From: an uncultured Gammaproteobacteria bacterium
GTDB lineage: Bacteria > Patescibacteriota > Microgenomatia > Levybacterales > UBA12049
Assembly: GCA_964474445.1 (NCBI GenBank)
Contig: CAYYSJ010000002.1
Coordinates: 53,610 to 117,609 of the forward strand
Reading direction: 5' to 3'
Length of the DNA stretch: 64,000 nt
Part shown: one piece after another, positions 1 through 64,000 of the stretch
Position numbering within the stretch: position 1 is the stretch's first letter
Layout of the letters: every line of letters starts with the position of its first letter
The notes under the pieces: generated by a model
Database searches by the model: none
What the model was told of the DNA's origin: nothing
The model's input: the letters and a program-made list of their open reading frames with translations, nothing else
Position numbers and translations under genes: made by a program

Positions 1-487
1 AAAACATTGTGATAAATGCGGTCAGTAATGGATCAACAACATAAAAATGAGCTGTTTGAATTGGTAATGTAGAAAGTCCATAGAGTGCACATCCTAACAG
101 CGCAATATTGGAAGAAAACATTCTTTTTCCCAGTAAGTAAATAAAAAGAATTGTTATGACTTCTGCAAAAATGGAGATATATCTTCCAACAAAACTCATG
201 CCACTATAGAGTCCAAGATCTGGAGACCATACTGAAGCAATGCTACTAATACTTTTTAAGAGATAAAGAGGGAAAGACCCATATGCAAAAAAATGTGGGT
301 TGAAAGAACTCATTGGAGAGAAAAATTCTGATAAAGAATGAGGGAGGCTAATTGGTTGAGAAAAGAGAATAATTGCTCTTTCATCAGGGTGAAGATGAAA
401 GTTTGCGTCCCAATTCATGCCATAAAACCTTATGCAAAAAGAAAAGAAAAGAATAAAGGCAAGTAGTATTCTGGCAATATATTTCAT
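1..487 (-). CDS. GT-C fold glycosyltransferase (PMT/ArnT-like, GT39/GT83-type). This is the N-terminal part; the C-terminus lies beyond the window edge. Not in the ORF table because it is truncated.
   Basis: The reverse-strand translation from ATG at 487 reads MKYIARILLAFILFFSFCIRFYGMNWDANFHLHPDERAII.., polytopic membrane. The N-terminus and the HPDE motif parallel the adjacent paralog at 484..2091. Confidence 0.55.
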   Translation of the reverse strand, partial: MKYIARILLAFILFFSFCIRFYGMNWDANFHLHPDERAIILFSQPISLPHSLSEFFSPMSSFNPHFFAYGSFPLYLLKSISSIASVWSPDLGLYSGMSFVGRYISIFAEVITILFIYLLGKRMFSSNIALLGCALYGLSTLPIQTAHFYVVDPLLTAFITMF

Positions 488-2091
488 AACTTTTTCTCAA
501 ATATCATAACAGTCGGTCTGTCAAAAACATTTGCAGTTTCTTCTACATGATAAAGAGGATTACCTATATATGTTAACGTACAAAAGATATCACAGGGAGT
601 TTCATAGATTTTTCTGTAGTTGGTGTTGTTGGATAGTAGATTTGTATAAAATGTTGCTCCAAGAGGGAATACGGTCTTATTTATTAATCTACTGTGAATA
701 AGTCGTTGGCTTGGAAGCACAAAAACATGTGCAATAGAAAAGTTCTGTTCAACTGTTGTAAATGCTTGTGGATTTTGATCCACCTCATACATGGGAAGTT
801 GAGTAATGGTAGGGAACATGTTATTAAATGGAAGAATTCCTAAATCATACGGTTCCGTTACAAGCATAGTAGTATTTGCAATATGATCCTGTGCCCATTG
901 TGCTGCGACAACTCGTGTATCAGGAGAAAAATAAACAGTTTTGATAAAAGAGTAGGTAAAGGCAAGTGAAACAAGAGCTATTGTTACATAGAGAAACCGT
1001 TTCACTTGAAGTGGTATGTATTCTAGCCACACAGAAATAATAATATACACAAATCCAAGTGTGGGGACCATATACCGTGCCCATTTTACAAATAAGAATG
1101 CTTGGGATACGAATATTATTAAGTAGTATATCGTAAGTAAAACCAATACAAGGTTTTTATGTTTTATTCCTTTTATCACAAGGAAAAGAAAAGCAGGAAT
1201 TAAAAGAACAGTTAGCAATGGATTCAATAAGAATGGGTATACCATTATAAACTGGAAAATAACAGGGATAGTGTTAAAAAAACTTCCTGTATAAAAAACA
1301 GGTAATGACCCGAGTGCTACTGAAGACTCATACTGCATACTCCCTAAGAAATCTTTTGTATCAAGTATTGCGAAAGGATTCGTTATAAGATAGATTGACC
1401 CAATGCAAAAAAAGTAAAGGAGAAAAGAAGAAAATACTTTAGGAATTACTATTGATTTTGTTTTAAAAAAGTAAAGAAAACTACAAAGAAGAGGAAAAAC
1501 GATGAGGGTAAGGTTTGAAATCTTTATTGATACTAAAATTCCCATAACTATCCCTGCAAAAAGTATATGTTTCACAGAGCTATTTCGTAGGAGAAGTAGT
1601 GAAGCATAAAACAGCCAAAGAGCAAAAAATGTTGTCCATATCTCAAATGTTCCAAAATGTGCATATTGAATAAACCCAGTACTAATGACTGCGAGAAAAG
1701 CACTAAATAACCCGATGCGTTTATTCCATAGTTTTGTGCCAATAAAAAAAAGGGAAAGTATTGTAAGAGATGATAACAATGCAGAGAAAAAGCGTAGCCA
1801 AAAAATCATAAAAGCAAAATCATTTTGTTTATTTGCTATATAGGAAAAAAGAGTACTTGCAAGGTAGATAAAATAGATAGGCAAAGATCCATATGCGAAA
1901 AAATGTGGATTCATCTGTGAAGGAAAAGAAAGTTGGCTTATCGCGTAGATGATATTTCTCTCATCAGGATGAAAGAAATATGGTGCCCCCCAGAGAAGAT
2001 TATAAAACCGGAGGAATGCTCCTATGAGAATAAGTATACCTATCAGAAACCAATAATTTTTGAGAGCAAAAAAACGATTTGAAAAATTCAT
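484..2091 (-). CDS. GT-C fold glycosyltransferase, dolichyl/undecaprenyl-phosphate-sugar dependent (PMT/ArnT-like, COG1807-type)
   Basis: 535 aa with more than 10 predicted TM helices and the N-terminal motif FYNLLWGAPYFFHPDERN typical of the PMT_2/ArnT family. A tandem paralog lies downstream. Confidence 0.7.
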   Translation of the reverse strand: MNFSNRFFALKNYWFLIGILILIGAFLRFYNLLWGAPYFFHPDERNIIYAISQLSFPSQMNPHFFAYGSLPIYFIYLASTLFSYIANKQNDFAFMIFWLRFFSALLSSLTILSLFFIGTKLWNKRIGLFSAFLAVISTGFIQYAHFGTFEIWTTFFALWLFYASLLLLRNSSVKHILFAGIVMGILVSIKISNLTLIVFPLLCSFLYFFKTKSIVIPKVFSSFLLYFFCIGSIYLITNPFAILDTKDFLGSMQYESSVALGSLPVFYTGSFFNTIPVIFQFIMVYPFLLNPLLTVLLIPAFLFLVIKGIKHKNLVLVLLTIYYLIIFVSQAFLFVKWARYMVPTLGFVYIIISVWLEYIPLQVKRFLYVTIALVSLAFTYSFIKTVYFSPDTRVVAAQWAQDHIANTTMLVTEPYDLGILPFNNMFPTITQLPMYEVDQNPQAFTTVEQNFSIAHVFVLPSQRLIHSRLINKTVFPLGATFYTNLLSNNTNYRKIYETPCDIFCTLTYIGNPLYHVEETANVFDRPTVMIFEKKL

Positions 2092-2147
2092 TATTTCATA
2101 ATTTCACTATCTCATTACCAAAAAATAACAATGGGACAATGTCGAAA

Positions 2148-3416
2148 TTATCTTGTTATGCGGCTTGCAATTTTTTGTCCAAGTTCTATCGCATAATTTG
2201 TCCCTCTATCCCATGGGTATACCTGTTGGATGTTCGCAAGATAAATATTTGCAAGTGGCGTATCAAAAGGAGGCATAATCTTTGAGTAATTAACTGGAAT
2301 AATTGGTTGTGCAAAAGGGGTTTTAAAAATATCAACACCAACCAAATCTTTTTCGTACCCTGGATGAAGAACTTGGAGGATATGATCAAATTCTTTCAGA
2401 ATTTCTTTTTCCGACATTGCAAAGTATGGGTGATTATGGGGAAGATAATTCCCAAGATAGACAAGATGTTCATTATTGTAATGTCTTTTATTCATAAAAT
2501 TTGTATGTTCGACAACAGCCATAACAGGTGAAGCAGGGTCACATATACTCAACCAATATGTATTATCTGTTAAAAATTGTTTTTTAAGACGCAGAACAAC
2601 AGTCATAGCCCCAAGTCCTTCTAATTTTTGTAATTTCTCTTTATAGTCCTGTGGGAGAGAAGGACATAGTTTAAGAAATGGGAAAGAAGGAAGTGTCACA
2701 ATCACTTTATCAAATTCATATTTTTCTTTTCCAACAACAACATAGGGTCTATCTTTTCCAGGTTTTATTTCTGTAACTCCTGCACTGTAGAGAAATGTAC
2801 CACCTTTTTCTTTAATTGCTTTTTCCAACTGTTTAGCAAATAGTAAAAAGCCTCCTCGTGGGTAAGCAAGAGAGGGAGTTCTTTTAACAATACGTGCCCA
2901 AAACCAAGCCAGGGAAATCCTATCTGCAAAGCTACCAAATTTATTTGTTAATTGTGGTTCCCAAATTAACTTATATGCCTTTTCCCCCATTGCTTTAGGA
3001 AGATATTCTGAAGCTTTTACCCTCTCCATCGGTTTCCAGAAAGGGTTAATACGAAGCAATCCAAGTGTTTCAACCATTCTCAGCCTATCCCAAATAGGTA
3101 GTTTTGGAAAAGTCAGAAATGCTGAAGGAGAATCAAGTTGATATATTTTCCCGTCTATAAATACAGATGTTTTTGGACGTTTTATCGTAACAGGGAAATG
3201 AATTTCTTTAGCAAGCGATAGGACTATATTGTCGTTAGTAAACCAGTGGTGGTAGTAACTTTCAAGCGTCCATTCCCATTCTTTTTTTGTGTATCCTATG
3301 GCAAGTCCTCCTGGATTCTGGTCTTTCTCAAATACGGTAACAGAATGTCCCTCTTTACTGAGTGCATATGCTGCTGCGAGTCCTGTAAACCCTGCTCCAA
3401 TAATTCCTATTTTCAT
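2148..3416 (-). CDS. FAD-dependent oxidoreductase (amine-oxidase / UDP-galactopyranose-mutase-like Rossmann fold)
   Basis: N-terminal MKIGIIGAGFTGLAAAYAL..VFEKDQNPGG dinucleotide-binding motif. HHWFTND resembles the Glf HIFHTND motif. 422 aa. Confidence 0.6.
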   Translation of the reverse strand: MKIGIIGAGFTGLAAAYALSKEGHSVTVFEKDQNPGGLAIGYTKKEWEWTLESYYHHWFTNDNIVLSLAKEIHFPVTIKRPKTSVFIDGKIYQLDSPSAFLTFPKLPIWDRLRMVETLGLLRINPFWKPMERVKASEYLPKAMGEKAYKLIWEPQLTNKFGSFADRISLAWFWARIVKRTPSLAYPRGGFLLFAKQLEKAIKEKGGTFLYSAGVTEIKPGKDRPYVVVGKEKYEFDKVIVTLPSFPFLKLCPSLPQDYKEKLQKLEGLGAMTVVLRLKKQFLTDNTYWLSICDPASPVMAVVEHTNFMNKRHYNNEHLVYLGNYLPHNHPYFAMSEKEILKEFDHILQVLHPGYEKDLVGVDIFKTPFAQPIIPVNYSKIMPPFDTPLANIYLANIQQVYPWDRGTNYAIELGQKIASRITR

Positions 3417-4771
3417 AATGCTGTTCCACGGCTTATCAAGAATAATACAATACCAATAACCGTTGTGACAATACCGGTTGTTCCTGCAACGACAATGGTA
3501 TTACTTCCTGTTGGTGGAAGTGTAGGGCGAGGTGTGACTGATGGAGTGGTCTTGATAGCCAATGTTGGCTGTAAGGTTGGTGTTAGAGATGAGGGTTGGA
3601 TAGTTGGAGTGGGAGTTGGGATTGCTATGGTTATGGTTGGTTGTGCAGAGGGTGTTGCTGACTGGTCTACCTGGGATCCTGCTGCAAAAACAGTAAATGA
3701 TTGTTCTATGGTGTGTAAAATACCGTTTGCGTCTTTTGTCATAACAGTTAATGTATGGTTACCGGGAGACAATTGCTGTGTTGGGCGATATGTCCAATTA
3801 CCAGCAGTATCTGTTGTAACAGTGCCAGTAATGACTTGGGATGAATGTATCTCTATCGTTACCGTTTGGTTAGGAAGAGCTTTTCCACTAAATCGAGGTT
3901 GTGCATCGGTAAAAGCTTCGTTCTTTTTTGGAGTAATAATAACTGGGGTTGCTGCCAGTGTATTAGAGGATGAAAATGCCGGAAAACCGATAGATGCTGC
4001 TGCAGAATCTGATGCCAAAGGCTGCAATGATGTAGTGAAGTTGTATGTCTGAGAAAGTGTGATAAGAGGGATAGGGTTACTTCCCGATAGTAAAACAGTT
4101 GCTTGAGATGTTGACGTCCCATCGGTTGCTAAAATATGAAGAGGGGTTGCATTTTGGAATACAAAAGGAGTCTTCCCATCAGCTGTTTTGTACGTATTGA
4201 GTGGAATAGTATAGATCCCTGAGGCTTTGGTAAGTGTTGATAATAGTTCTCCTTTATCAGCAGTAACATAAACCAGGGCTTCTCCTGGGATGTTTCCATC
4301 TGCAGTAACCAATTTACCACTCACTGGGTTTTGAGAAGACGGATTGTTATTAAGTTTTGGTGCTGTTTGGAGAGTGAAATATGCGTCGTGATTAAGGTAT
4401 GTTGTTGTCCCCGATGTTATTGAAAAAATATACGCTGTTCCTGGTAGAAGATTTTTGATACTGATACTGTGTACTCTGTAAAGCTGTGGGTTTCCTGACT
4501 GTTGATCTCTCTCATCAAGAATTGTTTTGAGGGAGTTTTTATCTTGTCCCATAGAGATTGTTCCGATAACTTTTGCATCTGTTGTATAAGTAATTGTTGC
4601 ATTAGTATCAGAGATATTGGTTACTCGGACGTTTTGTGGGTTTTCTGAAGGTGCAGCGCCACTAAAAAAAATAACGCCTGATTGCACTAAAAATGTTGTA
4701 CCTAAAACAGTTGCGGTAATAAAAACTAATGCCAAGATTGTAGGAACTTTCCTATTCCAGATGTTTCTCAT
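3413..4771 (-). CDS. Secreted cell-surface protein with Fn3/Ig-like repeats, a Thr/Pro-rich linker and a C-terminal LPPTG sortase-type sorting signal
   Basis: Signal-peptide-like N-terminus. The C-terminus reads ..PTPTPTIQPSSLTPTLQPTLAIKTTPSVTPRPTLPPTGSNTIVVAGTTGIVTTVIGIVLFLISRGTAL (LPxTG + hydrophobic + R). The start overlaps the upstream gene stop by 4 nt. Confidence 0.6.
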   Translation of the reverse strand: MRNIWNRKVPTILALVFITATVLGTTFLVQSGVIFFSGAAPSENPQNVRVTNISDTNATITYTTDAKVIGTISMGQDKNSLKTILDERDQQSGNPQLYRVHSISIKNLLPGTAYIFSITSGTTTYLNHDAYFTLQTAPKLNNNPSSQNPVSGKLVTADGNIPGEALVYVTADKGELLSTLTKASGIYTIPLNTYKTADGKTPFVFQNATPLHILATDGTSTSQATVLLSGSNPIPLITLSQTYNFTTSLQPLASDSAAASIGFPAFSSSNTLAATPVIITPKKNEAFTDAQPRFSGKALPNQTVTIEIHSSQVITGTVTTDTAGNWTYRPTQQLSPGNHTLTVMTKDANGILHTIEQSFTVFAAGSQVDQSATPSAQPTITIAIPTPTPTIQPSSLTPTLQPTLAIKTTPSVTPRPTLPPTGSNTIVVAGTTGIVTTVIGIVLFLISRGTAL

Positions 4772-5088
4772 TGCAGTGAACCTCCTTGAGATGCTACCTT
4801 TGCAGACGCAGTAGCAACATAAAGCGGTGGAAGTGGTGTAGGCGTTGGACTTGGTGTCAGGGAAATCGTTGGTATAGGAGAGATAGTAAAGGCAGGATTG
4901 ACGACAAGACGTTTAGCCATCTTTGCTAGCGTTGCAGTATCAAAGCTTGCTTCAATCGGAGCAATAGCTTCACTTGTTGTTGTGCTGATTGTTGAGGTCT
5001 GTGAGTTGTGAACAATAGTAAATGCGATCCACGCAAAGACAACCACACAGGCTGATGCTAATAAAAATAATACATCTCGTTGTTTCAT
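4768..5088 (-). CDS. Small membrane-anchored protein (possible pilus-assembly accessory)
   Basis: One N-terminal TM helix (LFLLASACVVVFAWIAFTIV) and a Thr/Pro-rich tail. Translationally coupled between the PilO-like and LPPTG genes. Confidence 0.4.
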   Translation of the reverse strand: MKQRDVLFLLASACVVVFAWIAFTIVHNSQTSTISTTTSEAIAPIEASFDTATLAKMAKRLVVNPAFTISPIPTISLTPSPTPTPLPPLYVATASAKVASQGGSLQ

Positions 5089-5090
5089 AC

Positions 5091-5726
5091 TTATGCTTTA
5101 AAATATGTTTTCCCTCGTATTTGCATTCTGAATGTTGTGTCTATCTTACCCACATGGGTAATACTTATTGTTTCAAGGGTGATAAGTCTATTCAAGTTGG
5201 CAAGATTGGTGACATATTTGATCAAATTTGCATAATCTCCTTGTATTTCAATAGAAAATTCATACGTTGTATATTTTGCAGCAGCAGTTTTTTGCGTGAT
5301 ATCAACTGGAAGCGTCTGGACACGGGTTAGCTGTACATTAGAAGTTCCAGCAAGAGTATGAATTTGTCCCATGAATATGTCAATTGATAAATTGGTTGGA
5401 ATTGCATCATAAAGGGGTGGCAATGTGTTTTGTAGATTAGAATAAAGCTGCTGAAGCGTAGTGAGATTAGCTATTTTTTTTTGCAAGCTTTGATGAGTAA
5501 AATTGTCATCGTCTAACTGTTTTTGCAAATCAGCAATAGTACCTAATGTTGGGTTAATTGCAAAAAGACCAAAAAAGGCGATAGTGAGAAGGGTCAGAGT
5601 AAGTGTTGTAAACTGTTTAGCTCGTTTCTCTTTCATACCAGGAATAATTGAAAGGAATAATTTGCTTTCTTTTGGGTTACCAATGCCAAGATTTTTTATA
5701 CTGGGTAAAGATATTTTCAGATTCAT
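5091..5726 (-). CDS. PilO-like type IV pilus assembly protein
   Basis: A single TM helix (TLTLTLLTIAFFGLFAI) followed by a coiled-coil (IADLQKQLDDDN..LQQLYSNLQ) and an alpha/beta C-terminal domain. Adjacent to the PilN-like gene with ATGA overlap. Confidence 0.45.
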   Translation of the reverse strand: MNLKISLPSIKNLGIGNPKESKLFLSIIPGMKEKRAKQFTTLTLTLLTIAFFGLFAINPTLGTIADLQKQLDDDNFTHQSLQKKIANLTTLQQLYSNLQNTLPPLYDAIPTNLSIDIFMGQIHTLAGTSNVQLTRVQTLPVDITQKTAAAKYTTYEFSIEIQGDYANLIKYVTNLANLNRLITLETISITHVGKIDTTFRMQIRGKTYFKA

Positions 5727-6280
5727 AATAGTGTTTTTTGTTTTGTTGTTTTAAAAGTTGCTGTTAATCCAATAGTATACTCTCCTGTTGCTGATTTATT
5801 CTCTAGCTTATCAATACTTACTTTTGCAATTGAAGTATATGCTTTAAGTTTTTTGACAAATGTTGAAAGAGAAACAACAGAACCAACAGAGGCATCAATA
5901 TGAATATCCGTTGTTGAGTAAAAAATATTTTGTACAACCATATCTGATGGGAAAAAGCTGGTAAGATCGAGGAGCGTTTTTAGTTGTGTTGTCGTATCTG
6001 CATCAATAGTTTTTGCAAGTAAAAGCCTATCTTGCACATTGTGATATGTTGTCTCATTGTTTTTGAGTAAACCAACAATAACTTTTTCCTGATTAATCCG
6101 GTCATTAAGGTCAAGAATTTGTCTATCAAGACCAAATCGGAAAAGAAATGCTCCAAGGGCAATCGCCTCAGTTGCTATCACTAATACTCTTCCGATAGAA
6201 AGCGCCCACGAAAAAAAACGGTCAATAAAGTGTTCCCCTCTATTTTTTGCAAGATTAATTGTAGGAGAAGATTTTTCCAT
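5723..6280 (-). CDS. PilN-like fimbrial assembly protein
   Basis: N-terminal INLAKNRGEH.. resembles the PilN INLLP motif. One TM helix, then a coiled-coil/periplasmic domain. 185 aa. Confidence 0.45.
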   Translation of the reverse strand: MEKSSPTINLAKNRGEHFIDRFFSWALSIGRVLVIATEAIALGAFLFRFGLDRQILDLNDRINQEKVIVGLLKNNETTYHNVQDRLLLAKTIDADTTTQLKTLLDLTSFFPSDMVVQNIFYSTTDIHIDASVGSVVSLSTFVKKLKAYTSIAKVSIDKLENKSATGEYTIGLTATFKTTKQKTLL

Positions 6281-6380
6281 ACTACTATTAGTCTAGGAAG
6301 TATGGGCTAAATTGTCAAAGGAAAAATCATGTAAGTGAAGGATTGCTTGTATAAGTTTTAGATGAAGTGAAACAACAGGT

Positions 6381-6698
6381 TTATTTTTTCTTTGGAGCTG
6401 CTTTTCTAACCACTTTTTTCTCTGATTTTGCAGTCACTTTTGCTGATGCAGTTTCTCCTTTTCCACCGCCAATAAGCTTGGAAAGGGCTGATTTGATACG
6501 TGCAGCTTTATTTTTATGAAGAATATGTTTTTTTGCAGCTTTATCTGTCAAACTTGTTGCTTTTTTAACCGTTGCAAGAGTTGGACTTTTCTTTGCTGCT
6601 TTAATAGCATCTTTTAATGCATCTTCTTTCTTTGCATTTCGGACCGTTCGCTTTTTGTCCTGGCGAAGTTTCTTTTTTGCTGATTTTATAACTGGCAT
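6381..6698 (-). CDS. rpsT: 30S ribosomal protein S20 with a Lys-rich C-terminal extension
   Basis: MPVIKSAKKKLRQDKKRTVRNAKK...HKNKAARIKSALSKL matches the S20 family. Start chosen at MPVIK inside the 6381..6704 ORF. Confidence 0.85.
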   Translation of the reverse strand: MPVIKSAKKKLRQDKKRTVRNAKKEDALKDAIKAAKKSPTLATVKKATSLTDKAAKKHILHKNKAARIKSALSKLIGGGKGETASAKVTAKSEKKVVRKAAPKKK

Positions 6699-6746
6699 GA
6701 GCATATTTTATCATGCTATACTGAAGATCGCAACTATAAACATCAT

Positions 6747-8405
6747 ATGGTAAAGAATTTCTTTCAAAAAAGCCTTTCTATCCTCTTCAAACAGCAAACA
6801 AATATCCTTTCTGCGGCCTTCATTATCATGGCAACGGTTATTCTCTCCCAATTTTTAGGTCTTATTAGACAGCGTTTCTTAGTAGGTATTTTTGGTGCAT
6901 CTAATACCCTTGGAGTTTATTTAGCATCGTCTCGTTTACCTGACTTTCTATTTCAACTCATTATCGCTGGAGCATTGTCGAGTGCCTTTATCCCTGTTTT
7001 TTCTGATTATCTTGCTCGAGGAAAAGAGAAGGAAGGGCATGAATTTGCCTCAACGCTCCTTGCCCTTGGTCTTGGTATCTTTTTTGTTATTTCTCTTATT
7101 CTTTTTGTGTTTGCTGAATATTTTTCCTATCTTGTTGCTCCCGGCTTTAGCCATTCCCAGCTTACTCTTATGGCTAACCTCATGCGAGTTATTATCGTTG
7201 GGGAAATGTTTTTTATTATTGCAAGTTTCCTTTCAGCAATTCTTCAATCATACAGTCATTTTTTTATTCCAGGGATTGCTGCTGCTTTATATAATTTAGG
7301 AATTATTCTTGGTATCGTGACATTGTGGCCATGGCTTGGAATTTATGCTCCAGCAGTTGGTGTTATCGTAGGTGCTCTTATTTTTGTACTTCTCCAGATA
7401 CCACTGGTGAGAAGTGTTGGATTTCGTTTTCATCCAACATCTTTAAAAAATGTGAGCGGTATAAAAGAAGTCTTTCATCTTATGTGGCCACGAACTATCT
7501 CTTTGGGAATTTTTCAAATAGGGACATTGCTTACTGTCACGCTTATTTCATTTTTATCAGACCCTGGAAGAAGTTATGTGATTTTTGATTATGCTCAAAC
7601 CTTAGCATTTGCGCCTGTTGCTCTCTTTGGTCAGACTATTGCTCAGGCTGCATTCCCGGTCCTTTCCAGACAGAGGGAGAAGCTAGATGATTTTAAGGTA
7701 ACATTTTTAACAAGTCTTTCACAAATGCTCTATCTTGTTTTGCCAATCTCCATTTTATTCTTAGTGCTTCGTATTCCAATCGTTCGTCTTGTTTACGGTG
7801 CATCACAGTTTGACTGGCCTGCGACGGTCATGACAGGAAGAATTTTGGCACTTTTTACTATTTCACTTTTTGCACAAGCGCTAACCTATCTTGTTTCTCG
7901 AGCCTTTTATGCATTACATGACACTGTCATCCCTCTTGTTGTTGGTGCTGTCTCAACAGCTGTTATGCTTGGGATTGCTGCAATTATGGTCTTTGGGCTG
8001 CATGCTGGCATATCAAGCATTGCCATCTCATATTCCTTTGGGAGTATTTTTCAATTTATTGTGTTGTTTGTATTACTTTCCTATAAAACAGGAGGCTTTG
8101 AAAGGTCATATCTATTCTTTTCATTTTCAAAAATTATTATCGCAACCTTTTTCACCGGATTTGCTCTCTATATTCCTCTCAAACTCTTAGATCAGCTTGT
8201 TTTTGATACAACTCACACCATTAACCTTATTCTTCTGACTGGTATTACCAGTCTTATTGGATTATCACTCTACCTTTTCCTCACATGGATTTTTCAAGTA
8301 AAAGAAGCACAAACCTATGTTGTTATGTTTAAGAGTCTTGGAAATTGGAAAGAAATTCTTACTAAAATTCAGGAGCTTCTCGAAGGGACCAGTCCAAAAG
8401 TGTAA
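6747..8405 (+). CDS. murJ: Lipid II flippase MurJ/MviN
   Basis: 552 aa, 14 TM-type protein. N-terminus LSAAFIIMATVILSQFLGLIRQRFLVGIFGAS..YLASSRLPDF is typical of MurJ. Confidence 0.85.
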   Translation: MVKNFFQKSLSILFKQQTNILSAAFIIMATVILSQFLGLIRQRFLVGIFGASNTLGVYLASSRLPDFLFQLIIAGALSSAFIPVFSDYLARGKEKEGHEFASTLLALGLGIFFVISLILFVFAEYFSYLVAPGFSHSQLTLMANLMRVIIVGEMFFIIASFLSAILQSYSHFFIPGIAAALYNLGIILGIVTLWPWLGIYAPAVGVIVGALIFVLLQIPLVRSVGFRFHPTSLKNVSGIKEVFHLMWPRTISLGIFQIGTLLTVTLISFLSDPGRSYVIFDYAQTLAFAPVALFGQTIAQAAFPVLSRQREKLDDFKVTFLTSLSQMLYLVLPISILFLVLRIPIVRLVYGASQFDWPATVMTGRILALFTISLFAQALTYLVSRAFYALHDTVIPLVVGAVSTAVMLGIAAIMVFGLHAGISSIAISYSFGSIFQFIVLFVLLSYKTGGFERSYLFFSFSKIIIATFFTGFALYIPLKLLDQLVFDTTHTINLILLTGITSLIGLSLYLFLTWIFQVKEAQTYVVMFKSLGNWKEILTKIQELLEGTSPKV

Positions 8406-8659
8406 TTATGGCGTTTTTTAAAACGAAAACAATTTACTGCAAGTACCCCTACCTATTACCACAAAAACAACTCCAAAGAAACAATTGGAAAGTTGTTGAA
8501 ATAATGATAGGTGAAATTACTTTTTAAACAAAAAGACCCTTTTTCGGCTTCTTTCCTTTCCCTTAGCCTCGTTTTCTGATAAAATAAACCGGTTAAGGTG
8601 TTTCGGTTCGATACATATGATCTATGGCATGACCAATGGCACCGTAACAGTAATAAAGT

Positions 8660-10453
8660 ATGCATGACCAAACACTAGTTAGAAATTTTGCAATAATAGC
8701 TCATATAGACCATGGTAAATCTACTCTGTCCGATCGGTTTTTAGAAATTACCGGTACGGTCAGAAAAGATATTCTTGGTAAACAAGAGCAATTTTTGGAT
8801 CAAAATCCAATTTCGAGAGAACGTGGTATTACCATCAAATTGGCTCCAGTAAGGATGTTTTATACTCCAAAAGAAATCCTGAAACAAACTCAGGATGAAA
8901 AGCTGAGTGCTTTGGGAATTAATTCAACATATATGTTGAATTTAATTGATACGCCTGGTCATGTAGATTTTTCTTACGAAGTCTCGCGCACCTTAGCTGC
9001 GTGTGAAGGAGTTATTCTTTTGGTTGACGCAACAAAAGGTGTACAAGCGCAGACAGTGGCTCATTTGCGTGCAGCACAAAAGCAAAATCTAGTCATTGTT
9101 CCCGCCATTAACAAAATTGATATGGACGGTGCAGAAGTCGAAAAGACGCTTAAGCAACTTGAGGTTTTGGGATTTGAGCCAACTACTATTCTTAAAATTT
9201 CTGCAAAGACAGGACAAGGAGTTGAAGAACTGTTGCAAAAAGCGATTATGAAGATTCCTTCTCCCCATGGATCTGCAGATAAAAATCTTCGTGCCCTTAT
9301 CTTTGATGCTGTATACGATGAACATCGGGGAGTTGTTGCTTTTGTGCGATTAATGGACGGAAAGGTAAAAACAAATGACAGTATAGCACTCGTCCAGACT
9401 GCAACCAAAACAAATGCGATTGATGTTGGACATTTTACGCCACAGCTTGTTAGTTCAGGTAATTTATCAGCAGGGGAAATTGGATACGTTGTGACAGGAG
9501 TCAAAGATATCCGTTTCGTTCGAGTAGGAGATACGATTGAACTCAACAATTTTCCTGTTGAACCACTTCCTGGATATACGACACCAAAGCCTATGGTTTT
9601 CTTTGGTGTGTATCCAAAGTCAACGGATGAGTTAGTACCTCTTCGGGAGGCACTGGGGAAATTGGCGCTCATTGATGCATCGTTAACATTTAATGAGGAA
9701 TATTCATCTTTTTTAGGGAGTGGATTTCGTGTTGGCTTTTTGGGATTATTGCATGCAGATATTTTTAAGCAGCGATTACAAAGGGAATATAACCTTGATC
9801 CATTATTTACCTTGCCACATGTAAATTATGAAAAAGAGGGTGTTGGGCAAGAAGTTCGTTATAAAGAGCCATACATGCATTTATCTGTTTTTGTTCCAGC
9901 AGAATATTTAGGTGGAGTCATGACAGTGTGCCAGAAAAGGAGGGGGGAAATGACACACATGGAATATCAGGACACCAATGTTATTCTAGAATATGATATG
10001 CCATATGCAATGTTTATTCGTGGATTGTCCAATGATTTAAAAACAGTTTCTAGCGGGTTTGCAAGTGTTGATTACGAGCTGACAGAATATAGAGACGCAG
10101 AGCTAGTAGAAGTAGGTGTTCAGATAAATGAAATACCAATTGATGTTCTCTCAGAGCTGACATACAGGGAAGATGCTGAATATTTGGCACGACTGAAAGC
10201 AGAAAAGCTTAAAGAAAGTCTCCCTCGTCAACAGTATCGTCAAGTTATTCAGTGTTTCGTTGGTGGACGCATTTTAGCGAGAGAAGAAATTGCACCATAC
10301 AGAAAAGATGTGCTTGCAAAGATGAGTGGCGGAGATAGAACGAGAAAAGATAAATTATTAGAAGCACAGAAAAAAGGGAAAAAGAAAATGTTTGGTATTT
10401 CAAAAGTGGAAGTTCCTCAAGAAGCTCTTTTTGAAATGATGAAAGGAAGCTAA
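8660..10453 (+). CDS. lepA: Elongation factor 4 (LepA)
   Basis: NFAIIAHIDHGKSTLSDR, DTPGHVDF, NKID and the C-terminal GGDRTRKDKLLEAQKKGKKKM signature. Confidence 0.95.
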   Translation: MHDQTLVRNFAIIAHIDHGKSTLSDRFLEITGTVRKDILGKQEQFLDQNPISRERGITIKLAPVRMFYTPKEILKQTQDEKLSALGINSTYMLNLIDTPGHVDFSYEVSRTLAACEGVILLVDATKGVQAQTVAHLRAAQKQNLVIVPAINKIDMDGAEVEKTLKQLEVLGFEPTTILKISAKTGQGVEELLQKAIMKIPSPHGSADKNLRALIFDAVYDEHRGVVAFVRLMDGKVKTNDSIALVQTATKTNAIDVGHFTPQLVSSGNLSAGEIGYVVTGVKDIRFVRVGDTIELNNFPVEPLPGYTTPKPMVFFGVYPKSTDELVPLREALGKLALIDASLTFNEEYSSFLGSGFRVGFLGLLHADIFKQRLQREYNLDPLFTLPHVNYEKEGVGQEVRYKEPYMHLSVFVPAEYLGGVMTVCQKRRGEMTHMEYQDTNVILEYDMPYAMFIRGLSNDLKTVSSGFASVDYELTEYRDAELVEVGVQINEIPIDVLSELTYREDAEYLARLKAEKLKESLPRQQYRQVIQCFVGGRILAREEIAPYRKDVLAKMSGGDRTRKDKLLEAQKKGKKKMFGISKVEVPQEALFEMMKGS

Positions 10454-10459
10454 ACTTCG

Positions 10460-11587
10460 TTACAACCCTACTACCAGTGCTACTCCCAAGACCGTTAAAA
10501 CTGCTCCGCCAATCCCTACAAAAAGAATCGTTTGGCCAGGGCCTGTTGGAGGGAGATTTCCATTTACTCCGCTGCCGACAGTAATCGTTTGCGAACAAGA
10601 AGCAGGATTACTTACATTGCCCGAGGATGTTGTGAGTGTAGCGGTTGCTGTAAAAGTACCATTCCCGCTGTAGGTATGGGGCGTTTGAGCATTGACATTA
10701 CCAGTACCAATTCCAGAACCGCTTGCAACAGTGTCAACAAGCCCATCACCATAGTTAAGAGCAATTTTTGTAATGCTGTCGTTGGTTGCATTTCCTGTCG
10801 TGGTAAAGGTAACATTCAGTGGTGCATTTCCTTTGGTTACACTTGCCGCAAGACTACTGCAGGTAACAGAAATATTTGCACCATTTGTGGTGGACCCACC
10901 GCCAGTCCCTCCTGATCCACCTGAACTTCCCGACCCACCACCAGTCCCTCCTCCGCCACCCGATGTTCCTCCGCTACCAGGTGTTGGTGTTGCAGTTCCA
11001 CCGCCTGCAGATGCTGTCCCTATGGTTATTAATCCGTCTTGTCCTGCTTGGAAGACATTTTCTGCTGCTTGATCTCCTGCTGCTGTTGAGAGTGCTTGGT
11101 TTTGGCCATTAACAAAACTTATTTTCGTTGGGGTTCCTGGATCAGTGTTTGCTTTTGCAGTGAGTTTGATACTTGCTATCTTTGCACGCGATTTAATAAT
11201 GGCATTATCGTTCTGACCAACAGAAAGAGTAAAGCTTACCTGACAAAGACTGCTATCGTTGCAGGTAATGGTTGGTTTTTCAAGTACGGTATACGTTGTA
11301 CTGTCAATGGTAACTGGGTTATCGCTTGCTTTCGTTAACTTCGTTCCGTCATATGTAAAAGTAGCTTTGACGAAAGATACTGCATTGACTCCTTGTGGGT
11401 CAACAATAATGGGAATGTCCATACTGTCTCCAACATTGACAGGACTTGCAGGTACGGTAAAGGAAAATTTGGTTGAAGCTGCAGCACCACTTTTAGTTTG
11501 AGTTTGATTTTGGAGAACAAAAATAGCAAGGGGAAGGCCAACAAGGAGTGTTAATCCAAGTCCCAGTAATATAAGTTTCTTAATCAT
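10460..11587 (-). CDS. Secreted surface protein with a Gly/Ser/Thr-rich linker, a PKD-like domain and a C-terminal LPPTG sorting signal
   Basis: Probable start at MIKKLILLGLGLTLLVGL (signal peptide). It carries a GGGTATPTPGSGGTSGGGGGTGGGSGSSGG.. linker. A PKD-like segment reads NVTFTTTGNATNDS..YGDG..HTYSGNGTFTATATL. The C-terminus is NLPPTGPGQTILFVGIGGAVLTVLGVALVVGL. Confidence 0.55.
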   Translation of the reverse strand: MIKKLILLGLGLTLLVGLPLAIFVLQNQTQTKSGAAASTKFSFTVPASPVNVGDSMDIPIIVDPQGVNAVSFVKATFTYDGTKLTKASDNPVTIDSTTYTVLEKPTITCNDSSLCQVSFTLSVGQNDNAIIKSRAKIASIKLTAKANTDPGTPTKISFVNGQNQALSTAAGDQAAENVFQAGQDGLITIGTASAGGGTATPTPGSGGTSGGGGGTGGGSGSSGGSGGTGGGSTTNGANISVTCSSLAASVTKGNAPLNVTFTTTGNATNDSITKIALNYGDGLVDTVASGSGIGTGNVNAQTPHTYSGNGTFTATATLTTSSGNVSNPASCSQTITVGSGVNGNLPPTGPGQTILFVGIGGAVLTVLGVALVVGL

Positions 11588-11666
11588 AATACTAGCATAC
11601 AACGATAAGAAACAAATACGCAAATAATTAAATAATAAAAAATGAATAGCAATCAAGAAAGGGGGC

Positions 11667-11724
11667 TTGACAAAAAATATCAAAGTCTGGTATAAAATTA
11701 GCAGTCACTCACCCTGAGTGATTT
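11667..11724 (+). promoter_or_regulatory. groESL promoter (TTGACA-18-TATAAA) with an overlapping degenerate CIRCE-like HrcA operator (TTAGCAGTC-N9-GAGTGATTT)
   Basis: The inverted repeat at 11698..11724 lies 54 nt upstream of the groES ATG. It matches the CIRCE consensus TTAGCACTC-N9-GAGTGCTAA at 14/18 positions. Confidence 0.6.
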
Positions 11725-11777
11725 CAAGGTTCTTGCTCTGAGTTTAATTAGAGCTGCCCCAGAATCTGAAAATAACT

Positions 11778-12068
11778 ATGAACGTAAAACCTTTATTTGA
11801 TAATGTCCTTATTGAGCCTTTAGAAGCAGAAGAAAAAACAGCAAGTGGCATTATTTTACCAGAGACAGCAAAAGAGAAGCCACAAATGGGTAAAGTTGTT
11901 GCAGTTGGTGAAGGAAAGTTTGATGAGGATGGAAAGCATATAAAGGTGTCTGTCAAAGTTGGTGACACTGTTATGTACAAAAAATGGGGTGGAGAAGACG
12001 TTGTTGTTGAAGGAAAAGATATGGTAATGGTTGAAGAAAAAAATATTTTAGCAGTTGTTTCAAAATAA
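11778..12068 (+). CDS. groES: Co-chaperonin GroES
   Basis: 96 aa. KPLFDNVLIEPLEAEEKTASGIILPE...GDTVMYKKWGG is canonical Cpn10. Confidence 0.95.
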   Translation: MNVKPLFDNVLIEPLEAEEKTASGIILPETAKEKPQMGKVVAVGEGKFDEDGKHIKVSVKVGDTVMYKKWGGEDVVVEGKDMVMVEEKNILAVVSK

Positions 12069-13715
<1,647 letters not shown>

Positions 13716-13753
13716 AGCAACGTAAAGCTAAAAAAGGCAGCTTTGAAAATTAT

Positions 13754-13773
13754 CCGCCATCAGGCGGTTTTTT
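13754..13773 (+). terminator. Intrinsic terminator after groEL
   Basis: CCGCC-atca-GGCGG hairpin followed by TTTTTT. Confidence 0.6.
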
Positions 13774-13790
13774 GATGGAAATCTAAGGCC

Positions 13791-14177
13791 TTAATGCAAG
13801 ACAATTGAGTAAGTTTTTATCAATTTTATTTTTGCATGTTTGCTGTGACTGTTGAATGTATACATGTTGCAAAAAGCAACCGATCCGCCATCTTCAAATT
13901 TCAATATTCCATTAGCTGCTACACGATCACCATGACTAACAATATTTTCAAAAGCTAATTCTGTAACTTTTGATCTCTTAGCATCTTCTGTCAAAAGACG
14001 TTCTACTGCTTCCTGCCCTTGTACTGTCTTATATCCTGGTATCTCCAGGCAAATATCATCTGTAAGCATATCCATAACAGTTTTTATATCTCCATGTACA
14101 TTTGCAACACAGAAATCTTTTATAAATCGTCTTTTGGGAGCATTATCACAATCTGCAGGAACAGTAATTTTGACCAT
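13791..14177 (-). CDS. NTF2/SnoaL-like fold hypothetical protein
   Basis: 128 aa soluble protein. The pattern resembles SnoaL/ketosteroid-isomerase-like small cone-fold proteins. Weak call. Confidence 0.35.
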   Translation of the reverse strand: MVKITVPADCDNAPKRRFIKDFCVANVHGDIKTVMDMLTDDICLEIPGYKTVQGQEAVERLLTEDAKRSKVTELAFENIVSHGDRVAANGILKFEDGGSVAFCNMYTFNSHSKHAKIKLIKTYSIVLH

Positions 14178-14286
14178 ACATCCATCATATCAAATTTTTG
14201 TATAGGGATATTCAGAATGAAAATGGTTTTGAGGTGTTACACATGAATGATTCAGACCTAAAATGAATACAAATTATTTGTAAATG

Positions 14287-14673
14287 CTAAATGACCTGTA
14301 TTTCTATATCTCTTTTTCTTGGACCATCCAGCTCCACTAACACTACTCTTTGCCAAACACCAAGTGTTAATTGCTGTTGTTGAAAAGGAATTGTCAAAGA
14401 GGGACCAATAATAGATGAAAGAATATGATCAGGAGCATGAGATGGATCATGGGGATGACGATATTGCATTTGTGGCAACATGCCTCTTAGTGCATCTAAA
14501 AAATCCAAATCAGTTCCTGGATCTAAATCAGCAGTAGTGACAGCGCATGTTGTATGTTTTATAAAAATTGTTACTACACCGCTTTCTTTTGCTTCTTTTT
14601 CCAAAACTTCTTCTATGTCATCCGTTATATCAATAATTTCGTCTTTTTGAGTTGTTTGGATAGTTATCTGCAT
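14287..14673 (-). CDS. YjbQ/UPF0047 family protein
   Basis: VTIFIKHTTCAVTTADLDPGTD...YRHP...HILSSIIGPSLTIPF..LTLGVWQRVVLVELDGPRKRDIEI matches the YjbQ family signature. Confidence 0.75.
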   Translation of the reverse strand: MQITIQTTQKDEIIDITDDIEEVLEKEAKESGVVTIFIKHTTCAVTTADLDPGTDLDFLDALRGMLPQMQYRHPHDPSHAPDHILSSIIGPSLTIPFQQQQLTLGVWQRVVLVELDGPRKRDIEIQVI

Positions 14674-14675
14674 GT

Positions 14676-15152
14676 CTATCTATTCCAATTATCCATAACT
14701 TGCCTCATGATTGCAAATTCTCCAACATGGTAAGCAGTATGATCAGCTACCAGCAAAAACTCTCTCATATATGTTTGTCCTGTCCCATGAGGAATTCTTT
14801 CTGTAAGATTCATATGAGGATCCATGACCATAATGGTGAGTTGTTGTAAATCGTCAAAATATTGCTTGAGAGTATTTTCCCAAATTTCCCTTGTTGCTTT
14901 CTCATCTTTTGTTGGCCAGTAATCTGTTGGCCATTCCATCTCAACATAATGCGGATTAATTATAAAATCCAAAATATCATGTTGAGTCCGACGAATATGT
15001 TCTAGTACATGCCAGGGAGTATAGGTTCCTTGAGGGAAGACAATGTTCATAGCACTTTCAGGAAAATCTTTCGTTGCATCAACAATAGTCATATGTGCTT
15101 GTCCCTTTGTGAGAAGATCAGTTATTTGTTCTCTCACCACACCCTCATCCAT
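14676..15152 (-). CDS. DinB-like four-helix-bundle protein (DinB_2/YfiT-like, uncertain)
   Basis: 158 aa, His-rich (HVLEHIRRTQHD, ADHTAYHVGEF). Stop-start adjacent with the YjbQ gene. Confidence 0.35.
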   Translation of the reverse strand: MDEGVVREQITDLLTKGQAHMTIVDATKDFPESAMNIVFPQGTYTPWHVLEHIRRTQHDILDFIINPHYVEMEWPTDYWPTKDEKATREIWENTLKQYFDDLQQLTIMVMDPHMNLTERIPHGTGQTYMREFLLVADHTAYHVGEFAIMRQVMDNWNR

Positions 15153-15240
15153 ATGTTCTTTCTACTCTTTCAATGTAATAAATGCAAGTGGAGTCAATCG
15201 GTCGGTTGACATTTATTACCAATACTGAAATACTTAAAGA

Positions 15241-16203
15241 ATGGATGGACAAAATACTAATCCACAAACCCCACAAGCAAATACACCAACGAATCCAGAA
15301 GTATCTGAGACACAAACCTCTGCAGTAGCTCAACCTGCTCAAAATCAAGAGCAGCTTTCTGTTGCATCACAATCTCCTGCAGAATCAAGCACCGGATCAA
15401 CTTCCACTGAACAGAATACCACTACACCTGTAAGCCCAACTCCTTCCTCTGGATCTGAACCAGTGCAAGCTTCTACTCCACAAAGCCAAACCCCTCAAGA
15501 AACACCCGCTTCGGCAACACAACCAGAACCAACACCTGTTGCAGTAACTCCAATGACCCAACAGCCTGTCGTGGGAACACCGGATTCTCTGCAACAGGCA
15601 GCTGGAGTACCAGCTGTTCCTCCAACTCCAAAAAAGGGCATTAGCATTTGGCTTGTGTTGTCATTTATCGTTCTGCTTTTTGCAGGAATAGGAGGCCTTT
15701 ATTTTTATATGGTAAATAATATGCAGTCAATTCCAACAGTACCTAGACTTGCTTACCCAAACAAAGCCACCAAACCCACAGTTGCTGTTAATTTGTCTCC
15801 TTCTCCTTCCAGTACACAAAGCGCTGTAGGACAGGGAAGTGTGAGTGGCACGCTCTGTTATCCATCAAGCACTATCCCAGCTGGGACAATTACTGCAAAA
15901 GATATGACAACAAATAAATTGTATACGCAAGCATATGCAGGATCCGGGGCAGCAGGAAGTACAACATATACGTTTTCATTGCCAATCGGTATGTATTATC
16001 TCAAATTTACTCCAACACAGAATCAAACTGTTGTGGGATATTATACAGATTATTCAAGCTGTGTTGGCAATTCAACAAATCCAAATTGCTCAGGGCAAAA
16101 GTTGCGACCTCTTCTCGCTGCCACGGTCTCAGCAAATATGACAGTACAAAACATAAATTTGTGTGATTATTATTATCCAACGAACACTCCTCCACAATTC
16201 TAG
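15241..16203 (+). CDS. Membrane-anchored protein with a T/P/Q-rich disordered N-terminus and a Cys-containing extracytoplasmic C-terminal domain
   Basis: The N-terminal 140 aa are low-complexity (TPQANTPTNPEVSETQTS...). One TM helix (ISIWLVLSFIVLLFAGIGGLYFYMV). The C-terminal domain has 6 Cys. Confidence 0.45.
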   Translation: MDGQNTNPQTPQANTPTNPEVSETQTSAVAQPAQNQEQLSVASQSPAESSTGSTSTEQNTTTPVSPTPSSGSEPVQASTPQSQTPQETPASATQPEPTPVAVTPMTQQPVVGTPDSLQQAAGVPAVPPTPKKGISIWLVLSFIVLLFAGIGGLYFYMVNNMQSIPTVPRLAYPNKATKPTVAVNLSPSPSSTQSAVGQGSVSGTLCYPSSTIPAGTITAKDMTTNKLYTQAYAGSGAAGSTTYTFSLPIGMYYLKFTPTQNQTVVGYYTDYSSCVGNSTNPNCSGQKLRPLLAATVSANMTVQNINLCDYYYPTNTPPQF

Positions 16204-16292
16204 AACATTTGAATTGATGGACATGTTTTATTCCATTCTTAAGCACTGTATCTAGCTTCCAATTTCCAATATCTAATTTCAAAACTTTTTTA

Positions 16293-16301
16293 TGCTATAA
16301 T
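16293..16301 (+). promoter_or_regulatory. Extended -10 promoter element TGCTATAAT, 6 nt upstream of the trhO ATG (near-leaderless)
   Basis: TGcTATAAT at 16293..16301, ATG at 16308. The same 9-mer recurs upstream of other genes at 17301 and 55520, and as TGCTATACT at 6714. Confidence 0.5.
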
Positions 16302-16307
16302 TTCCCC

Positions 16308-17246
16308 ATGTTACAACAAGATTTTCAAGTACTTCTGTATTACAAATATGTAGATATCAAAAATCCAGAAGAAGTCAGAGACGAGCAGAAAAAAATCTGC
16401 AATCTATTAGGCCTGAAAGGTCGTATTATTGTCGCATATGAAGGGATTAATGGCACTTTGGAAGGGACAATTGAAGCAACTGAAAAATACATCGAGGAAA
16501 TGGAAAAAAGCATATATTTTCAGGGTATTACCTATAAAAAGAGTGTCAGTATAGGAAATGCATTTCCCAAGCTATCTATTAAAGTAAGACCAGAAGTTGT
16601 AACAGCGCGGATGCCAGGACTCAATCCGAACTACGTAACTGGCAAACATTTGCCAGCAGAAGAATTGCATAAGTGGTTTGAGGGAAAACGGGAGTTCTAT
16701 ATTGTTGACATGCGGAATGATTATGAATACGCTTCGGGATATTTTGAAGGAAGTATTTTTTCAGGGATGCATAATTTCTATGATTTAGCGGAGGTGCTTC
16801 CAAGACTAGAACACTTAAAAAATAAAACAATAGTAACGGTATGTACTGGAGGAATCAGATGTGAGAAAGCATCAGGATTTTTAGTTGATAATGGATTTGC
16901 TGATGTGTATCAGCTCCAAGATGGTATTCAAACGTATATGGAAAAATACCCCAATGAGCATTTTAAAGGAAAGCTTTATGTATTTGATGGGAGAATTACC
17001 ATAGGATTTAATACTGATAGTGTAGATCATGAAATTGTTGGGACATGTATGCATTGTGGGGTAATTTGTGACAGTTATGTCAATTGTGAATATGATGTCT
17101 GTCATCGTCACTACATTTGTTGTGAGAATTGCAAGGATAGTGAGAGTGGGTTTGCTTTTTGTAACAGTGATTGTAAAGAAAAATATCTTTCGAGCAAACA
17201 GGTAAGAAAAAATTCTTCTGCAAAAACTTCTCCACTATCTCTATAA
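16308..17246 (+). CDS. trhO: tRNA uridine(34) hydroxylase TrhO (rhodanese-domain protein YceA/UPF0176) with a Cys-rich C-terminal tail
   Basis: LLYYKYVDIKNPEEV..KGRIIVAYEGINGTL.. and a rhodanese active-site loop CTGGIRCEKAS. The C-terminus contains CMHCGVICDSYVNCEYDVCHRHYICCENCKDS. Confidence 0.8.
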   Translation: MLQQDFQVLLYYKYVDIKNPEEVRDEQKKICNLLGLKGRIIVAYEGINGTLEGTIEATEKYIEEMEKSIYFQGITYKKSVSIGNAFPKLSIKVRPEVVTARMPGLNPNYVTGKHLPAEELHKWFEGKREFYIVDMRNDYEYASGYFEGSIFSGMHNFYDLAEVLPRLEHLKNKTIVTVCTGGIRCEKASGFLVDNGFADVYQLQDGIQTYMEKYPNEHFKGKLYVFDGRITIGFNTDSVDHEIVGTCMHCGVICDSYVNCEYDVCHRHYICCENCKDSESGFAFCNSDCKEKYLSSKQVRKNSSAKTSPLSL

Positions 17247-17332
17247 AGTTTGTCGTCTCTGATTTTTATCACTGACATAATTCATTCTAAATTTTATCTT
17301 TGCTATAATACATGCAGGTATATGAGATAATT

Positions 17333-18475
17333 ATGAAATTATATCCTTTTATTGCATTCCTACTCCTTTTTCTCCTTCTTCCATTTTCTGTTTTTGCTGC
17401 TGATCAGCAAACAGTTATTCTTTCTAAGAATGAAACAGTAAATCATGATTATTTTGCTACAGGAGGAAGTGTTGATATTGCAGGAACAGTCAATGGTGAT
17501 GTCTATGCTGGAGGAGGTAATGTGTTAATTGATGGGACAGTGAATGGTGATGTCCTTGCTGCAGGTGGACAAGTAACAGTAAGGGGAACTGTTCAGAATA
17601 TACGAGTAGCCGGAGGACAAATTGTTATTGACGGCAAGGTCAATGGAAATGTGACTGCTCTTGGAGGGAACATAACGACAACAGACACATCCACTATTAG
17701 CGGAGGCCTTGTTGGTGCAGGGGGACAATATAATTTACTTGGGCCTGTTGGTAAAACCGTCTCCATTGCATCTGGTCAAATAACTCTTGGAAGTATGATC
17801 GGAAGCGATGTCTGGCTGAATAGTCAAACTATTATCCTTACTCCCCAGGCAAAAGTAAATGGAAATGTTTCTTATGTCAGTCCACAGAATGCCCAGATCG
17901 CAAATGGTGCTATTATCAGTGGAAAAGTAAGTCACTCTTTTCCTCCTCAAAAACAGGAAAGACATGCGCGTGGTCTTATTGCAGCACTGGCAGGGCTTCG
18001 AATAGGTGTATCTATCGTGAGCTTTTTAGTAAGTCTTGTCTTTGGACTTTTATTGTTTCTCCTGATTCCTGTATATTCTGAAAGGATAACAGAACATATT
18101 TCACGCCATCCCTGGCAATCACTTCTTGTAGGAATTGTTGGTTGGGTACTCACACCTCTCGCCATTATTCTCCTTACAATAACACTTATTGGTATTCCAT
18201 TTGCAGTGGTTGTAGGCATTGCGATAGGTATCCTTTCCTATATTGGAAAAATCCTTGCGGCGGTTGTTATTGGACAATGGATAGTAGCACGGTTTGATAA
18301 ACGGAAAAATAATATTGTTGCACTCTTGGTTGGACTAATCGCAGTTGAGATAGTTGGACTTATTCCTGTCCTGGGTTGGTTATTTGCGTTTATCGTTGCA
18401 GCCATCGGATTTGGTGCAGTACTTTTTATGGAGAGAATATACTATACAGAATTTCGAGCGAAAAAACTCATTTAA
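17333..18475 (+). CDS. Signal-peptide protein with bactofilin-like beta-helical repeats and a C-terminal multi-TM domain
   Basis: MKLYPFIAFLLLFLLLPFSVFA-AD signal peptide, then repeated (G)TVNGDV.. / AGG.V.I.G.VNGNV motifs, then 4 or more TM helices. Start taken at the second ATG because the TGCTATAAT -10 box ends 2 nt before the first ATG. Confidence 0.5.
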   Translation: MKLYPFIAFLLLFLLLPFSVFAADQQTVILSKNETVNHDYFATGGSVDIAGTVNGDVYAGGGNVLIDGTVNGDVLAAGGQVTVRGTVQNIRVAGGQIVIDGKVNGNVTALGGNITTTDTSTISGGLVGAGGQYNLLGPVGKTVSIASGQITLGSMIGSDVWLNSQTIILTPQAKVNGNVSYVSPQNAQIANGAIISGKVSHSFPPQKQERHARGLIAALAGLRIGVSIVSFLVSLVFGLLLFLLIPVYSERITEHISRHPWQSLLVGIVGWVLTPLAIILLTITLIGIPFAVVVGIAIGILSYIGKILAAVVIGQWIVARFDKRKNNIVALLVGLIAVEIVGLIPVLGWLFAFIVAAIGFGAVLFMERIYYTEFRAKKLI

Positions 18476-19571
18476 CAATTTGTTCCCAGGGAAATCCTTT
18501 TCGTCCAAAGTGGCCATACGCAGCAGTCTTTTTATATAGAGGTTTTCGTAAATCAAGTCGTTTAAGAATACCACTTACAGATGTGTCTAAAAGTTCTTTC
18601 ATAAAATGTTTGATAACCTTGTCGCTCTTTTTAGCAGTTCCAAACGTCTCGATGTCTTGCATAACAGGATGTTTGACTCCAATACAGTAAGCAAGTCTCA
18701 CCTCACATTTTTCAGCCAACTTATGGGCAACGATATTTTTTGCTAAAAACCGTGCAGCATATGCTGCAGACCTATCTACTTTTGTTGGGTCTTTTCCAGA
18801 AAAGGCACCACCACCAATTCGTGCATAGCCTCCATATGTGTCAACAACAATTTTTCTGCCAGTTACCCCAGTATCGCTTGCAGGTCCTCCAATGTGCCAT
18901 ACGCTTGTTCCATTGACAATCAGTTGGTCTTTTTTAATAGCAAATCCATATTTTTTGAGAAGTGGTGAAACTACTTTTTGGTACAAATCATGCTCTACTT
19001 CAGGAAGTGTGACTTTCTCATCATGAGGAACGGCAATAACAACTGTAGTAACTCCTATTGGTTTGCCATTGTTATACTCAACAGTTACTTGTGTTTTGCC
19101 ATCTGGTCGAAGATAAGGTATTTTTTTTGATGTTCGTGCTGTATCCAGTTTTTCAGCAAGTCGATGCGCAAGGGTGATGGGGAGAGGCATCAGCTCTGGT
19201 GTCTCGTTACAAGCAAATCCAAACATCATTCCTTGATCTCCTGCCCCTTCATTATCAACACCAACTGCTATTTCAGGAGATTGCTCATGGATATATACCT
19301 CAACAGAAGATTTATAGGTAAAACGGAAAAGAGGATTGGTATATCCCAAGTCCTTTATGACATTTCGTGCGACTTTCTCAAAGTGTACTTTTGCATTAGC
19401 TGTAACTTCTCCGGCCAACACAATTTTTTCTTCAGTCACCAATGTCTCAACAGCAACTCGTCCTTTAGAATCTTCTCTCAGTACAGCATCCACTATCGCA
19501 TCGCTGACCTGATCACAAATCTTATCAGGGTGTCCACTACAAACTGACTCTGATGTAAAAATACTGCTCAT
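18468..19571 (-). CDS. metK: S-adenosylmethionine synthetase
   Basis: MSSIFTSESVCSGHPDKICDQVSDAIVDA..GAGDQGMMFGFA..GGGAFSGKDPTKVDRSAAYAAR. Start at the internal Met, because the upstream 67 codons of the table ORF are the riboswitch leader. Confidence 0.93.
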   Translation of the reverse strand: MSSIFTSESVCSGHPDKICDQVSDAIVDAVLREDSKGRVAVETLVTEEKIVLAGEVTANAKVHFEKVARNVIKDLGYTNPLFRFTYKSSVEVYIHEQSPEIAVGVDNEGAGDQGMMFGFACNETPELMPLPITLAHRLAEKLDTARTSKKIPYLRPDGKTQVTVEYNNGKPIGVTTVVIAVPHDEKVTLPEVEHDLYQKVVSPLLKKYGFAIKKDQLIVNGTSVWHIGGPASDTGVTGRKIVVDTYGGYARIGGGAFSGKDPTKVDRSAAYAARFLAKNIVAHKLAEKCEVRLAYCIGVKHPVMQDIETFGTAKKSDKVIKHFMKELLDTSVSGILKRLDLRKPLYKKTAAYGHFGRKGFPWEQIVK

Positions 19572-19607
19572 ATGCTTAGACTCCTTTTTCGTCTTCCTTT
19601 TGATTAC

Positions 19608-19745
19608 AAAAAAACCTCTCTTTCGAGAGGTACATGTTTGTTCTACATCTGGAACCACATTTTCCTCTCGGATTCTGGGCACCGTGTCAATAAGGTCGGT
19701 TGCCGGATAGGTCTGGCCTATCTCTCTGAATGTTCTAGGATAAAG
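19608..19745 (-). ncRNA. S-box/SAM-I-like riboswitch leader with an intrinsic terminator upstream of metK
   Basis: The minus-strand RNA contains a hairpin GATAGG-CCAGA-CCTATC, then GGCAACC..(14 nt)..GGUGCC, then AAUCC and GAGAGG. The terminator is CCUCUC-GAAA-GAGAGG + U7 (plus coordinates 19608..19630). The aptamer GAGAGG can pair alternatively with the terminator strand CCUCUC. Confidence 0.5.
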
Positions 19746-19840
19746 TAAAGCAGAAATGTAAAAAGATTGCAAGAGACTAAATGAAAAATACTAAATGTGT
19801 TTCAGGTGTTAGGGAGTCGTATGCTTCACCAAAAAATATT

Positions 19841-20137
19841 CTACTCCTGCTTAGTTTTTCTTCCTCTGAGAATATCAGCAAACTTATCAAGAGCACTACT
19901 CGCTGCCGCAGCTCCCAAATCAGATGCTGCTTCTTTTGGGTGTTTTATAAAAGTACGTAGATCATCAAGCCTCTCTTCAATTTTCTTTTGGATAGCAACA
20001 AATTTCTTCCATATATAAATAAGGAGAACAACGATGGCAATCAGAAGAATTGTATACAACGTCATGCAAATAATTCCAACAATATAAAATGTGTTTGCAA
20101 GATTCATACTACATTTTTTTAGCAAGAAGGTATGCAA
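19841..20137 (-). CDS. Small membrane protein (hypothetical)
   Basis: One TM helix (FYIVGIICMTLYTILLIAIVVLLIYIW) and a charged C-terminal tail. Confidence 0.3.
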   Translation of the reverse strand: MHTFLLKKCSMNLANTFYIVGIICMTLYTILLIAIVVLLIYIWKKFVAIQKKIEERLDDLRTFIKHPKEAASDLGAAAASSALDKFADILRGRKTKQE

Positions 20138-20193
20138 ACGGATTGAAAAGAAAGTAAGAATAACGGAAGAAGGTAGTCTGCTATAATAATTTT

Positions 20194-21174
20194 ATGGAAA
20201 TTTTAGATAAGATCTATGGAGCAATTGAGGTGACAGAACCGGTGATTGTTGATATTATTCATTCCAAACCTATGCAGCGATTGAAAAATATCAACCAGTA
20301 TGGTGTAACCGTATATCTTCAACCACTGTTTAGGACAACAACTCGGTACGACCATAGTATTGGAGCATGGTATCTTTCGAAAAAATATGGACGGTCAATG
20401 GAAGAACAAATCGCTTCACTTCTGCACGATATTCCCCATACAGCTTTTTCACACGTGGCAGACTTTGTTATGCAGGATGCGAATCACGAATACCATGATA
20501 AATTTCTTGAGAAAGTACTTATGCATTCTGAAATTCCTGAGATACTACAAAATCACAACATAAATGTTAAAGAAGTGCTCAAAAAAGAAAACTACCCACT
20601 TCTTGATAACAGATTACCTGATATTTCTGTTGATAGGTGGGATTATTTTTTGAGAGATGGTTATACATTTGGCATTATCCCAAAAGAAGTAGTCACGTTA
20701 CTTTTTCATAGCCTTAAAGAGAGAGGTAACGTGTTTTATTTTGAAGACACAAAAGTAGCAACACTTGCGGCAGTTCTTTTTCTCAATTGTTCTCGGCTTA
20801 TTTGGCTTGATCCGACTTCACATGGTGCTTTTTTCCTTCTCTCTGAGGCAATAAAGATTGCTATGAAAGAACGTTTACTTGCAGAAGAGGATTTATTTGG
20901 AGTTGATGATGAAATCATGAATAAACTAACGAGTTTTGGTAATCAAGAAATTGATACATTGCTTGGGCATCTTCACTCAGGTAAGCAATTTCACTATGCC
21001 TCAAAGAACGAGGCAGAATTTTATGGCCCCAACAAGCCTCGGTTTATTGATCCATTTGTAAAGGTGAGTGATGAACTAAAAAGAGTGAGTGATGTAGTGC
21101 CTGGTATGAATGAGTATTTCCAAGAGTTCGTCACGAATCATACCACTCTTGGTGTTAGCCAGAATAAGGAGTAG
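20194..21174 (+). CDS. HD-domain phosphohydrolase
   Basis: H..(28)..LLHDIPHTAFSH motif. 326 aa. YhaM/dGTPase-like HD superfamily. Confidence 0.65.
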   Translation: MEILDKIYGAIEVTEPVIVDIIHSKPMQRLKNINQYGVTVYLQPLFRTTTRYDHSIGAWYLSKKYGRSMEEQIASLLHDIPHTAFSHVADFVMQDANHEYHDKFLEKVLMHSEIPEILQNHNINVKEVLKKENYPLLDNRLPDISVDRWDYFLRDGYTFGIIPKEVVTLLFHSLKERGNVFYFEDTKVATLAAVLFLNCSRLIWLDPTSHGAFFLLSEAIKIAMKERLLAEEDLFGVDDEIMNKLTSFGNQEIDTLLGHLHSGKQFHYASKNEAEFYGPNKPRFIDPFVKVSDELKRVSDVVPGMNEYFQEFVTNHTTLGVSQNKE

Positions 21175-21183
21175 AATACATGT

Positions 21184-21651
21184 ATGAAACTGACTGTTGG
21201 GCAAATTGCTCCAGAATTTTCTCTCCCTGATCAAAATGGTGAAATGCATTCTTTATCAGATTATAGAGGAAAGTGGGTTCTTGTCTATTTCTATCCAAAA
21301 GACGACACACCTGGATGTACAACGGAAGCATGTAGCTTTCGTGATAACCTGCCGCACTTTACCAGTCAAAGAGCTATTGTTTTAGGCGTTAGTGCAGATA
21401 CGGTAAAAAGTCATAAAAAATTCACAGAAAAATATACACTTCCATTCACATTACTTGCAGATGAAGAGAAAAAAGTGGTCAAAGATTACGATGTCTGGCA
21501 TGTGAAGAAATTTATGGGGAAAGAATTTTTTGGAATACTAAGAACATCTTTTCTCATAAATCCAGAAGGGAAAATTATAAAAATTTATGAAGGGGTAAAA
21601 CCAGCAGAACATGCGCAGCAAGTCCTCCAAGATTTAACAGCCCTCACATAA
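21184..21651 (+). CDS. bcp: Thiol peroxidase Bcp (peroxiredoxin)
   Basis: YFYPKDDTPGCTTEACSFRD peroxidatic-Cys motif. 155 aa. Confidence 0.85.
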   Translation: MKLTVGQIAPEFSLPDQNGEMHSLSDYRGKWVLVYFYPKDDTPGCTTEACSFRDNLPHFTSQRAIVLGVSADTVKSHKKFTEKYTLPFTLLADEEKKVVKDYDVWHVKKFMGKEFFGILRTSFLINPEGKIIKIYEGVKPAEHAQQVLQDLTALT

Positions 21652-21660
21652 AAGATCTTC

Positions 21661-21691
21661 TTGACTCTTACGTTTCGTCATAGTTTATACT
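21661..21691 (+). promoter_or_regulatory. MerR-type promoter with a 19-nt spacer (TTGACT-19-TATACT) abutting the regulator start codon
   Basis: -35 at 21661..21666 and -10 at 21686..21691. Over-long 19-bp spacers are characteristic of MerR-family controlled promoters. This implies leaderless or second-ATG (21698) initiation. Confidence 0.45.
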
Positions 21692-22459
21692 ATGGCTATG
21701 AAATATACAGTACATGAATTGGCACAATTTTCTGGTATGAGTATTCGTACCCTTCATTATTATGACGAAATTGGACTTCTTAGACCAGAAAGTATAGGCA
21801 AAAATGGCTATCGATATTATGGCGAAAAGGAGATGGTACAACTCCAACAAATTCTTTTTTATAAAGAATTAGACTTTTCTTTGGATGAGATACAAAGATT
21901 GGTAAATGATCTGAATTTTGATATTGAACAAGCATTGCAAGATCATAAAAAGTTACTAATTGCAAAGAAAAAACGTATTGATAGTTTACTGATAACTATA
22001 GATAAAACAGTAAAACATTTGAAAGGAGGTGAAAGAATGACTAACGATGACTTATATCAAGGTTTTTCTGATGAAGAGCTGAATAAATTACAAGAAGAAG
22101 CTAAAGAACGTTGGGGTCATACTGATGCATATAAACAGTCTATAGAAAGAACCAAAGGTTGGACAAAGACTGATTATGATAGAACAGCAAAAAAGCAAAC
22201 TGATATTACAAAAGATCTTGCCGATCTTATGAAAAAAGGAGTTAGTCTGGAGAGCCCAGAGGTTCAGGCGGTTGTTGAAAGACATTATCAATACATTAAC
22301 CAGTTCTATGATGCATCAAATGCAATGTATCGGAATTTAGGAGAAATGTACGTTATAGATCTACGGTTTACTGCATACTATGATAAATTTGCACATGGTC
22401 TTGCAGTATTTATGAGAGACGCCATTGCTTATTACTGTAAGAATCATGGAGAAAAATAA
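21692..22459 (+). CDS. MerR-family transcriptional regulator with a TipAS/Mta-like C-terminal effector domain
   Basis: MKYTVHELAQFSGMSIRTLHYYDEIGLLRPESIGKNGYRYYGEKEMVQLQQILFYKELDFSLDEIQ is a MerR HTH plus coiled-coil. The C-terminal about 140 aa are TipAS-like. Confidence 0.8.
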   Translation: MAMKYTVHELAQFSGMSIRTLHYYDEIGLLRPESIGKNGYRYYGEKEMVQLQQILFYKELDFSLDEIQRLVNDLNFDIEQALQDHKKLLIAKKKRIDSLLITIDKTVKHLKGGERMTNDDLYQGFSDEELNKLQEEAKERWGHTDAYKQSIERTKGWTKTDYDRTAKKQTDITKDLADLMKKGVSLESPEVQAVVERHYQYINQFYDASNAMYRNLGEMYVIDLRFTAYYDKFAHGLAVFMRDAIAYYCKNHGEK

Positions 22460-22575
22460 AGAGGAGGCAGTGGTACCCTGCCTCTCTTATTATTAATAGA
22501 AAAGGAGTTAAAAAATTTGAATTTTATAACGTTATTTGCTAGTATCAACCTGGCTCTCGTAGAGAGAGTTTTTTT

Positions 22576-23382
22576 ATGAAAGCACTTGTTATCAATAATA
22601 CCTTTGAAGATAAAAAGAAAAGTCAGCTGCGAAATTCTATCTATCGAAAGCAAAAAATTCTGGAAGAATGGACAGAAAAAGTAGAAGAACTGCGTATGGA
22701 ACTTGAGCTCATTAAACATGAGTATCATGTGAGAGTTGGAGGGTTATTGTTAAAAGATAATCAACTTGATCTAGAAATACTACAGCTGAAAAATCTAAAA
22801 GAAAAAATGGCACAAGGTATGAGTTATGGTGAAGCTATAAAAGAAGATGAAGACGCATTCTATAATGAAATTCTCCGAATGCAAAAAGAACAAGAAACAA
22901 TTGAAGAGGAAAAAGAAATGCTGCAGAAAAGAGAAATAGTTGATAGTACTGTTGCAGAAGAAGTGAAATCGCTCTGGAAAAAACTTATCAGAAAATTTCA
23001 TCCAGATTTAGTTACAGATACTGATGAAAAACTTCGAAGAGAAGAGATTATGAAAAAGATAAATTTAGCATACACTCATTATGATATAGAAACTCTTAAG
23101 GCATTTGAAAACAATGTGGACATTGAAGATATAGCTCAATCAACTGTAGAAAGGCTCGAAGTTATTCTTATAGAAATTGAGAATAATGTAGAAGATTTGA
23201 GACTAGAATGGCTTGAGCTAAAAAATTCAATATGGTATTCATGGAAAATAAAAAAACAAAAAACCGCGAAACAAGAGGATGTTTTTGCTGATCTTGAAAA
23301 AACACTCTTGGATGATGTTGTAAAGAAGATAAAAATTCTTCAAGAGCTCCGTCGAGAAGTTATTCCAGATTACCCAATGTAA
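22576..23382 (+). CDS. Coiled-coil protein with an internal J-domain (HPD motif)
   Basis: LWKKLIRKFHPDLVTDTDEKLRREEIMKKINLAYTHY is J-domain helices II-III with HPD. The rest is a charged coiled-coil. Confidence 0.55.
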   Translation: MKALVINNTFEDKKKSQLRNSIYRKQKILEEWTEKVEELRMELELIKHEYHVRVGGLLLKDNQLDLEILQLKNLKEKMAQGMSYGEAIKEDEDAFYNEILRMQKEQETIEEEKEMLQKREIVDSTVAEEVKSLWKKLIRKFHPDLVTDTDEKLRREEIMKKINLAYTHYDIETLKAFENNVDIEDIAQSTVERLEVILIEIENNVEDLRLEWLELKNSIWYSWKIKKQKTAKQEDVFADLEKTLLDDVVKKIKILQELRREVIPDYPM

Positions 23383-23477
23383 ATAGTAAAAGAATGCCTG
23401 TGCCTTTATCGCTAATCACGCAATGGATTTAGAGGAATAGACAAAAAAACTACAATAAGTCTCATCTGTTTGTTATC

Positions 23478-23506
23478 AACTTTTCACCAGAATTTTACCT
23501 TGCAAG
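23478..23506 (+). promoter_or_regulatory. Sigma70-like promoter TTGCAA-17-TATAGT upstream of hsp20
   Basis: cTTGCAAgtacattattgTATAGTatgg immediately upstream of the Hsp20 start. Confidence 0.4.
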
Positions 23507-23513
23507 TACATTA

Positions 23514-23978
23514 TTGTATAGTATGGCAGTTATCAGATGGAATCCATGGAGCATAGAAAATTTCTTTGACGATGAGGGATTAGATATGCCAACAATACCA
23601 GGACTTTCTAGACTGGGACAAGGATTGAATTTGTATGAAACAAATGATGGAGTGTTTGCTGAGGTTGCATTGCCTGGTGTTTCTTCTGACAAGATTGATA
23701 TAACAGTTGAGGATGGATTAGTTCGAATAACAGGTGAACAAGAACAGAAAAGAGAAAAAAAAGAGAACACACGTTACTTTATGAATTCACTTTCTGCTTC
23801 ATATAATTATGCATTCCGATTGCCAAAAGATGTTGATCAAAATGCAGAGCCCGAGGCAACATGGGATAATGGCATTCTCCGGTTAATGTTCACCAAAGTG
23901 CAAAAAACACAGCCTAAAAGAATTTCAGTAAAAACGAAAGAAAAGGAAAATAAAAGTAAAGAGAAGGAGATAAAGTGA
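23514..23978 (+). CDS. Small heat shock protein (Hsp20/alpha-crystallin family)
   Basis: Alpha-crystallin domain: YETNDGVFAEVALPGVSSDKIDITVEDGLVRITGE...ASYNYAFRLP..ATWDNGILRLMF. Confidence 0.85.
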   Translation: MYSMAVIRWNPWSIENFFDDEGLDMPTIPGLSRLGQGLNLYETNDGVFAEVALPGVSSDKIDITVEDGLVRITGEQEQKREKKENTRYFMNSLSASYNYAFRLPKDVDQNAEPEATWDNGILRLMFTKVQKTQPKRISVKTKEKENKSKEKEIK

Positions 23979-24102
23979 ATGTCACAAGGACATCTAAATC
24001 CTATTCAAGTCCAAAAAAACATGTAAGGGAATAGATTATACCTGTTCCTTACTAACCTCATTCTTGACAAGATTTTTTTATCCATAGATACTACTAATAC
24101 CT

Positions 24103-24486
24103 ATGGATTTTAATTCTCAACAGATACAAGAGATAAATGATATACAGGCAATAGAAAAGCAAATTGCTTCAGATGAACAGCCTCATATATTGACCGAAAA
24201 CGTTGAAGTAGATAGATCAACGCTGAAAAATTTACTTGCATCATTTGGGATTATTGTCGTTGGAGGAGCAGCAATACTCCTTATTTTTATTTCGTTTCCC
24301 TCTGTAAAGAAAAAATTAGCTACAGTTCCTTCTCCTAAGACGGTTGATACCACAATGACAATTCCAATAGCATCTGATTCTGCTATTACGGTTCAAACAG
24401 AATATACAAATCCTTTTGACGCAAAAACCCAATATGAAAATCCCTTCTTAGCATCCAGAAATCCATTTGACAATATAACACAATGA
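24103..24486 (+). CDS. Hypothetical single-pass membrane protein
   Basis: One TM helix (FGIIVVGGAAILLIFISF). Overlaps the downstream gene start by 4 nt. Confidence 0.35.
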   Translation: MDFNSQQIQEINDIQAIEKQIASDEQPHILTENVEVDRSTLKNLLASFGIIVVGGAAILLIFISFPSVKKKLATVPSPKTVDTTMTIPIASDSAITVQTEYTNPFDAKTQYENPFLASRNPFDNITQ

Positions 24487-25622
24487 AACAAATAGGAAGT
24501 ATTCTCAGTATCACAATAGCTTTTTTTGCTCTGTCGTTATTTCAGGTTTTTGCACAGACTCCAACAACTGTGGAACAACAAGTATCGAGTCAATACAATA
24601 TAACATTTCCAATTGTGGAATTAGGGAATTGCACAGATCTTTCAAGTTGTAAAGCGTATTGTAATGATTCATCTCATCAACAAGCTTGCGTCGACTTTGC
24701 TAAGAAAAAAGGATTTTATAAGGAGACAACACTTGATACACAGAAAACAACAGTTTTACAATCTGCTAAAACAGATTTAGGATGCGATTCTGAAGAGACA
24801 TGTAGACAAGCATGTGAAAAAAAAGAAAATTTTGAGAAATGTGCTCAGTTTGCAAAAAGATTTAATTTAAAGGGAGGCCAGCCTAGCAACACGTCGGATA
24901 CTACTATTTTGCAAAGAGCAAAAACCATGTTGGGATGTACATCTGTCGACTCATGTAAATTGTTTTGTCAGCAAGGCGAAAATCAACAAAAATGTTCGAA
25001 TTTCGCAAAACAGGTAGGGTTAAGGGGTGGAACAACACAAGTTGGTCCTGGTGGATGTTCCTCTATTGACTCATGCAGAGCATACTGCATTGATCCAAGT
25101 CATTCTCAAATTTGTAGGCAATTTGCTCCTAAGAGTGGGAATCCCTCAGGTGAACTAAGACCACAGGTGAAAGGGCCTGGAGGTTGTATGAGCGAAGAGT
25201 CATGCAGAGCATATTGTGCTAATCACCCAGAAGCTTGTCATCACGGAGATAACAGTGTCCCAAGCAATATAATGTCACCATCTCCATACCATTCTCAGAT
25301 AGTACCATCCTCTTCAAATCAGTCAGATGATTGTAAAATGTATCCTGATCATTGTCATATACAAACACCTCAAGGTGCTATTACTAATAATCCACCTGTT
25401 CATGTCGATGACCCTGCATCAAATTGCGCAAGAAATAATTGTATTTGGACAGGAGGCACCTGCGTTTGTCCAAGTAAACAGCCAATAGAATCTGGTAGCC
25501 CAATTCCAGCACAACCTTCAACACCTGTCGTTTCACCTTTTCCTACAGTGCAACAAGTGCATGCAGCAGCAACCCACAAAAATATTATGCAGTGGTTATG
25601 GGATTATTTTTTCCTCAAATAA
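24483..25622 (+). CDS. Secreted cysteine-rich tandem-repeat protein (five C-x5-C-x3-C-x7-C modules)
   Basis: Signal peptide MKQIGSILSITIAFFALSLFQVFAQT. Five repeats of about 45 aa follow, e.g. GCDSEETCRQACEKKENFEKCAQFAKRF, GCTSVDSCKLFCQQGENQQKCSNFAKQV, GCSSIDSCRAYCIDPSHSQICRQFAPKS. There are extra Cys and His in the C-terminal 100 aa. Confidence 0.55.
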   Translation: MKQIGSILSITIAFFALSLFQVFAQTPTTVEQQVSSQYNITFPIVELGNCTDLSSCKAYCNDSSHQQACVDFAKKKGFYKETTLDTQKTTVLQSAKTDLGCDSEETCRQACEKKENFEKCAQFAKRFNLKGGQPSNTSDTTILQRAKTMLGCTSVDSCKLFCQQGENQQKCSNFAKQVGLRGGTTQVGPGGCSSIDSCRAYCIDPSHSQICRQFAPKSGNPSGELRPQVKGPGGCMSEESCRAYCANHPEACHHGDNSVPSNIMSPSPYHSQIVPSSSNQSDDCKMYPDHCHIQTPQGAITNNPPVHVDDPASNCARNNCIWTGGTCVCPSKQPIESGSPIPAQPSTPVVSPFPTVQQVHAAATHKNIMQWLWDYFFLK

Positions 25623-25624
25623 AG

Positions 25625-25957
25625 TTATTTAATTTCCAGAAGTTCTATATCAAAAACAAGAGTTGCAAAGCCAGGGATATCTCCAGCACCGTATTTACCG
25701 TATCCATATTGATAAGGGATCGTTAATTTCCTTTTTCCTCCCACTCTCATGCCAGGAATTCCTACATCCCATCCCCTTATCACATATCCCGCGCCTATTT
25801 GGACTTCAAATGGCTCTTTTCTATCATACGAGCTATCAAATTGTTTGCCATCAGGGAAGTATCCTTTATAGTGAACGATAATAGTATCTCCTTCTTTTAC
25901 TTCTTGTCCTGTGCCTTTTGTAAGATCTTCAATATGTAATTTTTCTTCACTGTCCAT
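25625..25957 (-). CDS. FKBP-type peptidyl-prolyl cis-trans isomerase
   Basis: 110 aa. GDTIIVHYKGYFPDGKQFDSSYDRKEPFEVQIGAGYVIRGWDVGIPGMRVGGKRKLTIP is the canonical FKBP fold. Confidence 0.85.
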   Translation of the reverse strand: MDSEEKLHIEDLTKGTGQEVKEGDTIIVHYKGYFPDGKQFDSSYDRKEPFEVQIGAGYVIRGWDVGIPGMRVGGKRKLTIPYQYGYGKYGAGDIPGFATLVFDIELLEIK

Positions 25958-26029
25958 ATTACAAGTATAGCAAAAAGAGGAAGATAAAACAGAGGATTTT
26001 TAGCTTGACAACTCTGCTATACTGAATAT

Positions 26030-26443
26030 ATGGATATTACGAAAAAAGATGAGACAAACTCATTAAAAAATAAAGGGGAGGATTTTTGGAAAAAGAAATT
26101 AACTCCGGAGCAATATCATGTACTGCGGGAAAAAGGAACAGAAACACCATTTTCAGGGAAGTTTTATAAAAATTTTGAGAAAGGAATGTATGTTTGTGCT
26201 GCTTGTGGACAAGAACTATTTTCTTCAGACACGAAATTTGATAGCGATTGTGGTTGGCCAAGTTTTGATAAATCACTGGCAGGAAATGTTCAGTTGCGTG
26301 ATGATTATTCTTTTGGTATGCATCGTATTGAGGTAACCTGCAGTAAATGTGGGTCTCATTTGGGACACGTATTTGATGATGGTCCTACAGAAACAGGAAA
26401 GAGATTTTGCATTAACTCCGTCTCTTTAGATTTTAAAAAATAA
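26030..26443 (+). CDS. msrB: Peptide-methionine (R)-S-oxide reductase MsrB
   Basis: [24 protein letters not shown]...[16 protein letters not shown] SelR signature with two CxxC pairs. Confidence 0.9.
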
Positions 26444-26447
26444 TTCA

Positions 26448-27323
26448 ATGATAGGCATTGCTAGTTTTTTGCTTCTTGTTCTCGTGTCTATTATTTTTGG
26501 TTATTCTTGGTATAGACTTCATAAAGAAGTGCATATCCATGTACCTGGATATAAAGATACTCCTAAAAATAATGGTCTAGACTACAGAGAATTTACTGTT
26601 ACAACACGTGACAATGTAAAAATTTCAGGATGGTATATTCCCATTTCTTCGCCAAAAGCATTTGTTATCTTACTTCATGGAAGACTAACAAAGGATGGTG
26701 GGAGAGCAATGATGCTTTCTCATGCACAGTATTTGTATGCTCATGGATATGCAACATTGCTTTTTGATATGCGGGGAGTTGGAGAAAGTGAAGGGAATAC
26801 TATTACATTAGGAGTTGACGAATGGAAAGACGTTGAGGCGATCTACACATATGTTAAGAATTTACCTGAAGCAAAAAATAAAAAAGTTGGATTTTTAGGT
26901 ATTTCTATGGGGGCGGTAGTTGGTATTATTGCAGCAGGTAAAGAAAAAATTGGCGATTTTTACATTGGATCTGTTCCGTATAAAAGTTATGTCAGTCTAT
27001 TCTCCCAACAAGTCAAACGGGAGCATGTATTTCCTCGGACTATTTTCTCTTGGGCCCTTGCTGTTGCCGCACTGTTTGAACTGGGGCCATTGTATTACTT
27101 ATATAATCCTATTCGTTTGATTAAACGTATACACGCTCCTATACTTCTCATTAGTGCGAAAGATGACGATATGATCAACCCGAAAGATCCATGGGATCTC
27201 TACCAACAAGCAAATAAACCTAAAGAATTTTGGGAAGCGGACAGCAATCATCATGTTCATGGATCACTAAAAGAAGACTTTGAATCAAGAGTACTAAACT
27301 TTTTACAAGTTTACGCACAATAA
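26448..27323 (+). CDS. Alpha/beta-hydrolase with an N-terminal TM anchor
   Basis: N-terminal TM helix. Nucleophile elbow GISMGAVVG. LLHG.. and the DMRGVGESEG region. Confidence 0.6.
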   Translation: MIGIASFLLLVLVSIIFGYSWYRLHKEVHIHVPGYKDTPKNNGLDYREFTVTTRDNVKISGWYIPISSPKAFVILLHGRLTKDGGRAMMLSHAQYLYAHGYATLLFDMRGVGESEGNTITLGVDEWKDVEAIYTYVKNLPEAKNKKVGFLGISMGAVVGIIAAGKEKIGDFYIGSVPYKSYVSLFSQQVKREHVFPRTIFSWALAVAALFELGPLYYLYNPIRLIKRIHAPILLISAKDDDMINPKDPWDLYQQANKPKEFWEADSNHHVHGSLKEDFESRVLNFLQVYAQ

Positions 27324-27329
27324 GAAGCA

Positions 27330-27956
27330 CTATTTCTTTTCAAGAACATTTACAGTAAGTTCGTTATTGTGATAGTCAAATACAATATCAATTGGTTTAT
27401 CTTTGTTATTTTTAACATATAAATTTTGCAATGCATTGTTATTTGTTTGGCCAGGCATAAAGTAAATTGCGGTACCAAATTCTCTTGGAATTTCTGGGAT
27501 GACAGCGAAATCGTGATTAGTTGGAGAAACAACTTGTAACCCTGCTTTGAAAGCTGCTTCATGGATAAGAGAAGCTAAGTGACAGACTCCATCTGCAACC
27601 AGATAACCGTCTGATTTAAATCCTTCACTTGCCCCAAAATGAGCATTCGTTGTTTTTACAATTTTGCCCGCAAACTCTGGAAGAATGTCTTCATGGAATG
27701 CAAATACCTCACCAGGCTTAAGCGTAAATGAATAGGTGAATGGTTGCTCAACAATATTCCAGTTTGGATTATTTGTTATCGTCATACCACGCATGTATGC
27801 AAGCGTAAGGAGGATGTTATCTTTAAAAACATCATTCACAAACGTATTTGCATATCGTTTTTCAAGAGAAAACGCCTGGCTTCCCAACACAGATGGTGGT
27901 TGGGACATGCTTACTGCTGTAAACATACCGAGCGCAAAAAGTAAATTTAATAGCAT
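27330..27956 (-). CDS. VanW-like domain secreted protein
   Basis: Signal peptide. The segment DGVCHLASLIHEAAFKAGLQVV resembles the VanW core motif GGGVCQVSSTLYNAALLAGL. Weak. Confidence 0.4.
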   Translation of the reverse strand: MLLNLLFALGMFTAVSMSQPPSVLGSQAFSLEKRYANTFVNDVFKDNILLTLAYMRGMTITNNPNWNIVEQPFTYSFTLKPGEVFAFHEDILPEFAGKIVKTTNAHFGASEGFKSDGYLVADGVCHLASLIHEAAFKAGLQVVSPTNHDFAVIPEIPREFGTAIYFMPGQTNNNALQNLYVKNNKDKPIDIVFDYHNNELTVNVLEKK

Positions 27957-28145
27957 ATAGTATTCTTCAGTTCAATCCATATCTCTCTATAAGATTGTTT
28001 TAAGGCTGATTTTTATGGAGAGAATGAGGAAATTGAAGCTGAAGTGTTGGTGATTGTATCAAACTACAGGACAAAAGTCAAGCTTTAAGCATAGTGAGGG
28101 CTTATGCATTTTGGGAGGAAATAGGGACAAATATGGTAGGAAAAA

Positions 28146-28571
28146 CTATCTATCTTTTCGTCGAAATACGAATTTCAGTGCTGACCAATTTTCATTTACT
28201 GATACAACTTTTATGTCAACGAAATCTTGTGAGAGACCTATTCCTCGAACAATGTTTTCATTAACATTTGATCGTATATCACAATGTCCTTTTGGCCAAC
28301 TAATCCATATCATCCCCTGCACTTTTACTAGCTGTTTGAGATAAGGAAATAGTTCTTGGAGTCGTTCTTGAGATTGTATAAAAGCTTGAATAAGATCGTA
28401 CTCTCTTTGAGATGGAAGATCTTCATAATTGCAAGAGTCAATGGTCACTGTTTCAGGGAGATCGTAGAAGAGCTGTTGATATTCTTTCGGCTCATGAACA
28501 AGTAATACGTTCATGCCATGTTTTATTCCTAATTTTTGTACTAATGTACGGGAAGCATAACTTTTTTCCAT
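28146..28571 (-). CDS. Hypothetical protein (DUF3052-like)
   Basis: 141 aa soluble protein. The N-terminal LVQKLGIKHGMNVLLV resembles the DUF3052 family. Confidence 0.35.
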   Translation of the reverse strand: MEKSYASRTLVQKLGIKHGMNVLLVHEPKEYQQLFYDLPETVTIDSCNYEDLPSQREYDLIQAFIQSQERLQELFPYLKQLVKVQGMIWISWPKGHCDIRSNVNENIVRGIGLSQDFVDIKVVSVNENWSALKFVFRRKDR

Positions 28572-28592
28572 TGGATATAGTATACTTTAGGT

Positions 28593-28853
28593 ATGGAAAA
28601 GAAGCGATATTGGTTTCTTGCAAAAAAATTTGGACTAGGCTGGAGTCCAGCAACATGGGAGGGGTGGGTTATTACTCTTGTTTACATCTACGCACTTACC
28701 GTAGATATCATTGCACTCGTTCACAGCAGTGGCTATGCTTTTTTGAGATATTTGCTCAATGCATTGTTTCTTACCCTGTTTTATATTGCGGTCTGTTACG
28801 TCACAGGTGAAAAAATTACCTGGCGTTTTGGAAAGAAAAGAAAGTCGTTGTAA
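28593..28853 (+). CDS. Small membrane protein (hypothetical)
   Basis: Two TM helices, 86 aa. Confidence 0.3.
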   Translation: MEKKRYWFLAKKFGLGWSPATWEGWVITLVYIYALTVDIIALVHSSGYAFLRYLLNALFLTLFYIAVCYVTGEKITWRFGKKRKSL

Positions 28854-28920
28854 GAAAAATACAGCTAATTTTCTATCTTAGTTCTATCTTCTAGAAACGA
28901 CTTGACGAGAAAGCAATAAG

Positions 28921-29589
28921 TTGGTTATAGTAGTCTCCTGTATGTTTGTCTTTTCCACAATAGGAATTCCTGTCGTTTCGTTACTCCTTTCATTCCTTTA
29001 TCCTCAAGGCATTCAGGCCAAAAGTATACCACCTCTAGAACATCGTACTGTTCAAACACTCACTCGTCCAACACTTCCTGTCCTGCCAAGTCGTCCAGTT
29101 TTTAATGATAGATATACAACAACTTCATCAATCACACCCACAAAGGTAGCATCTATAACTAACCAGCCAACGACACAAACGCAATCAACCCCAACGCCAA
29201 CTGACTCAACTGTTCCAAGTGCCACTCCTGTCCAGACGGATGATAAAAAACACTTTATTATGAATGCAATTAACCAGTATCGTGCTTCCTATGGGTTACA
29301 ACCAGTCAGTATGAATGATACAACATGTAATTTTGCAAAAATCCGTGCAATAGAAATAACAAGTAACTTTAACCATGATGGGTTTAATCAGCGTATTCAA
29401 AACCATACCTTGCCATATCCAAGTTATTCACTCGTTACCGAAAATATTGCTGAGACGAGTAATTATCAGGAGGTTGTTACTATGTGGGCAAATTCTCCTG
29501 GTCATGCTGCAAATATGCGAGCCGACACTCCTTATGTCTGTGTTGAAAGCAATAATAATAACTACTACGCCTTTGAGGGATGGCGGTAA
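28921..29589 (+). CDS. CAP/SCP/PR1-like (YkwD-type) secreted protein
   Basis: Signal peptide and a Thr/Pro-rich linker. The CAP domain reads HFIMNAINQYRASYGLQPVSMNDTTCNFAKIRA...MWANSPGHAANM. Confidence 0.6.
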   Translation: MVIVVSCMFVFSTIGIPVVSLLLSFLYPQGIQAKSIPPLEHRTVQTLTRPTLPVLPSRPVFNDRYTTTSSITPTKVASITNQPTTQTQSTPTPTDSTVPSATPVQTDDKKHFIMNAINQYRASYGLQPVSMNDTTCNFAKIRAIEITSNFNHDGFNQRIQNHTLPYPSYSLVTENIAETSNYQEVVTMWANSPGHAANMRADTPYVCVESNNNNYYAFEGWR

Positions 29590-29687
29590 TAGAAGACGTT
29601 AACGAATCTTCATACAACATTGTACAAATGTGCTAATTTTTTACCTTAACGGGGCTCAATTTTTATGCTACAGTAATAGTACTTTGT

Positions 29688-30527
29688 ATGAAACGGTTGT
29701 TATTTCTTATTCTTCCAATACTACTTGCGATAGCAACATTTACCTCATTTTCTTTTATGCTTTCTCAAAGTACTTCAGGAAAAGGAGCACTGCAGGTAAC
29801 TTCAATTCCAGCAAGTAATGTCTATCTCAATGGAAAACTGGTAGGAAAGACACCTTTTTGCCAATGTGAAGGTAAAGACATGCTTGCTACTGGAGATTAT
29901 ACGTTAAAGTTAGTCCCTCTTGCGGGAGATAATCTTGATACCTACGAACAGAGGATCACTATTACAAAATCAATTCTTACAGTTGTTGATAGGACGTTTG
30001 GTGTAGGAGCTCTTTCAAGCGGATTTGTCATTAACCTTAGCCCTCTTTCAGACAATAATGCTGTACAATTGTTTATCTCCTCATTTCCTTCCGGTGCTCG
30101 TCTTAGTATTGATGGCAACGATTCAGGGCAAACACCATTGCTACTTAAAAATATCACATCATCCGACCACGATCTTGTTCTTGCAAAACCTGGATATAAA
30201 TCTAAGACTGTTCATGTTCAAACTCACCCTGGGTATCAGTTAAATGCAACTGTTTTTCTTGCTTTGCTCCCTCCTGATGCTAGTAGTGCAGCAATATTTG
30301 ATAACACAGGACTGACTCCCATACAAAAGCAAAAAGTGGTCATTTTAAATACTCCAACTGGATTTTTACGTGTGCGCTCTGACCCTTCTTTAGTAGGAAG
30401 CGAATCTGCACAAGTGAGACCTGGTGATATCTTTGAACTAGCCAGCGAACAGGATGGTTGGTATCAGATTAAACTTAAAGATGGAACGTTGGGGTGGGTT
30501 AGTGCTACCTATGCAAAGAAGCAGTAA
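29688..30527 (+). CDS. PEGA-domain protein with a C-terminal bacterial SH3 domain
   Basis: Signal/TM N-terminus. Two PEGA-like modules (VTSIPASNVYLNGKLVGKTP; ISSFPSGARLSIDGNDSGQTP). The C-terminal SH3b-like segment is FLRVRSDPSLVGSESAQVRPGDIFELASEQDGWYQIKLKDGTLGWV. Confidence 0.6.
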   Translation: MKRLLFLILPILLAIATFTSFSFMLSQSTSGKGALQVTSIPASNVYLNGKLVGKTPFCQCEGKDMLATGDYTLKLVPLAGDNLDTYEQRITITKSILTVVDRTFGVGALSSGFVINLSPLSDNNAVQLFISSFPSGARLSIDGNDSGQTPLLLKNITSSDHDLVLAKPGYKSKTVHVQTHPGYQLNATVFLALLPPDASSAAIFDNTGLTPIQKQKVVILNTPTGFLRVRSDPSLVGSESAQVRPGDIFELASEQDGWYQIKLKDGTLGWVSATYAKKQ

Positions 30528-30593
30528 TGAGAAAGACCTTAGGAAATCAGAACTATCAGTCTGAAGTAATTGCCGTGCTACAAGTATGTAAAC

Positions 30594-31538
30594 TTATCCT
30601 CCGAGGAAATAAATGATTCCTATTACAAGCATTGCCCATGCAATGACTGTTATAAGAAGAGGAGTGTCTGATAACAGTACCTTCTCAGGGCTTTCTCCTT
30701 CATGTTTTTCGTAAATGTCCTGCAAATACCGCATGAGGCCATAGACAACAGGAATAATAGTTATCATAAGCCACTTTCTCTGAAAGGATGCTGGAAGAAA
30801 GTCAGGAAGTAGAATGTTGGCCCCTATTTTCAGTCCCCCAGGATTCTCAAAAAATGTAAAGAGTGTATAGAAAATATATGTGGATGTTGCAAAAATAGAT
30901 GCATAAACATTCAGTAAGGATTCAGAATAATGAGAAAGTGTTTTTCGGGTTGCCTCAATTTGGGTTCCTGGCATATGAGAAATAAGAGTAAGTTCAGACT
31001 TTCTTTTTCCAATAGCAAGAAAAAGTGAGAGTGCTACTGTTGTAAGAACAAGCCACACTGAAATATGGTATCCTGTTGCCAATTCTCCTGCGTAGACTCG
31101 AAGCATATATCCAGCTGCCAGAGCGAGAATATCCAACACAGTAATATTTTTCAAAAACATGGAATAGGATAACTGTAATGACAGATAGACAAGGACAAGA
31201 AAAAGAAATGTAGGGCTCAATGAGACAGCAACAATAAGAGATAATGCGATAAGAATAAGAGCAAAGATAATTGCGTAGGAAACTGAAAGATCACCATGGG
31301 CAAGTGGACGAAATCGTTTGAATGGGTGAATTCTATCTTTTTCAATATCAAAAATATCATTAACGATATAAATTGCAGAGGAGAGACCACAGAACACGAG
31401 AAACCCTAGAACACTTCTTGAAAAAAGATTTGGATCAAAGAGACGTCCTGAAAAAATGAGAGCAGCAAAGATAGCAAAGTTTTTAATCCATTGCTTTGGA
31501 CGTAAGAGTTTTAATGTTTTAAAAAGTTTTTTCTTCAT
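30594..31538 (-). CDS. UbiA-family polyprenyl-phosphate phosphoribosyltransferase-like protein (resembles decaprenyl-phosphate 5-phosphoribosyltransferase, Rv3806c-type)
   Basis: LRPKQWIKNFAIFAALI, YIVNDIFDIEKDRIHPFKRFRPLAHG (NDxxDxxxD + KRFRP), YMLRVYAG, IGKRKSEL. 8-9 TM helices. Start at the internal MKKKL. Confidence 0.75.
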   Translation of the reverse strand: MKKKLFKTLKLLRPKQWIKNFAIFAALIFSGRLFDPNLFSRSVLGFLVFCGLSSAIYIVNDIFDIEKDRIHPFKRFRPLAHGDLSVSYAIIFALILIALSLIVAVSLSPTFLFLVLVYLSLQLSYSMFLKNITVLDILALAAGYMLRVYAGELATGYHISVWLVLTTVALSLFLAIGKRKSELTLISHMPGTQIEATRKTLSHYSESLLNVYASIFATSTYIFYTLFTFFENPGGLKIGANILLPDFLPASFQRKWLMITIIPVVYGLMRYLQDIYEKHEGESPEKVLLSDTPLLITVIAWAMLVIGIIYFLGG

Positions 31539-32598
31539 CGCTTTGGAGTGTTTTATATAAAAATACCAATCCTCCACCAGCAATTGCTAAAAGCATCAAG
31601 ATTGCAAAAAGCTTTCCTGTGCTCGACAATGTCAAAGATACTGCGCCTAATATAGCAGAAACAATATAGTAAAACAAGGCAATACTCCTTTGGGAATACC
31701 CGAGGCGGAGTAGTTGGTGATGAAGATGCAAATTGTCGTGCCAAAAAGGAGATTTCCCTGAAGCAATACGTCTTGTGATAGTAAATAAACCATCTGCCAT
31801 TGGGACTCCCATGACAAGAATTGCCGTTGCCAATTTTGCTCCTGATAAGATAGCCACAACACTTAAAAGAAGATAAATAGATGTTGCACCGTAGCCAGGG
31901 AATATTTTTGCTGGATGAAAGTTATAGAGTAAAAATCCTAAGGCTGCTCCTGCAATAAGAAAAGAAAGTTTAGCGGCAAGAAGAGTGTGCGGATCTGTCC
32001 ATGAGAACCTTAAACTGAGTATTCCTATGACAATTCCTGATATTGCGACAACACCTGGCATTTGTCCATCAACTCCTTTACTCCAGTTCAACATGTTCAT
32101 TGCCCATACAACCCATAACAGTGCGAGCATGTCGGACAAAGGATAAATTGTGTGTGTCCCAAAAAAAGAAAATGTTATTTTGAGAAAATCTAAATGAATA
32201 ATGCCACCAAAGGGATTCGTGACAAATGGTATACCAATTCCTGCACTGACAACAATAAGTGCACAAAGAAAATTAATACCTAACCGGAGATATCGAGAAA
32301 TGTCATATTTATCATCCAGTGTTCCAATAACGAGTGCAAGCAAAGACGCAATAAAAATAGATATTGTTGTTCGGTCAATAGGTAAAGAAAAGAGAGCTCC
32401 TATAAAAATTCCTAAAAATAGAGCAACTCCTCCACCTCGTGGTATTGGTTTGGTATGTAACATTGCTGGATGTTTATGTGTTTTTGGATCGTCGACGTAG
32501 CCAAAACGTTTAATAATTGGGATAAGGAGTGGTGTTGCAATAGCAGTTGAAAGGAAAGCAATAGCAAGTGGAATAATAATGAAAAGAGGAAAATTCAT
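31519..32598 (-). CDS. Polyprenyl-phosphate N-acetylhexosamine-1-phosphate transferase (MraY/WecA/TagO family, GT4-type PNPT)
   Basis: IIKRFGYVDDPKTHKHPAMLHTKPIPRGGGVALFLG and the DD/DK motifs. 10-11 TM helices. 359 aa. Confidence 0.8.
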   Translation of the reverse strand: MNFPLFIIIPLAIAFLSTAIATPLLIPIIKRFGYVDDPKTHKHPAMLHTKPIPRGGGVALFLGIFIGALFSLPIDRTTISIFIASLLALVIGTLDDKYDISRYLRLGINFLCALIVVSAGIGIPFVTNPFGGIIHLDFLKITFSFFGTHTIYPLSDMLALLWVVWAMNMLNWSKGVDGQMPGVVAISGIVIGILSLRFSWTDPHTLLAAKLSFLIAGAALGFLLYNFHPAKIFPGYGATSIYLLLSVVAILSGAKLATAILVMGVPMADGLFTITRRIASGKSPFWHDNLHLHHQLLRLGYSQRSIALFYYIVSAILGAVSLTLSSTGKLFAILMLLAIAGGGLVFLYKTLQSDEEKTF

Positions 32599-32966
32599 AG
32601 AATCACCTGAAAAATTCTCATTACAAAAATTAACACAAAGAAGGCAAGCGCTGCATTTGTGACAAAAACAAATCGGGCGAGAAGAGGATTTTTTTTGAGA
32701 AACTGAGTACCTAAAAAGAGATTGCTTAGTATGAGAATAAGTGAAAGCAATATTGGGACAAAAATTTCATATGTTCTTCCAAGTCTTTGATATCCCCATG
32801 GCTCGTGGTTATAGAGAGGCAAAAAAGGAGGTAGTTGTCGATATAAGAGAGCAACTCCTGCAACGACAAAAAGAAGAAGACTAAAGCTTATGATAAAGCT
32901 CCACCATGCAACATTGTCTGATTGTAATTGTTTAATAAGTCCTTTCATAGATAATAGCATTATCAA
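32595..32966 (-). CDS. Small membrane protein (3 TM helices)
   Basis: Hydrophobic 123 aa. Translationally coupled between the GT-C and WecA-like genes. Confidence 0.35.
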   Translation of the reverse strand: MIMLLSMKGLIKQLQSDNVAWWSFIISFSLLLFVVAGVALLYRQLPPFLPLYNHEPWGYQRLGRTYEIFVPILLSLILILSNLFLGTQFLKKNPLLARFVFVTNAALAFFVLIFVMRIFQVIL

Positions 32967-34407
32967 ATGTTATTTTCATTTTGTAATGTTTTAATTGATA
33001 TGGCATATTGCCTGCATTTTGAAGAATAATAACATACTTTGGCATTGTTTGTATAAGTGCAGTTTGTGTTTCCTTTATGGTTGTTCCATTTGCTGTAATA
33101 TGGTATGCAACAGTGTATTTCCCCGGAGGAAGGCTATTCGTTAATTTATAAATCTGAGCGCTATTCCCCCAAATGAAAATTTGCTCGTTATGTTTACGAA
33201 CAGTTTGTATATATGCTGCAACATCATAATCTTGGGGGGTCTGTTGATCAAAAAAAGTTTGATATGCCTCAGTTGTTTTTTTACCAGCAGCATAGGATAG
33301 GTAATTTGCGTAATACAAAAATGTTTTATTGTAGTACCAAAAGTTTTTGGCGATAAAAAAGACGATCACAATAAGAAGAATACTATGGAGCACTTTTTGC
33401 TTTTGTTGCTGTATAAGAAGTCCAATGAATAAAGAAAAACTTGCAATGAAAACTAAAAGATAATGTGTATATGGTCGTTGTGAGAAAAGCGCACTAAAAA
33501 GAGAAAAGGAAAGCCAAATATAAACAAAAAGTTGAGTAAGGGAAAAGACTTGTTTTTTCCATAAAAGTATAAGACATAGACCTCCCAAAATAAAAATTTT
33601 TCCAAGTAACAATCCTTGAGGGATAATAAATTGGTTGCCGTAATTTACATACCCCACATTACTAAAGAAGGCTGATTGGAGAAATATTTTAAGCGCTCCA
33701 TGTGTTACAAAAAAGACAATTGTTAGAATGAGTGGAACAAAAAATGCCGAGAGAAAAACTGCGCTATAGGTAAGAGTTTGTTTGATCAATTTGGTAAAGG
33801 AATGGAGTTGAAAATAACAAACAAAAAGGAAAAACCAAAACGCTGCTATATCAAAAATAGCTACAACTTTTATGAGAAATGATATTCCTAGGGCCATTCC
33901 TGCCAGACCTACAAGGATGTAATCTTTATTTACTGTTTGTTTCTTTTGTGCAACATAAAGTATCAGTAGAGCGCTTATTAACGAAGGTAAAACCATAAAA
34001 TTTTCTGCATTTGCAATATTCCCTTCAAGAAACGGAAGTCCTAGGAGAAGTGCAAACAGGAATGTACTAGCATAGTAAGCAGTTTTTTTAGCGAAGAGTT
34101 TTTTTGCAATGAAGAAAAAGAGAAGAACAGCAAGAAGACCAACAATACAAGAAAAAATCTTAACTGGCATTTGATCTCCCTGAAACAGTGAATAGATAAG
34201 ATACAAGAAAGGTGGTTTGTTATCCCAAATGTCCCTATAGAGAAATCTCCCGTGCCGTAGTCCAAGTCCGACCACTTCATAAATTCCTTCATCACCATAC
34301 CAATACGGTTCAAAAAAAGAAGGAAGTCTTAGGAAGAAAAAAAGAATACTTGTTGATAGGACAAACCAAAAGTCGAGGGATTGCTGAAGACGAGTAAGAA
34401 GTTTCAT
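32932..34407 (-). CDS. GT-C fold glycosyltransferase (PMT_2/ArnT-like)
   Basis: 491 aa polytopic protein. The N-terminal motif FFEPYWYGDEGIYEVVGLGLRHG (DE motif) precedes about 12 TM helices. Confidence 0.6.
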   Translation of the reverse strand: MKLLTRLQQSLDFWFVLSTSILFFFLRLPSFFEPYWYGDEGIYEVVGLGLRHGRFLYRDIWDNKPPFLYLIYSLFQGDQMPVKIFSCIVGLLAVLLFFFIAKKLFAKKTAYYASTFLFALLLGLPFLEGNIANAENFMVLPSLISALLILYVAQKKQTVNKDYILVGLAGMALGISFLIKVVAIFDIAAFWFFLFVCYFQLHSFTKLIKQTLTYSAVFLSAFFVPLILTIVFFVTHGALKIFLQSAFFSNVGYVNYGNQFIIPQGLLLGKIFILGGLCLILLWKKQVFSLTQLFVYIWLSFSLFSALFSQRPYTHYLLVFIASFSLFIGLLIQQQKQKVLHSILLIVIVFFIAKNFWYYNKTFLYYANYLSYAAGKKTTEAYQTFFDQQTPQDYDVAAYIQTVRKHNEQIFIWGNSAQIYKLTNSLPPGKYTVAYHITANGTTIKETQTALIQTMPKYVIILQNAGNMPYQLKHYKMKITFDNAIIYERTY

Positions 34408-34452
34408 ATAACTGCTATTGTTATTATAACAATTATATCAGTTATAGCTAGT

Positions 34453-35946
34453 TTATATTTTCTCTGTTACTTTGTACTCAATCCGTTTACCAAGCATAAG
34501 CTGCGTATGGGAGATCAACGCTGGGAGTGTTGAAAGGAAGAATCCAGCAATGGGGAGAAGCATAAACTCAAGAGGGAATAAGAAGTACTTTATTTTTGAA
34601 ACATGTTTTGTATGTGGACGGTTTCTAAAGTCAATGCCTATCATGATCAGTGTTGAGAAAAGACAGAATGTAAGAATGAGTCCTGCAAGACTTGGTAATT
34701 TATATCCAAGAGTAGTACGGGCAAAAATAGGATTGACAAATGGAATAATATTGGCCGCAACAGTAATAATAAACCAGTTAACTGGCCAAAGAAAATGATC
34801 GAGCAATACGTGATATAACATAAGTGTTTTTCTTACAAAAGGCACACCAGGGACGGTAAACCACCATTTAATAAACAGTGGATCATCAGACACTCCCCAA
34901 GACCAACGTCTTTCTTGCTCATATTTATTCATCAAACTATTCCAATACCCATTTGAAAGAGGAGCATCCATGGAAGTTTTGAGAAAAATTGGTTCAACCC
35001 ATACTTGCCCTTGTAACTTATAAAAGGCTTTAAAGAAAATTCTATAATCTTCAGGTATCACATCAGTATCCCAAAAACCTATTTGATGAAGCATCTTTAA
35101 AGAGAGCGAGTATGTTGAGTTAGAAACAAGTCTATCCCCTTGGATAAGAAGTGCTGTTCTCCACAAGGAACCAAAGAATGACAGAATTCGGATTGGTGCT
35201 GGAACACTCCAGAAATTATTATAATTCACGTTTGCTGACTGCCAGAATTTATTAAATGGCTTTGGGTCAGTTAAAAATTTGTAAGAAAGGTATGCAAAGT
35301 ATTGTTTATCAAAAATAGAATCGGCGTCTACTGATGAAATCGTTGCGTAGTTAACATCAATTTTTTTGTTTTCAACTAACTGTTTATATGCAAGTTGTGC
35401 TCCGAAACTTTCATTGGATGACTTTCCTTTCACCTCTCCTGGAATATCAGGATGATAGCTCGCAAAAATGTCTCCAAAGACCGGTTTAAATTCTTTGATA
35501 AGGCTTTCTGCTTTTTCTTTCGCGTCGGCTTCCCGTTCTTCCATTGCTAAAACAACATAGATTCGTTTGGTTGGAAAAGTTTGATGTGCAATTGATTGAA
35601 TTGTCTCTCGTAGTTTGTGGACTCTTTCTCTATAGTTAGGAATAACTAATATATGAGTCATTTTGTTAAATTGTGGCAAAGTGTGTGTTTTTTCTAACCA
35701 GTTTTCCTTTTCCGCAGTTCGAATTTTTCCTGAGGAAATAAAAGCAGTTGTTGTAAGAGAGAGTGATTTATACAGCCAGTAGACATCAAAGAATAAAATA
35801 AAGTATGCAAGAGCAGCAGGAAAGAAAAGGCCACCCCACAGCGGAAAAAGGATAAGGGTCCAGGATAATACGCCTGGTACTAGTTCTAATGCTCTTCTTG
35901 TTTTTACAGGATATCGAGAAAAGAGTATTTGAAAAAATTTATTCAT
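34453..35946 (-). CDS. Processive family-2 glycosyltransferase (membrane-integrated synthase, cellulose/chitin/hyaluronan-synthase-like)
   Basis: ISSVDADS (DxD), QERRWSWG (the QxxRW processivity motif), and N- and C-terminal TM bundles. 497 aa. Confidence 0.7.
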   Translation of the reverse strand: MNKFFQILFSRYPVKTRRALELVPGVLSWTLILFPLWGGLFFPAALAYFILFFDVYWLYKSLSLTTTAFISSGKIRTAEKENWLEKTHTLPQFNKMTHILVIPNYRERVHKLRETIQSIAHQTFPTKRIYVVLAMEEREADAKEKAESLIKEFKPVFGDIFASYHPDIPGEVKGKSSNESFGAQLAYKQLVENKKIDVNYATISSVDADSIFDKQYFAYLSYKFLTDPKPFNKFWQSANVNYNNFWSVPAPIRILSFFGSLWRTALLIQGDRLVSNSTYSLSLKMLHQIGFWDTDVIPEDYRIFFKAFYKLQGQVWVEPIFLKTSMDAPLSNGYWNSLMNKYEQERRWSWGVSDDPLFIKWWFTVPGVPFVRKTLMLYHVLLDHFLWPVNWFIITVAANIIPFVNPIFARTTLGYKLPSLAGLILTFCLFSTLIMIGIDFRNRPHTKHVSKIKYFLFPLEFMLLPIAGFFLSTLPALISHTQLMLGKRIEYKVTEKI

Positions 35947-36011
35947 ACGTTTGGTTCATTGTCTTATTGCTTCATTGTAAAACAACGGAACAGTGGAACA
36001 ATGGGACAATG

Positions 36012-36818
36012 TTAAGAAATGTGAAATAATTTTTTGGCATTTTGCTCAGTTTGTAGATTTATTTCTTCAAACGATAAGCCTTTCACTTTTGCTAGAAATT
36101 CACCCACTATTATAACATAGCTCGGTTTATTTTGAGTTCCACGGAAAGGAATTGGGGTAAGAAACGGGCTATCTGTCTCAGTAACTATCCTCTCGAGAGG
36201 AGTTGCTTTTGCAATGTCGGCCAATGCCACTGTTTCACCAGGGGCAAGGCCTGGATAGGTACTGTTTCCATCAAATCCTATCATAAAACCCAAATCAAGT
36301 GCTCCCTTAAGAATATTCATGTCACCTGCAAAACAGTGAAACATTCCAGGATAATCACTTCTGAGTAAATTCTTGTGGTGAGTAAGAATTTCCAGAATAT
36401 CTTTTCCTGCATGACGATTATGAATTTGAAGAGGCAGGTTAAGTTTGTGAGCAAGTTCTATTTGTGCTTCAAAGAATTCTTTTTGGAGGTCTGAGTCAAC
36501 AATACCATTGGATTGATATCGATAATAATCAAGACCTATTTCTCCAATACCAACGACTTTTGGTTTTTTGGCGAGGGTTTCAAGTTCTTCAATCCAATTC
36601 GATGAAACATCTTGCTTGTCAGCATGGTGTGGATGGACACCAACAATTGCATATAAATGCTCATACTGTTGTGCTAACTCGACAGCTTTTTCGCTTGAGT
36701 CAATTTTTGTACCTGTATTAATGATGTAGGTGACTCCTTCATCATACGCTTCTTTGATAAGCTCATTATAGTTGCTCTCAAAAGCATGAAAATTTAGATG
36801 GCAATGAACATCAATCAT
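36012..36818 (-). CDS. tatD: TatD-family metal-dependent hydrolase/DNase
   Basis: MIDVHCHLNFHAF.. and GVHPHHA.. motifs. 268 aa. Confidence 0.85.
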   Translation of the reverse strand: MIDVHCHLNFHAFESNYNELIKEAYDEGVTYIINTGTKIDSSEKAVELAQQYEHLYAIVGVHPHHADKQDVSSNWIEELETLAKKPKVVGIGEIGLDYYRYQSNGIVDSDLQKEFFEAQIELAHKLNLPLQIHNRHAGKDILEILTHHKNLLRSDYPGMFHCFAGDMNILKGALDLGFMIGFDGNSTYPGLAPGETVALADIAKATPLERIVTETDSPFLTPIPFRGTQNKPSYVIIVGEFLAKVKGLSFEEINLQTEQNAKKLFHIS

Positions 36819-36888
36819 ACGCTAAGTATACTATATACAACTATTTTTCTGTTACTATCATTATATGCTTTTTGTTTTGTAAATTTCA

Positions 36889-37827
36889 TTGCGTTATATC
36901 GTACTTGTTTTTTTGTTTTGCGCCTCATTGTGTCTTTCTATGGATTTCTCCGGGCAGATAGCAATCATGTATAGTTATAGATATACTATTGCTATGGGGA
37001 ATCAGAAAATTGTTGAAAAACAAACTTCCTCTGGTGAAAAGATTGCGTACTATCTAGAAGGAGATGAAAAAAACGCTCCCATTGTTCTTATCTCTGGATT
37101 TACCGGCACTCATGGAGATCTATTAGAATTAGCGCGTCAATTAAAAGATAAGTACTTTATTATTATTCCTGAGTTTCCGGGATGGGGTGATAGTCCAGAA
37201 GGTCATTCCCACCTTACTATTGTTTCCTATGCAAATGTTATTCGAAAAGTGTTAGATGATCTTTCCCTTCGTAAGGCAACTCTTGTTGCTCATTGTATGG
37301 GTGCAACAGTGGCACTTGAAGCAGCGTATCGATTTCCTGAAAGAATAAAAGGACTTATTTTAATAAGTACTCCCTATCAAGATGGTACTGCAGGACAAGT
37401 ATTCTTTCGTTTTATGACTAAGCTCAGTGAAAAGACACCTGAACGTATAAGACCATTATTCTTTTTCTGGCGAAGCAGAATAATAACAATTCCAATAAGT
37501 TTCTTTGTCTTACAAACACGAACCCTAGGAAAAAAACTAAAACTTGTCGAAAAGACATTAACCCAGCAAGCACATCAAGATGAGCATGTCCTCGAAATGA
37601 ATTGGAACAGCTTAGTTCATTATGATTACCAGAAATTAAAAAAGTTATCTGTGCCTGTTCATTTGTTGCATGGGGAGAAGGATCTTCTTGTTCCAATAAC
37701 TCAGGCAGAAAAACTTTCTCATATTCTTCCGCATACAACACTTGATGTCCTCTCTCATGCAGGTCATTTACCTCCTATAGAGACTCCAGAGACGGTAGCA
37801 CATACAATAGAAAAATATTTGGCTTAG
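36889..37827 (+). CDS. Alpha/beta-hydrolase
   Basis: HCMGATVA nucleophile elbow, and HG/GH near the C-terminus. Possible true start at MGNQK (36994). Confidence 0.6.
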   Translation: MRYIVLVFLFCASLCLSMDFSGQIAIMYSYRYTIAMGNQKIVEKQTSSGEKIAYYLEGDEKNAPIVLISGFTGTHGDLLELARQLKDKYFIIIPEFPGWGDSPEGHSHLTIVSYANVIRKVLDDLSLRKATLVAHCMGATVALEAAYRFPERIKGLILISTPYQDGTAGQVFFRFMTKLSEKTPERIRPLFFFWRSRIITIPISFFVLQTRTLGKKLKLVEKTLTQQAHQDEHVLEMNWNSLVHYDYQKLKKLSVPVHLLHGEKDLLVPITQAEKLSHILPHTTLDVLSHAGHLPPIETPETVAHTIEKYLA

Positions 37828-37860
37828 TCTTCTTGTTCTCATGAAGACGGACCACCTAAC

Positions 37861-39312
37861 TTATACGATTCGTGGGAAAAGAGGTGTTTGTGCTTTTATT
37901 TCTGGTCCCTTGAACTGTTCTTCGATGGCCTTTGCTGTTGCAGGTAAAAATGGTTCAAGAAGTCCTGCAATTTCTTGCAACCCATCAACAGCATGAGCAA
38001 GCACTGGTTTTACTTGCTTATCTTGATTCTTAACCAACTCCCATGGCTTTTGGGTATCAATAAATTGATTTAATTCTGCTACTTTTCTCCATATAAAAGC
38101 TAGTGCATCATGAAATCTAAATTCATTAATAGCACTTGTATATTCTTCGACCTCTACTAGATGAGCGGAGATTCGATCCTCTGATCCCATTTGGATATAT
38201 CCTGCAGATTCACATAATTTGGCAACTCGGGAAATAAGATTACCAAGTCCATTTGCAAGATCAGCATTGTATACTTCCCGAAGTCGTGTCTCAGAGAAAT
38301 CTCCATCACTAGTCGTTGGAATATCCCGAAGAACATAGTAACGGAATGCATCTACTCCATATTTTTCAACGACTTCGATTGGGTCAACGACATTTCCGAG
38401 TGTTTTACTCATCTTTTGTCCATTGACAGTAAAGTATCCATGAACGAAGAGGGATTTTGGTAATGGCAATTTTGCAGAAAGCAAGAAAGCTGGCCAGTAA
38501 ATAGCGTGGAATCTGAGAATTCCTTTCCCAATAACATGAACATCTGCAGGCCACCACTTCTTATATTTCTCCTCGTTCCATCCAAAGCCAACGCCACTTT
38601 GATAAATATTTAATGCGTCAAACCATACGTACATACGTTGACTATTATCTCCAGGAACTGGTACCCCCCAACCTTTTGCTCGTTCATTAGATCGTGAGAT
38701 GCTAATATCCTGAAGTGTATTCCTTTTTAAGAAGGAGAGCGCCTCATTTTTTCGTGTTGTTGGGACAATTCTCAACTCATCAGACTCCAACAGTTTGATT
38801 AACTCGTCTTGATATTTTGAAAGTCTAAAAAAATAATTTTCTTCAGAAACTTTCTCAAGAGGTTTTCCAGGGTGTTCAAAACACTCTCCATTCTCATTTA
38901 ACTCTTCTGGTTCATAAAATTGTTCACATCCCACGCAGTAAAGACCAGTATAGGTTTTCTTGTAAATATCGCCGTTGGCTACACATAATTCCCATAGCTT
39001 TTGCGATGATTCATGATGCTGCTTACTACTACCTTTTTGAAAAACATCAAATTGGACATTTAATCTTTTTGCAAGCTCTGCAAAAAGATTACTATTAAGG
39101 TCAATAAATTCCTGAACAGGGAGCCCTGCTTTTTCTGCAGCTTGTACATTTTTTAGGGCATTTTCATCTCCACCAGATAGAAGCGTTACTTCCTCACCTA
39201 AAATACGATGAAACCGTGCCAACACATCAGCCTGAACAAATTCAAGCGCATGACCAACGTGCGGCTTGGCATTTACATACGGAATTGCTGTTGTAATATA
39301 AAATTTTATCAT
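37861..39312 (-). CDS. metG: Methionyl-tRNA synthetase (short form, no C-terminal tRNA-binding domain)
   Basis: PYVNAKPHVGHALE (HIGH-type) and QKMSKTLGNVVDP (KMSKS). 483 aa. Confidence 0.93.
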   Translation of the reverse strand: MIKFYITTAIPYVNAKPHVGHALEFVQADVLARFHRILGEEVTLLSGGDENALKNVQAAEKAGLPVQEFIDLNSNLFAELAKRLNVQFDVFQKGSSKQHHESSQKLWELCVANGDIYKKTYTGLYCVGCEQFYEPEELNENGECFEHPGKPLEKVSEENYFFRLSKYQDELIKLLESDELRIVPTTRKNEALSFLKRNTLQDISISRSNERAKGWGVPVPGDNSQRMYVWFDALNIYQSGVGFGWNEEKYKKWWPADVHVIGKGILRFHAIYWPAFLLSAKLPLPKSLFVHGYFTVNGQKMSKTLGNVVDPIEVVEKYGVDAFRYYVLRDIPTTSDGDFSETRLREVYNADLANGLGNLISRVAKLCESAGYIQMGSEDRISAHLVEVEEYTSAINEFRFHDALAFIWRKVAELNQFIDTQKPWELVKNQDKQVKPVLAHAVDGLQEIAGLLEPFLPATAKAIEEQFKGPEIKAQTPLFPRIV

Positions 39313-39349
39313 GCTCAGATTGTATCAAAGTAGTCAAGGCCAAACAAGG

Positions 39350-39703
39350 TTATTTCTTTTTGTAGAGAGCAAATTCAAGACTGACAACAATGGCTAAAAG
39401 TAGTAAACCAAAGAGAATATGGGTGATGCCAAAGTAACGCAAAAGCAAATAGGCAATGGTCGCTCCTGCTAGTAGAACCCCCTGTAAAAAACTTATTGTG
39501 AAGTATGCGGCTAGTGTATAGACACCTAAGAATAAACCAACAAAGAAGGGGATTAAAAGAGAGATCTTGAGTGATCCAAGAGAAATTATATAATCTGGAG
39601 GAAAGTTGAGAACCAAATATCCAACTATTCCAAAAAAAATGACGCTAAAAATAAGCAGAGGCCAGGGGTGTTTTTTTACTGTTTTTTCTGGTTGGTGCTC
39701 CAT
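39350..39703 (-). CDS. Small membrane protein (hypothetical)
   Basis: 117 aa, four hydrophobic helices. Confidence 0.3.
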   Translation of the reverse strand: MEHQPEKTVKKHPWPLLIFSVIFFGIVGYLVLNFPPDYIISLGSLKISLLIPFFVGLFLGVYTLAAYFTISFLQGVLLAGATIAYLLLRYFGITHILFGLLLLAIVVSLEFALYKKK

Positions 39704-39738
39704 TTCTTGAGTATACCATTCATGCTAAAATACATGCT

Positions 39739-40101
39739 ATGCATATCTTTTGGGGAAAAGTACGAAGTGGTGATAAAAGGGGACGAGAGTTAGGATATCC
39801 AACTGCAAATATGTTTCTTCATAAACATTTGGGAGAAGGAGTCTTTGTCTCAGAAGTACAGGTTGATGGAGAGTGGTATCCTGCGTTGACTTTCGTTGGT
39901 AAAGCCAGGACGTTCGATAAGACTGATTATAAAGCAGAGAGTTGGCTTATTGATTTCGAAGAAGATCTTTATGGGAAAATGCTTACTGTAAAACTCTTAA
40001 AAAAACTACGAGGAAATAAAAAATTTGGTTCTGCTAACGATCTAATTGTACAGATGAAACAAGATGAAAAAGACGCACGAGAGTATTTTAGAAATTGTTA
40101 G
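39739..40101 (+). CDS. Monofunctional riboflavin kinase (RibF C-terminal-domain homolog only)
   Basis: GKVRSGDKRGRELGYPTANM ... E.WL.DF is the RFK domain signature. Only 120 aa, with no FAD-synthetase domain. Confidence 0.7.
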   Translation: MHIFWGKVRSGDKRGRELGYPTANMFLHKHLGEGVFVSEVQVDGEWYPALTFVGKARTFDKTDYKAESWLIDFEEDLYGKMLTVKLLKKLRGNKKFGSANDLIVQMKQDEKDAREYFRNC

Positions 40102-41039
40102 ACTCTCACTGCTTCAACAGCTAATGCTTCCGACTCTTTCTTCAGTGGCCTGGTAATTTGATAAATAGCAAAGAGGAGTATTACCACACCCAAAATTTGT
40201 GTTGGAGAAAGCACCTTGTGATACAAGAAGTAATCAATAAAAATAGCAGAAGCTGGCCATACTAATTCACATAGTGTTGTAATTCGTGCTGGAGTACGCT
40301 TAAGACCATAATAATAAAAACTAAGTGCGACCAAGCCAGTTGAGAAGGTAATAAGAAGAAGAGTAATAAATTGTTGAGGGTTAATTGCAAAGAGCGCTTT
40401 ACCTTGATGACCAGCAAACACAAACCCAAGTGCAAAGATTGGTGCGAAGAAATATCTCATAGCAACTCCAGTAAGAAAGGTAACTTTATTTAATACATAT
40501 TTACTCAAGGCGGTACTGGACCCCCACATAAGTCCTGCTCCAATTGCCAAAAGTCCTGCGAAAAGTGTCCCACTCCCTGTTGCAAGGTTAACACGAAGGT
40601 TAGGGAACGTGATAAGGTATGCTGCAGTAAGAGCAACTACCGCCCACCAAATGAAATTCTTGGTGATTTTTTCTTTCAGAAGTAGAGCTGCTGTTGCAAT
40701 AGCCCAAAGAGGTTGTAGTTGCTGCTGAAGCAACACGACAACAGAATAGGAAGAGTAGTTAATTTGCTGGAGTGCACTGGTATACAGAATTGTTCCAAGA
40801 GCACCGGAAAAGAGAGAGACAGTGCCTATTGCTAGCCATTCTTTTCTGGACATTTTCTTCACATCTTTTATCCAGGCAAAAGCGACAAATAACAGAATAA
40901 CTGCACCGAGTGCGTGTTCGTAGAAGACGATAACTGAAGGAGGGAGGCTGTAGAGACTGATACGTAAAAGTCCATCAAAACTCCACAAAAGAGCAGTGAT
41001 GATAATAAATAGTGGTCCAAAGGCTAAAAGTCTTTTCAT
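40098..41039 (-). CDS. EamA/DMT-family transporter
   Basis: 313 aa with 10 TM helices, duplicated EamA-like halves. Confidence 0.7.
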   Translation of the reverse strand: MKRLLAFGPLFIIITALLWSFDGLLRISLYSLPPSVIVFYEHALGAVILLFVAFAWIKDVKKMSRKEWLAIGTVSLFSGALGTILYTSALQQINYSSYSVVVLLQQQLQPLWAIATAALLLKEKITKNFIWWAVVALTAAYLITFPNLRVNLATGSGTLFAGLLAIGAGLMWGSSTALSKYVLNKVTFLTGVAMRYFFAPIFALGFVFAGHQGKALFAINPQQFITLLLITFSTGLVALSFYYYGLKRTPARITTLCELVWPASAIFIDYFLYHKVLSPTQILGVVILLFAIYQITRPLKKESEALAVEAVRV

Positions 41040-41056
41040 GATTAGTTTTGTCTACA

Positions 41057-41079
41057 AAAAATACCCCTCGTCGGGGTAT
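41057..41079 (-). terminator. Intrinsic terminator (minus strand) ending the 41422..41634 transcript
   Basis: The minus-strand RNA reads ..CAUACCCC-GACGA-GGGGUAUUUUUU. The plus-strand sequence is aaaaaatacccctcgtcggggtatg. Confidence 0.5.
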
Positions 41080-41421
41080 GTCAAAAAACTCAAAATAGTC
41101 AGTATTTCAGAGAATCAGACATACTGAAACTCCAGTTTACTGAATATTTTGGATTATCTTTCTTACTCTTCTTAAAAGGAAAAACATTTGACGTTTTTAT
41201 CGATTTAAAAAGTCGCATTTAATGCGATTCCGACTATACGGCCGCTACCAGAATTACACTGGTTCTTCCTGCAAATTCAAGAACTTTTATCCTGAGCTTG
41301 TCGAAGGATCGTGGAGTTTATCATGTACCGTTCTGGTATAGATTTCACCACCGATAAGGATTTTCACCTAACCCCGAAAGATATATTGAGAATACACCAT
41401 GAAAAATGCAATAGCAATAGG

Positions 41422-41634
41422 TTATCCTCTTCGTAATGATGATTTCCTTGGGTTTGCTCCAATTGCATTAATTGCTGCTATATCCTCCTCGCCGAGACGT
41501 ATTTCATTAAGACTTTCAGGTGGTATTATTCCAAAGGGGACCAAAACAGTTCTAATTGGAAGCAAAATGAGCGCTCTAACACCAACTTTCAATCTTCTCC
41601 AATTAGTCAATTGTTCTACTTGTTCTGTTGTCAT
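41422..41634 (-). CDS. Small hypothetical protein (70 aa) with a strong SD
   Basis: AAGGTGG lies 7 nt upstream of the ATG. The protein is MTTEQVEQLTNWRRLKVGVRALILLPIRTVLVPFGIIPPESLNEIRLGEEDIAAINAIGANPRKSSLRRG. It is preferred over the overlapping + ORF 41399..41665, which lacks an RBS. Confidence 0.4.
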   Translation of the reverse strand: MTTEQVEQLTNWRRLKVGVRALILLPIRTVLVPFGIIPPESLNEIRLGEEDIAAINAIGANPRKSSLRRG

Positions 41635-41785
41635 ACATTTTCACCCACCTTTCAATGTCCAATAGTTTTTTATTTACACCTATATTATACTCTTATTGTT
41701 AAACTTGTAGGCATAGTTTTTCCTTTAGTCTCATAAGAGAAAAATGAATCTTTTATTCTCCTTAAGGTTTTTGTTAAATCAGGTC

Positions 41786-41822
41786 TTGACAATTGTTAGC
41801 AGTGTTGTTATATTAGTGCTAA
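41786..41822 (+). promoter_or_regulatory. hrcA operon promoter (TTGACA-17-TATATT) with a near-perfect CIRCE operator TTAGCAGTG-N9-TAGTGCTAA
   Basis: -35 at 41786..41791, -10 at 41809..41814. The CIRCE inverted repeat at 41796..41822 lies 20 nt upstream of the hrcA ATG. Confidence 0.85.
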
Positions 41823-41841
41823 TCCTGCCATTTGTAGATTT

Positions 41842-42573
41842 ATGAATGACCTAACTCAAAGACAAATTCAAATCCTCAAAAGTCTTATTGAAGAATATAT
41901 CGAAACAGCTGATCCCGTTGGCTCCGAAACTCTTGAAAAAAAGCATAATTTATCAGCAAGTCCAGCAACTATTAGAAATGAAATGGTTCGATTGACAGAC
42001 CTTGGCTATCTCAAAAAACCTCATACATCTGCGGGTCGCATTCCAACTCCTCAAGGCATGAAATTTTATGTCAAACAACTTATGAAGGAAAAAGAATTAT
42101 CAGTTGCAGAAGAAGTTGCACTGAAAGAGAGAGTGTGGGATTATCGTGAACAAGAAGCAAGATTCTTAAAAGAAGCAGTAAAATCTTTAGCTGAAAAAAC
42201 ACGAGCACTGGCTGTTGCAACCACTCAAGGAGGAGATGTCTTTGCAGCAGGATATGCAAATATTTTGGACATGCCAGAATTTTATGATATCGATATAACC
42301 AAAAATTTACTAACAGCACTTGATGAATTTGAAACTTTCCGTGCAATCTGTTCTATTCCACAAGATGAAGAAGAAATTCATGTCTTGGTTGGTGAAGATT
42401 TAGCACCAAGACTGCAAGGCCCTTACGGATTTGTTTTTACCAGGTATCACACACCGTTAAATGAAACTGGTGAAATTGGCGTCTTAGGGCCAACACGGCT
42501 TGCTTACACGTCTGTTGTACCAGTTGTCAGATATTTTGGCGATTTAATTGAAGAAATTGCCAAGGGATGGTAA
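41842..42573 (+). CDS. hrcA: Heat-inducible transcription repressor HrcA (short, 243 aa)
   Basis: LTQRQIQILKSLIEEYIETADPVGSETL..SPATIRNEMVRLTDLGYLKKPHTSAGRIPT is the HrcA winged-helix N-terminus. Confidence 0.9.
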   Translation: MNDLTQRQIQILKSLIEEYIETADPVGSETLEKKHNLSASPATIRNEMVRLTDLGYLKKPHTSAGRIPTPQGMKFYVKQLMKEKELSVAEEVALKERVWDYREQEARFLKEAVKSLAEKTRALAVATTQGGDVFAAGYANILDMPEFYDIDITKNLLTALDEFETFRAICSIPQDEEEIHVLVGEDLAPRLQGPYGFVFTRYHTPLNETGEIGVLGPTRLAYTSVVPVVRYFGDLIEEIAKGW

Positions 42574-42602
42574 GGGCAGAGCTGCAGTGCAGTTGCAGAT
42601 AG

Positions 42603-43127
42603 TTGGTAATATATGATATGGATGAAAAAAGAAGAGACAAAGAAAATCACATAGAAGAAGAGAATATTGTTGAGAGCGAAGTAAAGCATTCTCAAGAAAT
42701 TAAAACAGAGAAAAAAGAAGAAAATGATCTTTTACAAAAAGTTCAGGAATTAGAGGATAAATACAGAAGAGCCTTGGCAGACTATCAAAATCTGCAGAGA
42801 AGAACTCAGGACGAGAAACGAGAATGGGCACGATTTTCAAATAAAGATTTGATCTTGAAACTCTTGCCGATTCTCGATACACTAATGCTTGCAGAGAAGC
42901 ATACAAAAGATCAGAATTTTGTCTTGACTGTACAGCAATTCTTGCAAGCATTAGAGCAAGAAGGAGTAAAAAGAATCAAGACCATTGGTGAGGAATTTAA
43001 TCCTCATACAATGGAAGCAGTCTCAACAGCAGAAGGTGATAGAGGCAAAGTTGTTGAGGAGCTGCGAGCAGGATACATGTTGTTTGACATGGTCCTGCGA
43101 CCAGCACAAGTAATAGTTGGGGAATAA
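42603..43127 (+). CDS. grpE: Nucleotide exchange factor GrpE
   Basis: [21 protein letters not shown]...LLPILDTL..A.. GrpE signature. 174 aa. Confidence 0.9.
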
Positions 43128-43132
43128 ACATT

Positions 43133-45040
43133 ATGGCACAAAGTAAAATTATTGGTATTGATTTAGGAACAACAAATTCGTGTGTTGCAGTCATGGAAGG
43201 TGGGCAACCAAAAGTTATCCACTCTGCAGAAGGACGCAATGTCATCCCATCTGTTGTAGATCCAAAAACACACGTTGTTGGAGATGTGGCAAAGCGTCAA
43301 TTAGTTCTTAAGCCAAGAGAAACCATCTTCTCAGTCAAGCGCATCATGGGTCGAAAATATCATGATGAATCTGTTCAATATGATATTAAATGGCTTCCAT
43401 ATACCGTCAAAGCGGGGCGAGACGATATGGCAGATGTTGAAGTAGGTGGAAAAATGTATACTCCTCAGGAAATTTCAGCAATGGTGCTGCAAAAAATTAA
43501 AACTGACGCAGAGGCATATCTTGGAGATAAAGTAACCCAAGCTGTTATTACCGTTCCAGCATATTTTGATGATGCACAAAGGCAAGCAACTAAGCAAGCT
43601 GGGGAAATTGCAGGTTTGGAAGTTTTGAGAATTATCAACGAGCCAACTGCAGCAGCACTTGCTTACGGCTTGGATAAGAAGAATGCACATACCATCGCTG
43701 TCTATGATTTGGGAGGCGGAACATTTGATATTTCAATTCTCGAGCTTGGTGAAGGTGTTTATGAAGTGAAATCAACCAATGGTGATACTCACCTTGGTGG
43801 AGATGATTTTGACCAGAAGATTGTTGATTATTTAGCAGATGAATTTAAAAAGGAAAATAATATAGATCTTCGAAAAGATCCGCAAGCATTGCAAAGACTT
43901 CGAGAGTCAGCAGAAAAAGCAAAGATTGAATTGTCATCCTCTCAGGAAGCACAAATTAACCAGCCATTTATTACCGTTGGACCAAATGGGCCACTTCATT
44001 TAACAATGACCCTTACCCGAGCAAAGCTTGAGGCAATTGTTGATGATCTTATTCAAAAATCACTTGAGCCAGTAAAGAAAGCGCTTTCTGATGCAAAAAA
44101 GAGTATCTCTGATATTGATGAGGTTGTGCTGGTTGGTGGTATGACTAGAATGCCAAAAGTGATAGAGACAGTGACCAAATTCTTTGGAAAAGAGCCAAAT
44201 AAGTCAGTTAATCCAGATGAAGTAGTTGCAATTGGAGCAGCAGTACAGGGTGGTGTGTTGGCTGGAGAAGTTACAGATGTCCTCCTTTTGGATGTAACAC
44301 CTTTAACGCTTGGTCTTGAGACTTTAGGCAGTGTCAGTACACCACTTATTCAACGAAACACAACCATTCCAACCAGTAAATCTCAAGTTTTTTCAACAGC
44401 AGCAGACAATCAAACGCAAGTTGAAATCAATGTTCTGCAAGGAGAACGTCCAATGGCAGCAGACAATAAATCACTTGGAAGGTTTATTCTTGATGGTATT
44501 CCACCAGCTCCTAGAGGTGTTCCACAAGTGGAAGTGACCTTTGATATTGATGCGTCAGGAATTTTGTCTGTGAAGGCTAAAGATAAAGCATCTGGCAAAG
44601 AGCAGTCTATTAAGATTACTGGCTCAACAGGCCTTTCTAAAGATGAAGTCGAGAAAATGACCAAAGAAGCGGAGCTTCATGCAAAGGAAGATGAAGAGAA
44701 GAAGGCAAAGATAGAAGCACGAAATCATGCAGACTCTCTTATCTTTACTGCTGAAAAAGCACTGAAAGACGGTGGAGATAAAGTTCCTGCTGATGTAAAG
44801 AGTGAAGTAGAAGGTAAGATCAAAGATTTGAAAGACATTTTAGATACTGGGAGTAAAGAAGATTTGGAAGCAAAGACAAAAGATTTGTCTGAGACCCTCT
44901 CAAAGATTGGACAAGCAGCATACCAACAAGGTCAGCAAGCAACGACAGAACCTGAAGTTGAAGCAAAAGAAGAAGATGGTTCGACAGGCTCATCAAAAAG
45001 TGGTAAGGATGAGGCACAAGAAGGAGAAGTGATTAGTTAA
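43133..45040 (+). CDS. dnaK: Chaperone DnaK (Hsp70)
   Basis: [41 protein letters not shown]. 635 aa. Confidence 0.98.
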
Positions 45041-45076
45041 GATTGCGATTTAAGAATTAAGATAGAGGAATAATTG

Positions 45077-45097
45077 TGCGCGCGTGAGCGCATTTTT
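45077..45097 (+). terminator. Hairpin plus T-run between dnaK and dnaJ (partial terminator/attenuator), followed by a TATAAT box
   Basis: TGCGC-gcgtga-GCGCA followed by TTTTT, then agTATAATtagc at 45099..45106. Confidence 0.45.
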
Positions 45098-45142
45098 AGT
45101 ATAATTAGCACGTACTACAAAGGATAAGAAAGGACTAAACCT

Positions 45143-46018
45143 ATGCCGACAGCAAAAGATTATTATGAAATTATGGGAGTCTCAAAATCTGCGACAGATC
45201 AAGAGATAAAATCCGCGTATCGAAAACTTGCTTTGCAATATCATCCTGACCGCAACAAAACAAAAGAAGCAGAGGAGAAATTTAAGGAAGTTACAAAAGC
45301 ATACGAAGTATTATCGGATTCTCAAAAAAGACAAACTTACGACCAATTTGGTGCAGCAGCTTTTGAGCAAGGTGGCATGGGTGGAGGCAATCCTTTTGCT
45401 GGAGGGTTTGGCGGGCAGCAAGGACCATTTACATATACATACACAACTAATGGAGGTGGGTTTGATTTCGGTGGATTCAATGATCCTTTTGACATCTTTG
45501 AACAATTTTTCGGAGGGGCATCCCCTTTTGGTAGACAACAACGCCGTCCAATATACTCTGTTACGATAGACTTTATGGAATCTGTTAAAGGAATAACGAA
45601 AAAGGTAACGATTAATGGCAAGCAGCAATCAATTAAAATCCCAGCAGGTGTTGATAGCGGATCTCGCATTCGTTTTCAGGATTATGATGTCGTTATAGAA
45701 GTCCTCCAGCATAATCGGTATAAAAGAGAAGGATATGACATTGTGACAGATGAAGAAATCTCTTTTCCACAGGCGGCTTTGGGAACAGAGTATACAGTAG
45801 AGACTATTGATGAAAAGGTGACTGTTCGAATCCCTGCCGGTACACAACCCAATGCTCTTATCAGACTTCGTGGCAAAGGGGTACCTCATCTCCAAGGATC
45901 TGGAAGAGGGGATCACTATATGCATGTGAAAGTCGTTGTACCTAAAAATTTAACTTCTCGCCAGAAAGAGCTTCTCAAAGAGTTTGATGGGGAAAAAAGC
46001 AAAAAAGGTTGGTTTTAA
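45143..46018 (+). CDS. dnaJ: DnaJ-family co-chaperone lacking the CxxCxGxG zinc-finger domain (CbpA/type II-like)
   Basis: J-domain DYYEIMGVSKSATDQEIKSAYRKLALQYHPDRNK and a G/F-rich linker GGMGGGNPFAGGFGG. The C-terminal beta-sandwich domains are present, but no Cys-rich repeats. Confidence 0.85.
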   Translation: MPTAKDYYEIMGVSKSATDQEIKSAYRKLALQYHPDRNKTKEAEEKFKEVTKAYEVLSDSQKRQTYDQFGAAAFEQGGMGGGNPFAGGFGGQQGPFTYTYTTNGGGFDFGGFNDPFDIFEQFFGGASPFGRQQRRPIYSVTIDFMESVKGITKKVTINGKQQSIKIPAGVDSGSRIRFQDYDVVIEVLQHNRYKREGYDIVTDEEISFPQAALGTEYTVETIDEKVTVRIPAGTQPNALIRLRGKGVPHLQGSGRGDHYMHVKVVVPKNLTSRQKELLKEFDGEKSKKGWF

Positions 46019-46234
46019 AAATGGTTCCACGAAATATTGTCGTTCTGTATGTGGGTTGCAAAAAAGCTCTATATTCCACATGTGAGTCTTGCTCGTTCAG
46101 TTGATGCAACACAATGTATGCAGGCATTAGAACTGCTTCCCGACGATATTGCTTATACAACTCTTGTTAGGGAAATTGTTCTTGTTGAGAGAGGACCTCA
46201 TGGGACATGTAAAAAAGTGTTAGAAAAATTTCCT

Positions 46235-46480
46235 CTAAATAATTTGAAGCAATAGCCAGAGGGTTAAGACCAAAGAACAAATTGTTATTCCAAACGCCAG
46301 TTTTACAAATAGCATTGCAAATCTTGGAAGATCTAGGGTAAAGGCTTCTTTTGCTTTATGAAGGCGAATTGTATAGAAGATATCATAAACAGTCATAAGA
46401 AAAAGAAGGAGACAGAATCCTAAGAGTAAGGATATTTTTGTGACAAGAAGAACATTAGGTATAAGAAATTCTCCTTCCAA
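46235..46480 (-). CDS. Small membrane protein (hypothetical; the start codon may be internal)
   Basis: 81 aa, two TM helices. Overlaps the upstream gene end by 26 nt, so the true start is probably a downstream Met. Confidence 0.25.
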   Translation of the reverse strand: MEGEFLIPNVLLVTKISLLLGFCLLLFLMTVYDIFYTIRLHKAKEAFTLDLPRFAMLFVKLAFGITICSLVLTLWLLLQII

Positions 46481-47063
46481 AAAAGATGGGATTTGGAGAT
46501 TGGTTTACATGAATGTATTCTAGTTCCTCATTGTGTGTTAAAAAGTTGCGAAGCTTTGCTGCAATAGCAGTTGGACGGGAGATATGGTACAACACAAATT
46601 CTTCTGAGTGTGTTGGTCTATCAAATGTCAGTGTAATATTACCAAAATCAAATATTTCCTCAAAAATACCGTTTTTATTCTCATCAATTTCAGTACAGCG
46701 GACTTGGTCAAGAAGAATGGTATTGGTCTTGTGAATAAAAAATGGTGAATATGAAACTTCAACTAATTTATGTGTCGTAACAACATACAAATGGAAATAC
46801 CAATCAACAATAATTTTTGTCACAGAGCTGAGAAAAAATGCAATAAGACAGAAGAGAAGCGGGATAAGAAAGTATAGAACATGAGTCATGCTCAAAATAG
46901 CAAGGGAAAGAGAGAAAAAGATGCTCATAGACAGAGTCAATAAAAAAAGAGGGGGGATAAGGAGTAGATAATGTTGCCTTGTATAGAGAATTACTCTTTC
47001 TTCCGGCAATTCAAGAAAATGCTGAAGTTTTTCTCTAAGAAAGGAATTATTTGTGCCTGCCAT
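46455..47063 (-). CDS. Membrane protein with a bacterial PH (bPH_2/YdbT-like) domain
   Basis: The N-terminal soluble segment is followed by two TM helices, then a C-terminal beta-rich domain (HKLVEVSYSPFFIHKTNTILLDQV..). Confidence 0.45.
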   Translation of the reverse strand: MAGTNNSFLREKLQHFLELPEERVILYTRQHYLLLIPPLFLLTLSMSIFFSLSLAILSMTHVLYFLIPLLFCLIAFFLSSVTKIIVDWYFHLYVVTTHKLVEVSYSPFFIHKTNTILLDQVRCTEIDENKNGIFEEIFDFGNITLTFDRPTHSEEFVLYHISRPTAIAAKLRNFLTHNEELEYIHVNQSPNPIFFGRRISYT

Positions 47064-47164
47064 AGTTGTCTACTTGTCAAGATACACTAGATGTAAGGTA
47101 AAGGCTGTAATCTTGCTTACAAAGTTTGGTAAGTAAATAGTAAGAAAAAGGTAAGAAGGAATGA

Positions 47165-47803
47165 TTATAATAATCTTTTAAATAACTTATCTGAAATTAG
47201 TAACCCTCTACTAATTTTTTGAACCGAACCTTCTTTCTGTAATTTGTCCATTTCTAACGTGACTGTTTCTCTACTTAGTCCAGCCATGTCCGCAACTTCT
47301 TGGTGGGTAAAGGTAAAATCAACAACAGCAAAACCATTTTCCCATTTTCCAAGATTGTTGGCAACAAAAAATAACACATTGATAACTCTTTCAGAAGCGC
47401 TTCCTAATAATGTTGCCTCAAACCGTGATGCAACTCCTTCTAATCGATTAATGACTCTCTTTACCGTATATTGAAAAATGCGGGAATCCTCTTGTGTTAA
47501 TGCTAAATAATCTTCTTTTGGAGCACATTTTACTTCTATATTTGTAAGGGCTTGAAAAGTGTGTTGTGGCATTTTGTCAAAGAGTACCCATAAAATAGGG
47601 AAAAGATCGTGTGGTCCAAGAAGTGTATTGGTTAATTCACGCCCCTCCTTTGTTAAAAAAATGGTTCTAACAACCCCTTTTACTATATAGTAGACGTTTG
47701 TAGGTTCTTTCTCCCCAAAGAGAATATTTTCTCGTTTTTTATATCTATATGATTTATAACGAGAAAAGAAGTTCTCAAGTATTGCGATGACCTCTTCGTT
47801 CAA
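47165..47803 (-). CDS. Crp/Fnr-family transcriptional regulator
   Basis: N-terminal cNMP-binding beta-barrel and a C-terminal HTH (THQEVADMAGLSRETVTLEMDKLQKEGSV). Confidence 0.75.
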   Translation of the reverse strand: MNEEVIAILENFFSRYKSYRYKKRENILFGEKEPTNVYYIVKGVVRTIFLTKEGRELTNTLLGPHDLFPILWVLFDKMPQHTFQALTNIEVKCAPKEDYLALTQEDSRIFQYTVKRVINRLEGVASRFEATLLGSASERVINVLFFVANNLGKWENGFAVVDFTFTHQEVADMAGLSRETVTLEMDKLQKEGSVQKISRGLLISDKLFKRLL

Positions 47804-47851
47804 GATACCTGTAGTATAAAGCTCAAAAGTTTAAATAGCAAATAAGGAGTT

Positions 47852-48739
47852 CTATTGTTGTAATAACTTTAATGTTTTTGAATATAAATTAAATGAGGGT
47901 TTATCCATCATTTCGCTTTGTTGACTTCCAATAACAAAAGTTCCATCTTTCAACGAATCGAACTCTTTGAGGACTTGTTCTGCTCTCTCTCTTAATTTTT
48001 CTTTATTAAAAATACTGTTGATAATTTTGATCTGAGTTGGATGAATTGCTACTTTACTCCCAAATCCCATCTGAAAAGAAAGCTGGCATTCTTCTTTAAA
48101 ATCTCTTAGATTTTTGAGTGATCCGTATTTTCTTGATGGTCCATCTTTGAGAATAACCCTATTTTTTTTTGCAGATATAATGCATTCATTTAGAATGTGA
48201 ACAAGTGGATTTGGTTGAGTCAAATCTGAAGGTTTTTCAATTCCTAGCTCGGAAGATAAGTCTTCATATCCAATTGCTAAGATGTCATAAGGCCGTAATG
48301 CTTTCGTAATTGCGTCACGGTTTTCGTACCCAGTGAGTGTCTCTATAATAACACAAAGTTGTGTATTCAAAAATATATTCTGGTATTCAATGACTTCTTG
48401 AGTAGTTTCAATCTTAGGAATGATTACAAAGTTGGGATTGATTTTCTTTACTGCTTCTATGTCACATTGTGTGTAGGGAGAATTATGGTTATTTATTCTT
48501 ATTCCTATACAAAACATTGAATAGAATTGTTGTCTCAAGTGTCTACTATGAAGAAGATATGTAATAAGTTGCTCTCTCGCTTTAGTTTTTGTCTCAAAAG
48601 TATCCGCTACTGAGTCTTCAAGATCAAAAATAATAACATCTGGCTTATTTTCATCAATTAACGTAAGAGTTTTTCGTATAAATCTTTCTTTAATAGCAGG
48701 GAAAATAAGCCATGAACGTATTAAGTATGGATTTACCAT
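47852..48739 (-). CDS. HpcH/HpaI-family lyase, citrate lyase beta / citryl- or malyl-CoA lyase-like (CitE-like)
   Basis: RSWLIFPA...DVIIFDLEDSV, VIIPKIETTQEV, LAIGYEDLSSELG, GFGSKVAIHPTQI parallel the CitE motifs. Confidence 0.65.
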   Translation of the reverse strand: MVNPYLIRSWLIFPAIKERFIRKTLTLIDENKPDVIIFDLEDSVADTFETKTKAREQLITYLLHSRHLRQQFYSMFCIGIRINNHNSPYTQCDIEAVKKINPNFVIIPKIETTQEVIEYQNIFLNTQLCVIIETLTGYENRDAITKALRPYDILAIGYEDLSSELGIEKPSDLTQPNPLVHILNECIISAKKNRVILKDGPSRKYGSLKNLRDFKEECQLSFQMGFGSKVAIHPTQIKIINSIFNKEKLRERAEQVLKEFDSLKDGTFVIGSQQSEMMDKPSFNLYSKTLKLLQQ

Positions 48740-48992
48740 ATTGTTGTAATCTGCTTTGTAAGTACCAAAAAATAATCAAAAAAATGTATGAAGCTCGTAT
48801 CTGATGGGTGATAGTTATTTTCAATTTTGCAATCTGACTCTTTGTTTAAAAATTGTACTTATGGCCATTGGGGTATTGACCCTGATACCATCCGTGCATC
48901 ACACTGGCCATATCTTTGCAAAAATATACTTACCTATATTTACACAATTACTGAGTTGAAGAGACTTACTTAATCTGCTTTACTAAAAGTAT

Positions 48993-49310
48993 ATGCAGTA
49001 TCCAGTACTTCTATTACAATTCTGGTATTTTACCGCACCAAAAGGTATTCTTGCCTATTTTGCATCGCTCAATGCCTCGTTTTTCCAACTGTTTTCAATA
49101 CCCCTTCTTTTACAAACATTCTTTAAACCATGGAAAAATGAGTATCGTGAGGGTTTGGTCGGTTTTTCTATTGCAATGGGAATTGTCGTAAAGTCTTGTG
49201 TTATCTTTGCTGGACTTGTCTTATTTGGTCTAGTACTTCTAGCTGAAACGAGTTTATTCATTGGTTTTCTACTTTGGCCTATTGCAACAGTCTATTTATT
49301 ATTTTTGTAA
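48993..49310 (+). CDS. Small membrane protein immediately upstream of the ClpB-like gene
   Basis: 105 aa, three TM helices. Its stop is 3 nt before the ClpB-like start. Confidence 0.35.
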   Translation: MQYPVLLLQFWYFTAPKGILAYFASLNASFFQLFSIPLLLQTFFKPWKNEYREGLVGFSIAMGIVVKSCVIFAGLVLFGLVLLAETSLFIGFLLWPIATVYLLFL

Positions 49311-49313
49311 TGT

Positions 49314-51674
49314 ATGGAATATTTTGCATCTTTGCACTATTTATATCGACAGTCCTGGGTAAGAATGGTAAGACTTCTTGTTCTGCTTGGGCTTAGTGGA
49401 TTTGTTTTACTTCATATACAAAACTTTGCATCAGTGAAACTTCTTCTTTTTATACTCTCACTATTTTTTATCAATGAAGTCTTCATTTCTTTTTCTCTCT
49501 CGCGAAAAATGCCCCTCTATAAAATTTCAGAAGAAAAAGATACTCTTCACAGTATAACGCTTGAGGCAATGGAAACATTGCTTCCCTCATCCACAAAAGT
49601 ATCTCTTACTAGGCTTTTAAAATACCCTCAAATCGAGTTTTTGTTGGGAAAAGCAATAATACAGAAAGAAGAAATACCCCTTACGGATATTGACAAAAAT
49701 GTACTTCTTGCAGAAGCGCGAAAACATGCAGAAACAGTGAAAGGAGCGTACGTTACAACAATAGATCTTGTTATTGCATATCTGCTTCTCACAGAAGACA
49801 AAACAAAGGTCTTGTTTAACAAGAAGATAAAAAAAGAAGATTTAGAAAATATAGCGTATTGGACGCATCTTCATTTTCCAGAGGAAGAACAAGAGAAGAA
49901 AACTCGAGTCACTTTTTGGGGTGAAGGTATAGGGCAATCCTTTGTATCAGGCTGGACTCTTGAAACAAAGAGGTACACCCAGGACTTTAGTAGTCTGGCA
50001 CTTCATAAGAAGCCTCTGCATGTAGAAAGAGAGAAAGAATATCGATTTCTTACAGAAACGCTTTCAAAAAAGGAGAATAACAATGTTATTTTAACTGGTG
50101 AAGTAGGAGCAGGAAAAGAAAGTTTGGTAGAAGCACTCGCAGTTGATAGCTTTATGGGGAGACTCAATCCTTCTCTGAACTATAAAAGAGTATTAGAGTT
50201 GTTGGTAGGATCACTCCTTGCGGGAGTTATGACCAAAGGAGAATTGCAAGAGCGGCTTGAGGCAATTTTACAGGAAGTATCTCATGCAGGAAATATTATT
50301 TTATATATTCCAGAGTTTCAAAGTGTTTTGGGATCATCATCTTTTGGAGTTGATATTTCAGATGTTTTAATACAATATCTTCGCAATGGCAAAATACCTA
50401 TTATCGGGACAATGACAGCAGCAAATTATAAATCATTCATGGAAAAAAGTACTCTGAGAGAGATGTTTGAGGTTATTACTCTTCCCGAACCCGATAAAAA
50501 ACAAGCAATGCAGATGCTCCTTCAGAAAGTATTTGAAATTGAAGAAAAATATCAGGTACACATTAGCTACCAAGCTGTTGTCACAGCTGTTGATTTGGCG
50601 GGCAAATATGTTGTGGACACAGTATTACCAGGGAATGCCGTTATCCTTTTAGAAGATACGGCGAATGCTATCGTCAATAAGAGAAAGGCAATGGTTGCTT
50701 CAGAGGATGTTATCGAAAAAGTAGAAAGTAAAACCAATATCCATGTGGGTGTACCCAAAAAAGCAGAAAAAGACCTCCTTCTTCATTTGGAAGAAAAAAT
50801 GCATGAGCGGGTTATTGGGCAGGATGGGGCAATTATTGCAGTTGCAGAAGCACTTCGTCGGCTTCGTGCAGGTATCGCGACGACAAACAAGCCTATCTCA
50901 TTTCTTTTCTTAGGTCCGACTGGTGTAGGTAAAACAGAAACTGCAAAAGCATTAGCTGCTTTGTATTTTGGGAAAGAGCAATCAATGCTTCGGTTTGATA
51001 TGAGTGAGTATAGTGATCCAACTGCGGTGATGAAGCTGTTAGGAGCTCCTGGGACAAGTCAGCGAGGAGAACTGACAGAGGCAGTACATGATAATCCTTT
51101 TTCCTTAATTTTACTTGATGAATTTGAAAAGGCAAATGAAGAAGTACTCAATCTTTTCTTGCAGGTTTTAGAGGATGGAAGACTCACAGATGGTCAAGGT
51201 AAGACTGTCTCATTTGCCAGTACGATTATTATTGCAACGTCAAATGCGGCGTCAGAGCTTATTCGTGAGGCTGTTAAGAAAGGAATAACAATCGATCACA
51301 CTTTTCAAAGCAAACTTCTTGAATTTTTACAACAAAAAGCTGTCTTCAAGCCTGAGTTGCTCAATAGATTTGATGCCATTGTCGCTTTTAGAAATTTGGA
51401 AGAGAAAGAAATAGAACAAGTGGTAAATCTGTTGTTAGCAGAGACGGTGAAAAAACTTGCCCAACAAGATATTACTCTTACCTATACGAGTGCAGTAGTA
51501 GATGCAGTGGCTACACAAGGGTATGATCCATCTTTTGGAGCTCGTCCTCTCAGACGATTTATTCAAGATAAAATAGAAGATATGCTTGCGAAAAAAATGC
51601 TCCAAGAATCTCTTTCGCGTGGTGCGAGAGTTACCCTCTCTGTGAATTCTTCAGGATCTATTATTGTAGGTTGA
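49314..51674 (+). CDS. ClpB/ClpC-like AAA+ chaperone with an N-terminal TM anchor and a degenerate first nucleotide-binding domain
   Basis: N-terminal two TM helices, then a Clp_N-like repeat. NBD1 Walker A reads GEVGAGKES and its Walker B reads ILYIPEF. NBD2 is canonical: FLFLGPTGVGKTETAKALA, LILLDEFEKAN, GARPLRR. No IGF/LGF ClpP loop was seen. Confidence 0.8.
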   Translation: MEYFASLHYLYRQSWVRMVRLLVLLGLSGFVLLHIQNFASVKLLLFILSLFFINEVFISFSLSRKMPLYKISEEKDTLHSITLEAMETLLPSSTKVSLTRLLKYPQIEFLLGKAIIQKEEIPLTDIDKNVLLAEARKHAETVKGAYVTTIDLVIAYLLLTEDKTKVLFNKKIKKEDLENIAYWTHLHFPEEEQEKKTRVTFWGEGIGQSFVSGWTLETKRYTQDFSSLALHKKPLHVEREKEYRFLTETLSKKENNNVILTGEVGAGKESLVEALAVDSFMGRLNPSLNYKRVLELLVGSLLAGVMTKGELQERLEAILQEVSHAGNIILYIPEFQSVLGSSSFGVDISDVLIQYLRNGKIPIIGTMTAANYKSFMEKSTLREMFEVITLPEPDKKQAMQMLLQKVFEIEEKYQVHISYQAVVTAVDLAGKYVVDTVLPGNAVILLEDTANAIVNKRKAMVASEDVIEKVESKTNIHVGVPKKAEKDLLLHLEEKMHERVIGQDGAIIAVAEALRRLRAGIATTNKPISFLFLGPTGVGKTETAKALAALYFGKEQSMLRFDMSEYSDPTAVMKLLGAPGTSQRGELTEAVHDNPFSLILLDEFEKANEEVLNLFLQVLEDGRLTDGQGKTVSFASTIIIATSNAASELIREAVKKGITIDHTFQSKLLEFLQQKAVFKPELLNRFDAIVAFRNLEEKEIEQVVNLLLAETVKKLAQQDITLTYTSAVVDAVATQGYDPSFGARPLRRFIQDKIEDMLAKKMLQESLSRGARVTLSVNSSGSIIVG

Positions 51675-51744
51675 TAGATAATGCTGAATCTGGTATACTG
51701 AACTGAGAAATTTAGGAATACAAAAGATCTTAAATCTTACTATT

Positions 51745-52755
51745 ATGCCAGCAGTACAACGAAGTGAATTCTATTTAGCACTTAACCAAGTCGCTACTGA
51801 GCGAGGGGTAAGTATTGACGTTATTCTTGAGACAGTTGAAGGAGCAATCCTTGCAGCATACAGAAAAGATCATCCTGGAATTGAAGCAGAAGAATATTCA
51901 GTCAAGCTTAATCCAAGCAGTGGAGAAGCACATGTCTATCACAATGGCAGTGATGTCACCCCTCCAGGTTTTGGTCGAATTGCAGCCCAGACAGCAAAAC
52001 AAGTTATTCTCCAAAAAGTGCGAGAAAAAGAGAAAGAAGCAATTTTAACAGACTTTTCAACCAAAATTGGTACTATTATGAATGGAACAGTTCTTAGATT
52101 TGCTGGACCTAATGTTATTGTTGACTTAGGTAAGACTGAAGCAATTATGCCTCCTCAAGAACAAATTTCTGCTGAAAGATATCACCAAAACCAAAGACTT
52201 TCTGTCTACATTGTTGAAATTCGAGAAGGTGTTCGAGGTCAAGAACTCGTTGTTTCACGATCTCATACTGGTCTTTTGGAAGGACTTTTCAAACGTGAAG
52301 TTCCTGAAATAGCGCAAGGAACAGTTGTTATTAAGGGAATTGCTCGAGAAGCAGGAAGTCGATCAAAAGTTGCCGTTGCATCCACACAAGCAGGTATTGA
52401 TCCAGTTGGAAGTTGTGTTGGACAGAAAGGTGTCAGAGTTCAGGCAATCATTCAGGAGTTTGGCGGTCTTGAGAAAATTGATATTATTCAATGGCAAGAA
52501 GATACTAAGGCATTTATCGCAGCTGCATTGTCTCCAGCAAAAGATTTAACAATTACCCTTGATTCTGATAATAGAACAGCATTTGTGGTTGCTCCAAAAG
52601 ACCAATTGTCAATTGCCATTGGAAAAGAGGGACAAAATGCACGTCTTGCATCAAAATTAACGGGTTGGAGAATTGAAATACGAGAAAATGAAAGTATAGG
52701 AGAAGAAGCAAAGGAAGAACATACAGAAGAAGTTGAAGAAGCAACGGTTGCATAA
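51745..52755 (+). CDS. nusA: Transcription termination/antitermination factor NusA (no C-terminal AR repeats)
   Basis: The N-terminal domain, S1 and two KH-like domains (VAVASTQAGIDPVGSCVGQKGVRVQAI; QLSIAIGKEGQNARLASKLTGWRIEI). 336 aa. Confidence 0.9.
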   Translation: MPAVQRSEFYLALNQVATERGVSIDVILETVEGAILAAYRKDHPGIEAEEYSVKLNPSSGEAHVYHNGSDVTPPGFGRIAAQTAKQVILQKVREKEKEAILTDFSTKIGTIMNGTVLRFAGPNVIVDLGKTEAIMPPQEQISAERYHQNQRLSVYIVEIREGVRGQELVVSRSHTGLLEGLFKREVPEIAQGTVVIKGIAREAGSRSKVAVASTQAGIDPVGSCVGQKGVRVQAIIQEFGGLEKIDIIQWQEDTKAFIAAALSPAKDLTITLDSDNRTAFVVAPKDQLSIAIGKEGQNARLASKLTGWRIEIRENESIGEEAKEEHTEEVEEATVA

Positions 52756-52850
52756 ATATGAGAAGTCTTAGTCTATTCACATTAGTCTTCTAATAATTCT
52801 TCTGTCGAAAAGGTACTAAAGTGACGTAAGTCACGTGTTTTCAAAAAATT

Positions 52851-54302
52851 ATGACAAATTTCCCACCAGTTGTATCAGTATTAGGCCATGTAGATCATGG
52901 GAAAACTACTCTTTTGGATGCTATCAGAAAAAGTAATATCGCCAATCGTGAACATGGGGGTATTACACAAAAAATTGGTGCATCCACTGTTGAAATAGTT
53001 CACGATGGAGAGAAAAGACTCATTACTTTTATTGATACTCCTGGTCATGAAGCATTTTCCTCAATGCGTAGTCGGGGTGCTCGAGTTGCAGATATTGGTA
53101 TTTTAGTTATTGCTGCTAATGACGGTGTGATGCCTCAAACAAAAGAGTCTATACAGCTTCTTAAAAATGCCCAAATTCCTTTTATTGTTGCCTTTACGAA
53201 GTCAGATCTACCAGAAGCTCAAGTCGAAAAAGTAAAACAACAGCTTTTAAAAGAGGATATTATCGTGGATAGTATGGGAGGGGAAGTCCCGTCTCTTGAA
53301 GTTTCTGCAAAGTCTGGTCACAATATAAAAGAACTCCTTGACCTTATTCTCTTAGTGTTTGAAATGAATTATACACTGGAACGTGAAACAGGAAATGTAG
53401 CCTCCAACAAGCCACTAGAAGCTGTCGTTATTGAATCCCGCCTTGATCCAAAGTCAGGAGCGAGAGCAACAATAGTGATAAAAAATGGCACCCTTTCAGT
53501 AAAAGATATGGTGGTTGCGAAGTCGACGACAACGTCAGGGCAAGCAACGGGTAAAGTGAGATCTCTTGTGACCGATACAGGTGCGATGGTGCAGTCAGCA
53601 ACTATTGGAGATGCAGTTGAAGTGTTGGGTTTTGAGGAAGTACCACCTGTTGGAAGTATTGTTAGAAAACAAGGAGAAGCAGCGGTTGGGTTGGTTGAGG
53701 CTCCTCATGTTACAAAAGCGAAAAAAGCAGAAGAAGAAAGTTTGTTGTCTCTTATTCTTGTTGCTGACACTCAAGGATCTCTCGAGGCTATTTTATATTC
53801 ACTTCCTGAAGGAGTAAATGTTATCTTGTCAAAGACAGGAGATGTGTCTGAAGCGGACGTCCTTATGGCTAAATCGGTAGGAGCGATTATCCTCACATTC
53901 AACCTCAAGCTCAAACCGGATCTTCAAAAATTTGCGTTGACTGAAAAAGTCTTACTCAAAAATTACACTATTATTTATGAATTACTGGATGAATTGCGAG
54001 ATGTTATGGAAGGGAAAGCATTAGCAGGTATGGAGCAGCTCTACGGTGCTGCACGTATTTTAGCCACATTTCCTTTTGAAAAGACTCAGGTTTTGGGAGT
54101 CAAAGTCCTTGAAGGAAGAATTGCAAAAGGTGATAAGATTCGTATCATGAGAGATGATATAGTAATTGGTGAAAGTAGTATTGTTTCTCTAAGACAAGGC
54201 AAAAACCCAACCTCAAAAGTGGAGAAAAATCAAGAAGCGGGTATTCTCATTTCTCCTTTTCTTGACTTTTCTGTAGGAGATGTGATACTATCTCATAGTT
54301 AG
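52851..54302 (+). CDS. infB: Translation initiation factor IF-2, minimal form starting at the G domain
   Basis: The start MTNFPPVVSVLGHVDHGKTTLLD is the P-loop at residue about 10. DTPGHEAF. FTKSDL in place of NKxD. The C-terminal beta-barrels are present. 483 aa. Confidence 0.9.
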   Translation: MTNFPPVVSVLGHVDHGKTTLLDAIRKSNIANREHGGITQKIGASTVEIVHDGEKRLITFIDTPGHEAFSSMRSRGARVADIGILVIAANDGVMPQTKESIQLLKNAQIPFIVAFTKSDLPEAQVEKVKQQLLKEDIIVDSMGGEVPSLEVSAKSGHNIKELLDLILLVFEMNYTLERETGNVASNKPLEAVVIESRLDPKSGARATIVIKNGTLSVKDMVVAKSTTTSGQATGKVRSLVTDTGAMVQSATIGDAVEVLGFEEVPPVGSIVRKQGEAAVGLVEAPHVTKAKKAEEESLLSLILVADTQGSLEAILYSLPEGVNVILSKTGDVSEADVLMAKSVGAIILTFNLKLKPDLQKFALTEKVLLKNYTIIYELLDELRDVMEGKALAGMEQLYGAARILATFPFEKTQVLGVKVLEGRIAKGDKIRIMRDDIVIGESSIVSLRQGKNPTSKVEKNQEAGILISPFLDFSVGDVILSHS

Positions 54303-54304
54303 TT

Positions 54305-55372
54305 ATGGATAATAACATGTTCCAGCGTCTTAAAGACCTGGTAACTCAACATCAGTCAATAGGTATCATTGTCCCTCCAAACCCAACCCATGATGAAATG
54401 GCCGCAGGTCTCGGTATGTATTTAGCGCTCAAACAAATGGATAAAAATGTGAGCGTTGCATGCCCAACAGATCCAACCGTTGCTATTTCATCCCTTGTTG
54501 GTATCGATAAGGTACAAAGAGCCTTATCAGGTGCAGGAGGAGATTTGGTTGTCACATTTCCTTATCGAGAAGGAGAAATTGAAAAAGTTTCTTATACTGT
54601 TGACAATGGACAGCTCAATATTGTTGTAAAAGCTGGTCAAAATGGCCTATCTTTCAGTCAGTCAGATGTCCAATTTCGACAAGGTGGAGCAATTCCTACA
54701 CTCATTTTTATGATGGGAATTACTGATCTGAATCAAATAGCAGGTGTTGTAAATCCAGCAGAAATGAGTGGAACAACAGTGGTAAATATAGATAACAAGC
54801 CAAGTAATACTGGATTTGGAGATGTCGTTCATGTTTCTCCAAGGTTCAGTTCCATTTCAGAAATGGTTGCAGATTTCTTGACCCTTCTTGAGCCACAAAT
54901 TGAATTAGATGTTGATACTTCCCAAAATCTTCTTTCTGGTATCCTATCTTCTACTGCTGATTTTCAAAATGGTAAAGGGAGTTATTTAGCGTTTGAAATG
55001 GCAGGTATCTTGATGAAAAAGGGTGCAGTTAGATCAGTGAATGGTAATTTTGCAAGTCCAACAACAACACAAATGCCAACAAATAACTATTTCCCACAAC
55101 AGCAGCCAGCGCCTGTTCAACCAGCTGTTCAACAATCAGTACAGCAACCCGTTCAGCAACCTCAACCGATGGCAATGCCTCAACAACCTGTGGCGCCAAT
55201 ACAACAGGCAACTGAGCCAATGCAACCTTTTGGTACAGTTCAGGGTGCTCAACCAGTTCAAAATGCACAACCTCAACAGCCAACTCAACCATTCGATCAA
55301 TCCCAGAATCAACAACAGCCTCCAGCTGATTGGTTAACTCCAAAAGTATATAAAGGAAGCACAGTAATCTAA
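54305..55372 (+). CDS. DHH/DHHA1-family (NrnA-like) protein with degenerate catalytic motifs and a Gln/Pro-rich C-terminal tail
   Basis: NrnA-like fold. The DHH motif is replaced by NIDNKPSN and GDTGRF by SSTADF. The C-terminal 110 aa are Q/P-rich low complexity (QQPAPVQPAVQQSVQQPVQQPQP...). Confidence 0.55.
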   Translation: MDNNMFQRLKDLVTQHQSIGIIVPPNPTHDEMAAGLGMYLALKQMDKNVSVACPTDPTVAISSLVGIDKVQRALSGAGGDLVVTFPYREGEIEKVSYTVDNGQLNIVVKAGQNGLSFSQSDVQFRQGGAIPTLIFMMGITDLNQIAGVVNPAEMSGTTVVNIDNKPSNTGFGDVVHVSPRFSSISEMVADFLTLLEPQIELDVDTSQNLLSGILSSTADFQNGKGSYLAFEMAGILMKKGAVRSVNGNFASPTTTQMPTNNYFPQQQPAPVQPAVQQSVQQPVQQPQPMAMPQQPVAPIQQATEPMQPFGTVQGAQPVQNAQPQQPTQPFDQSQNQQQPPADWLTPKVYKGSTVI

Positions 55373-55519
55373 ACTTCTCATCACCCTCATTTCTAACAGA
55401 GTCCCTATTTTGTTGTAACAATTTGTACCTAGCTCATTTTTGAGGTTTATCAAAAGAAATGAGATCAATAGATGCTATGAAACAGATAAAGTTCTAGGAT
55501 TGCGGATAGGAAGAAAACC

Positions 55520-55528
55520 TGCTATAAT
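55520..55528 (+). promoter_or_regulatory. Extended -10 promoter TGCTATAAT upstream of rpsO (11-nt leader)
   Basis: The same 9-mer as at 16293 and 17301. The ATG follows at 55540 with no SD. Confidence 0.45.
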
Positions 55529-55539
55529 ACATACACTTT

Positions 55540-55809
55540 ATGGTTCTCAATACAGTTCAAAAGCAAGATATTATTAAGCAATTCCGAACTCAAGACGGAG
55601 ATACAGGGAGTCCTGAGGTACAAATTGCACTCTTAACTCACAGAATTAAAGCTCTTATCGCACATTTACAAGGTCATGCACATGATAATCACAGTAGACG
55701 TGGTCTTTTGTCCATGATTGCAAAAAGAAGAAGACTTCTCAATTTCTTGGAGAAAGTTGATAAAGTACGTGCAAAAGATATTATTGAAAAGCTTGGTCTT
55801 CGAAGTTAA
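55540..55809 (+). CDS. rpsO: 30S ribosomal protein S15
   Basis: 89 aa. GDTGSPEVQIALLTHRIKALIAHL..HDNHSRRGLL S15 signature. Confidence 0.95.
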   Translation: MVLNTVQKQDIIKQFRTQDGDTGSPEVQIALLTHRIKALIAHLQGHAHDNHSRRGLLSMIAKRRRLLNFLEKVDKVRAKDIIEKLGLRS

Positions 55810-55906
55810 CATCGAATTTGCTTCTGTGTTGATAGTAGAAAAAAAAGAAAAAGTATTTTATAATTAAAAAGTTTTATAAAGAATAAAAGAACGAAAGATA
55901 TATATA

Positions 55907-58207
55907 ATGAAAGTTACCTCAAAATCAATTGAATTCGCCGGAAAAACACTCACATTTGAAACCGGAAAATGGGCACAACAGGCAACAGCAGCTGTGAGAG
56001 CACAGCTTGGTGACACTGTTGTGTTAGCAACTGTTGTTGAAGGAAAAGATAGAGAAGATTTAGGCTATTTCCCTCTTTCTATTGAATACGTAGAACGTCT
56101 TTATGCTGGTGGAAAAATTAAAGGAAGTCGTTGGGTAAAAAGAGAAGGACGACCCTCAGATGGAGCAGTATTATCTGGAAGATTGATTGATAGATCTATT
56201 CGACCACTATTCCCTAAAGAATTCAAAAAAGAAGTTCAGGTTGTTGTGACTGTCTTGTCCGTTGATGGAGAAAATGAACCAGATATTTTAGGACTCAATG
56301 CAGTCTCTGCAGCACTTGCCATGTCTCGGATTCCTTGGAAAGGCCCAGTTGGTGCTGTAAGAATGGGATATGTTCAAGCAGGTGACTCAGAAGATGCAGG
56401 GTTTTTGGTAAATCCTGGTGGAGCAGAACTCGATCTTTCAGAGTTAGACTTAGTTGTTTCACAGACACGAGAAAAGACGCTCATGATTGAAGCAGGAGCC
56501 TTACAGGTTCCAGAAGATGTCATGCTTGAAGCAGTAAAAAGAAGTCACAGTGAAACTACAAAGCTTCTTAACTTTATTGAGGAATTTGCAAAAGAAGCAG
56601 CTACGGGGACAAAACCAGTTATTGAAAAAGATCCAGCATTTGTCGAGTTGTGCCATCGCATCGATGAAAAATACAAATCAGACGTTCAAAACCTGATTAA
56701 ACAACAAGCTGCAAAAGAAGGTGGTCCGTCAACAGAAAGAGATGCCTTGATTGATAGGATTTTTGCAGATGAACAAGCAGCAAATCCTGAAGCTCCAACT
56801 GATAAAAAGACAATCAGTAAAGCAGTTGAATATGTCTTTTTCCAAACCATTCGAAGTAATGTATTGGACAAAGATGAGCGTGCAGATGGGAGAAAGTTAG
56901 ATGAAATTCGTCCACTTAGTGTTGAAGTTGGAGTCCTTCCAAGAACCCACGGTTCTGCAGTATTCCAAAGAGGCCAGACACAAGTTCTTACAGTTGCAAC
57001 TCTTGGCTCTGCTCGAATGGAACAGCTTATTGAGTCAGCAGAAGGAGAAGAGCGAAAAAGATATATTCATCATTACTCATTTCCTCCTTACTCTGTGGGA
57101 GAAGCAGGAAAAATTGGAATGCTTTCACGACGAGAAATTGGTCATGGGGCACTTGCAGAACGTGCACTCTTGGCAGTTATCCCATCTGCAGATGTTTTTC
57201 CCTATACGATGAGATTAGTCTCTGAAACACTTTCATCGAATGGATCTACATCAATGGCATCTACCTGTGGTTCAACGCTTGCTCTTATGGATGCTGGAGT
57301 ACCAATTCTAAAGCCCGTTGCTGGTATATCAGTTGGAAAGATGTCTTATGTTGATGAGAAAGGCAAAGTTACAAAATACAAACTGCTCACTGATATTATC
57401 GGACTTGAGGATTTTTCAGGAGATATGGATTTTAAAGTCGCTGGGACAACTGATGGAATCACTGCAATTCAGCTTGATGTGAAAGATGCAGGGCTAACCG
57501 TTGAACAAATTGAAGAAGTATTCCAAAGAGCAAGAGAAGCAAGACTGAAGATTTTGGATGTCATGCTTACAGCAATTACAGAGCCTCGTTCTACAGTAAG
57601 TGAGTACGCACCTAAAGTAGCAGTTGTTCATATCCCAGTTGAGAAGATTGGTGAACTCATTGGACCTGGAGGCAGAGTTATTAAAAATATCATTGCAACA
57701 ACAGGTGCAGATGTTGAGGTGCAAGATGATGGCACAGTGAGTATCTCAGCAGTGTCTGAGGATCAGTTACAAGCAGCTGTCTCATGGGTACAGGGGCTAA
57801 CACGAGAAGTCAAAGTTGGAGAGGTATTTGAGGATGCAGAAGTAAAAAGAATTTTACCATTTGGTGCATTTGTAGAATTTTTACCAGGGAAAGAAGGAAT
57901 GGTTCACGTTTCAAAGATGGCAGATCATTTTGTTCAAAATCCTGCAGAAGTTGTGAATATTGGAGATCGGGTTAAAATATGGGTTCAAGAAATTGATGAT
58001 CAGGGAAGAATTAATCTTTCAATGATTGATCCATCACAGCTTCCAGCACGTCAACCACGAGAAGATAGAGGTCCACGTGAACATCGAGAGTTTCGAGGGA
58101 ATGACCGAGGTGTAGAGAGACCAAAACATCCATTAGCAATGCAATTTGAACGAGAAAAACGACAACAAAAAAGACAATATGGTCCAAAGCGAAACTTCGA
58201 TAGGTAA
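55907..58207 (+). CDS. pnp: Polyribonucleotide nucleotidyltransferase (PNPase) with an Arg/Glu-rich C-terminal tail
   Basis: Two RNase PH domains, KH (GPGGRVIKNII) and S1 (GEVFEDAEVKRILPFGAFVEF). 766 aa. Confidence 0.97.
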   Translation: MKVTSKSIEFAGKTLTFETGKWAQQATAAVRAQLGDTVVLATVVEGKDREDLGYFPLSIEYVERLYAGGKIKGSRWVKREGRPSDGAVLSGRLIDRSIRPLFPKEFKKEVQVVVTVLSVDGENEPDILGLNAVSAALAMSRIPWKGPVGAVRMGYVQAGDSEDAGFLVNPGGAELDLSELDLVVSQTREKTLMIEAGALQVPEDVMLEAVKRSHSETTKLLNFIEEFAKEAATGTKPVIEKDPAFVELCHRIDEKYKSDVQNLIKQQAAKEGGPSTERDALIDRIFADEQAANPEAPTDKKTISKAVEYVFFQTIRSNVLDKDERADGRKLDEIRPLSVEVGVLPRTHGSAVFQRGQTQVLTVATLGSARMEQLIESAEGEERKRYIHHYSFPPYSVGEAGKIGMLSRREIGHGALAERALLAVIPSADVFPYTMRLVSETLSSNGSTSMASTCGSTLALMDAGVPILKPVAGISVGKMSYVDEKGKVTKYKLLTDIIGLEDFSGDMDFKVAGTTDGITAIQLDVKDAGLTVEQIEEVFQRAREARLKILDVMLTAITEPRSTVSEYAPKVAVVHIPVEKIGELIGPGGRVIKNIIATTGADVEVQDDGTVSISAVSEDQLQAAVSWVQGLTREVKVGEVFEDAEVKRILPFGAFVEFLPGKEGMVHVSKMADHFVQNPAEVVNIGDRVKIWVQEIDDQGRINLSMIDPSQLPARQPREDRGPREHREFRGNDRGVERPKHPLAMQFEREKRQQKRQYGPKRNFDR

Positions 58208-58327
58208 CCGCAATTTTCAATTTTTAGTTCTCAATTTCCATTTGATGTTCATTGCTTCAGTTTCAAAGAGTTCGATTGATGTCCTGTGAGATTTGATTAA
58301 AAATGGTAAATTGAAGATTGGAAATTT

Positions 58328-60013
58328 ATGTATAATAAAGATATGAACCAAGAGCAAGTACGTATTATCCCCCTCGGTGGGACAGGTGTTGTGACTCGTA
58401 ATATGTATGTCTATGAGTATCAAGACCAAATGCTGCTTGTCGATTGTGGGCTTGGGTTTGCAGATGAAACAATGCTTGGAGTAGATTTACTGCTCCCGGA
58501 TATATCCTATCTGCAAAAATCTCTTCAAAACGGTAAAAAAATTGTTGGGATGCTTATTACACATGGTCATGAAGATCATATGGGAGCACTTCCGTTTATT
58601 CTTCCAGAATTACCCGATTTTCCCATTTTTGCTACTCCTTTGACGGCAGCTTTAGCTGAGGAAAAATTAAAAAACTTTGGTATTGCCAGAAAAGTTCAAC
58701 CTATTCCATTTGAATCAGATCACCAGTTGCAACTTGGACCCTTCTCTGCAAATTTTATACGGGTCACTCACTCTGTTCCGGATACATCTCATATTTTTAT
58801 TCGTACTCCTATTGGAAATATTTACCACGGAAGTGATTTTAAATTTGATCTTACACCATTTGATAAGAAAAAAACTGATTTTGCAAGAATTGCCAAGTGT
58901 GGAGAATTAGGTGTTTTATTCTTACTATCTGACTGTCTTGGATCTGAAAGACCTGGGACAACTGGTTCTGAGGATAAATTAACAGATACAATTTATCGGG
59001 AAATGGAAAATGTGAAGGGGAAGTTTATTCTCACCACGTATTCATCTCACATTAATCGTATTAATCAGACATTACTTGCCGCTGAGAAGTTACACAAACG
59101 TGTTTGTTTTATTGGTCGGTCTCTTATCAAGACTGTCGATGTTGCAAAAAGACTTGGGTTAATCAGAATACCAAAAGGAATGGAGGTTCGAATGGATCAG
59201 CTACGGCAATATAAGGATGACCAACTCGTACTGTTAGTTGCAGGGTCTCAAGGACAAGAAAATTCCGCACTCACCCGGATTGCGACTGGAGAGCACAAAG
59301 AGGTCAAAATTACTCAACAAGATACCATTGTTTTTTCATCAGATCCAATTCCTGGGAACGAAATAATGGTCAATGCGCTTGTTGATAGCCTTTCTAAGAT
59401 AGGCGCACGAGTTATGTATTCTGATGTTTCTTCAGACTTCCATGTATCAGGACACGGCTCAGCAGACGAACTGATGTTGCTCATGGAGCTTGTAAGACCA
59501 AGAAAAATTTTACCTATTGGTGGAACACCAAAGCATATGCTTGCATATAGAAAGCTTGCACAAAAAGTAGGATTTGCTCCTCAGGATGTGTTACTTCCCG
59601 ACAGTGGACAGGAAATTGTTATAACAAGACAAGGTGCAACATTTGGACAGAGATACTCAATGAAAAATGTGTATGTAGACGAAATAAGTGGTGAAGAGAT
59701 AGAGGGATATGTATTGCGGGACAGGCAAAGACTTTCTCAGGATGGTGTTATTGCAATTATGGTTGAGGTAGATGCGGCAGCAGGTTCATTGGCTGACAAG
59801 CCTGATATTGTTGTGAGAGGATTTTCAGAAAAAGATGCAGAGGAGATGAGACAGGCGATCTCCCAAGAATTACAGAAAGTGCTTTCAGGCAAACAAGGAC
59901 AAGTAACAAATTGGATATACTTACGAAAAATGATAGGTGAAGTAACAGAAAAGCGAATTTTTAGAGATTTTAGACGCCGTCCCCTTATTCTTCCAGTAGT
60001 GATAGAGGTATAG
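58328..60013 (+). CDS. rnj: Ribonuclease J
   Basis: The metallo-beta-lactamase motif LITHGHEDHMGALP, a beta-CASP domain and a C-terminal domain. 561 aa. Confidence 0.9.
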   Translation: MYNKDMNQEQVRIIPLGGTGVVTRNMYVYEYQDQMLLVDCGLGFADETMLGVDLLLPDISYLQKSLQNGKKIVGMLITHGHEDHMGALPFILPELPDFPIFATPLTAALAEEKLKNFGIARKVQPIPFESDHQLQLGPFSANFIRVTHSVPDTSHIFIRTPIGNIYHGSDFKFDLTPFDKKKTDFARIAKCGELGVLFLLSDCLGSERPGTTGSEDKLTDTIYREMENVKGKFILTTYSSHINRINQTLLAAEKLHKRVCFIGRSLIKTVDVAKRLGLIRIPKGMEVRMDQLRQYKDDQLVLLVAGSQGQENSALTRIATGEHKEVKITQQDTIVFSSDPIPGNEIMVNALVDSLSKIGARVMYSDVSSDFHVSGHGSADELMLLMELVRPRKILPIGGTPKHMLAYRKLAQKVGFAPQDVLLPDSGQEIVITRQGATFGQRYSMKNVYVDEISGEEIEGYVLRDRQRLSQDGVIAIMVEVDAAAGSLADKPDIVVRGFSEKDAEEMRQAISQELQKVLSGKQGQVTNWIYLRKMIGEVTEKRIFRDFRRRPLILPVVIEV

Positions 60014-60059
60014 CCGTAGATATCACTGCTTCATCGGTGATCCTTCGCTTGCATTAGCT

Positions 60060-62237
60060 TTGAGATTCTTTATAATAAGAAGTATGGCCAAAAAACGTGG
60101 TGGAGGTCGTCGTAAAAAAGTACAACTTCGCAAAGAAACAATTTACACACTTTTTGCATTAGGACTTGTTGTTGTTGGTATTTTGCAATTTCTTTCTTTT
60201 TCAAGGCAAGGAGATGTTTTAATGACGGTTCAGCAAATGCTGGAGCAAAATTTTTCTTCAATGCAGTATCTTTTCCCATTTGTTTTTATTTTCATAGGAT
60301 TTCTCTTTTTCAGGTTTAAATTTTTCCTCTCCAAGCCGCATGTCACAATAGGATATATCATTACCTTTTTTTCTCTTGTTGGCATTCTCAAATCAGGTGC
60401 TGTAGGACGACATATGTTTCAGATTCTATCTGATATTTTAGGGAATGTTGGTTCAGATTTAGTATATATTGCTGGAGTATTTGTTGGACTTGTTGTTTTC
60501 TTTGATACCTCAATTGACGAATTGTTACAAGGATTTGTTGCTGTTCTCAATACCGTCCCAAAATTTATCCCATCAGGAGCTGTTTCTCTTTTCAAAAGCA
60601 AAAAGCCTGTCAAAGGGAAGGAATTAACTATTAAACAAGCAGGCCTTACGAATGAAGAGCCAAAGATTAATGGAAAAGATAAAACCATTTTCCCATCCTC
60701 CAAAATGGAAGATAAACCAGACTTGGTGGTGAAGAAAAAAGAGCAGGCGGAACTTATCTCAGATAAATTGGTAACGAATGTGTTGGAAAATGGTATGTGG
60801 GAAAATCCCCCGCTTTCATTATTGTCAGATAGTTCTGGTGCAAAAGCAGAAAGAGGTGACGTAAAGCGCATTGCACAAATTATTGAAAAAACGCTTGAAT
60901 CATTTGGTATTGCTGCACGAGTTGCTGAAGTAAATTTAGGCCCCTCCGTTACCCAGTATGCTTTAGAAATTGCTCTTGGGACAAAAGTAAGTAAAATTAC
61001 CTCTCTTGCTAACGATTTGGCGCTTGCAACTGAAGCACCTTCTGGACAAATTCGTATTGAAGCGCCTATTCCTGGACGATCTTTGGTAGGGATAGAAATT
61101 CCAAACAGATCCTTGGAAGTTGTACCGCTTCGTACTATGCTTTCTTCTCAAACAATGCAAAAAGCAAAGTCCAAACTCACAGTTGCTATGGGACTTGATG
61201 TGTCAGGCAATCCAGTTGTTGCGGACATTGCAAAAATGCCTCATGTTCTCATTGCAGGTACCACAGGATCAGGAAAATCATATCTTATGAATGCGTTTAT
61301 TTGTTCTATGCTTTTCAGAGCTTCTCCTCAAGAAGTAAAGATGATTTTAGTTGACCCGAAACGAGTTGAATTTACCCAGTATAACGGCATTCCTCATTTG
61401 TTAACACCTGTTATTGTTGAGCCAGAGAAAATTCTTTCAGCACTCAAGTGGGCGATGGGTGAAATGGACAGAAGATACAAGCTATTCGCTGAAAGAGGAG
61501 TGAGAAATATTGACTCATATAATGAGCTATCAGGCTTTCAAGCACTACCATACGTTGTTATCGTTGTCGATGAATTGGCAGATTTAATGATGCTTGCTCC
61601 TGTTGAGGTTGAAGATGCTATTGCGCGTTTAGCACAAATGGCACGCGCAACAGGAATTCACTTGGTTATTGCAACACAAAGACCTTCTGTCAATGTCATT
61701 ACTGGCCTTATTAAAGCAAATATTCCAACGCGTATTGCTCTGAATGTCTCTTCTCAAATTGATTCTCGTGTTATCTTAGATGGGCCAGGCGCGGAAAAAT
61801 TATTAGGTAGAGGAGATATGTTATATGTTCCACCAGATGCTGCAAAGCCGTACCGTATTCAAGGATCATATGTTTCTGAAAAAGAGGTGCAACGGCTCGT
61901 AGGCTACTTGAAGGAAAAAGCTCCTGAAGTTAACTATACCGAGGAAGTTACTCAACAACAGGTGAGTATTAAAGGGAAAAATGGTGGGGGTATATCAAGC
62001 GGTGGTGGAGAAGGCTTAGACAATTTGTTTGATGATGCTGTACGAATCGTATGTCAATATGATAAAGCATCAGCATCACTTTTGCAGAGAAAATTGTCTG
62101 TTGGCTATTCGCGTGCAGCAAAACTTTTGGATCAGCTCGAAGAAAATGGTATTATTGGACCGGCTGAAGGAAGTAAGCCACGAGATGTTTTAAGTAAGAA
62201 TGCTGATGAAGTACTGGCACAAATACACGGAGAATGA
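60060..62237 (+). CDS. ftsK: DNA translocase FtsK/SpoIIIE
   Basis: N-terminal 4 TM helices. The motor has Walker A GTTGSGKS and Walker B VVIVVDELADLMM. The C-terminal gamma winged-helix reads LFDDAVRIVCQYDKASASLLQRKLSVGYSRAAKLLDQLEENGIIG. It ends with TGA. Confidence 0.9.
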   Translation: MRFFIIRSMAKKRGGGRRKKVQLRKETIYTLFALGLVVVGILQFLSFSRQGDVLMTVQQMLEQNFSSMQYLFPFVFIFIGFLFFRFKFFLSKPHVTIGYIITFFSLVGILKSGAVGRHMFQILSDILGNVGSDLVYIAGVFVGLVVFFDTSIDELLQGFVAVLNTVPKFIPSGAVSLFKSKKPVKGKELTIKQAGLTNEEPKINGKDKTIFPSSKMEDKPDLVVKKKEQAELISDKLVTNVLENGMWENPPLSLLSDSSGAKAERGDVKRIAQIIEKTLESFGIAARVAEVNLGPSVTQYALEIALGTKVSKITSLANDLALATEAPSGQIRIEAPIPGRSLVGIEIPNRSLEVVPLRTMLSSQTMQKAKSKLTVAMGLDVSGNPVVADIAKMPHVLIAGTTGSGKSYLMNAFICSMLFRASPQEVKMILVDPKRVEFTQYNGIPHLLTPVIVEPEKILSALKWAMGEMDRRYKLFAERGVRNIDSYNELSGFQALPYVVIVVDELADLMMLAPVEVEDAIARLAQMARATGIHLVIATQRPSVNVITGLIKANIPTRIALNVSSQIDSRVILDGPGAEKLLGRGDMLYVPPDAAKPYRIQGSYVSEKEVQRLVGYLKEKAPEVNYTEEVTQQQVSIKGKNGGGISSGGGEGLDNLFDDAVRIVCQYDKASASLLQRKLSVGYSRAAKLLDQLEENGIIGPAEGSKPRDVLSKNADEVLAQIHGE

Positions 62238-62330
62238 AATAAAATTTCTAATTACTAATTTCTAAAGAATTCCTCAGGGCTACATTCCCAAATTGGTCAT
62301 TAGAAATTAAGTCAACGAGGTATTCCATCT

Positions 62331-62972
62331 ATGATTAAAATTGGTGATAGACTAAAACAAGAGAGAAAACAGCAAGGGTATACGATTGATGAAATTGCAA
62401 AGGCAACAAAAATACGTCCTCAATTTATTGTTGCGATTGAAGCAGGCGACTACACTCGCCTTCCAGGAAGTAGTTATACACAAGGATTTGTAAAAAATTA
62501 TATCGAATTTTTAGGACTACCTATGAGGGAATCACTGGCGATGTTTAGAAGAGAATTCGATGAGAAACAGTATGTTGATGTAGTTCCGGAGAGTTTTGTT
62601 GGTAAAGAAGATATTCCTTTAAAAACAATACGGTTAAATAGAGCAATTGGTATAGTGAGTCTTATTGTACTCATTGTCATGTTATATCTTTTCTCTCAAT
62701 ACAGATCTGCATTCTTCTCGCCGCAATTATCAGTAGATGTCCCTGCTGAAAGGGCTCCCATTGCTTCTCAAACAGTTGTTGTTACAGGAACGACCGATCC
62801 AAGTAGCACAGTAACTGTTAATGGTCTTCCTGCATATGTTGATGCAAATGGGAAATTTAGAAAAGAAATTCCGGTATTCCCTGGCGTTGCAACAATTTCT
62901 ATAAAATCGGTTAATAATTTTGGTAGGATAAGCTCTGTAGAGAGACACGTTGTTGTAACGGTTGCACAATAA
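62331..62972 (+). CDS. rodZ: RodZ-like cytoskeleton protein (XRE HTH + TM + periplasmic C-terminal domain)
   Basis: IGDRLKQERKQQGYTIDEIAKATKIRPQFIVAIEAGDYTRLPG (HTH_25-like), then one TM helix (IGIVSLIVLIVMLYLF), then a beta-rich C-terminal domain. Confidence 0.6.
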   Translation: MIKIGDRLKQERKQQGYTIDEIAKATKIRPQFIVAIEAGDYTRLPGSSYTQGFVKNYIEFLGLPMRESLAMFRREFDEKQYVDVVPESFVGKEDIPLKTIRLNRAIGIVSLIVLIVMLYLFSQYRSAFFSPQLSVDVPAERAPIASQTVVVTGTTDPSSTVTVNGLPAYVDANGKFRKEIPVFPGVATISIKSVNNFGRISSVERHVVVTVAQ

Positions 62973-63045
62973 TGTTATATAACTTGGAGCGAAGAGCATA
63001 CCCAAAAGGCTTGACTTCTTTTGTATCAGTTGGTACGCTAAATAT

Positions 63046-63339
63046 ATGGACGTCACCCAAATTCTTCTTATTACTGTGGTTGGAGTTTTGACACTATTAT
63101 TATTACTATTAGGTATTCAGGTCTTCTTTATTCTTCGTGAAGTAAAAAACACCCTCTCTAAAGCGAATAAAGTATTGGATGATGCAGGTGTTATTAGTGG
63201 CAGTATTTCTCGCCCTGTTGAATCACTCTCAACAATTATGTCAGGGGTCAAATTAGGGTCTTTAGTTGCATCCTTTCTTTCCAAAACAATGGATAAGCAT
63301 GAGAAACATCCAAAGGAGGAAAAAAATGGATCACGATAA
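63046..63339 (+). CDS. DUF948/YtxG-like small membrane-anchored protein
   Basis: N-terminal TM helix (ILLITVVGVLTLLLLLLGIQVFFIL) followed by an amphipathic helical region. Confidence 0.4.
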   Translation: MDVTQILLITVVGVLTLLLLLLGIQVFFILREVKNTLSKANKVLDDAGVISGSISRPVESLSTIMSGVKLGSLVASFLSKTMDKHEKHPKEEKNGSR

Positions 63340-63694
63340 TAGACAACATAGTAGTGGAGGGTTTTTCAATGGGTTTATCTTAGGCCTTCTCGTTGGAGCA
63401 GGACTTGTCTTCTTGTTTGGTACTTCAAAAGGAAAGAGAGTGTTGCAAATGCTTCTTGAACAAGTTGAAGAGAACACTGAACTCTCTGAATTGCTTGAAA
63501 TTCCTGAGGGAGAAGAAGATGAATATTTTGATGCAATAGAAGAAGAGCCTGAAATGAGAATGGAAGAAGAGCCAAAAGATGAGATAAGACATGTATTTCA
63601 AAATGGTCATCACCATGATGATGAAAAATCCCACAAACCAGTTGCAAAAGTGAAGCGTTTCTTCAGAGGTCCTTCTAAAAAGCTAGTAAGTTAA
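63326..63694 (+). CDS. YtxH-like membrane-anchored acidic protein
   Basis: GGFFNGFILGLLVGAGLVFLFGTSKGKRVLQML resembles the YtxH N-terminal motif. Very acidic C-terminus. Start taken at the internal MDHDN. Confidence 0.4.
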   Translation: MDHDNRQHSSGGFFNGFILGLLVGAGLVFLFGTSKGKRVLQMLLEQVEENTELSELLEIPEGEEDEYFDAIEEEPEMRMEEEPKDEIRHVFQNGHHHDDEKSHKPVAKVKRFFRGPSKKLVS

Positions 63695-63727
63695 ATATCC
63701 TTATAAAGTTAGCTTAATCTATCTCAG

Positions 63728-64000
63728 TTATAATCCAAACTTTTGAATGTTTGCATTTTGTTCACCCAAAGTCCTTGCAAAGTGTAGGAGTCCCTTATTA
63801 TCTGAAATATAGTAAAAATAACTTGTACTTGTTGGGTGATAGACAGCATTGAGTGCATCAAAACCAGGATTTGCAATTGGCGTGGGTGGAAGACCAGGAT
63901 TGAGATACGTATTATACGGTGAATCAATTTTCAGATTTTTGGCAGTTGGAGTTGGCCACCAATTGATTGAACTGCCTAGGACATACTGAATCGTTGAGTC
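63728..64000 (-). CDS. mltG: Endolytic murein transglycosylase MltG/YceG. This is the C-terminal 90 aa; the N-terminus lies beyond the window.
   Basis: The reverse-strand translation ..DSPYNTYLNPGLPPTPIANPGFDALNAVYHPTSTSYFYYISDNKGLLHFARTLGEQNANIQKFGL* matches the YceG C-terminus (SPYNTY..GLPPGPI..PG). Confidence 0.7.
   Translation of the reverse strand, partial: DSTIQYVLGSSINWWPTPTAKNLKIDSPYNTYLNPGLPPTPIANPGFDALNAVYHPTSTSYFYYISDNKGLLHFARTLGEQNANIQKFGL

Follow-up and report, generated by a model that had tools for sequence, protein, structure and literature searches.

A probable FMN riboswitch with a two-hairpin insertion in J6/1 upstream of an EamA transporter gene of a Patescibacterial genome

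Results

A probable FMN riboswitch leader of atypical anatomy

The minus-strand tract 41417..41055 of the analysed window (the whole 64,000-nt stretch of DNA) most probably comprises the promoter and 5' leader of an EamA/DMT transporter gene and acts as an FMN-sensing transcription-attenuation riboswitch; we give this reading a probability of about 0.88. The analysis established the identity of the aptamer, its conservation and covariation, the complementarity of the aptamer and the terminator, and the gene context. The element is ordinary in kind and atypical in anatomy: the FMN riboswitch class is known, and the novelty is a structural variant with a 60-nt two-hairpin insertion in J6/1. The features of the locus are as follows.

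41422..41634, minus strand: 70-aa open reading frame (ORF) with an ATG start, upstream of the riboswitch promoter
41389..41417, minus strand: putative sigma-70 promoter of the leader, read from the sequence; -35 box TTGCTA (41417..41412), 17-nt spacer and -10 box TATTCT (41394..41389), 5 nt before P1
41155..41383, minus strand: FMN riboswitch aptamer including the J6/1 insertion, bounded by the P1 5' strand and the distal P1 3' strand, 229 nt
41376..41383, minus strand: P1 5' strand, UAUCUUUC, 8 of 8 base pairs with 41162..41155 (probabilities 0.88-1.0)
41371..41375, minus strand: J1/2, GGGGU, with the phosphate-binding guanines (equivalents of G9-G12 of F. nucleatum); also the predicted antiterminator core
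41230..41370, minus strand: P2-P6 core, from the cmscan alignment
41369-67/41359-57, minus strand: P2
41353-52/41244-43, minus strand: equivalents of the C31-G84 and G32-C83 pairs
41351-48/41314-11, minus strand: P3, with an extended loop
41310-09, minus strand: J3/4, GA
41308-06/41269-67, minus strand: P4, with a long apex
41266-64, minus strand: J4/5, AGA
41263-59/41251-47, minus strand: P5
41242, minus strand: G at the A85 position
41241-39/41232-30, minus strand: P6
41167..41226, minus strand: 60-nt insertion in J6/1, between AAU (41229..41227) and GUAA (41166..41163)
41227-22/41218-13, minus strand: hairpin A, UCGCAU-UAA-AUGCGA
41212-04/41176-68, minus strand: hairpin B, a long AU-rich stem, with inner pairs 41201-00/41180-79 and 41197-91/41187-81
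41155..41162, minus strand: distal P1 3' strand, GAAAGAUA, after the 3' part of J6/1 (GUAA, 41166..41163)
41091..41151, minus strand: AU-rich spacer hairpin of ~61 nt, present in the MFE and centroid structures
41055..41079, minus strand: intrinsic terminator AUACCCC-GACGA-GGGGUAU followed by U6, from the terminator scan
40098..41039, minus strand: EamA/DMT membrane transporter, 313 aa (Pfam EamA, 6.5e-34, two stretches)
39739..40101, plus strand: monofunctional riboflavin kinase, 120 aa (Pfam Flavokinase, 4.7e-33), convergent and off the transcript

Identification and conservation of the aptamer

An Infernal search against Rfam, the check proposed by an earlier sequence-only reading of the tract, revealed the FMN riboswitch (RF00050) at 41385..41212. 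The match spans model positions 1-138 of 138 and reaches 61.9 bits, with an E-value of 1.7e-13 for the 801 nt searched and 1.3e-11 when the whole window was searched. The gathering score of RF00050 is 66.2 bits, 4.3 bits above the match; therefore, a search at this threshold returned nothing at the locus, and default annotation misses the element. The shortfall of ~ 4 bits arises because the J6/1 insertion and the long apical extensions of P3 and P4 cost Rfam bits. Scores under the gathering value were also obtained for 15 of the 31 FMN aptamer matches in this set of Patescibacterial leaders, and all below-gathering leaders whose sequence was examined carried loop or junction insertions. Other sub-threshold Rfam matches in the tract (rli38, the PyrR site, CRISPR-DR, snoRNA and miRNA families, AdoCbl-II and SAM/SAH) had E-values of 0.7-8 and were discarded as noise.

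The conservation that the earlier reading had suggested looking for is present: the same RNA element was found directly upstream of the orthologous transporter gene at 37 Patescibacterial loci. Across 19 relatives, 97.9% of the cells were paired and 16 of the 28 pairs showed compensatory changes; the covariation score was reached by none of 500 shuffles, and slid controls were only 39-53% paired. After removal of the insertion in silico, the window copy retained 52 of the 53 columns invariant in these relatives. Single-sequence MFE folding recovered every helix. The description of the tract as structured was likewise borne out, the MFE being -102 kcal/mol against -80.8 +/- 5.0 for shuffled sequences (z = -4.25, with 0 of 100 as good). 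Its supposed local GC-richness applies to the aptamer core (42.9% vs 37.7% in the window) and not elsewhere, since the whole leader has 36.1% and the insertion 28.3% GC.

An independent Logan assembly (L052) is identical over 871 of 871 nt, which excludes an assembly artefact. In comparison with the strain-level relative L020, no substitutions were detected over the 221 nt that include the ORF end, the promoter and the beginning of the aptamer; divergence in the spacer alongside amounts to ~ 5%.

Pocket residues and helices of the core

The positions that form the FMN pocket are listed in PMC6298564 and PMC12219259, and the list of ligand-contacting residues was taken from PMC6298564; the residue numbering used here was transferred via the Rfam consensus, not by structure alignment. 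In the cmscan alignment, the pocket residues correspond to GGGG 41375-72, CG-G 41353-51, GA 41310-09 and AGA 41266-64 and, in the 3' part, to CG 41244-43 and AA 41229-28. J1/2, as aligned by cmscan, is invariant in the relatives. The conserved guanines of J1/2, G32/G33 and G84 and the A99 equivalent are all kept, and the full set of ribityl- and phosphate-contacting guanines (G10, G11, G32, G62 and G84 equivalents) and adenines A48 and A99 is present.

The G at the A85 position is accompanied by A at the G98 position. Across distinct leaders, the pair (85, 98) reads A,G in 22, G,A in 4, A,A in one and G,G in none; thus, the change of A85 to G always occurs with the change of G98 to A, in four distinct leaders representing five loci (L050 repeats the segment of L021). 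Judged from these sequences, the pattern is consistent with an isosteric exchange within a purine-purine pair that flanks P6. For P6 itself, the register proposed by RNAalifold (CGAC/GUCG) was dropped in favour of the Rfam register, because the change in L027 is compensatory in the latter alone.

The J6/1 insertion and the distal P1 strand

J6-1 contributes to the mouth of the FMN pocket and holds the adenine paired with the isoalloxazine ring. The insertion is located just after the A99-equivalent adenine and is predicted to fold into two hairpins. For the first of these, the sequence-only reading had given UCGCAU-UUA-AUGCGA; the stem exists (41227..41213), and the loop is UAA instead. Because the 60-nt block splits J6/1, P1 is closed by a strand located 214 nt downstream of its partner. 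This distal P1 comprises eight perfect pairs with base-pair probabilities of at least 0.88, and in L050 and L021 the same 8-mer, in the same surrounding context (AAGAAAGAUAA), serves as the 3' strand of P1. Neither the Rfam model nor a covariance model of our own, built from 19 insertion-free relatives, aligned P1 across the insertion. Our model scored the window at 53.4 bits and deleted P1 rather than bridging the 60-nt insertion. Thus, the assignment of the distal P1 in this copy rests on thermodynamics, strand orthology and lineage analogy.

The insertion is identical in L052 and missing in the seven closest relatives (L021, L048-L051, L022 and L001), where the site has GGAAUGAAAGAAAGAUAA or a similar sequence. 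No further copies of the 60-nt block were found in the window, and no target-site duplication was detected at the insertion, where a 7-of-9 similarity of AAGAAGAGU to AAGAAAGAU was the only resemblance. No relative near enough to reveal covariation within hairpins A and B of this copy was found: L020 ends inside the aptamer, before the hairpins, and L052 is identical.

Two hairpins at the same J6/1 site are also present in L024 and in every Saccharibacteria-type relative, with nine distinct leaders. The distal P1 was predicted independently by RNAalifold, and in the Saccharibacteria-type group P1 shows covariation across the insertion. The hairpins occupying the positions of A and B in these other lineages have two and four compensatory pairs, respectively, and in the Saccharibacteria-type leaders the distal P1 strand is the Shine-Dalgarno (SD) sequence of the transporter gene. 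Within the open-access subset of the literature, nothing relevant was found on FMN riboswitches in Patescibacteria, CPR or Saccharibacteria or on J6-1 insertions.

Promoter, terminator and proposed switching

The putative promoter lies immediately 3' of the stop codon of the 70-aa ORF. It was not listed in the promoter scan; its assignment comes from the reading of its boxes and is favoured by the same geometry in L048-L051: TTGACA, 17 nt, TATGCT, TATTCT or TATTAT, 5 nt and then (T/C)AT(C/T)CTTTCGGGG.

The strong terminator noted earlier was confirmed, with a stem (41079..41061) of seven base pairs, four of them G-C, the loop GACGA and a U6 run to 41055. It had been attributed to the ORF; in our analysis, it is the expression platform of the riboswitch. 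Terminator-bearing relatives have a non-homologous hairpin at the position of the spacer hairpin, which might serve as a pause or timing element.

ACCCCGA (41077..41071), comprising the 5' half of the terminator and the start of its loop, can pair with UCGGGGU (41377..41371). In the leader-wide search, the best duplex for the terminator 5' half was formed with P1-5'/J1-2, at -13.0 kcal/mol vs -10.6 kcal/mol for the terminator hairpin. The terminator 5' half is complementary to the UUUCGGGGU of the aptamer in 14 of 15 leaders, and P1-5'/J1-2 is its best partner in the same proportion (14/15), at -10.4 to -14.7 kcal/mol. An antiterminator follows from this complementarity to the 5' edge of the aptamer; it would act at long range, over ~ 300 nt. 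The MFE structure of a nascent transcript ending at 41068 is the antiterminator, and that of the full leader contains the aptamer and the terminator.

These observations suggest an FMN "off" switch of the classical type, serving riboflavin salvage. At low FMN, UCGGGGU, which spans J1/2 and the end of the 5' strand of P1, would pair with ACCCCGA in the terminator 5' half; with this antiterminator formed, the terminator would be blocked and the transporter transcribed, and the riboflavin brought in would be phosphorylated by the adjacent riboflavin kinase. At high FMN, the ligand would bind the six-helix junction and lock J1/2 and P1, so that the freed ACCCCGA would allow the AUACCCC/GGGGUAU hairpin with its U6 run to form and transcription to stop before the gene. 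The insertion-bearing copy is predicted to bind FMN, and the off polarity is deduced from the arrangement of terminator and antiterminator.

The regulated gene and its neighbour

The aptamer is located 115 nt upstream of the transporter ATG, with the terminator between them, and no SD sequence precedes this ATG. The transporter has 1294 homologues; the best 120 of these are 68-100% identical, and the source names among them all belong to Patescibacteria-group lineages. NCBIfam returned only generic DMT models, far under their cut-offs. A riboflavin kinase gene occupies the same convergent position beyond the transporter gene at no fewer than 12 other loci. In this setting, the EamA/DMT protein is a probable riboflavin importer.

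The 70-aa ORF

The ORF reported earlier on the minus strand at 41422..41634 is present, and the 382 nt that separate its stop from the ATG at 41039 contain no further ORF of at least 60 aa, only mechanical ORFs of 34-41 aa. Its putative ribosome-binding motif AAGGTGG (41651..41645) lies 10 nt before the ATG instead of the 7 nt stated. The perfect SD weighs little as evidence, because SD-like motifs precede only 4 of the 35 long ORFs of the window and the motif is mutated (AAGATGG) in L020, the sole ORF-bearing relative.

The peptide has no Pfam or NCBIfam match. Among 5.8 billion proteins, its one homologue comes from a strain-level relative (93% identity). An identical copy exists in L052, and no other locus carries the ORF. 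Against L020, the ORF has six non-synonymous and three synonymous changes (pN/pS 0.62, nucleotide divergence 4.2%), while the adjacent hrcA has 0 and 4, respectively (0.55% divergence). Since homologues past the strain level are lacking and the evolution is spacer-like, the ORF, which lies in a lineage-specific spacer, is probably spurious rather than a functional gene. At the corresponding site, L001 carries a 100-aa ORF that likewise begins with MTEQV; it has no Pfam match and proved unrelated to the 70-aa ORF by tblastn and BLASTP.

Discussion

The sequence-only reading had considered a small RNA, a cis-acting element or a decayed gene; the cis-acting element stands, and an FMN riboswitch was not among its ideas. 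One rival reading is that the insertion has broken the pocket and left a decaying, ligand-unresponsive leader in which hairpin A and its U-run form a constitutive or leaky terminator. Decay would fit the score under the Rfam gathering value, the absence of the insertion from the seven closest relatives and its location in a J6-1 segment that is normally ordered by FMN binding (PMC12219259). Moreover, hairpin A followed by CUUUUUAAAU passes a terminator-like scan, and this CUUUUU-flanked hairpin could abort transcripts inside the aptamer. However, hairpin A is weak (6 bp, three G-C), and the U-run after it forms the 5' strand of hairpin B. Decay is also opposed by the 52 of 53 invariant positions kept, by the perfect 8-bp P1 formed with an orthologous strand, and by a promoter and 5' aptamer that show no substitutions relative to L020 next to a spacer with ~ 5% divergence. 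Finally, whole lineages whose transporter SD needs that P1 conserve a two-hairpin insertion at this site and show compensatory changes in it, and we consider decay unlikely. A somewhat smaller chance is left for an FMN-class aptamer that recognizes another ligand (riboflavin, lumichrome or another flavin), an idea favoured by the G at the A85-equivalent position and by the location of known variants upstream of transporters (PMC6298564). Those variants, however, swap phosphate- and ribityl-contacting guanines for adenines, whereas all guanines are kept here; the coupling of A85-to-G with G98-to-A resembles an isosteric swap, and the off-switch terminator logic and the neighbouring riboflavin kinase also speak against altered specificity.

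The remaining explanations treat the tract as something other than a leader. It had been taken as the 3' region of the 70-aa ORF, that is, a long structured 3' UTR or a 3'-derived small RNA ending in the ORF's own terminator. The strong structure agrees with this, as does the lack of a terminator from the ORF stop to the aptamer, because of which an ORF transcript would read into the leader. Nevertheless, the element has its own promoter of conserved geometry right after the stop and is kept upstream of the transporter without the ORF, being present at 37 loci while the ORF is known only from the strain-level relative and the identical assembly; the ORF evolves neutrally without further homologues, and we regard this explanation as very improbable. 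The chance is slighter still, close to negligible, for a decayed protein-coding gene between the ORF and the transporter, which 382 nt without coding sequence might have suggested in so compact a genome. The tract shows no sign of such a gene: the aptamer covers 229 nt, the rest consists of the spacer hairpin and the terminator with counterparts in relatives, and for the short mechanical ORFs no Pfam match was found for the single one tested.

Returning to the FMN riboswitch, a broader proposal can be made, to which we give somewhat less than even odds: that the leader represents an undescribed Patescibacterial eight-helix FMN sub-architecture, functional and not decaying, present in at least three lineages and regulating their main riboflavin importer. 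If so, two extra J6/1 hairpins would stand directly after the ligand-pairing adenine with the junction closed by a distal P1, and this architecture would have arisen or been retained in this genome, in L024 and in the whole Saccharibacteria-type group. In that case, these bacteria with reduced genomes would take up riboflavin mainly through the EamA protein, an importer not recognised until now. The J6/1 hairpins may adjust when P1 closes with respect to ligand binding; alternatively, they may hold the ribosome-binding site away from the aptamer core.

A riboswitch-run EamA transporter beside a stand-alone riboflavin kinase, an arrangement of many Patescibacteria, points to a flavin supply route in these small-genome organisms and provides a candidate riboflavin importer beyond the eight families tested to date. 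The leaders that score under the gathering cut-off, and with them the regulon, stay unannotated by default pipelines. Natural aptamers that tolerate 30-60 nt of extra J6-1 helices would be useful for studies of folding order, engineering and drug-targeting.

Comparison with known systems

The transporter resembles RibN of R. leguminosarum (RL1692) and V. cholerae in its two EamA stretches and its FMN riboswitch, a likeness at the level of Pfam domains. RibN is reportedly a membrane permease with two EamA domains, as attributed to Garcia Angulo et al. 2013. In alpha-proteobacteria, RibN is preceded by an FMN riboswitch, and its orthologues have been reported in Proteobacteria only (PMC4418817), whereas the transporter family described here is Patescibacterial, as judged from the best 120 of 1294 homologues. 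ImpX of F. nucleatum and D. hafniense, whose transport activity was demonstrated in an E. coli ribB mutant that it complemented (PMC4418817), is likewise a monocistronic transporter gene under an FMN riboswitch. It is described as a distant homologue of eukaryotic RFT2 and was found only in species with riboflavin biosynthesis (PMC4418817); the two transporters were compared by description.

The rare variant FMN-class subtypes 1 and 2 (Atilho et al. 2019, PMC6298564) share with our element an FMN-like fold, a location upstream of transporters and an off-consensus sequence. In these variants, the guanines contacting the phosphate and ribityl moieties are replaced, mostly by A, and at least some are on switches (PMC6298564). 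The window element, in contrast, combines off-switch logic with guanines at all of these positions, as do its relatives.

The class to which the element is assigned here, the FMN riboswitch or RFN element (RF00050), includes the ribD and ypaA leaders of B. subtilis and the impX aptamer of F. nucleatum (PDB 3F2Q). Like these, our element has a P1-P6 six-helix junction with conserved junction nucleotides, precedes a riboflavin-supply gene and would work as a terminator/antiterminator off switch; its extended P3 is also found in about half of FMN riboswitches (PMC6298564). It departs from RF00050 in the G at A85 combined with A at G98, in the long P4 apex, in an antiterminator drawn from the 5' edge of the aptamer ~ 300 nt away and, above all, in the splitting of J6/1 by the 60-nt two-hairpin insertion, as a result of which eight helices emanate from the junction.

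An FMN riboswitch upstream of an EamA/DMT transporter gene

The locus comprises the following features, all on the minus strand.

41634..41422 (-): ORF70, 70-aa ORF with an ATG start
41417..41389 (-): putative promoter, TTGCTA-17 nt-TATTCT, ending 5 nt before P1
41383..41155 (-): FMN riboswitch aptamer (helices P1-P6)
41307..41289 (-): 19-mer CCTTCGACAAGCTCAGGAT at the apex of P4
41227..41213 (-): hairpin A as a weaker terminator-like hairpin, UCGCAU-UAA-AUGCGA then CUUUUU
41227-22/41218-13 (-): hairpin A in the fold of the J6/1 insertion
41212-04/41176-68 plus inner stems (-): hairpin B, long and AU-rich, in the same fold
41151..41091 (-): spacer hairpin, 61 nt, AU-rich, between P1 and the terminator
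41079..41055 (-): intrinsic terminator, 7-bp stem, U6
41039..40098 (-): EamA/DMT transporter gene, 313 aa, the next long ORF after ORF70 on that strand

The sequence-only reading had described a 70-aa ORF followed by a long, structured, ORF-free tract ending in a strong terminator, and it is correct apart from the Shine-Dalgarno (SD) spacing, one loop sequence and the extent of GC-richness. The ORF is present, the gap between its stop and the next long ORF at 41039 is 382 nt, the terminator is clean, and the structured character of the tract was borne out by folding (the 386 nt reach -102 kcal/mol and dinucleotide-shuffled sequences -80.8 +/- 5.0, z = -4.25). The SD motif AAGGTGG does precede ORF70, but at 10 nt from the ATG; the stable UCGCAU/AUGCGA hairpin exists with the loop UAA rather than the one reported; and the local GC-richness holds for the aptamer core only (42.9% vs 37.7% in the window) and fails for the rest of the tract. 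An independent Logan assembly (L052) is identical to the window across 871 nt.

At gathering thresholds Rfam gave no match at the locus. With E-value reporting, the search that had been proposed for the tract returned a full-model match to the FMN riboswitch (RF00050, 41385..41212, 61.9 bits, E=1.7e-13, or 1.3e-11 across the whole 64-kb window), though under the gathering score of 66.2. Other Rfam matches in the tract had E-values of 0.7-8 each and were rejected. P2-P6 were aligned well by cmscan, while P1 was left unpaired and long insertions were placed in the P3 and P4 loops. After in-silico removal of the J6/1 insertion (J6/1 being the junction between P6 and P1), the aptamer agrees with 52 of the 53 columns invariant among 19 relatives, and the sole mismatch, GUGUAA to GUGAAA in L2, equals the general Rfam consensus.

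The pocket residues are A48, A85, A99, G10, G11, G32, G62 and G84 (PMC6298564), with the triples G11-(G84-C31) and G62-(G32-C83) and a J6-1 segment of A99-G104 (PMC12219259). Placed on the window via the Rfam consensus, all are conserved but one: a G (41242) stands at the A85 equivalent. This G always comes together with a G-to-A change just 3' of P6 (window 41229, G98 equivalent): among distinct leaders the 85/98 combinations are A/G in 22, G/A in four (five loci, since L050 repeats the segment of L021; L001, L021, L024, L050), A/A in one and G/G in none. Such a pattern suggests a swap within a non-canonical, covarying purine-purine pair beside the ligand-stacking position. An altered-specificity FMN variant (PMC6298564) is very unlikely, as none of the defining guanine-to-adenine changes is present in the window. 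Judged by its sequence, the element is a standard FMN riboswitch in kind, predicted to govern a candidate riboflavin uptake gene.

Conservation of the aptamer

The analysis covered 19 genomic loci and 26 metagenomic loci, together with several contigs of the closest proteins, and an FMN aptamer was found upstream of transporter orthologues in 37 loci in total. It passes the gathering score in six genomic loci and is sub-threshold in five more, occurs in 20/20 scanned metagenomic loci (10 of them sub-threshold), and was recognized by pattern match in L048-L051, L045 and the truncated L021. Five more distant homologues gave no aptamer: L012 and L013 (47-49% identity) when searched at the E-value threshold, and L016, L017 and L019 (34-39% identity) when searched only at the gathering threshold. 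When 19 relatives without the insertion were aligned, pairing across the six helices was 97.9% (slid controls, 39-53%), with compensatory changes in 16 of 28 pairs and a covariation score of 0.529 vs 0.183 in shuffles, reached by 0/500.

Other peripheral expansions were also observed, namely ~65 nt in the P2 loop of L002 (2700..2800) and hairpins in the P6 loop of L008 (2791..2840) and L025 (1429..1500); these copies score at or under the Rfam gathering score. L2 and L6 of the FMN aptamer are normally in tertiary contact. Across the class as a whole, P3 is commonly extended (PMC6298564).

The 19-mer at the P4 apex is also the P6-loop insertion of L025 (1438..1456). Exact copies occur in 49 IMG/VR contigs (L053-L101; <1 expected by chance) and in unannotated DNA of 124 plasmid records, which come from Alpha- and Betaproteobacteria, Bacteroidota and Cyanobacteria and hold as many as 15 copies each. 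Many copies have an inverted partner 10-40 nt further on, and some are arranged in tandem; (a/g)TCCTTCGACAAGCTCAGGATGA is the conserved block. The 19-mer belongs to no Rfam family, and no paper on it was found in the searched literature. It resembles a small palindromic repeat (REP/MITE-like) that crosses phyla and has landed in riboswitch loops, and the other aptamer insertions may have arisen by the same route.

A two-hairpin insertion in J6/1

In insertion-free relatives, among them L021 and L050, the sequence is ...GUCGGAAU GAAAGAAAGAUAA..., whereas the window reads ...GUCGGAAU [60 nt] GUAAGAAAGAUAAUCC. The insertion (41226..41167) displaces the orthologous P1 3' strand GAAAGAUA downstream (41162..41155), where it pairs perfectly over 8 bp with UAUCUUUC (41383..41376) with base-pair probabilities of 0.88-1.0. 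This distal P1 helix is part of the unconstrained minimum free energy (MFE) fold of both the aptamer and the whole leader.

Is the insertion confined to the window? It is absent in the seven closest relatives (77-85% transporter identity), but in L024 (74%) that very position is occupied by two short hairpins rich in GC, L037 also has an insert there, and L045 resembles there the Saccharibacteria-type leaders. The latter (47-60% identity, nine distinct sequences) all read GUCGGGA-[CYYGC-UUCG-GCRRG]-AG-[variable hairpin]-AGAAA-AGGAA-N6-12-AUG. Unguided RNAalifold of these nine yielded a distal P1 (UCCU/AGGA) enclosing P2-P6 and both hairpins, with compensatory changes in 2/5 pairs of hairpin A (100% paired), 4/7 pairs of hairpin B (95% paired) and one pair of P1; the overall covariation score was reached by 0/500 shuffles. 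The eight-helix picture is repeated in the single-sequence MFE folds of L024, L047 and L011. These comparisons argue that the J6/1 insertion is recurrent among the FMN aptamers of the relatives. The entrance to the binding pocket is made up of J1-2 and J6-1 (PMC12219259), a location that would let additional helices in J6/1 point outwards.

The hairpin B loop of Saccharibacteria-type leaders is usually GGGAG or GAGG, which is SD-like (L011, L014, L015, L018, L035, L038, L043, L047), and lies ~15-20 nt upstream of the real SD within the P1 3' strand; it could be a standby ribosome site or a coincidence.

No description of the two-hairpin insertion was found in the Rfam consensus or in the searched library, which misses most riboswitch papers, so the absence is weak evidence that the insertion is new; the element itself is of a known kind.

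Predicted switching mechanism

A terminator is present in 16 relatives and almost always reads (A/C)CCCCGA...; the invariant aptamer segment UUUCGGGGU can pair with its 5' half together with the beginning of its loop. When the whole upstream leader was scanned for the best duplex partner of the terminator 5' half in 15 leaders including the window, this segment was best in 14, the window among them; in the remaining leader the neighbouring J1/2-P2 segment came first. The duplex energies (-10.4 to -14.7 kcal/mol) equal or exceed the terminator hairpins in stability and are better than nearly all shuffled controls. For window nascent RNA ending at 41068, with the terminator 5' half and loop out and the 3' half not yet, the MFE fold is the antiterminator conformer (-87.6 kcal/mol), which joins 41377-71 to 41077-71 and breaks P1 and P2. 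The MFE fold of the complete leader is aptamer plus terminator (-94.0). In these models the fold switches as expected of an off switch: FMN bound at J1/2 and P1 would withhold the antiterminator strand, turning the gene off.

Leaders without a terminator are those of L022, L025, L028, L030, L033, L024 and the Saccharibacteria-type group. In these the P1 3' strand is purine-rich (AAAGGAAG / AAGGAA) and is followed 5-12 nt later by the start codon; P1 formation would therefore directly sequester the SD.

The window transporter gene has no SD, which is normal for this genome: with start codons assigned mechanically, only 4/35 window ORFs of 250 aa or more show an SD-like motif in the 20 nt next to the first ATG. 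In many window ORFs the ATG is closely preceded by a TATAAT-like hexamer (e.g. 20194, 17312, 16308, 60084, 34407), which suggests that leaderless or very short-leader mRNAs are frequent in the organism.

Transcription unit, ORF70 and other window features

The -35 hexamer of the putative promoter starts 5 nt past the ORF70 stop. In L048-L051, TTGACA-17-TATGCT/TATTCT/TATTAT lies at the same distance from (T/C)AT(C/T)CTTTCGGGG. Compared with the strain-level relative L020, 221 nt are identical from the last third of ORF70 through the promoter into the aptamer, and the spacer and 5' two-thirds of ORF70 differ at 4-5.5% of positions. Given this promoter geometry and identity, the leader is most simply read as an independent transcript starting at ~41384.

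The proposed search with the 70-aa peptide gave no Pfam or NCBIfam match and a single homologue among 5.8 billion proteins, 93% identical and from L020; ORF70 is absent from the other 40-odd loci. The hrcA-riboswitch spacer is ~100-200 nt in L049, L023 and L004, where hrcA is the upstream neighbour, vs 457 nt in the window, and ORF70 therefore lies within lineage-specific DNA. Against L020, ORF70 has six non-synonymous and three synonymous changes (pN/pS 0.62, divergence of 4.2%), compared with 0 and 4 in neighbouring hrcA (0.55%), and the SD AAGGTGG reads AAGATGG there. With nine changes only, this evidence against function is short of proof; no observation favours a functional gene, however, and we consider it unlikely that ORF70 is one. 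In L001 (107..406) the spacer is ~450 nt and contains an ORF of 100 aa that is unrelated to ORF70, runs on the other strand and has no Pfam match. Lineage-specific DNA accumulates between the hrcA and riboswitch promoters (window 41420..41785).

Upstream of hrcA-grpE-dnaK there is a CIRCE-like inverted repeat, TTAGCAGTG-N9-TAGTGCTAA (41796..41822, +), which shares bases with a near-consensus promoter, TTGACA-17-TATATT (41786..41814, +); this element also precedes hrcA in L001 and L049. Elsewhere, a SAM-I/IV riboswitch (RF01725, 19624..19738, -) exceeds the gathering score with 47.8 bits and immediately precedes a SAM synthetase (metK) ORF, with ATG 19571 as its likely start.

The transporter and known riboflavin uptake systems

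The 313-aa transporter has two EamA stretches (Pfam EamA 6.5e-34). A 120-aa stand-alone riboflavin kinase (Pfam Flavokinase 4.7e-33) converges on its 3' end, an arrangement found in at least 12 other loci, and hrcA-grpE-dnaK lies upstream on the other strand. The public record P0002 (NCBI, 283,663-bp contig) has only 251 aa and starts at an internal Met; the form from 41039 is backed by orthologues and the independent Logan gene call P0122. Among 1294 homologues, the best 120 are 68-100% identical, and their source names are all of the Patescibacteria group (Levyibacteriota, Roizmanbacteria, Microgenomates).

RibN, according to its 2013 description, reportedly has two EamA domains; likened by description only, the window transporter resembles it in domain content and regulation, and could represent a separate DMT clade that was recruited to import riboflavin. 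FMN riboswitch leaders of ypaA/ribU, ribM, ribN and impX control riboflavin uptake with the same regulatory logic as the window element (PMC4418817). However, RibN is reported only in Proteobacteria (PMC4418817), whereas the family of the window transporter is Patescibacterial among the best 120 of 1294 homologues.

Follow-up and report, generated by a model that had tools for sequence, protein, structure and literature searches.

In the textbook picture, Hsp100/Clp proteins are soluble motors that thread their substrates. The M-domain couples ClpB to DnaK, and feeding of ClpP requires an [LIV]-G-[F/L] docking loop. In the Walker B motif, the Asp coordinates Mg2+ and the catalytic residue is the Glu that follows it. 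FtsH carries two N-terminal TM helices. In NSF (D2) and PEX1/PEX6 (D1), one of the stacked rings is hydrolysis incompetent and is thought to serve assembly. In ClpB, the residues that grip the substrate are the pore-loop tyrosines Y251 and Y653, on which a classical disaggregase or translocase depends (PMC6546751). Torsins, which belong to the eukaryotic ER and nuclear envelope, are AAA+ proteins phylogenetically related to Clp/Hsp100 that lack aromatic pore loops and associate with the membrane via an N-terminal hydrophobic domain, and their partners LAP1 and LULL1 are TM proteins with a catalytically dead AAA+-like domain (PMC5425593).

Here we describe a gene pair from a 64-kb window, by which we mean the whole stretch of DNA that was analyzed. 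Our results demonstrate that the pair is a conserved membrane AAA+ module of the ultrasmall CPR/Patescibacteria and that its ATPase is a variant of Hsp100. The family was not described in the literature searched, nor was any Hsp100 family with a degenerate D1 found there.

Architecture of the membrane-anchored ATPase

The pair, like all features given below, lies on the + strand. It consists of an ORF for a small integral membrane partner protein of 105 aa from an unannotated family (48993 to 49310) and an ORF for a membrane-anchored, Hsp100/Clp-like double-AAA+ ATPase of 786 aa (49314 to 51674). Both ORFs and the 3-nt gap between them (junction TAA-TGT-ATG) had been reported in an earlier note on this DNA, and their coordinates proved exact.

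The ATPase matches Pfam AAA_2 (1e-45), ClpB_D2-small (2e-24), and AAA_lid_9 (6e-8), in the arrangement of class 1 Hsp100/Clp proteins, that is, a D1 with AAA_lid_9 and an AAA_2-type D2 followed by ClpB_D2-small. Its closest PDB sequences are ClpB and ClpC (E = 1e-119 to 1e-113; Thermus thermophilus ClpB, 1qvr, E = 8e-119), and D1 aligns with ClpB D1 at 4.7e-31. The AF2 model (overall pLDDT of 85.5) resembles ClpC, ClpB, and ClpA chains in Foldseek, with a TM-score of ~0.8 over ~580 residues, the best structural matches being ClpC/ClpC1 chains. An alignment of 96 family members with ~48% identity contains 66 invariant columns. The top HMM is that of ClpB (TIGR03346), with a score of 473 bits against a cutoff of 1232, and the score for ClpA (TIGR02639) is 407 bits against a cutoff of 993.

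The protein begins with a two-helix TM hairpin (49353 to 49499). Hydropathy places the two segments at aa 15 to 33 and 44 to 62, and AF2 models helices at aa 14 to 33 (TM1) and 38 to 62 (TM2) with pLDDT values of 87 to 93, preceded by a short helix at aa 2 to 12; the two methods thus agree with the two TM helices claimed in the earlier note. Among the 120 ATPase homologs listed, 70 have two hydrophobic segments above the threshold and 33 have one, while the 13 with none have truncated starts. Y11, R20, E55, and F57 in the TM region are near-invariant across the family. The note had named a miscalled start as what might undo its reading. We reject this, as the TM region is conserved at the protein level, Met66 is not conserved, and in some genomes the reading frame continues upstream of the hairpin into the fused small protein. 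The shorter homologs (736 to 750 aa) start at a Met within TM2, indicating that it is those calls that are truncated and not the gene in the window.

The hairpin is followed by a helical N-domain (aa ~70 to 190; 49521 to 49883), which AF2 models with eight helices at aa 77 to 187. The proposal of a Clp_N-like repeat held in part: hhalign aligned the domain with repeat 2 of the N-domain of a soluble paralog with a probability of 85% (E = 6e-6), but Pfam Clp_N (PF02861) gave no match to the ATPase at E <= 0.1 and was not among the domains precomputed for the 120 homologs listed. The domain may be a divergent, Clp_N-like one. The linker between the N-domain and D1 contains a family-specific insert, FWGEGIGQSFVSGWTLETKR (aa 201 to 220; 49914 to 49973), with invariant residues G205, G213, W214, and T215 and pLDDT values of 64 to 75. 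This insert is missing from the soluble paralog in the hhalign alignment.

The order of N-domain, D1, D2, and D2-small is that of ClpB/Hsp104, but a coiled-coil M-domain was not found. The alignment with ClpB consists of two blocks that flank the M-domain, whereas that with ClpA is a single continuous block without an M-domain gap. The D1 lid is modeled without a coiled coil, and the stretch between the sensor-1 strand of D1 and the P-loop of D2 is 172 residues long. In this respect the protein resembles ClpA, but it differs from ClpA, ClpC, and ClpE in its membrane anchor and in the absence of the ClpP-docking tripeptide, a trait that it shares with ClpB. The corresponding region reads KKGITID, with a loop of ~6 residues, and the tripeptide occurs in only 1 of 68 species-level orthologs, there away from the loop position. 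The ATPase has no Pfam match to Peptidase_M41.

Motif states of the two AAA+ rings

The first AAA+ module is degenerate. In HMMER alignments with solved ClpB and ClpC, its Walker A sequence GEVGAGKE aligns to GEPGVGKT and its Walker B sequence ILYIPEF to ILFIDEL without a register shift. The alignment with paralogs from the same genomes places the D1 motifs identically, and the AF2 strand at residues 328 to 332 ends at P333. The Glu in Walker A (GEVGAGKES; 50097 to 50123), in place of the Mg-coordinating Thr/Ser, and the Pro in Walker B (50298 to 50318) are therefore real substitutions, and not residues that are present but shifted, which had been raised as a way in which the assignment might fail. 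The description of the replaced Asp as catalytic has to be corrected, since the residue coordinates Mg2+ and the Walker B Glu (E334) is retained. D1 also retains the P-loop glycines and Lys and the sensor-1 Thr. Pro occupies the Asp position in 118 of the 120 listed homologs and in 64 of 68 species-level orthologs, whereas Asp is found in 25/25 soluble paralogs; such family-wide conservation indicates that the D1 features reflect selection and not chance. Position 269 of Walker A is more variable (across the 68 orthologs E30, T17, S7, K5, D3, and A2, versus T in 24 of 25 aligned paralogs). The Arg-finger site, TLREMFE (50451 to 50471), lacks both arginines of the canonical ERRF; the residues listed for the 68 orthologs include no Arg at either site, while the paralogs have RR in 25/25. 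The D1 pore loop, AGVMTKGEL (50220 to 50246), has MTK in place of the KYR tyrosine, and an aromatic residue is found there in 0/68 orthologs.

The loss of the Mg-coordinating Asp, of the Arg fingers, and usually of the Walker A Thr suggests that D1 is a hydrolysis-dead ring. To judge from these motifs, its role is most likely structural or in assembly, and it may still bind nucleotide. The type of D1 damage varies by lineage while D2 is constant, in keeping with selection that is relaxed for D1 catalysis and strong for D2. One inactive ring stacked with another that does the work recalls NSF and PEX1/PEX6, but those proteins are classical clade 3, soluble, and not Hsp100, and retain pore-loop-based substrate processing.

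The second ring, as the earlier note had stated, has all of its ATPase motifs intact: Walker A GPTGVGKT (50913 to 50936), Walker B ILLDEFEK (51108 to 51131), the sensor-1 Asn, the Arg finger R685, and sensor-2 GARPLRR (51537 to 51557), the last inside the ClpB_D2-small domain. LGPTGVGKT is found in 67/68 orthologs and [VI]LLDEFEK in 68/68, and R685 in NRFD is invariant. The exception to this canonical picture is the pore loop, GAPGTSQRGELT (51042 to 51077), which is shortened and lacks the aromatic-hydrophobic motif GYVG, the window copy reading GTSQRG. A D2 pore-loop aromatic is found in 2/68 orthologs, versus 25/25 of the soluble paralogs from the same genomes. In Levybacteria the loop is itself conserved (G-[EQ]-G-x-E-[RK]-G-E), so that it could line a functional channel with a different chemistry instead of marking lost threading; in other CPR lineages it is short and unconserved. 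An acidic D2 loop as a new specificity determinant was rejected, as its net charge is -1.8 versus -2.0 in the paralog, meaning that at this loop only the aromatic loss sets the family apart. The loss of the pore-loop tyrosines from both rings was a point that the earlier note had missed.

These motif states, together with the structural models, support the view that the protein is a membrane-anchored Hsp100 with a probable pseudo-ATPase D1 and an active-looking D2. The pore loops and the putatively dead D1 set it apart from ClpB/Hsp104, with which it shares the D2 ATPase motifs, as well as from ClpA, ClpC, and ClpE.

The small partner, its pairing, and genomic context

The 105-aa protein belongs to a family of 224 homologs of ~105 to 111 aa with no Pfam domain; among 104 + 24 members, Pfam matches were scattered and at chance level only. 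The family has 13 invariant residues (W11, S35, T42, F44, P46, K48, N49, E50, Y51, R52, L55, K67, and P96), most of them in or near the signature motif TFFKPWKNEYREGLVGFSI (aa 42 to 60; 49116 to 49172), a run of invariant and near-invariant alignment columns whose conserved residues served as search patterns for the genome scan. The signature is still visible in divergent relatives as FS-P-LL-T-F-PW-R. The C-terminal hydrophobic region (aa 67 to 105; 49191 to 49307) has hydropathy peaks of 2.72 and 2.21. The count of three TM segments proposed for this protein is uncertain, as the first hydrophobic segment has a low hydropathy of 1.45 and Lys/Arg conserved across the family. Charges are conserved in the hydrophobic region (K67, 100%; D74, 94%, Gly in the window copy; E85, 98%). 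A YFxSLN-like string is common to the small protein and the N-terminal membrane segment of the ATPase. Duplication of that segment as the origin of the small protein was considered and rejected (hhalign probability of 16%).

The earlier note had proposed checking the conservation of this partner. The small gene lies directly upstream of the ATPase gene in 68/68 testable genomes. In 57 of 63 unfused pairs the two genes lie within ±10 nt of each other, and at 5 loci the small protein is fused in frame upstream of the ATPase. Protein-level conservation of both the TM hairpin and the small ORF extends over 179 species genomes, and the small family is narrow, with no other genomic context at the loci examined. 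The 105-aa protein is thus supported as a real partner of the ATPase. In the AF2 model of a natural fusion (P0120), the C-terminal hydrophobic region is one long helix of moderate confidence; as its confidence over the membrane domain is only 50 to 85, we did not rely on the model for packing or topology.

Among named matches, the pair is confined to CPR lineages. In the divergent relatives, from Peregrinibacteria and other lineages of the CPR, the small gene again precedes that of a TM-bearing Clp-like ATPase, in which D2 is intact, D1 is degenerate, and GYVG is missing. The neighborhood differs by lineage (dnaK/nusA, groES-EL, or ribosomal protein genes). In Levybacteria the pair is flanked by the dnaK-dnaJ operon and nusA and often has a soluble Hsp100 beside it. 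This soluble paralog, with intact D1, D2, and GYVG, is found up to 6 kb upstream at 25 of 68 loci and is 35 to 40% identical to the membrane ATPase, with which it shares an architecture lacking the M-domain. A canonical Clp paralog was not found in the 64-kb window, where tblastn with the paralog matched the TM-Clp gene only. No ClpP or FtsH protease domain was detected by Pfam in window ORFs of >=150 aa, and no linked protease gene was seen at the loci examined; ClpP is common in CPR bacteria generally (Méheust 2019 supplement).

A CIRCE-like site is present upstream of hrcA only (41796 to 41822). HrcA/CIRCE heat shock control of the pair was rejected because the 253-nt region upstream of it contains no CIRCE. 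The same region contains an 11-nt palindrome. Promoter and terminator scans gave sites no more numerous than in shuffled sequence. An anti-phage defense ATPase was also rejected: PADLOC gave partial, generic D2 matches (PDC-M37B and DolB) for the ATPase and no match for the small protein, and the surroundings of the pair are housekeeping genes.

Possible modes of action

With about even confidence, we favor the reading that the pair forms one membrane-embedded AAA+ machine, a D2-driven remodeler or switch of the membrane that does not thread its substrates. The TM hairpin would keep the N-domain/D1 face of the ATPase at the cytoplasmic surface of the membrane, and the hairpin and the 105-aa protein would pack together as the membrane portion of the complex. 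In the presumed hexamer, D1 would be a structural or assembly ring and D2 the sole motor. ATP turnover in D2 may then cause a conformational change that is relayed via D1, the N-domain, and the hairpin to the partner or to putative clients, making this an ATP-driven membrane remodeler or switch with a logic like that of Torsin. The loss of the tyrosines from both rings and the lack of an M-domain and a ClpP loop suggest that the ATPase is probably not a processive unfoldase that threads polypeptides, a disaggregase of the ClpB type, or a feeder of a protease. The roles suggested in the earlier note, as a disaggregase or translocase or in feeding a membrane protease, are weakened accordingly.

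The Torsin precedent shows that membrane-associated, Hsp100-related AAA+ proteins without aromatic pore loops exist, and the active module, D2 in our case, lacks the aromatic loop in both. Torsin, however, is a single AAA+ module that receives its Arg finger in trans from LAP1 or LULL1, whereas the present ATPase keeps its own D2 Arg finger and carries its inactive module, D1, in cis. The comparison is one of logic and not of family membership, with no specific homology seen beyond Hsp100. The retained N-domain and the nearness to dnaK/dnaJ, and often to a soluble Hsp100, are compatible with a role in proteostasis.

These same features would also suit a membrane-tethered classical unfoldase or extractase, the reading closest to that of the earlier note, with a hexamer that pulls misfolded or misinserted membrane proteins through its channel, as FtsH or Msp1 does, and then releases or refolds them. 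The hairpin precedes the N-domain/D1 entry face, which by established Hsp100 architecture is the right geometry for extraction; as in FtsH and Msp1/ATAD1, an N-terminal TM anchor would put the substrate-entry face of the ring at the membrane. The D2 motor is intact, and the D2 loop of Levybacteria is conserved and not drifting. However, FtsH and Msp1/ATAD1 have aromatic pore loops in a single AAA+ module, to which FtsH adds an M41 protease domain; none of this is found here. The gripping aromatics are absent, the D2 loop is short and unconserved in other CPR lineages, and the protein lacks a protease domain, a ClpP loop, and an M-domain; the pair also lacks the upstream CIRCE/HrcA operator that hrcA itself has. 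We therefore consider this reading improbable, though still to be reckoned with.

CPR bacteria depend on hosts for many compounds. A rather unlikely possibility is an ATP-powered translocon or gate, in which six hairpins and six small subunits would form a pore coaxial with the AAA+ channel and D2 would drive or gate the crossing of a cargo, as in Bcs1, FtsK, or VirD4-type membrane-anchored ring ATPases. In favor of such a pore are a small partner that is obligate, occasionally fused, and narrow in family and context, the conserved charges in the hydrophobic segments (K67, D74, and E85 of the partner; E55 in the ATPase TM2), and the confinement of the pair to CPR lineages among named matches. 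On the other hand, the pair has no linked genes for cargo, secretion, or uptake, its context differs between lineages, the membrane topology is weakly modeled, and the argument is purely one of analogy.

The ATPase could instead anchor the soluble paralog, with which it would form mixed hexamers that recruit active threading subunits to the membrane. The proximity of the two genes at about a third of the loci and their shared architecture are in keeping with this, but the paralog is absent from the window and from many other loci, none is adjacent in Peregrinibacteria-type loci, 35 to 40% identity is low for mixed-ring assembly, and the obligate small partner is left unexplained; we regard it as quite unlikely. 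A decaying paralog or gene-calling artifact (a miscalled start or a spurious small ORF), which the degenerate and variable D1 motifs might suggest, is effectively refuted by the essentially invariant D2 motifs, the 66 invariant ATPase columns, the hairpin and small ORF conserved in 179 species genomes, and the 13 invariant residues and in-frame fusions of the small protein.

The family departs from the Hsp100 picture in three respects: it is membrane integral, it has one working ring, and it has given up the threading tyrosines. It exposes an annotation problem, and it identifies an unannotated family of small membrane proteins as an obligate partner, with natural fusions in support. Whether our preferred remodeler or the ATP-gated translocon comes closer, the pair might, as a tentative proposal that we do not hold to be probable, be the core of an unrecognized class of bacterial membrane AAA+ systems, namely, Hsp100-derived, single-motor, nonthreading rings with a dedicated small subunit, acting by the logic of Torsin or as a gate in the service of a host-dependent lifestyle. 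The pair offers a bacterial system in which to study the action of an Hsp100-type ring whose pore loops have no aromatics, a question that also stands for Torsins. The ATPase-grade conservation of D2 in at least two deep lineages of the CPR, whose genomes are tiny, suggests that the function is probably important and mechanistically different.

The gene pair and its host

The earlier note had described a 105-aa protein encoded 3 nt upstream of a 786-aa Clp ATPase (TM-Clp) within 48993-51674, and our coordinates, 48993-49310(+) and 49314-51674(+), agree; the junction between the two ORFs reads TAA-TGT-ATG. The GC composition of the window (~34 to 41%) and its gene content, which includes a short IF-2, PilO, MurJ and hrcA-grpE-dnaK-dnaJ, indicate that the host genome belongs to the Patescibacteria (CPR). 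An identical TM-Clp protein is encoded on a 283,663-nt NCBI contig, and the homologs with organism names come mostly from Candidatus Levybacteria or Patescibacteria. Many Levybacteria-type contigs bear implausible titles such as 'uncultured Gammaproteobacteria', 'Woesearchaeota', 'Sulfotelmatobacter' or 'Methylomirabilota' (loci L008, L010, L015, L018 and others; also L046, L013 and L041), which suggests that the taxonomic labels of these public MAG records are placeholders or wrong.

Several other features of the window were recorded. A CIRCE-like HrcA operator with 3 mismatches, TTAGCAGTG-N9-TAGTGCTAA, is located at 41796-41822, 20 nt upstream of hrcA; no second site with up to 3 mismatches was found elsewhere in the window, including upstream of groEL (12072). 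The 483-aa IF-2 has no N-terminal extension and is followed by a conserved DHH-like gene whose product has a long, Gln/Pro-rich, low-complexity C-terminal tail (52851-54302 and 54305-55372 region); the order nusA-infB-DHH-like-rpsO-pnp is kept across Levybacteria loci. Two membrane-protein ORFs, 202 aa at 46455-47063(-), with no Pfam match, and 81 aa at 46235-46480(-), lie between dnaJ and a Crp-family regulator, and neither is kept beside the TM-Clp module in the other loci examined.

A membrane Hsp100 with one intact ATPase module

TM-Clp belongs to the Hsp100/Clp superfamily. We show that it is an integral-membrane Hsp100 derivative in which the second AAA+ module (D2) retains an intact ATPase and the first (D1) is hydrolysis incompetent; that it lacks pore-loop tyrosines, an M-domain and a ClpP loop; and that its small membrane partner is obligate. 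Pfam recognizes AAA_lid_9 (aa 395-473), AAA_2 (aa 527-689) and ClpB_D2-small (aa 695-774), with no match to Clp_N. The nearest NCBIfam models are ClpB (473 bits; cut-off 1232) and ClpA (407 bits; cut-off 993), so that neither threshold is approached, and the closest solved relatives are Thermus thermophilus ClpB and Bacillus subtilis ClpC. TM-Clp aligns with ClpA in one stretch and with ClpB in two blocks that skip the M-domain, and therefore has no M-domain itself.

AlphaFold2, given an alignment of 96 family members, produced a confident model (pLDDT 85.5, pTM 0.76). The model contains a short N-terminal helix (aa 2-12), a TM hairpin (aa 14-33 and 38-62) and eight N-domain helices (aa 77-187), followed by D1 and D2, and Foldseek matches it to ClpC, ClpC1, ClpB and ClpA chains with a TM-score of ~0.8 over ~580 residues. 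The hairpin is conserved among homologs; those of 736 to 750 aa begin at a Met within TM2 and are truncated gene calls. The linker between the N-domain and D1 (aa 201-220; window 49914-49973) carries a nearly invariant insert, GEGIG-x3-V-x-GWT-x-ETKKY, which is specific to the TM-Clp family and missing in its soluble paralog; the membrane partner or a client may make contact there.

The D1 Walker substitutions proposed from the sequence hold in register in alignments with ClpB and ClpC (GEVGAGKE versus GEPGVGKT, ILYIPEF versus ILFIDEL). These alignments also set MTK against the KYR pore loop, REM against ERR at the Arg fingers, and GAPGTSQRG, a shortened D2 loop, against GAPPGYVGYEEGG. In the model, the Walker B strand of D1 (aa 328-332) terminates at P333. 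Aligned with solved Clp proteins, D2 has canonical Walker A and B motifs, both sensors and the Arg finger; the earlier note, too, called this module canonical.

At least 240 homologs exist, and motifs were counted in 120 among the matches listed, mostly of 780 to 810 aa. In these 120, the glycines of the D1 P-loop are invariant and its Lys (K107, R12) is almost so. Glu (70), Thr (20), Ser (10) or Asp (9) occupies the Walker A Thr/Ser position and Pro the Walker B Asp position in 118. Aromatic residues are missing from the D1 pore loop, the Arg fingers have been lost, and the usual D2 loop is GAPPGEGDERGE. GTDB genomes supplied a further set of 68 orthologs at species level. In 64 of these Pro replaces the Walker B Asp, no Arg appears among the residues listed at either D1 Arg-finger position, and an aromatic residue occurs in the D1 loop of none and the D2 loop of 2; the D2 motifs LGPTGVGKT (67/68) and [VI]LLDEFEK (68/68) are retained. 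An unusually acidic D2 loop was considered and rejected (net charge -1.8 versus -2.0 in a soluble paralog). Within the dead D1 pocket, Glu at 269, the Walker A Thr position, pairs with Glu or Asp at 334 in 26 of 30 cases, and Thr or Ser at 269 is mostly paired with Asn, Asp or Gln; this covariation may reflect two alternative arrangements of the degenerate pocket.

The small membrane partner and the soluble paralog

All 224 homologs of the 105-aa protein measure ~105 to 111 aa, are unannotated and lack Pfam domains; relatives occur in 179 genomes (one genome scanned per GTDB species), and a profile search that covered 1.84 billion representatives exhaustively gave only 77 matches, each of them short. 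Among the thirteen invariant residues is the run P46-x-K48-N49-E50-Y51-R52. Conserved positive charges cluster in residues 9 to 52, and K67, D74 and E85 are conserved within the hydrophobic C-terminal part. The protein, '3-TM' in the earlier note, may cross the membrane one or three times.

The TM-Clp gene lies directly downstream in all 68 loci with enough downstream sequence, the other 12 of the 80 retrieved ending at contig ends. Spacing is within 10 nt either way in 57 of 63 unfused pairs, with a 4-nt overlap in 20. The two proteins are fused in frame in five genomes (L033, L055, L068, L078 and L085) and likewise in the database protein P0120. In the fusions, the small protein takes the place of hairpin TM1, giving the order small protein, one TM, N-domain, D1, D2; the AlphaFold2 membrane domain of the fusion is of moderate confidence only. 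These Rosetta-stone fusions are strong evidence that the small protein and TM-Clp form one membrane module. Given this architecture, a cytoplasmic ATPase would require the C-terminus of the small protein, as read from the fused sequences, to be on the trans side, which predicts an odd number of crossings for it.

A weaker tier of matches, of 120 to 141 aa, shares the motifs WWY-EAP and FS-P-LL-T-F-PW-R and, at the C-terminus, a hydrophobic stretch in which a Pro is conserved. These proteins in turn have 70 homologs, among them some from Peregrinibacteria and Peribacteraceae. A Clp-like ATPase of ~800 to 823 aa directly follows in 4 of 4 contexts examined, although in one (L087) an assembly gap interrupts it. 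Hydrophobic helices at the N-terminus and canonical D2 ATPase motifs characterize these ATPases; GYVG is missing (GYAE in one), the D1 Arg fingers are absent from all, and the D1 damage differs in each (GRRGSGRW/VIRD, GAGKTT/LDDA, GVGRLG/IDGL and GAGKAA/IDNI). Flanking genes vary by lineage (groES-EL; ribosomal protein genes; dnaK and nusA), and the sole constant is the pair. In one Levybacteria lineage, a convergent gene for a 587-aa single-AAA protein (PF00004) lies just downstream of TM-Clp (L002, 8438-10201(-); L003, 7807-9570(-)).

A soluble Hsp100 paralog is encoded no more than 6 kb upstream of the pair in 25 of the 68 ortholog genomes, with the motifs GEAGVGKTA, ILFIDEIH, ERRFQ and GAPPGYVGYEEGG. 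Because these canonical motifs occur in the same genomes, the departures in TM-Clp are family specific rather than a lineage-wide alignment artefact. Copies lie 0.1 to 6 kb upstream in L010, L014, L016, L020, L022, L026, L029, L044, L045, L062, L064, L074 and others, and at 2690-5599 in L002 and 1050-3632 in L004; some carry long N-terminal extensions, reaching 1091 to 1513 aa (L013, L017, L025, L039, L060, L069 and L083). The ATPase motifs and D2 GYVG of the paralog are intact, yet its D1 pore loop is SHR (His for Tyr). From the D1 sensor-1 strand to the D2 P-loop there are 172 residues in TM-Clp versus 180 in the paralog, neither with a ClpB-type M-domain. The ClpP tripeptide [LIVMF]G[FL] is absent from both (0/25 for the paralog); the supplementary data of Meheust et al. 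(2019) record ClpP in 1327 CPR genomes and ClpX in only 33 (PMC6744442).

Relation to known systems and mode of action

TM-Clp departs from ClpB in each defining feature compared: it lacks the M-domain, a second active NBD and the pore tyrosines, and scores below the HMM cut-off. It likewise lacks the ClpP loop and HMM score of ClpA/ClpC; its likeness to Torsin, FtsH and Msp1 is one of functional analogy only. Meheust et al., surveying protein families across the CPR, put all Hsp100s in one cytoplasmic family (PMC6744442), and we found no description of the TM-Clp subfamily or its partner in the literature searched.

D1 would be a structural ring that, because its P-loop and sensor-1 are kept, may still bind nucleotide, and D2 would be the sole motor. 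A structural D1 has a precedent in those type II AAA+ proteins where one of the two rings is inactive. A membrane extractase is an unlikely but serious alternative. Less probable still is that the module, with its membrane-embedded partner, is an ATP-gated translocon. That TM-Clp anchors mixed hexamers with the soluble paralog, encoded nearby in a minority of the ortholog genomes, is doubtful, and a non-functional gene, with D2 motifs so uniformly retained, is scarcely credible.

Pore-loop tyrosines grip substrate directly in ClpB (PMC6546751), and their loss in Torsin, a membrane-associated Hsp100 relative, accompanies a non-threading, cofactor-dependent mode (PMC5425593). For these reasons we lean, with about even confidence, toward a remodeller or switch rather than a processive unfoldase: the TM-Clp module would be ATP driven and would act on or through its membrane partner.

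Follow-up and report, generated by a model that had tools for sequence, protein, structure and literature searches.

A degenerate NrnA-type DHH protein encoded directly downstream of infB in Levy-, Roizman- and Woesebacteria is a probable docking or adaptor protein

What is the role of a gene that directly follows infB in the rbfA/truB position of the nusA-infB operon, when its product resembles a nanoRNase with altered catalytic motifs? Such a gene lies in the window, the 64,000-nt stretch of DNA analysed here, immediately behind a gene for a minimal IF2 (Table 1). Its ATG start codon is backed by the N-terminal MDN, which is invariant among the relatives. Homologues of the gene form 1004 clusters at 90% identity, and the family comprises 416 clusters at 50% identity (E<1e-30) and occurs in 157 GTDB species, its carriers being Levy-, Roizman- and Woesebacteria, a group within the ultra-small CPR bacteria. 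Judged by this breadth of homologues, the ORF is real and far above chance expectation. The DHH domain is 55-100% identical to that of homologues, indicating strong purifying selection outside the lost motifs. Many members are only 280-320 aa long, and public pipelines annotate the relatives as 'nanoRNase/pAp phosphatase' or 'DHH family phosphoesterase'. Neither a description of the family nor papers joining DHH proteins to CPR or Microgenomates were found in the literature searched.

Table 1. Positions in the window of the DHH gene, its parts and the upstream infB
Feature	Residues	Position (nt)	Strand	Remarks
infB, minimal IF2		52851..54302	+	483 aa, beginning at the G domain; GTP_EFTU from residue 8, no IF2_N
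Whole gene	1-355	54305..55372	+	ORF of 355 aa and a stop codon; encodes degenerate DHH domain, disordered linker and C-terminal peptide
NrnA-type DHH N-terminal domain	1-245	54305..55039	+	Acidic, pI 4.7
Sole Mn ligand kept	D30	54392..54394	+	Equals Asp51 of MSMEG_2630 (4ls9 alignment)
Family-specific beta-rich insertion	80-127	54542..54685	+	DLVVTFPYREGEIEKVSYTVDNGQLNIVVKAG..GLSF; not in canonical NrnA domains
Replacement of motif II Asp	G138	54716..54718	+	Asp110 of MSMEG_2630 (structure alignments)
Replacement of DHH motif	D163-N164-K165	54791..54799	+	N164 at the metal-binding His135
Replacement of motif IV Asp	S216	54950..54952	+	Asp185 of MSMEG_2630 (structure alignments)
Intrinsically disordered Q/P-rich linker	246-338	55040..55318	+	AF2 pLDDT ~50, no secondary structure
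Clade-specific YFP(P/Q) motif	262-265	55088-55099	+	F263 and P264 at least 90% conserved
Tandem repeat		55127-55161	+	12-nt x2.9, within linker
C-terminal docking-type peptide	339-355	55319..55369	+	PPADWLTPKVYKGSTVI; conserved core residues 339-352

Residues 1-245 have the fold of a DHH N-terminal domain, an alpha/beta domain with a five-stranded parallel sheet. The window protein scored 19.9 bits against Pfam DHH (PF01368), below the gathering cut-off of 28.1, and most Roizman/Woese members carry a precomputed PF01368 match. Catalytic motifs were assigned by residue-by-residue alignment to solved NrnA-type structures, 4ls9 and TM1595 among them, and three sequence groups were compared residue by residue: 120 close relatives, 146 divergent members and 114 members of the Roizman/Woese (sister) branch. 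MSMEG_2630 served as the reference for the Mn ligands, which are Asp51, Asp110, His135 and Asp185 (PMC4081065). D30, the equivalent of the first, was invariant in the three groups (120/120, 143/146 and 114/114, respectively). Motif I reads T28-H29-D30 (PTHDE), with T28 replacing the first Asp of DxD; this first Asp is S, T or N in nearly all members, and the second is invariant. At motif II, position 138 is G in 119 of the 120 close relatives, and Asp is kept in 95/114 Roizman/Woese members. At motif III, position 164 is N in 118/120 close relatives and H in one, and the Roizman/Woese branch reads D-R-H (R in 114/114); the first His of DHH is gone in the great majority of both main branches. 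At motif IV, SSTADF stands at the position of GDTGRF, and at position 216, 119/120 close relatives and all 114 members of the sister branch have A or S.

The DHHA1 domain (PF02272) gave no match in the window protein, even at E<=10. The GGGH motif is absent as well, and the sequence past residue 245 is disordered and of low complexity. PF01368 is the only Pfam domain found in the relatives, and the many members of 280-320 aa are too short for DHHA1. Additionally, no split DHHA1 or paralogue was seen in the window or the annotated neighbourhoods. Both main branches lack the DHHA1 domain and three motif residues, namely the leading Asp of motif I, the first DHH His and the Asp of motif IV; read from this shared distribution, the losses are ancient and fixed. 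In MSMEG_2630, the GGGH mutant H316A and the mutant D134A are both inactive (PMC4081065). By its sequence, the protein is a pseudo-enzyme descended from an NrnA-type DHH/DHHA1 phosphoesterase, of which the DHH domain only is left. Its nanoRNase activity is predicted to be lost, probably so given that three of the four Mn ligands are substituted and DHHA1/GGGH is missing.

These results bear on several claims of a sequence-only reading of this locus. The ORF itself and the altered motifs it listed (NIDNKPSN, SSTADF and PTHDE) were confirmed, and the substitutions and the missing domain lend good support to its view that the protein probably lacks nanoRNase activity. The NrnA-like two-domain layout it described did not hold, the DHH domain standing alone in the Pfam profile searches. 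It had also named the retention of catalytic residues at shifted positions as a possible refutation; the alignments recovered just D30 of the four Mn ligands.

Apart from these losses, the DHH domain has gained an insertion, which that reading had missed. In a profile alignment, residues 55-131 matched just 23 residues of TM1595, corresponding to ~54 extra residues. The insertion carries the strongly conserved signature FPYxEGEIEKVSY and, in the AF2 model, comprises strands at residues 80-84, 92-100, 103-110 and 123-127. Its conservation (0.66) makes it the best-conserved stretch of the DHH domain (0.57-0.66), and its motif was found in the Roizman/Woese branch too.

The linker behind the domain contains 29 Q and 18 P among its 93 residues. 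Linkers of relatives span 47-148 aa (Q 25%, P 20%), and those of all branches 29-194 aa (Q 15-25%, P 13-20%), the shortest members having only ~25-30 residues. Their charge content varies from 6% to ~22% across branches and their sequence conservation is 0.26. In the clade of the window protein, K+R amounts to 2.8% and Arg-rich RNA-binding segments are lacking. A Pfam search of isolated tails gave no match. The description of the last ~110 residues as Q/P-rich was accurate, and of the disorder and phase-separation propensity proposed for prediction, the disorder was borne out by the AF2 model.

The linker ends in a short peptide, the tip, which is the most conserved element of the protein and had been overlooked before. 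Between its 14-residue core, PxDWLxPK(V/I)YKGS, and the C-terminus lie 3-4 variable residues. The tip was present in 116/118 close relatives, with a conserved Gly 4-5 residues from the C-terminus, and a generalised form, [DE]W[LF]xPK[IV][YF], in 130/146 and 97/114 divergent members. Its conservation of 0.82 is the highest in the protein. The motif occurs once per locus, and no other ORF carried it in the window and 80 loci, searched in six frames over ~1.2 Mb of neighbouring sequence. In AF2 models, the tip had a pLDDT of ~65 in the window protein and of 73 in P0141, a natural short-linker homologue, where a helical turn of 3 residues only was formed; neither of the two models placed it in confident intramolecular contact with its own domain.

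Among solved structures, the best match to the tip was the extreme C-terminus of mS38 (KEAPAGWQTPKIYL, 3 residues from the end), a mitoribosomal small-subunit protein whose conserved DUF1713 part lies along h44. A likeness of the tip to mS38 is unsupported: the match was not significant (E 1.2, or 0.87 with the whole-family profile) and was not recovered by a tip-only profile built from 80 diverse tips.

The gene is also tightly coupled to infB, a further point that the sequence-only reading had missed. The TAG stop of infB lies 2 nt upstream of the ATG. In 85/85 loci infB was directly upstream, the two genes being about -4 to +80 nt apart (mostly under 40), and the IF2 was invariably 470-490 aa long and devoid of an IF2_N domain. 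The junction is kept even in members that are 30-35% identical and have different downstream genes, namely RmuC-RecJ or a methyltransferase, with no pnp or rnj nearby. Of 78 loci, 53 have rpsO-pnp within 300 nt downstream, and in most Levybacteria loci rnj lies further downstream and a ClpB/ClpC-like AAA+ gene, not conserved in divergent loci, upstream of nusA. The rbfA/truB position had been correctly assigned; rbfA is missing between infB and the DHH gene, and the window protein, whose fold is DHH, had no Pfam or NCBIfam match to an RbfA domain. An Rfam scan of positions 51000-58500 gave no match, and a promoter/terminator scan revealed no convincing terminator from nusA to pnp. Fusion of IF2 and the DHH protein by frameshifting was rejected on the grounds of a TAG in the downstream frame (54296-54298), the lack of a slippery site, and the variation of gap length and frame among loci.

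The position behind infB has an evolutionary origin, since the NrnA' clade is co-transcribed with infB-rbfA in mycobacteria (PMC4081065). Alternatively, the adjacency could be a legacy of an NrnA' ancestor and have no functional meaning. The ribosomes of CPR/Patescibacteria are pared down, and a 2025 survey credits these bacteria with only about half of the usual ribosome-biogenesis factors; loss of rbfA, era and der is reported for Microgenomatia (PMC12641178). In E. coli, domain I of the IF2 N-terminus contacts NusA as an extra interaction (PMC12297416), which is out of reach of the minimal IF2, whose N-terminal domains are missing.

With its remodelled domain, linker and tip, the protein probably functions in docking or as an adaptor rather than as an enzyme. 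We give about an even chance to the more specific reading that this pseudo-enzyme acts with IF2 or the 30S subunit as a non-catalytic adaptor. The DHH protein would be co-produced with IF2, plausibly via termination-reinitiation, and would take part, without catalysis, in the initiation of translation or in late maturation of the 30S subunit. Its acidic globular domain, comprising the old active-site face and the new insertion, would hold one partner, and the flexible linker would let the tip dock on a second, most likely IF2 or the 30S subunit. The protein may make up for assembly or initiation functions that were lost, or for the absent N-terminal region of IF2; such a role is conceivable because the gene occupies the rbfA slot in a lineage reported to be without rbfA, era and der. 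A wider proposal, which we consider unlikely as a whole and which draws on analogy, is that an adaptor of Microgenomatia-type CPR, made from a dead nanoRNase, might tether or recruit the minimal IF2, or bind to the 30S subunit, as a bacterial counterpart of the capture of IF2/eIF5B by the P-stalk or the eIF1A tail, replacing the IF2 N-terminal domains and/or RbfA in trans.

The conserved remains of the active site could be explained differently. The DHH protein would then be a ligand sensor or residual enzyme whose remodelled site (D30, D163, N/R164, K/H165, N168 and conserved Ser/Glu/Gln) binds a phosphate-bearing ligand (nanoRNA, pAp, a cyclic dinucleotide or an RNA end), metal-free or with weak one-metal hydrolysis, and whose tail transmits or localises the signal. 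A weak catalytic or ligand-binding site is conceivable because D30 and D163 are kept and the sister branch has the motif II Asp and D-R-H. In addition, N161, D163, N168, G172, S183, S185, E186, D204, Q207, G212 and T217 are among the most conserved residues of the family, the exchange of acidic ligands for neutral or basic residues (G, N/R, K/H, A/S) could favour direct phosphate binding, and the pipeline labels of the relatives agree with such a role. However, three of the four Mn ligands are gone, the domain is acidic overall, and the missing DHHA1 domain, with its GGGH motif, holds the substrate in DHH/DHHA1 enzymes, H316A and D134A each being enough to kill MSMEG_2630; the annotated neighbourhoods hold no stand-alone DHHA1 gene. 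We therefore regard a sensor or residual enzyme as rather improbable. Somewhat more doubtful still is the view that the infB adjacency is merely a relic of an ancestral infB-rbfA-nrnA' operon and that the adaptor works outside translation, in delivery to a ClpB/ClpC-like AAA+ protein, as a membrane or envelope tether, or in self-association. NrnA' was already in this operon in Actinobacteria, without a known IF2 interaction, and the ClpB/ClpC-like gene precedes nusA in most Levybacteria loci. The layout of the DHH protein also fits that of protease adaptors like SspB, in which a globular domain carries a linker and a C-terminal peptide. Inertia alone, however, hardly explains why the infB junction survives to 30% identity while the downstream genes are reshuffled. 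Moreover, the ClpB-like neighbour is poorly conserved, being absent as a constant neighbour from divergent loci, the tip is on no other ORF in the neighbouring sequence, and AF2 gives no docking of the tip on its own domain.

The sequence-only reading had favoured an RNA-binding or scaffolding subunit that would organise PNPase and RNase J into a degradosome-like assembly. The downstream rpsO-pnp and rnj genes, the proposed co-evolution of nanoRNases with the RNA degradation machinery (PMC4081065), and a disordered tail that, with its short conserved peptide, recalls the C-terminal half of RNase E would fit this role. Divergent members without pnp or rnj nearby nevertheless keep the domain, the tip and the infB junction, and the idea is unsupported because the rpsO-pnp-rnj linkage is lost in them. 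Where pnp is close, its proximity is little informative because nusA-infB-(rbfA-truB)-rpsO-pnp is the standard gene order of bacteria. In addition, the linker is nearly uncharged and without Arg-rich segments, the domain has a pI of 4.7, and a single main docking peptide, apart from the clade-specific YFP motif, is found instead of multiple microdomains; a degradosome organiser thus appears very unlikely. Least probable in our estimate is that the Q/P tail itself is functional, as a condensate-forming, phase-separating segment or an 'entropic bristle', the DHH remnant being an oligomerisation module. The linkers are rich in Q and P in all branches and disordered in AF2, as this would predict; however, they vary widely in length and charge, are poorly conserved in sequence and can shrink to ~25-30 residues, and the tip and the domain are under far stronger constraint.

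Its retention in the lineages sampled, its strong conservation and its constant junction with infB make the family a tangible candidate for a missing part, specific to the lineage, of the CPR initiation or 30S machinery. It would also be a clean case of the conversion of an enzyme into an adaptor, in which metal ligands and a domain were lost while an insertion, linker and docking peptide were added. The 'nanoRNase' labels of the pipelines probably overstate function and could lead metabolic reconstructions of CPR genomes astray.

The closest known systems are the NrnA' nanoRNases (M. smegmatis MSMEG_2630, PDB 4ls9; M. tuberculosis Rv2837c/CnpB, PDB 5jju), the genes of which likewise lie downstream of infB in the nusA-infB operon. 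Unlike these, the DHH protein is without DHHA1/GGGH, has the equivalents of Asp110, His135 and Asp185 replaced, and additionally has ~50 inserted residues, a disordered linker and a peptide at its C-terminus, and its gene follows infB without rbfA. The phosphodiesterase TM1595 of Thermotoga maritima (PDB 5o1u) and NrnA/Pde2 of Staphylococcus (8iu7, 3dev) differ from it in being two-domain, Mn-dependent enzymes with motifs I-IV intact. Non-catalytic scaffolds are known in the DHH superfamily, namely Cdc45 and the archaeal GAN-RecJ-like proteins of the CMG helicase; however, these belong to the RecJ-like subfamily, function in DNA replication, retain a DHHA1-like domain and are without tail and tip. 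The DHH gene resembles rbfA in its slot right after infB, but the fold of RbfA is different and unrelated, no RbfA Pfam match was obtained, and a functional replacement is speculation. In overall design, further parallels are the C-terminal tip of SSB and the C-terminal tail of eIF1A. The archaeal/eukaryotic P-stalk captures the IF2 homologue aIF5B and elongation factors by a conserved C-terminal peptide (PMC5887453). Like aP1 and P1-P2 of this stalk, the DHH protein has a globular domain, which is dimerising in the stalk, and a long flexible linker that ends in a short, hydrophobic and conserved C-terminal peptide; the two share no sequence or fold kinship, and the likeness is one of architecture only and not of membership.

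The gene between infB and rpsO encodes a protein of 355 amino acids whose globular part is, judging by profile matches and structure prediction, a DHH domain without DHHA1. The Pfam DHH match was sub-threshold (19.9 bits against a cut-off of 28.1), DHHA1 had no Pfam match in the protein even at E ≤ 10, and NCBIfam returned nothing meaningful. In an AlphaFold2 model built on 118 homologues, residues 1-245 were confident (pLDDT >90), and the chain from residue 246 to the end was disordered (pLDDT about 50), without secondary structure. Among two-domain NrnA-type enzymes, the match covered the N-terminal domain only, so the two-domain layout given in the sequence-only reading was wrong. The family profile aligned residues 8-54 and 132-249 to residues 8-54 and 78-191 of TM1595, leaving about 54 extra residues within 55-131. 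This inserted segment, which is better conserved than the rest of the domain and bears the family signature FPYxEGEIEKVSY, forms four extra strands in the model (80-84, 92-100, 103-110 and 123-127). The domain as a whole is acidic (pI 4.7, net charge -9).

The altered motifs DNK, SSTADF and PTHDE noticed earlier were borne out by residue-by-residue alignments to solved NrnA-type enzymes (IDHH to IDNK, GDTGRF to SSTADF and PD(x)D to PTHD). MSMEG_2630 coordinates its bound Mn through Asp51, Asp110, His135 and Asp185, and the mutants D134A and H316A (GGGH, in DHHA1) are inactive (PMC4081065). In the alignment to this enzyme (4ls9), D30 corresponds to Asp51 and is kept; G138, N164 and S216 occupy the positions of Asp110, His135 and Asp185, and these three of the four ligands are lost. 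Additionally, the first Asp of motif I is replaced by T28. Among 120 close relatives, D30 and D163 were present in all, N164 in 118, G138 and A/S216 in 119 each and K/R165 in 111, indicating that the substitutions are not sporadic mutations. In a sister branch (114 sequences, with Roizman-, Woese- and Howlettbacteria labels), motif I is (T/S)xD, D-R-H is invariant, motif IV has A/S and 95 sequences retain the motif II Asp; its sole Pfam match was again DHH, without DHHA1. The whole family has lost DHHA1 completely, together with the first motif I Asp, the first His (a metal ligand) and the Asp of motif IV, so the proposal that the protein is probably not an active nanoRNase is well supported. 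By these alignments, the window's clade has degenerated further than the sister branch, and the protein is a non-canonical DHH remnant that almost certainly has no hydrolytic activity.

The Q/P-rich tail described by the sequence-only reading was confirmed as a disordered linker (residues 246-338; Q 29/93, P 18/93), with a small 12-nt repeat in its coding sequence, but the conserved terminal peptide had been overlooked. Across the family the linker spans 29-194 residues, is always rich in Q (15-25%) and P (13-20%), contains about 6% to about 22% charged residues and has a conservation of 0.26 on a commonest-residue scale. A Y-F-P-P/Q motif lies about 18 residues into it (YFPQ, residues 262-265); the Levybacteria clade, unlike the Roizman/Woese branch, conserves F263 and P264 at ≥90%, and the motif is a possible second docking site. 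Within the final 17 residues, PPADWLTPKVYKGSTVI, lies PxDWLxPK(V/I)YKGS, which was found in 116 of 118 close relatives, with 4-5 residues separating its conserved Gly from the C-terminus. The generalised form [DE]W[LF]xPK[IV][YF] was present in 130/146 and 97/114 divergent members. In 135 diverse members this tip was the most conserved segment (0.82; domain 0.57-0.66), with a Trp and a Pro that equal D30 in invariance. The motif occurred once per locus and on no other ORF of the window and 80 related loci. Such an arrangement, in which a variable disordered linker separates a globular domain from a strongly conserved terminal peptide, is the hallmark of tethered docking motifs. In AlphaFold2 models of the window protein and even of a natural homologue with a short linker, the tip was not docked against its own domain.

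Against the PDB, the tip scored best with the extreme C-terminus of mS38, a protein of the mitoribosomal small subunit (KEAPAGWQTPKIYL vs PPADWLTPKVYK, E 1.2; whole-family profile E 0.87), pairing window positions 55319-55360 with residues 183-196 of mammalian 5aj3_n (PAGWQTPKIY vs PADWLTPKVY). The match was not significant, a tip-only profile of 80 diverse tips failed to recover mS38, and the resemblance is probably due to chance. The conserved DUF1713 part of mS38 runs along h44 near the decoding centre, so a real match would fit a 30S-binding peptide.

Features of the window around the DHH-like gene
Feature	Position	Strand	Basis	Remark
Hydrophobic ORF	48993-49310	+		105 aa; ends 4 nt upstream of AAA+ gene
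ClpB/ClpC-like AAA+ protein	49314-51674	+	Pfam	786 aa
nusA	51745-52755	+	Pfam	336 aa
infB	52851-54302	+	Pfam	483 aa (IF2); stop TAG 54300-54302
DHH-like ORF	54305-55372	+		355 aa; ATG start
Alternative-frame ORF	55029-55421	-		overlaps Q/P-rich coding stretch
Alternative-frame ORF	55041-55337	+		overlaps Q/P-rich coding stretch
YFPQ codons	55088-55099	+
rpsO	55540-55809	+	Pfam
pnp	55907-58207	+	Pfam
rnj	58328-60013	+	Pfam
ftsK	60060-62237	+	Pfam

The standard bacterial order is nusA-infB-(rbfA-truB)-rpsO-pnp. Neither rbfA nor truB is present between infB and rpsO (54303-55539), so the gene does stand in the rbfA/truB position, and the locus is the standard nusA-to-pnp order minus these two genes. 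In L082, a divergent locus, truB is found about 5 kb downstream. Two nucleotides separate the infB stop from the ATG; no Shine-Dalgarno-like sequence occurs at the usual distance before it, the sole GGAGA lying 27 nt upstream. By Pfam, the window IF2 starts straight with the G domain (GTPase domain from residue 8) and has no IF2_N or other N-terminal region; IF2 was 470-490 aa throughout more than 80 related loci. The infB end was directly upstream in all 85 loci with sufficient upstream sequence (one, L038, counted by way of ORF extension), with a gap of about -4 to +80 nt that was <40 nt in most. The co-occurrence with pnp and rnj held in part: in 53 of 78 loci rpsO followed at no more than 300 nt, with pnp and rnj after it, but members at 30-35% identity have RmuC and RecJ, or a methyltransferase, downstream. 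These members keep the junction to an IF2 of 479-485 aa, one with a 4-nt overlap; the conserved linkage is therefore with infB, not with pnp/rnj. The pairing with a minimal IF2 gene suggests coupled expression.

Several neighbouring features were also observed. Complete RecJ proteins (DHH + DHHA1 + RecJ_OB) are encoded in two related loci (L085, 10714-12390; L086, 4472-6148), and Roizman/Woese-type loci have RecJ and RmuC closely following the degenerate DHH gene; thus an intact DHH-superfamily nuclease co-exists with the remnant. In most Levybacteria loci the AAA+ gene stands before nusA; in the window protein, the N-terminal ~65 residues are hydrophobic and probably membrane-spanning, and the second AAA module scores strongly, the first giving only weak matches. 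NusA is short, lacks AR1/AR2 domains and ends in an acidic tail (…GEEAKEEHTEEVEEATVA). PNPase has a ~60-residue Arg/Glu/Lys/Pro-rich C-terminal extension past the S1 domain (residues ~707-766; …PARQPREDRGPREHREFRGNDRGVERPKHP…KRQQKRQYGPKRNFDR). The two alternative-frame ORFs are most likely low-complexity by-products of CAA/CAG/CCA-rich sequence, not genes, and this sequence also accounts for a local negative GC skew.

We see about an even chance that the protein is a non-catalytic adaptor tied to IF2/30S function. Its partner would be IF2 or the 30S subunit: the conserved insertion of the acidic domain, together with the remodelled face of the former active site, would contact one component, and the tip would capture another. 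More specifically, it could recruit IF2 or stand in for RbfA or the IF2 N-terminal region, but we consider this unlikely. A ligand sensor or weak enzyme with a residual pocket is favoured by the motif-position residues, still highly conserved, and by the D...D-R-H that the sister branch retains; with DHHA1, required for substrate binding, gone, we regard it as fairly improbable.

The infB adjacency might instead be a relic, the tip targeting the ClpB-like ATPase, the envelope, its own protein or something else, but the junction was preserved while all else was reshuffled, which makes this quite unlikely. The RNA degradosome-like organiser proposed by the sequence-only reading is very doubtful given the acidic domain, a linker nearly devoid of Arg and Lys, and the pnp/rnj linkage lost in divergent members. 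A condensate-forming tail is highly improbable: no part of the protein is under less constraint than the linker, which in some members has only about 25-30 residues. Overall, the earlier observation was largely right, as was its pseudo-enzyme call; its domain layout and degradosome interpretation were not.

A word-indexed search yielded 1004 homologue clusters at 90% identity, and an exhaustive profile search of 1.84 billion representatives yielded 416 clusters at 50% identity (E<1e-30) and 3354 at E<1e-10; the best 150 profile matches all had the full-length domain, then a tail. Among GTDB species representatives, a pattern-limited scan gave 157 species, many with evidently wrong taxon labels in their record titles; those informatively titled were mostly Levybacteria/Levyibacteriota, other Microgenomates or unclassified Patescibacteria. 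Named relatives are called 'hypothetical protein', 'DHH family phosphoesterase' or 'nanoRNase/pAp phosphatase'. The relatives P0287, P0291, P0294, P0315, P0319, P0382 and others carry 'nanoRNase/pAp phosphatase (c-di-AMP/oligoRNAs hydrolase)' or 'DHH family phosphoesterase', probably an over-annotation for DHHA1-less, ligand-depleted members. No paper connecting DHH proteins with CPR bacteria was found. The family is large, has no description in the literature searched, and in Microgenomatia-type CPR bacteria is strictly coupled to a minimal infB. It represents a new architecture within the DHH superfamily, in which a domain depleted of metal ligands and lacking DHHA1 has an insertion and is followed by a disordered arm that ends in a docking peptide. 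Through the function that we infer, the family makes it possible to test concretely how these reduced organisms initiate translation or mature their 30S subunits.

In mycobacteria, a distinct NrnA' clade (MSMEG_2630, Rv2837c) shares a transcript with infB and rbfA (PMC4081065), a precedent for the position that points to an operon-resident nanoRNase of this kind as the ancestor of the family. A survey of >30,000 genomes reported the loss of der, era and rbfA in Dojkabacteria, WWE3 and Microgenomatia (PMC12641178). Two precedents suit the adaptor design proposed here. The E. coli IF2 N-terminal domain I mediates an additional interaction, with NusA (PMC12297416), whereas the window's minimal IF2 cannot make it. 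The archaeal/eukaryotic P-stalk recruits aEF1A, aEF2 and the IF2 homologue aIF5B by means of a dimeric N-domain that is joined through a flexible linker to a conserved hydrophobic C-terminal peptide (PMC5887453); the DHH-like protein likewise combines a domain, a flexible arm and a C-terminal peptide.
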